From Orbicella franksi (taxonomy: Eukaryota): a stretch of 64,000 nucleotides of DNA. A model generated the notes under the pieces. That model did no database searches. It had not been told where the DNA came from and worked only from the letters and a program-made list of their open reading frames with translations. The first letter of the stretch is position 1. Each line of letters begins with the position of its first letter. The position numbers were made by a program, and so were the translations under genes. Shown one piece after another: positions 1 to 64,000 of the stretch. Location of the stretch: the NCBI GenBank assembly GCA_964199315.1, contig OZ116707.1, positions 8,122,001 to 8,186,000 on the forward strand, in the 5' to 3' direction.

Positions 1-1029
1 GTGTGCCTTCATGAACCAAAGACCTGTACAGGTCTGAAGGGGAGAGGCCGGACTAAAGGGGCTACATCTTTGTGCACATCTGTTATGACTGCTGTCGCGT
101 TTTCTTGCATCTTCTTTGTCCCACTGTGTTTAATTGCAGGCAATTTTCTCCTGAAGGGATGATTAACCCCTCCAGCTTTCAGCCAGAGCTCCGTCTGCTA
201 ACCTTAGCCACAAGGCCAGGCTACCCAGGGTGCACCACGAGGAGGTGGAGTTGGCTTTGGGTGTGAGAGGCGATTAGACAGACCGGGGCTTACAAACTGC
301 CCAGAAAGCCTAACGGACGTCCTGTCCGCAAGTTGCGCATCAACACCCTCTTGTACCCCAAAAATAATTAAAAACTTAGACTGTAAAGACACTAGATGTT
401 CCCGTGGGGCACTCCTCGGAGATTGGCTACTCCAACTCGTGTTTGATCCCTGACGGGAGACATAAAGCGGCGAGCCTAAGTCTAAAGCAACGATGACGTA
501 TTTACATGGCTGTTTTTACAGAGGTTAAAATATATACAATGTTTTGTACAGTGACATTTACAAAAAATAAGTCTTAAGTTAATATCTTCTATTTGACAAT
601 TCTAGTTACAAAGGTATTTACAAAAATTCAACTTTGTTGAATTGAAACTATTTACAATAATGTGATTTTTTTGGTCTATGTATTGTTTTTTTTGGCTATT
701 TTTTTTACATACACTAATATGAACGTCTATTTACAAAATTTATTTACAAAGAGAATGTATGGGCGTATGACGTACGTATGATGCGTATGGTAATGCATGG
801 TGCATGCATGTCTAAAATGAATGTGAACATCTGTGTTGGGATGGCAGACGCCCTGTTTGGGTGCTGACATCCACCGGCCTGTACTGCGTGACAGGGCAGA
901 ACAGGTGGATGCCAACCCTGACGCTGACCATCCCCGTACCGTCTGTCTGTGTCGTCGCGTCTGTCAGAGTAACTCGTTGTGGAACGGTCAACGTCGAGGA
1001 GTGGGTGGAGGTGGGGCGGGAATAATTTT

Positions 1030-1440
1030 ATATGGTTTAGTTAAAAACATATAATTGTATTGTATTTACAAATTTATCCTTTCCAAAATCTCAACCTCAG
1101 GTTTACTCTTTAAATATTCTTAAAATTTTGCACATTTCAGCCTTGATATTCTTCTAAAATATATTCATATAAAATAAAAAGAGTGTATTATTTTCTTTTC
1201 AATTGAGACATGGACAGATAATAATAGGATTTGTCCTCGAGAAATGCAAATGATCCCCAGCCTTGACTGTATGGTTGATTTTACATGACCAATTCATTCA
1301 TACAAGTCTTTTTGTGAAATTGTGAATACCTTGGCTACAGGATTTTTTTTTTGCAAATATCCTTCCTAAATATTTTTTCAATTTATCAAAAGATCTGTCA
1401 TTTGCTTTAAGAGTTAACATTGTTAAATCATTAAAAACAA
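1030..1440 (-). mobile_element. Very degenerate 3' remnant of an L1/Tx1-type LINE ORF2
   Basis: Broken minus-strand frames give CSQ..NF(W)KDLYE(W)I and YFI(W)I...EYLKSKPEVE, resembling Tx1 C-termini. An AT-rich TTGTAAATA-containing tail follows toward 500-750. Confidence 0.3.
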
Positions 1441-1442
1441 AA

Positions 1443-2753
1443 TCAAAATTCACATTTCTCAAGGAAAAATCTTATTACCAGCTGTCCATGTTCTGACATT
1501 TTATATACAAGGCAGGCCACCATATCAATTCAACCTCCCTTGTGGCTCTACCTTCCCCATGTCCAACTATCAGGGAGGTCTTCGATGACGGACATTACCT
1601 TTTGACCCCATGCTCATGTACTCTCTTCTTCACATGAGCAATTTCGACCTCAGCAGAAAGGGGGTATTCCTTTTACCTTCATCTGCGGGGTTGTTCCCAC
1701 AAAACAGCATGGCCTGGTCAAATGACACCTCCCCTTCATCCAGGGCTTCCAGGAAGTTATCAAAGTCAAAGAGTTTGTAAGAATTTTTTTCTGTGAGACT
1801 CTGGTAGCTCGGCTGGGACTTGTGGCAAACCAGTCTCACACTATTCACTTGTGCTTTCATTGAGCCAATGAAGTATGCAAAGTACTTTTTGGTACTTGGT
1901 GGCTATCAATTTTCACCCATCTCCGTGGAAAAAAAACAAAAACAAAATATTCAATATGTTCACAAACAATATGATTTTGTTACTTATAGTAATATTAAAT
2001 ACCAGGTCAAAAAGCAATCCCTGCAATTTTTTAATGGAGAACAGCTTAATTTGAAACCCTTAAGGGCCATTCAGTATTTGCACTGTAGCACAAGGCTGCA
2101 TTGACAGGACAAATTAGTGTTATAACTACGATTATTAAAGTTTTTGTAAGGGAAAGAAGCTAAATTTAGACCCTTCCAAGGCCTTTATTTGACTTGTCAT
2201 GCAAAGCTTGTGTATGTTGCATGAGAACACAAACATTGTGGCAGTTTTATGGGATGAGTTATTATTTTCCATTTGACTTCAGTATCACGCAAGGCAATGT
2301 AATTACTCCCATGCAAAGAAAAGGAATACGTGATTGAACATTGCAGACACAGGTCTTCTCTACTGTGTCATTGAACTGCTGCTGGCTTAATGATTCCATT
2401 CTCCCCAAACACCCCATCCCACCTCCCCCTTAAAAAAAAAGCTTGCAACTTCTGTTATGATTTGATCTCATTTAAAAAATATCATTTAGTTTACCTGGTA
2501 GTTGAGGATGAGATGTGGAACTCATTCGTTCAATAATACCATCCAGCCACATCTGGTATCCCCCTTTGCTTTCTTGGTCGAGGTCTTCCCGTGGAATAGG
2601 GAGAGATGCTAGTACTCCTTCCTGATCGAAGAATTCCGGAATAACTGTGTCCTCACTTATGTCCTCATGCCTCTCTCAAACATGCTTCTCAAAGGAATAA
2701 AAAGTTTTGAACACCTTTATACATCAAGGGCATTTCGTCGCGTAACTCGACAT
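1443..2753 (-). pseudogene. Two-exon pseudogene for a small protein with an N-terminal C2H2 zinc finger
   Basis: ATG at 2753: MSSYATKCP*CIKVFKTFYSFEKHV*ERH (C-x2-C-x12-H-x4-H; both stops are TGA, plausibly from CGA). Donor CAG/GTAA at 2495/2494. Exon 2 from ~1925: RWVKIDSHQVP..MKAQVNSVRL..DNFLEALDEGEVSF..GEGRATREVELIWWPALY..HGQLVIRFFLEKCEF*, with frameshifts. Confidence 0.6.
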
Positions 2754-2893
2754 ATCGCTTCTCGAGTGAAACACTGATTGTGTAACTGTGTTTACTCCAG
2801 TTATAGTTTGCAGTTTATTCACCTTATTGCTGATTGGTTGCCCCTTCTAATACAATAGTTCTTAATCATTGGGCACTTGCAGTTTTGTTTGCC

Positions 2894-4741
2894 GTGTTAA
2901 AGCTAAGAGAAAAACCAGGAACATTTGAGAACTCCGATATATTATCATTGCCAGAAGGCCAATAGTCTGGTATCAAGAACGAAGCTGGAAAACTCTACAC
3001 TTTGGAGTTAAAAATAAATTGACAGGCTTAATTCGAGATAGAAAGGCAAGGCAAACCTATGTGACTCTCTGGCTTTGTGCAAGATTTGACAATTTCCGTT
3101 GTCAAGATGGTTTGACTTCCGTTTTCGGCCGATCACCAGGGGACAACAACAAAGCAAGCTAAGAAGCCAAGATTTCTGAATCAAAGTTAATCCTCGAGCA
3201 ATAGGAGAGGCAGGAGTTGATAGCCTCCCCCCAAAAACAAACAAACAAAAAATTGCGAAGGGCATTTATTTAAATAGTTAATTGTAATACTAAACTACTG
3301 CAAAAAATCTCTCAAACTCATCCCCCACAAGCCAGTTGATTTCACCCAACCTAACTTACCTAAGACTGCGGCCCCAGTTACAAAAAGTATGCCAATACCT
3401 GTGAAATCATTTTTCGTTAGGACATGTCCAACATAGGTCAATTGAAAGAGGGTAGATATCGCTCTCGCCCACATTCCAAGCAAGAAAAAAAAAGCAGAAG
3501 CAAGATTGAGAAAAAAGGCGAATGGAAGAGAAAAGAAGAAAGAAGCGAGAGGAGAAATGGGCGAAAAATCAAGCGCCTTTTGTTGGGAAGACTCCTGAAG
3601 AAGACGCTGTCCATATTGAAATCCATGCAAAAGAGTCTAATGAGGATGGAAAAACTGTGGCCAGCAAAAGGATACAACAACTGATTATCCCCAATGAAAG
3701 TTATCGTCAGAGTATTCAGGATGAGGTCAGTGTCAGTAAAAGGAGGAAGGTGGAAACTATCAACGAAGGTGAACGTGCAAGGCCAGATGGTTTCATTTCT
3801 AAAAATAAGTTATCAGTGAAAAGCAGGCCCTGGACGCTGGTACTCTTACCAGGGGGAAGAAATTGCTTTCACTGGCAAAGCTGAAGAAATGACCAGAGGT
3901 TTCCACACAAAGTCATCCCTTTGTCTTCACGAAATCTTAGGGTTGGGAAGAATGCAGAGGATTGAAGAAAGCCAGAGGCTGTCAAAGAACTTGATACGTC
4001 TCTGCTGGTCAAAGTAAAGGAAAGTCCTATCAGTTCTAGAACATTTGGAAACGTCTTGTCCGATACTGCGGCATGAAGGCAGTAGTCAAGGAGATCAAAT
4101 GCATGGTGCATCAAGTACAAGTGAATTTAAAGGATGCAAGCAAGAGGTGCTGCACGAGGGAAGAATGCTGCGCATGCTGGGAGATCACCCAAACCTGCCG
4201 GTTCTTTTTGGTGTAATGCCTCAGAGAGAACCTTACACCCTTGTAATGCAGTTCCATGGGACAGGGGAAGAGGGTATTACCCTCCACAAAGTAGCAAAAG
4301 AAAGAACTTTCAATAAGCAGTTAATGGCAAAAGTGTTTACATTCATGACAGGGGAATTGTGCACAATGATGTAAAGTCCAACAATGTTATTATTCAGTGA
4401 GAAGGCGAACATCATCGTCTCATGATTATCGACTTGGAAAGAGCGAGGAGATCGTGAAATTGAATGCCTACAAGAGAAGTGCAGATTACCTGGCACCAGA
4501 AGTCAGGGAAGGAAAAAAGCAAAGCCCAGCCAGCGATATCTTCTCATTTGGAAGAATGTTACAGTTGTCTGTTTCCAGTAGAAGCTTTTCTCATCTATTC
4601 ACCGAAATTATTTGCATCGTGACTTCCGTTATTTGCATTGTGACCATCCTGAGGACAGGCCTTCCGCAAATCACATTGTTTCAACTCTTAGAAATGTTGT
4701 TCCAATCTCAGAAAACTAGTACGATAACCACTGAATATTAA
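2894..4741 (+). pseudogene. Frameshifted Ser/Thr-type protein kinase gene with a long basic N-terminal region
   Basis: Kinase subdomains in order across frames: degenerate Gly loop SSRTFGNV (~4032), AVVKEIK (~4079), KQEVLHEGRML, GDHPNLPVLFGV, VHNDVKSNNVII (~4359-4394), IIDL(G)KS, YLAPEV, SDIFSFG. Confidence 0.75.
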
Positions 4742-5015
4742 TCTTTTTGTTGTGGACTATGGGATTTGCATGGAGGTTTACTCCTTTGAAACTTAATTTC
4801 AGGCTGTAATGATTGCAGAGCCACCAGAACTGCATTTAAAAGTTCCCAAATAAAATGTAATTAGTGTGCTGGATATTTTGCATAAGTTACTGGGTATATA
4901 TAATCAATATATTGGTAGACTAAAAAGTCGTTGCTGATGCGTGACACTTGGTTAAAAACGATTGAAGTGATACTGGATGTATAAATATCGGAAAGTGTCA
5001 AATATGTTCATGAAA

Positions 5016-5052
5016 ACACAGACGTTTCGGGTATATGACCCTTCTTCAGTGT
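5016..5052 (-). ncRNA. Minimal type I hammerhead ribozyme motif of the Penelope element
   Basis: Minus strand: ACA-CTGAAGA-A-GGGT-CATAT-ACCC-GAAAC-GTC-TGT. Conserved core, 4-bp stem II, palindromic ACGT stem III, short stem I. Confidence 0.75.
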
Positions 5053-6050
5053 TAAAAAAACTGTTAAAACACGCAGTAGATTTATAACTATATTAGATGG
5101 GTGCACGCACATAGAAAAATTGCGCGTGCATTGTTTAAATGTAGCTGAAGTTTATGTTTAGTCCATGCAGCTGCACTGTTCCTAGCCGAAAAATCAGCCT
5201 CATCTCCTGTTGTTTTCGCTGGATGTTGGTGCCACTACACAAACGCGTACCATGCACCTGGACATCTGTGATACTTTGGCCCGTAGAGTTGAAAGGTTGG
5301 GCCACAGGAAATTCAGGAGTGTTCTTGCGTATGCTTCGCAAATGCTCACCAAATCGACTTCTAAGGCTTTGCCCGGTTTCACCGATGTAGAGATGAGAGC
5401 ATCTGTGGCAGGATATGCAATACACGAGATTTTCCGACATACATGTAAAATGTTCTCGAATGGTAAGGTGCATTTAGGACCTGGTATCATGGTGAGAGGA
5501 TTGATGTACTCACAGGTGTTGCAACGAGAGCGTTGACATGCACATGACCCAGGCTGCTCAGTTGAGGAGTTGTTGGTGGAGCGTACCAGCATGTTTCGTA
5601 GGCTGAGGTCGCACTTGTATGCCACAAAAGGTGCTCGTGGGAAGATGTCACACGTTTGCAGATCCATTGATAGAATGCAAAAGTTCTGAATTAGATACCG
5701 TTTAATTTGGGTGTTAAAGGGGTGGTATGTGAGGACCACAGGCACTCTATCAACTGTTCTTTCACCTTTCACTGTTTGGACCCGTTCAGAGTGTCTGAAC
5801 GACGGATGGTTGTTACCCTACACAGATCATGCTCGAGGGAAGTCCAGGAAGGGTAGTTCCGTGTCAGTAATACTGGATGTGAATTGAAGTGCTGGGTGGA
5901 AGTTAGAAATGATGTGAATGAAGGCTTCCGGCATGACGTTGCTCCAACAATGTCATCAATGTACCTTTTGTGCAGCTGAGGTATGATCCGGTGTACTACT
6001 CGCGAATTTGTTGTTCTACATGTCCAACGAACAAGCAGCTGGGACAATTC
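5016..6050 (-). mobile_element. 5'-truncated Penelope-like element (RT C-terminus plus GIY-YIG endonuclease)
   Basis: KRYIDDI (ORF 5769-6047), RVPVVLTYHP and SRCNTC (ORF 5200-5772), FTCMSENLVYCISCHRCSHLYIGETGQSLRSRFGEH (ORF 5135-5473). Hammerhead motif at the 3' end. Confidence 0.9.
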
Positions 6051-8388
6051 CTCACTGTTGAGACATGTTGCAAATCATACAATAACATTTTGTTTGCACA
6101 TAGTTCTAGTTTTCACACATTTTGATTCGTGTAAATAATGCTATTCCTTGTTCTAGAAATGACGTTTTCAATACGATCCCTTTGGTCAAAGCACCACAAG
6201 GGACATCTTTTCCTTTGGAATAATGCTAGGATCTTACGTTTCTAATAGAAGTTTCAAAGCATTCTTTACTGAAGTAATTCAGACCAATTCATGGCACGAC
6301 TTCACAGCATGCCACGATCAGGCCGTCTGCATGCAAAGTTGTTTGTGCACTGAACAAAATTATTTAGATTGTGTACAATTAAAACAGCTCTGCTGGGTGA
6401 ATAGTAGCTTTGAAAGCGCTTTTAACTGTTGTTGTGTGTTTTAGCTCAAAATAAAATGCATGCTGCGAGTGTTGAAAAAGGTAACCAGAGATCAAATTCA
6501 CTTATGCTGAGTAGTTAATTCAATTTCACATGTTTGTGTAATTTCGAGATATAATTACATATGGCATCTGTAGCAACGATGGCTTCCAACAGTGAACAGA
6601 GAAGTCTCCTATGCGGGTCCTCATGTTACCTTAGCTCAGTTATCATGCCTTGACTATCAAACAACATTCCCATCCTGCCATTTTAATGGTGTTCCATTAG
6701 GTTTGCATAACCTGTATGCATTCGTCTGGTGAATTTGAATCCCCAAATCACTCAATATTACCAAGTTCCCATGTAGATGTTCCTACATTTTCCGTTTTGT
6801 TGTTTGATACAATCATTCAACCTGCTTTCAGGCAGAAATCCCCAGTAATTAGCAATAACAAATAAGCCGCCATCTTCAATTGCTCCGTGTCTGTTATTTG
6901 CATATTGTCCAGCAAAAGTCTTTGCACACAGGGTAGGGGTAGAGTGGGGATTATTTCTGAAAGAAAAAGTGTTAGAATTTTTCCAATATCTCGATGTTCT
7001 AATTCAGGGTCTCCGTTCTTAGGTAAAGCAATAAAATGTTACACACTAACAAGGTCTTTGTGCCTTAAAATTCAAACAAAGAAAAGTAACTCTGTTTAAA
7101 GCTCTGAAATCCCGAACCTCACCCCCATGTGAAATATGTTGTAATGCAACGGTCTCAGATAAACATCTTCAGTCAAAATAGAGGCCTTTCAAATGTCTTC
7201 AAAATGGAAACCCGAAAGTCACACATGGAATAACGCTTTAGCAGGTACTACTGGCTTAATCAAACGACACAAATAACACAGATAGAATGATACATCCAAT
7301 AATACCTACATGGGACTTGAGACAGTAATTGTTTTTCTTCAAAGTCGAATATGAGTACTGACAAGATATGCAGGGAAAGAATCAGTTTGCAAAATTCAGG
7401 ATACAACAAACTGAAGTAGGTGAACATGTCATTTTTATGCATATGTCATTTATACTGCTTGGTAATGCTGACGTTTCGAACTGAAGTATTAAATGCCGAT
7501 ATGCTGATGATACTTTTGGTCACGCACTTGGTAGCTGCTGGCATGATTTGGTGTCTTTTGTGAACGATTTTGAATAATTTTTTGACGAGTGCCTAATCAT
7601 TTGCCCAAACTAAACTTTACATATATTGAAAGACCTATCCTAGTATAGTTAGAATCTAAAATCTTGTGGAATTCTGAGACATGACACATGGTCGAAATGA
7701 CAATTCTTTTCACCGACTAACTAACTCAATTTTGGAGAACACTCTGGTTTTGTTTACCATCAAATAATTAGATTAATCCAATATTCTTGAAATTGTCCTT
7801 CTTCAGACAAGGAATAGTTCTGCAATAAGCTGTTTGTATCACAACTTTTCTGCGCTCAATGGTTGCAAAATGAAAATTGAATGAATGGTTGATTTTCAGC
7901 CGATTTTCAGCCCAGTTGGGAATCGCTAAATTGCATGAAATTGAGTCTGAAGGTTAAATCGAAAATGTTGTTTTTCTTGGAAAGACAAAGCTATTTCAAG
8001 GAAAAAACTACAGCCTGTTTGCACTCATGCTAGGGGCTAGCTATATGCAAAAGACGAGAATTTGAATTTTCTAGCCTTGCCAAAGAAATTTGATTCTACT
8101 CTGTCACCGCACTGAGGGCTCACGTGAGATAGCGTTGTGCCTGCGCAAACTCAGTGTGTTGCCGCCTTTGAAAGCGAACGGTGTTATATTATCAGGTAGC
8201 AATAATTTGCTTCTTGAGATGAAGGAAAAAAGTACTAAAGTCAATACACGAGAACAAAGAATGACTAAAGAGCATTCGGGGAGAAAGAGGAAGCTAGACC
8301 CGATGGAGAATATCCTCTCTACATCCGAAAACATAAAGGACCAACAGAGAGTGGAGCCATAAATGGCGCCTCTCGTGTTTCTGCTGAT

Positions 8389-9290
8389 ATGCAGCTCATG
8401 TTGACAGTTATGCAAGAAAGATTTGATAGTCTGAACCAAACACTATCAGCAACGTCTACCAGTACGGCTAGTGCCATTGCTGAGGCGTTTGAGATGTTTA
8501 AAGGAGAGTTAGAAATTGCTCCCAAAAAGGAAAGTGTGCTAGAGAGCGTGGGAACACAAGACCACAAGGTTGGTGAACCACCCGCAAAGAAGCGCTGTGA
8601 ACAACTACCGGAAAAGTCTGATGAGGAAATATTGGAGAAATCCCCAGAAATTGAAATGCTTATCAATAGAGCCCCTCATGCCTCTAATGAAGGAAAGAGT
8701 GGGGTATTAAAAAGCCTAAAACAAAGATCTCTTGAAAGAAAAAATGATTGCTGAGGTTGACTGCGAGCTTGCGAGTGTAATTGATTCAATGCTCAAGAAT
8801 GGGCTATCTGAAGAAAAGTTTCAGGACAAGATGAATAAATATCATTGCCCAAAAAACTGCCAAAACCTACTAATCAAGCAGTCTGGGATAATTTGAGCCC
8901 AGCAGTACGCTCACAAGATGTGAAATTGCAGAAAGTGCAAACTTCCTTGTTCAATTGTCATAGCCATGTGCCTTGACAACTGCGGTAAACAAGTTGCCCG
9001 GAAATCTGTCCTCAATTCCCTCGGGGAATGAAATACTCCTGGAAGCCACTGATGCTTTTGCCCTGATAGCTAATGCAAATTTGGAGTGGAGAGGCGTCAA
9101 GAGCTGATGAAGCCAGACTTAAATAGTGATTACAAACATTTATGTCCATCTTCCTTGTCTGTTACTATCACCGACCAACTGTTTGGTGATGATTTAGCAA
9201 AGGAAGTGAAAGAGTTGACTGAAGTCAACCATGTTGGAAAGAAAGTTGTGACAAATCATGGGTCAGCACAGAGATCACGCTAAGACCCCA
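8389..9290 (+). pseudogene. DIRS gag-like ORF (frameshifted)
   Basis: [74 protein letters not shown] and [13 protein letters not shown] are typical DIRS gag blocks. Confidence 0.75.
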
Positions 9291-9579
9291 GAAACACGAG
9301 GAATTTCAGCAACTATGATTCAGAGACATGGAAATCGTAGCAGGAGGCCTTTTTTAGGCTATCGAAACAACGATCGACAGTCTACCAACCCCAACCAGAC
9401 AAGGAAACCAAAACAAGGGAAACCGAAACAAAGGCCACAGCTACAGACCCTGTTAACACAAATGATGTTGAGGTAAGAGCTCATTCCCTATTTGTGTCTA
9501 ATGACAACATAGGTGGACGATTGAAACAGTTTTTTCCCAGTGGCACTGTTTAACTTCAGATCAGTTTATTCTTGATAGT

Positions 9580-11378
9580 GTGCAACACTACAAAATAGAA
9601 TTTGCCCAACTCCCTGAACAGGAGTCTGTGCCACAGGAAATAAATTTTACCCCTCAAGAACAGATTATCATTGAGGAGGAAATTTCAAAACTCTTAAAAA
9701 AGGGTGTTATTACAGAAGCAAGTCACTGTAGAGGAGAATACATTTCTACCATATTTATTAGAGCTAAAAAAGATGGTGGACATAGGTTGATACTTAACTT
9801 AAAAAAGCTCAATGCATATGTTGAGTACCATCATTTTAAGATGGACACATTGCGATCAGCTATAAGGCTCACGAAGCCAAACTGCTATATGGCATCTGTT
9901 GACTTGCGTGATGCATATTATTCAATACCCATTGATGAGGAATACCAAAAAATTCCTCAGATTCCAATGGAAGGGAAAACTGTTTCAATTCACCTGTTTA
10001 CCAAATGGACTTTCTAGTGCACCGCAATTGTTCACAAAGGTGTTAAACCCTGTTTATGCAACCCTGACATGTAAAGGGCATTTGAATGTCGGATACATTG
10101 ATGATTTGTATTTACAGGGAGATACTGTGCGAGAATGCCATGATAACATCACTGACACAACTGATTTATTTGTTAAGCTGGGGTTTGTTATTCACCCCCT
10201 TAAATCAGTCTTACAACCTACACAAGTCCTTATATTTCTAGGATTTGTTCTTAACTCAGTGAATATGACAGTTAGCTTAACACCAGAGAAGGTGAATCAC
10301 ATAAAAGAAAAATGTTTTGACCTTCTTTGCAAGGTACATATGACAATTCATGACCTTGCAGAGGTAATTGGCCTGCTTGTGTCCAGCTTTCCAGGTGTAT
10401 TGCATGGACCCCCTTTTTATAGACATCTTTAGAATGATAAAACAACTGCCCTAAGAGAGTGCAAAGGGAACTACTCTGCTCATATGACACTATCTGCAGA
10501 AAGCCAACAGGAATTACAGTGGTGGTATGACAATATAGATAACGCTGATTATAAGATCTGTATACCTACTTCCCAGATCAACATCACTTTGTACTCTGAT
10601 GCCTCAAATGATGGCTGGGGTGCATTGATGGGTACATCAAAAACAGGGGGTAGATGTAAGGAGGAAGAAACCCTGCAACATATAAATTGTCTGGGATTAA
10701 TGGCTGTTTTATATGCCTTAAAAGCCTTCTGCAGGAAGGAGCACTCTACACATTCAGGTTTATTCTGACAACACCACTGTGGTAAACTATATTAACTCTA
10801 TGGGGGGTACACACTCCATGGAGTGCCATTCTGTTGCTAAGAACATTTGGCAATTTTGCATGGACAGACAGATATGGTTATCTGCAGCTCATATCCCAGG
10901 GAAAGAAAATATCCATGCAGACAGAGAGTCCAGGATTTTCAGTGATAATAAAGAGTGGATGCTTTCACCTCGCTTATTTTGCAAGATCATTGACATATAG
11001 GGGAAACCCACCATAGACCTTTTTGCTTCTAGGCTAAACAAGCAATTAGATTGTTATGCATCCTGGAAACCAAACCCAGAAGCAACTTATGTGGATGCTT
11101 TTTCAATCACTTGGGGTAATCATTTGTTCTATGCTTTCCCTCCATTTAGTTTGATTGCACAATGTCTACAGAAAATAGCGATGGAGAAATCAGAGGGCAT
11201 CATAATTGTTCCTATGTGGGGAAACTCCGCCATGGTACTCACAACTATTACGCATGATAACGGATGTTCCAAGGACTCTGCCACAAAAGTCAGACACTCT
11301 TCAAATGCCAGCAAGGAAGGAAATCACACATCCTCTAGTCAAGAAAATGACCATGATGGTCTGCGGAGTATCAGGTGA
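9580..11378 (+). pseudogene. DIRS RT / RNase H / Dam-like methyltransferase (frameshifted)
   Basis: RLILNLKKLN, HFKMDT, DLRDAYYSIPI, LPNGLSSAP, YIDDL, YSDASNDGWG, HINCLGLMAV, AAHIPGKENIHADRESR, IDLFASRLN, YAFPPFSL. Confidence 0.9.
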
Positions 11379-11411
11379 TCCCTTGAAACACAGGGAATTT
11401 CAAGACGAGCT

Positions 11412-11890
11412 TTGGACATCATCTTACAGTCATGGAGGAAGGGAACACGTAAACAGTATGTTTCATACATCAAGTGCTGGACCAAGTATTGTCATAGCCA
11501 AAATGTCAGTTGGGTTGATCCCTCTATTTCCCAAGCTTTAGATTTCCTTGTCGAGTTATATGACCAAGGTCTTGGTCACAGTGTTTTGAATACAGCACGA
11601 TCGGCTCTCTCCTGTATACTAAAACCTGTAAATGGCATTAGATTTGGTCCTCATCCTACAGTCACAAGATTTCTGAAAGGAGTCTTCGAATCCAGACCAA
11701 CAGTATCAAGATACACAGAAACATGGGATGTAGGAACAGTCCTGAGACATCTAAAGCCAGTTTGTGCTCTGTACCTTTAGACCAGATAATGTCAGCTGCT
11801 GGTTGGTCTTCAGCCACCACTTTTGCTAGGTTTTACAACAAGCCATTTGATGTAAACAGTGGTTTTGCTGACAGCATTTTGTCACTTAAA
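11412..11890 (+). pseudogene. DIRS tyrosine recombinase with an internal deletion
   Basis: N-terminal part SWRKGTRKQYVSY..LNTARSALS..RFLKGVFESRP..TWDVGTVL is joined at ~11770 directly to the C-terminal VPLDQIMSAAGWSSATTFARFYNKP. Confidence 0.8.
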
Positions 11891-11988
11891 TAATTAACTA
11901 ATAAACCACCTCGCATATGGTTCAAATGGTTTCATGTGTGCAGTTGCTTTGAAGTTTCACGTGAGCCCTCAGTGCAGTGAGAGAATAG

Positions 11989-12264
11989 AATTCAACAATT
12001 AAACAAGACTTACCTGTAAGTTGAAGTTTGATTAGAATTCTATCTGTCACCAAGCACTGAGGGATTATGTGTCCGCCCTAGGTTTTTCATGCCCAACCCC
12101 TTTGTGGCTTGGTGCTGGATTTTCCACTGCACACATGGCAAGTGCTTTAAAAACTGAGTTCACGCAGGCGCAATGCTATCTCACGTAATCCCTCAGTGCT
12201 TGGTGACAGATAGAATTCTAATCAAACTTCAACTTACAGGTAAGTCTTGTTTAATTGTTGAATT
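11989..12264. repeat. Perfect 79-bp inverted repeat (DIRS ICR versus right terminus)
   Basis: 11989-12067 is the exact reverse complement of 12186-12264. Confidence 0.95.
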
Positions 12265-12751
12265 TTGTTTGATTTTTGTGGGAATTTGCTCTTAAGAGAT
12301 TTTTTCCTACAGGCTATATTGATATAAGTTTCTTTCGTTTGGCGTAAACCTCATGCTTAAGGTTGTAATTGTTGATGTTCTGATCCATTTTGTTACTGTT
12401 GCAACAGTGTCTTAAGTATTATTAAAAGACTGATTACAAAGATTATAACTTTATTTTGGGTAGGTTGTAGTTGCAAATCCACAATTCATTCTCAAAAACA
12501 GGTCAGATCCACATACACTTCTAAACCTTCCCACTATTAACTAAATGGAAAATATACGAGCAATAAATAAACAAAGGAGTTTCAAACACTGATTTGGCTA
12601 AAACTTACATTCTGTAGGAACTTGTGGAAAATAGGAACATGGCGAATTGTTTTCCTCCCTATATGAGGCACAGGCTTCCCAACACTTGAATAAGAAATCG
12701 TTTAAAACGGGACAATAATTGATAACAAGGTAACCATTTCTTTCATCTAGT

Positions 12752-12849
12752 TTCGGTTTTATTTGGTTTGGTTTGGTTTGGTTCGGTTTGGTTTGGTTCA
12801 GTTTGGTTTTGTTCGGTTTGGTTTGGTTTGGTTTTGTTTGGTTTTGGTT
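12752..12849 (+). repeat. (TTGGT)n pentanucleotide microsatellite
   Basis: Directly visible imperfect GGTTT array. Confidence 0.9.
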
Positions 12850-48810: not shown

Positions 48811-49375
48811 GCAAAATCTAACAGAAATAAATAAAAATTTAAAGAGGACGCGAAGTAATATGAAAATAAGAGCCATGAATAGGAACAATTAAAAGGACCC
48901 AAGACACGAAGCTTTCAATTACAATACAATTGCTCTACCTCTTGTTGGCTTCTTTAGTGAAACAACCCTTTCTTAGCAACTTAAACATCTTTTCAGTACA
49001 ACTCAAAATGTCAAGCACTATCGAAAGAGAAAGCCACTTTAAAATCATGGGTTAATCCCAAGATGATTATACAAAAGGTTTCTAAACTTATTAGTGTTTA
49101 AATGGAAACAATGTCAAGCAAATTAATTACAGCAAACAAGTGTTACATGAAAAGATTTGCAAGTCATGTCGGGATTCAATTTTATCTTTAGTTAACTTTT
49201 ATTTTTCATTTTTAACTTATCACCATGCAAAAACATATCTAAAACCAAAGAATAATAAAGCAGAAGCGTATATAAAATTAAACTTCAACAGCTATATAAA
49301 CCAGTCAAAAAAAAGCACTTTTATTTGGAAATTCATTTGTTTTAAAGGAAAATAATTTAGATTATTAATACTGTT

Positions 49376-51293
49376 TTAAGGATATAAACACTTCACGCAT
49401 TCATTTATTGCCAGCTTGGAGCTTGATCTTGTAGCTGTGGAAGGGAAACCACCCTTTCTACCAGGATTTTTTGGCATTCTGTTTTGGACAGTCAAAGAAA
49501 CATTCATGCTTCTCTTTGCACATGACTGTTTGTAGTGGTTAAGAAAATCAAGCAATTCCCCATTTTGCTGCACTGTCGCAACAGTATGGGAGCAAATTTG
49601 TATGCTATTAAAATGTGCACAATTTTTCTCACACCTATATTCTCCCTTTTGCTTCCTTGGCATGACAAGACGGCGACGTTTCTTATATCTTCAGCTCTCA
49701 ACCATCCGAGCTTTTTTTACCACAGCCTGGTGCCAGCACAACTGCATTGTTTTTGCCTAAAAGCACTATTGATTTTCCATAAATACCCTCAACTGTGGCA
49801 TCTGGTTGGTTTATCAAATGTCTTGAAATCTTTCAGAGGGATCATGGTTGTTAAATTTTTATCGTGTGCTGGCTCTGCAGACTCTTTTCTGTGACTTAAC
49901 ACAGACATTGCTGCCTTTTCTAACATTGACAACCCAGACACACCGACATTCTCATCTTTATCATCTTCATCAAAGTTAAGTACATCCATAATTGATTCCT
50001 CTTGTGATTCATTTTCTGGCTCTTCCACAGGTAATGCCATTAGGCTAACATTAGACCGAAGGACCATATTTATGTAGCCATCTTTTTCATCACTCATCAG
50101 GAAGATCTATTCATCCTCTGCCATTTCAAGGTGTTCCAAACTAGGATGCAATTGGTAATGCCCTTTATTTATGATTGCCCAGCGGGTATTTCGTGCCTGT
50201 CTTTCACAAAGTCTTTGCATCTTTGCAACGAATGAATCAACTGGTGATTCGGTGTGGTCAGTTTCTCTGCTGAGGAGGCTGTTACCACACTCTACCCTGT
50301 TTGTAAAGAATGCTTGTGGAGTCTAGCTCGTATTCTTAGAGGTCTGAGCATTGTTGCCTTCATCAAATCAGCCTTGTTTTTTGCAAACCATGTGTGGAAT
50401 TGTAAACCTTTTTCACCCTGTGGTTCATTCCAAACACCCTCTAGTCTCTGTAGACGTGCTTTGAATGCATCCATGTCTTCAGAATCGACCAAACCCTCTT
50501 CAAATCTAGTACCCTGTCGATTTGATTTCAGCTTATTTTTAAGAGTTGTAAGGGTGCTTTTTTGTGTGCGGGTATAAGGCTTTCTTTGTAGTGTCATTTC
50601 TGTGTGGCATTATTATAAACTGGTGTTCATCTTCAGTCAATTGATACTCTACTTTTGTCAAAGAATGTCTCTTGCCTTTATCATCTGAAAATATATAAAG
50701 AATAATTCAGCAGGTTGAAGTAAGAAAGGAATATAAAGGCTTAGAAAGCCATACATAATTGACTTTACATTTGCTGCTGAGAAATTTTGTCAGTCATGGG
50801 AATACTGGGTACAAATGTAGGAAGAGCTGGGGTAGGGAATCTGTGCACAAATTAAGGGAAAGCACTTCAGCTAAGTTTTCCTATTTCCAATGCTGCTGGG
50901 TTATTTTTTTCTGGATAAATAAGAGAGGTCTTGAAGACATCTCTAAAATAAAAGACTTAACTGTGATGAAAGAGACAATTCTGTGACAATCGTTGGCATC
51001 CCGGTTGAAGTAATAGTGTGTGTGCAATGTCACCCAAGTCCAACTCAGACTACTTGTGTCGAATGATGCTCTTCATCTTACCCTTTGGTAATATCCCTCA
51101 TCATTCTTTTCGTACAGCAGTGAAACGTGTGCTGGCCATTATTAATCCAAGAACCAGTATCAGCTGACAGTACATCAGCTACGTGTTTCAACTTTGATGT
51201 GTCAACAACAAAAGCTTTGTTTTGCATGACCTTCCTTGGAGGTATCGTGAGATGAGATGAGATGCAGTTGGCAGTTGGCAGTGTAACTGTCAA
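49376..51293 (-). pseudogene. Internally deleted MULE-like, SWIM-containing transposase remnant
   Basis: N-terminal NKAFVVDTSKL..DTGSW; PHRN..KPYTRTQKST; FEEGLVDSED..RLEGVW..FHTWF..MLRPLR; SWIM CEKNCAHFNSIQICSHTVA. No DDE core is visible. Confidence 0.5.
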
Positions 51294-52298
51294 TGTTACG
51301 AGAGTTTCCGCAACTGCCTCCTCCTTTCTCTCTTTGACATGTCACTCTTCGATTTCAGGCTGTTGAAAATTGGGAGTCGTTTGTCATTCTGATGGTATAA
51401 CTGGCTACGAAGAAAAAAACAACATGCTTTAGGGTAGCTTCTAAGATTTGCAAACATCACACGATTTGTGGAAAGGCGCTGTTAACATCGTGAAATTGTT
51501 TTTGTGGTCACTAACTTATGTATTCAACAATAAATGACTGAGTGGTAACCAGTAATTATGGTCTGGCTTGCATTATAAATGGGTTTGAGACTAAGTAAGT
51601 ACTATAGGTTGATGACATTACATCTCGTATACACTTTAAGATGTGGGTGAATAGCGCACCACTTACCTGGAAGTGAACAGTGATTTTCGTAGCGATTGGG
51701 TAATGGATGTCGCAGTCTGTCTTACTTTTTTGCTTCCTTTAATGGGTGAGTCATCATTTGAGCTCAAAACCACTCAATCAGTCCGTCAGATCTAATACAC
51801 TTTGGCTCTGGCACAAAGATTTCAAAAGATAATTGAAGGATATGATTTACTTTTTTATCTAAGGAGGAGAGAAACTTTGTATTTCAATACCAATTCTCTC
51901 CCCTCATAGGCTCCTACTGATAAATAAACAAAAGAATAGATTCATAAAAAAGCGTGTGGATGGAACAGTGATCCCACTGAATTGAATATTACTATCGATG
52001 ATTTAACAGCAATGAATTGTATGTCAAAGTATCATGATGTGATGTTCAATGGAATTCTAGCTGGTATTAAGTTGAATTCAGGAAGAAACGTCTTCTGTTG
52101 CTGTTTCTGTGGAAACTCTGTAGCTAGAGAATATCTGTTACATTAGACCTGAAAGGGAAGGCACTAGTTTATTGTAGCATTATACCTCCCATATGGCAAT
52201 TATCAGTTACAGAAATCGATCGAAACAGAATTTATTGCTTTAAATCGGTAGACAGGGCTTTGAAACTAGTCTCATTAGTTATTACAAATTTAATAAAC

Positions 52299-54766
52299 CT
52301 TTACTCATGTTGCAATCTTTTACATTCTAATTTTCTTGTTGCCATTCTGAGAAGCTTTTCATTTCTATCTGCCTCATCTTTGGTGTCGGAAATAATGTAA
52401 CGTTGTAATCACTACCCTGAAAAAAACATTGCTAAATTGAAATGTTGAGAGATCGTTGATTCTTGATCTTTCTGGCTTTCCTGCAGCTGCAGCTTTTTAA
52501 ACAGTTCATGTTTCATTGCATTCTTGTGTTTCCTCTAATGAAGAAATAGCCTTATATCTGTCTTAAAACCTAGTACAAAGTCACTTTGAAGCGACTTAAG
52601 CATAAGTCAGGATTTATGGGATTAGTTATTGCAAAGTATGCACATATCCTGACATACAGTAACGGCTTGATATGATCATACATTCTATTATGTTCACACT
52701 GACTATACTGCAATACTTCGTTGTGTACTTAACCTTTAAGGGATCGCAGCGTTCGCAGGTTTCACTTTTGATCTGGAATTCGGCGTCTACTGACCCGCCT
52801 TTCCACAAGCTTTTTTCTGGGTTGTACTCTTCCTTCCATTTGCTTTCCCAGCATTCCATCTTGTTATTCTTTCTAAGCTTCTAACGGTGAGATAACAAAT
52901 AAAGAAAACAAACATGTTTCATGTGCAAGCAAAGCATAAATGATCTACAATTTTACTTACCCATTTTTCCCTCTTTTTGAAACCCTCCTCAATGACTGAT
53001 CTCTGGTGTCTGCTGTGTTGTTTCAGATATTGTTTCTTTACGCTGTAGAAAAAAGCATCTTCTTGTAATAAACTGTGAGAAGTTTTTACTTGCTCTGTAT
53101 TCCAGAGGTTACATGATTGTATAACAACAACAGAAGACAGGAGAAGAAAAATTATTTTTATTAGAAAGTTGTGCAAGCCAGTCTGCAACAGTAAATATCA
53201 AATGCACAAAAACAAAATTCCATTTGCAACTCCTCAGAAACATCTTGTAACAGCCAGCAGAAACTAAAAGCTACATGACATGCAATGCAAACGCATTTCT
53301 GGATCAACAGAGTACATGACTTTGTAGCAACTACGTAGTGTATGCAGTATTTACTCAAAACTAATAAAAAAACTCAACTTACCTTTTGGTACCAATACTT
53401 TTCAGTGTCAAATTGCACAATGCTACTGAATCAAGCACTGGTTTCACAGGGATAGAGGTTAGTGGAGGACCTACATAATCAAGAATTCAAGAAAAAAAGA
53501 TATTATGATCCAGGAGTATCTCATTTCATTGCTTTGTTACATATCTCTTCTGAGACAACAAAGAACTTGGCTTTTTATAACCTACAGCCTGTATGTATAA
53601 CGATAAAACAGCATGCAAAGGATAAACATTGTAATAAATTGCCGAATGTACGTCTCACCTCCAAGATGGCATTGCCGTTTAGCACAAGGAGCATCATCCT
53701 TCTCTAATCTCATACTTGTCGTTGCAATTGCTGGTTTTTTTCTGTAAACAAGGAAGTATGGTTTGTTTCCAAATAAGTACACTGAAATAAATATTGCAGA
53801 AACAGGTCACCAACACATTCTCCAATTGACACTGACCTTCTTTGCCTTTCCAGAGAAAGAAGATGACCAGCAAATTCTGATTCAGTGGTGTACCCACACT
53901 TGATCTTCGTGGACACCCAAGAAGAGTACAATACACTGTAACGAAATCCTTCAATGACCCCTTTGCTAGACGTGACTACACTGCTTTTACGAAGTGTAGA
54001 TTCATTTGCGCCTGCTTCCAGTTCGACGGCCACCATGGCCTGACATAACAGCAAATAAACAAATCCCTTCCAAATGCCCCAAACAGCAAAGATGTAACCA
54101 AAAATTGTAACAAAAACAAAGAATGGACGTTCCTCTGACCAACTGATGATATCGTTGCATGCGCCAAACAAGGATGGCTTTGATTGACAGAGATAGTATA
54201 TAGATTTAGCCAAGCCTAAAAGCGGAGCTCCTGATTGTAATAACTGACGATAAAGGAAAGAGAAAATTATTTTTTCTTGGATCAGAAACCCAAAAAATGA
54301 TCATTTGTGAGCATGTAATTGTTCAGCATGTGGTTTTGCTAGTTTTTCCAGTTACATTTTAACAAACTATACCCAACAATCCTAACCAAGATTGGAGAAA
54401 TTACATGTGCAATATATCAGGGACTTTCCAAGAGACGATTGTACAAGGAATATGTCAAAAGAAAAGTCAACAACACTCCAGGGGTTAATTTGCACAACCT
54501 CGATGAGCTCTAAACCTGAGCCCGCGATATAGTCATGTGATACTGGTCAGCAGATAGCTTGTTGTGACAGCTGTCAATTAACAATAGTGTGGATGCCCAA
54601 AATCAAAGATGTAGTTATGGTAATGGTGCTACTTTGTTGGTTTTCAAGGTATTGGTGTACAGTCACGTGACAACCAAAATTTTTCAGATCGATGGGTTAC
54701 CAAATTTTCTAAGGTATGGGGCTCCGCTCGAAGGCATGCAGGAGCTCCGCTATAAATCACTGTCAT
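52299..54766 (-). pseudogene. Orphan multi-exon gene for a hydrophobic, Cys-containing membrane or glycoprotein
   Basis: ATG at 54766; exon ends 53383 | 53042-52961 | 52880-52734 | 52416-52299, all GT-AG and phase-compatible through the fourth exon. TM-like FFVFVTIFGYIFAVWGIWKGFVYLLL; sequons NES, NHT, NLT, NVT. Confidence 0.55.
54199..54754 (+). mobile_element. Non-autonomous Helentron/DINE-like element
   Basis: 13-bp subterminal IR AGCGGAGCTCCTG (54221-54233) / CAGGAGCTCCGCT (54739-54751); 3' GCTCC..GGAGC hairpin; no TSD needed to restore the host frame. Confidence 0.55.
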
Positions 54767-54977
54767 AACCGCTTGACAATTTTGAAAAACTTTGCCAATT
54801 CTATAAAAATTTTAGGTGTGCTAATGTGCATGCTTCACCTGTGAGCTGCTCTTTTAAAAGTGCTAAGGAAAAAATGTTACTCTCCTCACCTCTTTTAAAA
54901 TGAATATAACTTTTACTTGTCACAGATATTTTTATGCTTGTATTTGCCAAATGAAAATATTTCCCACAGTAGCACTT

Positions 54978-57900
54978 TCGTGAATATAAAATTGATGACA
55001 TAGAACACATGGACAGGCTGACTCCATGTGTTTGGCTCAACATTCTGTTGACCCACACTGAGAAATTCTGGGCCTGGTAGTGACTGTTAGGCTGGAAGTG
55101 GGCAATTACTGCTCCTTTAGTTCCATGTACATGGGAGTCAATAATGAAAAAAATGCCACTACTGTCCACAATAATTAACAGTGCCATCTCATGTACCAGC
55201 AAAACATGCAAGGATGGGCATTACTGTGACAATGTCCTAACAGCAGTGTTTAACTGATCCAAGGGGTTAGCACCAAATGCATTGTATTCACAGTACACTT
55301 GTTCCTCTTGACACTGGTCTTAAGCTAGTTCTATTCCTTCATCAACAATGACATGAACATCTTTATCAAAAAGCTGATCATGAATGCTATTTCTAGCTAT
55401 TATGGCATGTTCTAAAGCAGTCTGCCAGTGAATGTTCAGATTCTGTTCCACTTAAGTGTTATCCAGGTTACACTGCTGATAAAGTAAACCAAAATTACAA
55501 GCAATGAAAATGCAAGAATTTCTTCCATTTTGGTTGCAGATTGTTGACTGTGACATGTTGAGGGGGAAATACCACTCTGTTACTCCAGTTCCTACATTGG
55601 CTCCCAGCAAGTCAACTTGCAATGCTGAGGTTGGTTGAACAGATTGCATAGGGCTGACAATTGAAGGAGGAGAAGGCAGTGAGGTGACACTGACAGCAGA
55701 TGCTGGAGAGGAAGGTGGCAGGATGTTGGTAGTCAGAGTGGCAGCTAACGATGAGGTGGCAGAAGACTGGCTGTTTGCATTCAGAGTGGATGCTGAAGTG
55801 GCAGAGGGCTGACTGTTTACATTCTGAGTAGCAGAAGACATGATAGAAGGCCGAGTGTGTGCATTTGGTGTGGCAGCTGAGGTGACAGAAGGTAGAGTGC
55901 TTAAATTCTGTGTAGTAGCTGAAGTGGCAGAAGGCTGACTGTTTACATTCTGAGTAGCAGAAGACGTGATAGAAGGCCGAGTGTGCATTTGGTGTGGCAG
56001 TGAGGTGACAGAAGGTAAAGTGCTTAAATTCTGTGTAGCAGCTGAAGTGGCAGAAGGCTGACTGTTTACATTCTGAGTCGCAGCTGTAGTAGCAGAAGAC
56101 TGGCTGTTTGCATTTGATGTGGCAGCTGAGGTAACAGAAGGTAGAGTGTTCAAATTTTGAGTAACAGCTGAAGTGGCAGAGGGTATGGTGTTTCCACTGA
56201 CAGATGCTGCAGGGGATGTACTGGAGGTCAACTGTCCCTGTAGCTGTCAAAGATCTGCTGCCAATCTCTCGCTTTTCCTTCTTCGCTTTTGGTGGTAACT
56301 GCTCCACCAGCTTCTAATCTGATTGTTTTTCAACACAGCCAGCCCTCTTTCCCACATTGCTATGATGCAGTCTGCAGGACCTGCACAGACTCCTTCACTT
56401 GCTTGTCTGTCGTAAAACTGAATCGTTACCTCTTTTTGCTCAGTGTTAACTGGAATAACAGGTTCTGTGGCATGCTGAATAAACTGGATGCTGTATGGCT
56501 CTCCAGAGTAATTTCCTCCATCTGTCAATGAGAGATAGAGCTCTTCTGTCATGATTGCACCAGTTGCTCCTGCAATAGGGCATGATCGGCTGGCCAGAAC
56601 TTGGACTTGAGCCTTGGTCTTCTTAAGTTCTTTCCCCACCCCAGCAAGAGATCGGGCAATTAGTCCGCCACTTTGCTGACCAGCTGTTGGAAACTAGAAG
56701 TTCCCAAAAAGGGATATATCTTTCAGTGCCCCAACTTTGTTTGGTGCCTTGGCTCTGTCTGTGTTCGGCTTATGGCACTAGACATTCTTAATTGCCTATG
56801 AAACAAGAGGCTCCAAGTAGCCTATACTCATGCGCAAGAGAATAAGTCATATGAAATAGATACACAATGCGTACATAGTCAGACAAGCACTTTGAAAACG
56901 TTTGCCATCTGACAACTAGAAATAACACAGCAGAAACGCTAATTTGAAAAAAGTTCATCAGAGATCTAAGATATAGATAATTAAGATGCAGGAGAGAAGA
57001 TAAATGTTGAATGCAATATGCCATCTTTATTACAAGGATATCATCAGGCGAATAACTAAACAAGCGAAGTCGAAAAATTACAGATAGAGAAGTAACAAAT
57101 GATCAGACTTGCAAATTGGATGAAATATCTTTTTTCATAGCAGTTCTGAACTAAATCTCTTTAGGCATTTTTTGTTCGTGTTAGACTTGTTTATGTTGGT
57201 TGTTAGGAATATATTCCAGTACTGGGCCATTGTAACAAATATCAACTTTGCCTTTTTTTATTATATTTGTAATTTGATTTTAAAATACACTTGAAACTCG
57301 ATAAAATAACAGTACTCCTCAGTAGGCACCTGGTGTCTCTTGTAAGTTACATCATGCAATGCCATATTTCCGAGAATTAAAATATTATTATACATATATA
57401 TATATATATATATATCCTTAGACATGTTGCTAAAAATGTAATGTTTCAATAATTGATACAAAATGCAAGGTGTACTAGACTAACCAAGAAGCAGGAAAAG
57501 AAAAAGGAAAAAAAATTAAACACACAAGTGTTTTATTACCTGACATTGTTCATCACATTCTTCTTGACTTGAGCAATTTCAGTTTTTAATGGACACAAAC
57601 CTTGTACCAGAATAACTTTAAGTATATTACAGTCCTTTTTGCATTTTCTAAAAGCTAAAGATATAAACAGTTGTCTGAAATAACACCAAAAACACTTTCT
57701 CATGGGAACTCGAGCAAGTAAATTTCAAAGTTCAGAGGAATTGTCAGGTTAAATGTGGGTAAAATTTCATCATCAGTTTCATTTCACCAGTACTTTCAAG
57801 TGTTTCATATATTACTTCAAAATTTATTTTCTACATTTGGTGCTGTTAGAAATGATTTCTTTTGAGAAGATATTTAAAAGAGTTGCACAGAAGTTTCCAA

Positions 57901-60900
57901 TAATCTCAGTAAAACGTTTTAGTCCGCTTGTTACTCAAACTTTTGGTGGATCCCTTCTTAACACCTAAGCTAGTATATAACTATAACTGAACTGAACGAC
58001 TTTAATCTGCATTTGATAATGGCGACAAGATAACGCCGAAATGTCAAGTTATAGCATTTATTTTTCTTTTATAATAATTTCTTTGTAACCAAGTATCTTT
58101 TGGGATTTGAGGGACAAAAGAAACTTGAAAATTTTGTCCTGAAATCCTCGGAGACATGCTAGAATATTGATATACGGTATATCGAACATGGCCTATTACC
58201 TGCCCATTTTGTTGAACACGTCCATTTACACGAACAGGAAGCATTTTTTGACCAAAAGATCAAGTACACAGAGCACGTTCTTAGTAACTGATTCTTCGTA
58301 ATATGTCCTTGATTCTCCAAAACCCTAATAAATGTGAGACTTGTAATATTGTCAGATGGCGATCAACACAAACAATGGCTTACCTCTCCAGAAACACTTT
58401 CTTGCTGTTCACGGATGCTCACATGCCAGTTCAGAATCTTTAACACGAACTAAAGTACTGATAGGTACTTTCACACCGTATCAAATTGAGGAAAAAGCAC
58501 AATGCTTGCGAAAAAACAGCACCTTCTTGAAGAATCCAATATGGCGGACAGAGCTCCAAAGACCATGGTAAATGTATGCATGCATAAATTTGCATGCACA
58601 AATGTGACACCAAAACGGAGAAATGCAGCCCAATCCTTAACTCATGCGCCATACTGTGCATGAGTAAATAGCAGAACAAAATGGAAAGCGAGTAGTTAAA
58701 ATTTGTAAAATGACAACAAAAAATATTATTTGTCTTGGTGATATCCATACCTGCATTAGGAGTTGAGGACTTTCTCTATGAGACATCCTCAAAATTACAT
58801 AAAATTGTTAGGCTACAGGCAAGTGAAATTTGCAGGAAAATTCAAATAGCATGAGCAGTATTAATCATCATGACATTTTAATTGTGCACCCAGCAATAAC
58901 ATTTCAAGTATCCAAGGGTTTCTGGAGTGAGGAGTCACCAGGCATAACATCTAACTGGAGTTTTCATTTGAAATGCACTTTGCATGTGGGGCTTTTGTTA
59001 AGGCAGCTCAACATAACTTAAGAGTTTCCTCATCCATTAAACATGTTATGGACATTCTATAAATGACATTATTGAATAAGGCAATGATGCATACCCCAAT
59101 TATCTCTCCAAGCTGATTTTGTGTCTCCAGGTTGTTGCCAACTTGCACCCAATGTACTATTTTGTGGCTAACATGGGCAAAATGTGTGTCAAGCTAGGAC
59201 TTTCCCTTTCCTCTTCAGAAGTTATTGTACTCTACTAAGGTTAAATCAAATGCTTGATTTACTTTGGCCAGGTAGAGAAGGAGGCCTGAATTATGGTAAT
59301 GAGGGACATTATCTGCTGCAATAAAATAACATACAAACAACCCAAATTAGAATAGAAAATAGTTTTCTCAATATTGATATTTCATATCAGCACATTCAGA
59401 CAATCATCACACATGACAATGTGACTCTATGCACAATAAGAGAAAACAGGGTCCTGCAGACATTACCACGCACAATTCCAGGTTATTCACACGAGATCTG
59501 ACAGCTACATTTCACAGTCATGGCTAAAAAAGAAGTCACCAAGTCTTGCACCAAACGTGCAAAAATACTGCTTTGAAATCACATATAGTAACAAAATGTT
59601 TTGTCACACATACTTATTTCTGTTCATGAAATATAATACAAGAAAATGTAAGGCCAGTCCAGCAGCCAATTATGGTAATAATAAACCAGAAAACAAGTAC
59701 ACTCTAAACCCAGGGAATGATTGTTGGAGCCATGAAAAGCCACATCCATGGCACTCTGGCTGAACCAAGAATCTTGCTTGGTGTCCTCACACCATAGGTC
59801 CAGCACCTCACTAATTTTCTTGTTTTCCTCAACTTGGGCTCGGGCAAGGAGGCCATGGAGAGATATGCCTCTCTTCCCATACCAGTCTCTTTGAATCTCA
59901 TGAAGATGCACACCAAGCTCAAGTGGTTTCATCTTGTAATCAATGATTACCACTGCTTCGCCTGGTTGGAGATTGTTGAGCACAAATCTGTGGTAGTCTC
60001 CTTGATGCTTGGTTCTCAACAAATGACCAATATACAACACACTGGAGGTCATCACTTCCTTCAGCTCCTCTTTCAGTCTGTCTCACTCAGAGGTATCTGC
60101 TATCCTCCTTATGTGAACGTTCACAACCTTCTCAACTTGAACCAATGCAACAACATCAGGGCAAGACAGCAATTTTCCTGAACTGGGTGTTAAGGAACTG
60201 CTGATGCTTTGTGACCTTTGCTTTCTCTTCTTTCACTGAGATAGCTGCATTACATTCAATGTCATTCAACAAAGTTTGCATGTTGTCATAATTGGAGTGA
60301 CCATAATCATCACAAAGATTGCAAAGTCCTGCCAACATTGTGTCAGAGCGAAAGCTTGGTGGAAGATGGCTATAAATATATGTTCTCTTTACGCCATTAG
60401 GAAACTCTAACAGGTACTGGTTAACCAGGTTTTTGATGCTATCTTTCCAATACCTGACTGGAATGTCTTGATCATTAATAATGATGCTCCTGCAGGATGA
60501 AGGTCTTGACACTTCATCCCTCATGAAGAACTCTGGATTCATGCACTGTCGTTGGAACTTGCACTAGGATGGCAGGGTCCCACCATGACCAAAGAGAATT
60601 GCATGCACTCTGGCTGCAGTGACAGTACACGGAGAGCAACCAAACTGTTCTTGCAGAAACCGATATGTGTAATCCATGGCAACAATGGGCAAAAACCTCC
60701 TCCATTCACCTGCAAAATATGTCATTCTTCCAAAAGATTCAGCAGCAACAATCCTGTTCTTAAATGCAGAAACACATTTCTTGCACCCAACTATTTCAGT
60801 GATTAATTGAGGCAAGTCTGTTTCTTCGAAAACTACAACTTTCAAAGTTGCTTGTCTTAAGGTGTCAATTATTTCACTTCTGATTTCTCTCTGGCCACGT
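54978..60900 (-). pseudogene. Spliced Sola3-like DDD transposase fused to a homeodomain-like HTH, Ser/Thr repeats and a herpes-tegument-like cysteine protease
   Basis: LAGLCNLCDDYG; IDYKMK..QRDWYGKRGISLHG; FS|DNVPHYH; GKGKS*LD. Exons end 59687 | 59312-59095 | start 56795. IRSWWSSYHQKRRR; SQSTICNQNGRNSC; IIDSHVHGTKGAVI. Confidence 0.65.
58010..58048 (+). ncRNA. Degenerate hammerhead variant (U3-A8), solitary Penelope-end remnant
   Basis: CAT-TTGATAA-T-GGCG-ACAAGATAA-CGCC-GAAAT-GTC-AAG. Confidence 0.45.
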
Positions 60901-61544
60901 AAACTTTGATTTTTATATGAATAAATAAGAATTCAAATATATGAATTGTTGATTTTATACGGAATTATTGTTGATCCTCAGTCAAAAATATCACTACATA
61001 TGCCATTTTCGATCTTGATCATGGGTTGTTGACCAAGATTTGCCTTGTTTGTGTGCAAATGTTTGAATCAGTGACACAAAATGAAAATATCTAAATTTAT
61101 TGGATGCTGGATCATGGCAGCTATTGGGTATCAGGATGAGTTAACATTCCACAGCAGTCAAATGCTATGAAAGAACAATTGTTTGGTACCTAAGAAAGGA
61201 AACACGAAAACCCTTTTTTCTCCTTGCATTTATTGTTTCAATTCTTTGGTGAGGCAATATCAATACGAACTAGGATATTTCTCTATTTCGTGACTGCACT
61301 CGTGGATCAGCTTGTTTTTGTGCACATGGATGGAACATGACACCACAAGAATGATTGTATTGAGATAACAGCAGATCCATACCATGCAAGTCTTGTGCGA
61401 AATGACATAATTATAATCAAGGTACATATATCTGCTTTCAAAAGCTCAGTAGCAGTTGTTATTTTCTAGTGACTTTTTTAATATTTAATATGATTTTTTT
61501 AATATTTTTTCATATTAATATTCGGTAATTAATATTTAATATTA

Positions 61545-63520
61545 ATGGCAAGAAATCCACTGTACAGTGCATCTGGACTTGGAAATGAGGAACTCATCAA
61601 TACAAGCACCCCATTTGAAATACCAGGTTTATTTTCTGAAATTGAGGCCATAACTTCACATATCAATGCCCAAGTTGAAGACAAGAATCAGCTCATTTCT
61701 GTTAAGCCAGTGCCTGATTAGGCAGCAGTAGACACGTCAGTAGGCAAACTTACTCTTAGTCCAACTACCTTGCTTGATACTGAAGAGTATGAAGCAAGAT
61801 CTATAGACATCTGTGACTACATACAGCTGTTAGAGCATCCTGAACTGTTTGCCAACCCAGAGCAAAGAAGAAGGGAAGTGCAGGGCTTGAAGTTAACTTT
61901 TTCGTTCAGAAGCCAGCTAGCGACTAACAGAAAAATTTTGGTCGTCACACCATAAATTTTGGTTGTCAACTTATTTTATATACAACTTACACAAGAATTT
62001 TATATGGTACTTTGCAGGCAAGAAAAGTCCCAATTGAAGAGCAAAAACAATTAGAAACAACACGAGTAACACTTAGTTATAAAGCTACTGTTGTTCTCAG
62101 GTAATATGTCTCTGGTCCGAAGGTGACAGTTGTCTCCATAGTCATTTTAAATGAAGCATAGCATAAAACATTTCAAGTATGTGGTTTTCATTGTAAGACA
62201 AACACGGGTCCTTGCATATTTCTTCAAAATGCCGTTCTTTATTTTCAACTTGCTTTCCTCAACGCCTTTCGCTGCTGACAAACAATGAATGAAGGATTCA
62301 AAGTTTGGATTAACCTTTTGGCTGAACCTTCATTCCCTGCACCTAAAAACTCACGTAATTCCTTCAACTGATTGGTATCTGTCACTATTTTTGCAGCAAA
62401 TGAAAAGCACATGGTGTTGAAGTGCACTTGTGATCCCAGTTTTGGAAGAAGCTGCTGAAACAATATGGCGTGCCGTGAACACAGTATCGACATATCGAAA
62501 TACATTCAATTTTTTCGATTATCTTGTAATATTCAGACATTATTTTACTGGGTGAAGGGTGAGTTGTATACTAGCTTCCATATCCAATTGATTTCCTAAT
62601 ATAAAGATTTAAAAACAAAAGTTGTGTCGTGGTTTTCTTTAGTTATTGGGCAGAATGCGAGTTGCCAGCTGGCAACCAGTTCTGAAAATTTAGCCACCAG
62701 TGCTCAATTTTTGGTCGCATTGGCAACCAGTGAGGTGCAATTTCAAGCCCTGAAGTGGAAAATTAACTTTCAGAAATTCAAGGTGGTGGAAATCTTACAG
62801 AAGATCTGGTGACATTACCAAAACGCTTTGAAAATGTTACTGAAAGCTACTAAGAAATGTTCCCAGCTGCAAATGAGAGTTTATTGTTCTCCGGAAGTGA
62901 AGACAAAGATGTACAGAAGCACAACAATGAGGATAAACCACTCTATCACAATGCCTCACTGACCATTGCAGAAACTGTTCTACTGGTTGGTACATTTCCA
63001 TTAGATACACCCTTTGGATGTGCTATGAATGATTTGCTCATCCTGATTAGTCTTCATTGCATCAGGGCTGATTTATGCCGCACATCTCTTCATCAGTTCT
63101 AGCACTTTTTCTGATCAATCAAGAGTGCCCTAGTATATCATCGCTATTGCTGGCATTGCTTTTTACCCGTTGATGACAGAGCAACTGAGACTTGTCAAAA
63201 CCATCTGTACTCAAAGGATCTAACTGAGAGTAAGTCTTGTTCTTTCTTCATTGAAGTGGTAATTGTCTCACAGATTTTCCATTTGTTTGCTGATAGTGGC
63301 CTCTATGAAAATTTGACACATCGTTTTAGAAGGACCTAAACAAATGTTAACCACTTTGAAGACATTTATGATGGCACTGAATACAAAATTCACTGCAATT
63401 CTGGGATTTTAGATTTCCAGCAAAACATTTCGTTATTGTGGAACGCAGATGGTGTTCCAGTGTTTAAGTCATCAATTTTCTCCACATGGCCATTGTACTT
63501 TGTAATAAACGAACTTCCCT
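61545..63520 (+). pseudogene. N-terminal part of a second CACTA/EnSpm transposase, interrupted at 61881-62752
   Basis: PLYHNASLTIAE, DLLILISLHC, YCWHC, FEDIYDGTEY, ISLLWNADGVPVFKSS..WPLYFVINELP. Confidence 0.75.
61881..62752. mobile_element. 872-bp hAT-like non-autonomous element with a 5-bp TSD
   Basis: CAGGGCTTGAA / TTCAAGCCCTG TIRs; AAGTG at 61876-61880 and 62753-62757. Confidence 0.75.
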
Positions 63521-64000
63521 CTAGTGGTCCCTTCATGGTTGATTTCAATATCCATATGCTTACTGCACCTTTCAATAACATGCGGACTTTAAAATTGAAA
63601 GCTTAACCAACAAATGCCTTTTTTGCAACAGTCAATCAAATGTTCGGCGGCTCCTTCCAACTTCTGACTACTGCTGAGCACTGTTTTGTTGTCTGAACTG
63701 TGCTGAACGATTTGATTACCGCATACTTGGTAGTAGTGGGAAGCTGGGAGGAGCTGCCAAACATTTGATTGACGGCAGCAAAAAAACGCATTTGTCAGTT
63801 GAGCTTGAATTTTACAGTCCACATGTTATTGAAAGGTTCAGTAAAATAAACCAGACATCATCTACAAACAATTTTATGCATCAGCTGTTTTCATATTCTT
63901 TCTATCCTCTCATAACTAAGCCAACCGGAATAACAGAAAGGAGTGCAACATTAATCGATAATATATTGTAACAAATAGGCTAAGCAACAATGACTTACTG
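63520..64000 (+). mobile_element. LINE APE-endonuclease fragment split by a MITE
   Basis: FMVDFNIHML|KINQTSSTNNFMHQLFSYSFYPLITKPTGITERSATLIDNIL. Confidence 0.7.
63563..63841. mobile_element. 279-bp MITE with ~110-bp imperfect TIRs and TA TSD
   Basis: CTG(C/A)ACCTTTCAATAACATG.. arms; TA at 63561-63562 and 63842-63843; removal restores the APE frame. Confidence 0.8.

Follow-up and report, generated by a model that had tools for sequence, protein, structure and literature searches.

The window (the 64,000-nt stretch of Orbicella franksi DNA analysed here) carries the remains of a multi-exon transposase gene ending in a cysteine protease domain, with all of its features on the minus strand. They probably derive from an autonomous cut-and-paste DNA transposon, now decayed and truncated at its ends, whose Sola3-related lineage occurs in stony corals and anemones. 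The remnant of the large transposase exon (59,687-60,926; matched in three frames, at 76-89% identity, by tblastn with P0202, an intact relative) holds the N-terminal region, the first catalytic Asp (59,939-59,941, within IIDYKMK) and the motif EIQRDWYGKRGISLH (59,855-59,899), and is damaged by one stop, frameshifts near 60,160 and 59,740 and the deletion of about 57 codons; its 5' end is cut off and the further 5' exon of the intact gene is absent from the window. The adjoining phase-1 GT-AG intron (59,313-59,686; donor TTTTCTG/GT at 59,687/59,686, acceptor CAG/ATAAT at 59,313/59,312) splits the codon of the second catalytic Asp, as an earlier sequence-only reading had recognized, and occupies the same position in other copies. 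The 218-nt exon that follows (59,095-59,312; 75% identity to the intact C2 exon, two in-frame stops) encodes the second Asp motif DNxxHYH and a GK-x-x-LD motif that likely provides the third acidic residue (59,188-59,190), ends in GGG/GT and, across a phase-0 GT-AG intron (56,796-59,094), joins ATAG/GCA at 56,795. From this point the last exon runs in a single frame, without frameshift and with six in-frame stops, through the transposase tail (56,442-56,795; 41-48% identity to other copies), a conserved helical, homeodomain-like HTH block (56,250-56,441; HTH stretch at 56,277-56,318, N-terminal arm lost through a 29-codon deletion as compared to P0025), an S/T/A/P-rich linker (55,593-56,246) and a C-terminal VTD (viral-tegument-like) cysteine protease domain (54,981-55,592; 43% identity to the C2 domain, three in-frame stops). 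This succession, including the phase-0 joint, had been correctly anticipated from the letters, with two corrections: the linker repeat described as being of ~10 aa has a 14-aa unit (42 nt x 10.3 at 55,752-56,180, Tandem Repeats Finder), and of the motif IIDSH placed at 55,131-55,139 only the Asp-Ser-His portion occupies these positions. The remaining protease residues are found at 55,548-55,550 (Gln) and 55,512-55,514 (Cys).

In total the window copy has accumulated at least nine stops and two frameshifts, and its last exon is 72% identical to that of its closest relative, P0025. An assembly error behind the stops was ruled out, since window positions 47,908-57,694 have a 99.8% identical counterpart in a metagenome contig, perhaps not from an independent individual, that repeats the same six. 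Directly downstream of the protease lies a multi-copy repeat of ~560 bp (54,193-54,755), and neither an HTH_40 gene, an F-box gene nor an inverted end was found for the window copy beyond the protease. The truncated 5' end is abutted by an unrelated plus-strand repeat (60,966-63,524; 80-86% match to G000:C10:16,984,964-16,986,631), which is interrupted at 61,881-62,752 by an insert of ~870 bp present in many copies.

Complete relatives in the same genome measure 10.6-10.8 kb and are bounded by inverted ends of 27-28 bp (beginning with GTAA in 5/5) and by 4-bp target duplications (TTAA/TTAA in four of the five, TTAT/TTAT in the fifth). Three copies, 97-98.6% identical to one another, have flanks that are unrelated between the copies, and each retains its duplication, which in one case is TTAT/TTAT. 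Many copies of the element, the window's among them, are decaying. With its exons joined, the intact main gene (G000:C2, hereafter C2) forms one frame of 1,256 aa comprising, in order, a Cys-rich N-terminus, a Sola3-like catalytic core, the homeodomain-like HTH, a low-complexity linker and the C-terminal protease; its last exon, which reaches from the tail of the transposase through the protease, is free of stops for 548 codons, as is the corresponding exon of P0025 for 592 aa. Some copies have an additional intron separating the HTH from the protease, and in 3/3 of those checked its phase preserves the frame. Of 28 close matches to the 218-nt exon, 20 are followed by a same-strand VTD no more than 10 kb downstream, and two of the eight without it are internal-deletion derivatives. 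None of the 34 and 57 longer protein matches united core and protease in one chain; as most of them stop at exon borders, they look like intron-blind gene calls. A Helitron or Helentron origin was rejected, as Pfam found neither Rep nor helicase in the C2 ORFs and the elements have inverted ends and 4-bp duplications. A preference for TTAA targets is also found in piggyBac and Kolobok, and the C2 exons gave no piggyBac Pfam match at E 0.1. Near the 3' end of full elements lie two additional genes in divergent orientation, HTH_40 and F-box/LRR; the latter (dN/dS ~0.20 between the C12 and C7 copies) is a probable ubiquitin-ligase adaptor gene.

The main gene appears to encode an RNase H-type acidic core, judging from its motifs; Pfam yielded no match for the window pieces or the transposase exons, and the single-sequence fold of the fungal transposase P0240 reached a pLDDT of 33. 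By eye, the core agrees with the RNase_H_Sola3 HMM consensus in its three motifs and in how these are spaced, as given in the accessible part of PMC5751038. The window's E-I-Q-R-D-W-Y-G-K-R-G-I-S-L-H (59,855-59,899) matches states 21-36 (r-E-k-q-s-d-y-f-g-k-k-g-i-s-l-h); in intact copies S-D-N-G-P-H-Y-H retains the D-N-x-x-x-Y-H spacing of states 93-100 (s-d-n-a-G-c-Y-h) with the conserved G replaced, and F-E-A-G-E-G-K the E-A-x-x-G-K spacing of states 124-131 (f-s-E-a-Q-n-G-K) with the conserved Q replaced. On the other hand, the coral DYKMK / DNGPHYH / EAGEGK series differs from the DWAMK / DNAGCYH / EPQxGK of Sola3, and the 27-28 bp GTAA ends, the C-terminal VTD and the two accessory genes further set the coral element apart. 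In a core tree of 22 rows (L095 omitted for its motif parse and the window copy for its frameshift), seven canonical DWAMK-type rows parted from the 15 others with support of 100/99, on long branches that meet there in a tree without Sola1/Sola2 outgroup. The original description of Sola3, said to be that of Bao et al. in 2009, reportedly gives a 4-bp target duplication with TTAA preferred, in line with our elements, and termini beginning 5'-GAG, which differ from the GTAA of all five complete elements. The tentative Sola3 assignment of the sequence-only reading holds for the motifs, but 'Sola3-related' is the safer label for what may be a separate lineage shared with Glomeromycota elements, given its separation from the DWAMK type and the GTAA ends. 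The closest non-cnidarian relatives of the core are in Glomeromycota, the only fungi in which PMC5751038 found Sola3. The transposases P0239 (Diversispora epigaea) and P0240 (Rhizophagus irregularis) have ~30% core identity to the coral protein and D-N-G-P-H-Y-H in common with it, and P0239 has a similar C-terminal helical block (by eye); the annotated fungal proteins lack a VTD and their core is unsplit. A stretch resembling the coral transposase tail also follows the core in the fungal proteins (by eye). A VTD was found in none of 16 canonical-core loci of 10 kb and in none of the fungal relatives, so Sola3-type transposition as such does not depend on this domain.

The HTH block, with 19 invariant columns across seven copies, is a conserved helical unit whose homeodomain affinity received weak support: four of seven members matched PF00046 below the cut-off, with a best E of 0.04 (14.2 bits vs 22.9), and BarH-like homeodomains were matched at E 1.8. 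The linker varies freely between families, being P/A- or Q-rich in other copies.

The C2 protease was modelled with a pLDDT of 93.4, and among 48,161 chains its three best VIA matches were all deubiquitinases: the Helitron-borne DrT1-VTD2 (8ADD; Z 19.0, rmsd 2.7, 177 residues aligned), M48 of MCMV (2J7Q, peptidase C76; Z 15.9, rmsd 3.3, 179 aligned) and Wc-VTD1 of Waddlia (8ADB; Z 14.9, rmsd 3.2, 167 aligned). Foldseek ranks 1-4 were likewise VTD entries (E 8e-7 to 1e-4). The residues Q18, C30, D156 and H158 are invariant in 15/15 aligned domains and 40/40 rows; a wider set of 46 rows keeps C and H throughout and D and Q in at least 90%. The herpes-type identity proposed earlier is thus borne out by the fold and by profile comparison, which matched Wc-VTD1 (E 2.5e-5, the alignment to 8ADB spanning the Cys and Asp-x-His stretches only), but not by PF04843 (C76, Herpes_teg_N), which at the Pfam cut-off matched neither the window domain nor any of 15 members (best E 0.056, in one of them). 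As a single-sequence phmmer search against PDB also found no match, the VTD link is visible only through profiles and fold. The top ESM Atlas clusters contained PF04843 in 11-73% of their members (cosine 0.95-0.96, recognition value under threshold), and a weak, single-protein search for close relatives in viral contigs gave 14 pattern matches, none confirmed. The protease is under purifying selection (dN/dS ~0.10, C12 vs C7), and in its tree the 11 Sola3-fused rows cluster together (support 98/98; L084, P0037 and P0087 were labelled from their similarity to labelled neighbours). All characterized VTDs cleave ubiquitin (Erven et al., PMC9741609), and the coral domain is a predicted deubiquitinase. 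An extra C-terminal alpha-9 helix distinguishes the K6-specific VTD subtype (PMC9741609); since the model lacks it (model and protein both end at strand 199-207), we favour a tethered deubiquitinase of the herpes/Helitron type, possibly also acting as a deneddylase. It is unlikely that the fusion is real while the protease is YopT/AvrPphB-like, cutting the transposase chain itself (for release or activation) or a host protein. Such a function would accord with the 9-16% identity to solved VTDs, the missing PF04843 match, the structural match to the non-DUB protease AvrPphB (Z 13.6) and a long disordered linker that could harbour a cleavage site; however, the best structural matches are the three DUBs named above, the linker is not conserved between families, and Asp-x-His is the VTD arrangement, whereas YopT-type enzymes follow the order Cys-His-Asp (PMC9741609).

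Transcript evidence was drawn from four of 24 listed runs; 10 of the 14 RNA-labelled contig runs were excluded because they are coral metagenome libraries in which 0.84-0.89 of all words, introns included, are present. In polyA reads all three introns of the C2 copy are spliced, including both named by the sequence-only reading. The joints occur in two of the three raw-read runs (the third held nothing on the gene) with continuous depth across the last exon, and are covered by few reads (2-9, all from one study): two and four for the phase-1 intron, nine and five plus one contig for the phase-0 intron. Among the joints listed for C2 none skips the protease, and in the raw-read runs no single read covering core to protease was seen. 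Depth over the HTH_40 and F-box genes was ~0-1. Because the other copies inspected share these splice positions and phases, and because both junctions are spliced in C2 RNA, the split-Asp structure is not a product of chance; S-D-N-G-P-H-Y-H is unsplit in the Rhizophagus proteins P0240 and P0241 and in cnidarian gene models. The single-chain transposase-protease fusion suspected from the window is therefore sustained by the stop-free C2 exon, the RNA joints and the 1,256-aa frame. We regard it as rather improbable that the last exon is mainly expressed alone from a second-codon Met, as a separate tail-HTH-VTD regulator or repressor with the long fusion as a minor product. Although the C2, C12, C7, C10b, C14 and C5 copies have a Met just after the acceptor, read depth is higher on the last exon than on the upstream ones and one RNA-labelled contig retains the 5' intron, of the three joints the one into the last exon has the most support, a 3' bias is inherent in polyA libraries, the listed starts include no clustered one, the window copy has Ile at the Met position and the fungal homologues are continuous there. 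Domestication or passive capture, with protease, HTH_40 and F-box serving the coral within old transposon remains, would also fit purifying selection, expression and the fusion of same-subfamily VTDs to Serinc-type proteins, but is very improbable in view of dispersed near-identical copies with intact inverted ends and duplications, the decay of many others, and the location of 22/22 HTH_40 and 9/9 F-box matches in or beside these elements (by eye).

The explanation that we consider probable is hence a one-frame transposase-HTH-linker-VTD gene of an autonomous element, in which the protease acts as a tethered deubiquitinase. It may strip K48/K63 chains off the transposase itself, or off chromatin or repair factors at the cut site, which would prolong the life of the transpososome or alter repair. 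More speculatively, the F-box protein could enter the host SCF ligase, either to eliminate a restriction factor or to modulate proteins of the element itself; ubiquitin would then be both written and erased by one element. In the same genome, the same protease subfamily is also C-terminal on two other transposase types (P-element-like, and Academ-like with a RING finger). VTDs of this subfamily are found fused to Serinc-type proteins as well.

Transposase-deubiquitinase fusions are already known (Ginger1-OTU/Ulp1, Helitron-VTD). The coral domain resembles the Helitron, MCMV and Waddlia VTDs in fold, in the Cys opening a helix, the upstream Gln and the Asp-x-His, and in being transposon-borne like that of the Helitron; it differs in residing on a cut-and-paste DDE/D transposase (and not on RepHel or a tegument protein) and in falling outside PF04843. 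According to the accessible part of PMC2836005, Ginger1 (known from Hydra) and Mutator likewise have intron-containing cut-and-paste transposases with C-terminal ubiquitin/SUMO proteases (OTU, Ulp1), for which a role in transposition was proposed; they differ in transposase superfamily and protease class, and no F-box or HTH_40 genes are named in that part. Cnidarian VTD fusions were mentioned in passing, unspecified, by Erven et al. 2022 (PMC9741609), and we found no description in the literature of a Sola3-related transposase combined with VTD, HTH_40 and F-box/LRR.

The window copy is itself a dead relic, of value as a pointer only. The elements to which it leads name one of the unspecified cnidarian fusions of Erven et al. 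(PMC9741609) and widen the pool of mobile elements with herpes-tegument-type deubiquitinases, with an F-box gene added on the same element. Ubiquitin/SUMO proteases (Ulp1, OTU, VTD) recur on transposases. In the coral case a VTD is joined to a cut-and-paste transposase in an element that is naturally intact, spliced and recently mobile, so that the role of the domain becomes easier to address, through a change of one residue and an ordinary transposition assay, than it is in Helitrons. The coexistence of a transposase-fused predicted deubiquitinase and an F-box/LRR gene suggests that these elements steer the host ubiquitin system. We tentatively put forward, as a possibility somewhat short of even, that the cnidarian Sola3-related lineage consists of multi-gene elements with a two-way ubiquitin toolkit (tethered deubiquitinase, SCF-type F-box/LRR adaptor, RecQ-C-terminus-like HTH_40), and that one cnidarian VTD subfamily has on several occasions become attached C-terminally to transposases, three unrelated ones in all. 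If true, the toolkit and the repeated grafts would suggest that hosts defend themselves against transposases by a ubiquitin-dependent route, which the elements counter.

On the minus strand of the window, the codon for the second catalytic Asp is split by a phase-1 intron (59,686-59,313), the 218-nt exon comes next, and a phase-0 intron (59,094-56,796) leads into a last exon in which the transposase tail, a helix-turn-helix (HTH) block, repeats and the protease all lie in one frame (with 6 stops). The sequence-only reading of this copy, which had proposed from such a layout that a Sola3-like transposase is spliced to a homeodomain-like HTH and a herpes-type (C76-like) cysteine protease, holds in both its observation and its main inference, with the repeat unit of the linker corrected from about 10 to 14 residues. 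Stop codons (at least 9), two frameshifts and a pair of in-frame deletions mark the window copy as dead; its 5' end adjoins another repeat near 60,966, an inverted end and an accessory gene were looked for in it and neither was found, and the genome yielded no close DNA copy. The same 6 stops are present in a metagenome contig matching it, and its family is represented in another assembly by P0025 (a stop-free last exon, 72% identity), its sister in the protease tree (100/100). An intact relative in the same genome (hereafter the C2 copy; G000:C2:8,526,059-8,536,781) has all exons open. Elsewhere in the window we observed overlapping minus-strand ORFs (47,037-48,466) that match the SAP (E 3e-6) and the YqaJ nuclease domain (E 4e-7) and resemble Kolobok-type accessory genes, a broken plus-strand ORF (62,754-63,606) lacking a Pfam match, whose motifs we take to be those of EnSpm/CACTA transposases, an inverted-repeat insert (63,560-63,844) and a tandem array of four copies (period about 490 bp; 20,192-22,209).

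The herpes-type assignment of the protease stands on fold and on a profile match, but does not extend to Pfam PF04843, for which the window domain and 15 relatives all fell short of the match cut-off. A 15-row protease profile finds Wc-VTD1, the viral-tegument-like deubiquitinase (VTD) of Waddlia (8ADB), at E 2.5e-5, and the top ESM Atlas clusters bear Herpes_teg_N (the recognition value falls short of the threshold set by the tool). The structure model of the C2 protease domain (alignment of 40 rows, pLDDT 93.4) has as its best structural match the Helitron DrT1-VTD2 (8ADD; Z 19.0, rmsd 2.7, 177 aligned), with M48 of MCMV (2J7Q) at Z 15.9 and Wc-VTD1 at Z 14.9, and Foldseek likewise places VTD entries on top. 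AvrPphB, a protease that is not a deubiquitinase (DUB), is matched at Z 13.6. A non-DUB nature of the domain appears unlikely to us, and we infer that the fused protease cleaves ubiquitin. The catalytic Gln, Cys, Asp and His are unchanged in all 40 rows, and in a comparison of families C12 and C7 the protease has a dN/dS of about 0.10, the tail one of about 0.12 and the F-box gene one of about 0.20 (values that are rough, because dS is near saturation). A V-[DE]-[DE]-A acidic pair is likewise conserved and may correspond to Asp376/Glu377 of 8ADD. The final element of the model is a strand, and the model has no helix of the kind to which K6 specificity is tied (Erven et al. 2022, PMC9741609); a DUB specificity of the herpes/Helitron type is therefore favoured, as the better guess from the model.

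Reads of at least 88% likeness were placed on the C2 copy; any close copy may be their source, and so may other individuals. Of the three polyA raw-read runs, two (which belong to a single study) show both introns proposed from sequence as GT-AG joints, with 2 and 4 reads across the Asp-splitting intron and 9 and 5 across the intron before the last exon; the 5' intron (L082:8371-9620, in C2 locus coordinates) gave 4 and 4, and all 15 reads of the third run fell on repeats. An RNA-labelled contig run contains the last two joints and keeps the 5' intron, a retention that could mean either that the splicing is regulated or that the library contained DNA. Joined at the RNA joints, the C2 exons form one frame of 1,256 aa (D562, D646, E678/D687, HTH near 917, Q1066, C1078, D1204 and H1206), and the proposed single-chain fusion of transposase and protease is thereby borne out. 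Read depth over the last exon is unbroken and none of the joints listed for the C2 copy skips the protease; no single read spans the whole gene. It is quite improbable that the last exon is mainly made as a separate product. The single chain also agrees with a public Stylophora gene model (P0232), from which both introns are spliced out; three copies have an extra intron between HTH and protease that keeps the frame, and the Asp motif is unsplit in Rhizophagus proteins.

Protease matches number at least 54 in the genome. The 218-nt exon has 28 close matches, of which 20 are followed by a protease match on their own strand, no more than 10 kb downstream; two of the 8 that are not are internal deletion derivatives (G000:C4:9,888,709-9,892,819 and G000:C14:21,534,588-21,542,623), which have lost the protease and kept the 3' end and the F-box gene. 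A tandem cluster of five partial copies of transposase exons lies at G000:C14:10,614,000-10,653,000. Five elements could be delimited (10,715, 10,802, 10,793, 10,636 and 8,028 bp), having inverted ends of 27-28 bp that begin with GTAA and target duplications of TTAA (4/5) or TTAT (1/5). As three elements of 97-98.6% identity sit in unrelated flanks, the lineage has moved recently, and domestication of the genes is most unlikely. Full elements carry, 3' of the protease, a divergent pair consisting of an HTH_40 ORF (PF14493, E 1e-9; L024:1673-2068 at one such locus) and an F-box-like/LRR ORF (PF12937, E 1.3e-4, slightly below cut-off; L024:572-1312). By their coordinates, 22/22 HTH_40 and 9/9 F-box matches lie within or beside these elements; read depth over both genes is about 0-1. 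The HTH_40 ORF has 140 matches among public proteins (named sources are corals), and named homologues are from stony corals and anemones. The sequencing runs that contain it bear coral labels as well, which points to a stony coral as the source of this 497-Mb animal genome. F-box proteins generally act as SCF adaptors, and by analogy the element's own may do so.

The Sola3 label required modification. The core agrees by eye with the Sola3 HMM consensus (PMC5751038 supplement) at three motifs, but at two of these the VTD-bearing core has replaced residues, and other elements in the genome (DWAMK, DNAGCYH) are nearer the consensus. None of 16 canonical or more distant Sola3-type 10-kb loci carries a VTD. 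In a tree of 22 cores, rooted on no outgroup, 7 canonical rows split off (100/99) from all others, namely the VTD-bearing coral rows, those of Glomeromycota and a further two from corals. The coral element ends in GTAA, whereas Sola3 reportedly has GAG ends; because of the tree split and these ends we use ‘Sola3-related’. Among fungi, Sola3 is reported from Rhizophagus only (PMC5751038). The HTH block is conserved, but its likeness to a homeodomain is weak. Two loci (L101, L102) form a second, DYMMK-type lineage lacking a VTD, and many canonical Sola3-type elements (L104-L116) are present, with long inverted repeats in L104.

The same protease has other carriers. At six loci (L083-L085 and L091-L093; e.g. 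G000:C7:23,820,266-23,821,190 and G000:C10:8,654,786-8,655,770) it follows a different transposase-like sequence in one open frame; at two of these loci an upstream exon matches PF21787 (E 5e-4 and 1.4e-3, below cut-off), which fits a P-element type. At five loci (L086-L090) and in the 988-aa protein P0175 it follows a third transposase-like region, putatively Academ-like by its motifs, and a RING-like finger; this set is a multi-copy family in the genome, to which P0116 also belongs. Five Serinc membrane proteins (P0084, P0094, P0112, P0114 and P0148) have a C-terminal VTD, and in an Oculina protein (P0181) another domain is followed by a VTD-like end whose catalytic motifs are altered. In the protease tree all 11 Sola3-fused rows group together (98/98), and the P-element-like and RING-bearing sets do not fall into clear groups.

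We propose that the acidic core would perform cut-and-paste into TTAA, that the tethered DUB would protect the transposase from K48-linked degradation or edit ubiquitin at the break, and, more speculatively, that the F-box protein may remove a host restriction factor. Similar protective or ubiquitin-editing roles have been proposed for Helitron VTDs (Erven et al., PMC9741609) and for the OTU/Ulp1 domains of Ginger1 (PMC2836005). From the same sources, Helitron VTDs and cnidarian VTDs fused to several transposon-associated domains are described (PMC9741609), and precedents exist in Ginger1 and Mutator (PMC2836005); Herpes_teg_N is located in Helitron-like elements (PMC11417382). The passages of Erven et al. 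2022 consulted and three supplements searched by term make no mention of Sola, and searches of the open literature brought up no account of a Sola3-related VTD element; Repbase or subscription journals may have one. With its Sola3-related transposase and VTD-fold protease, this three-gene element is a new version of a known theme.
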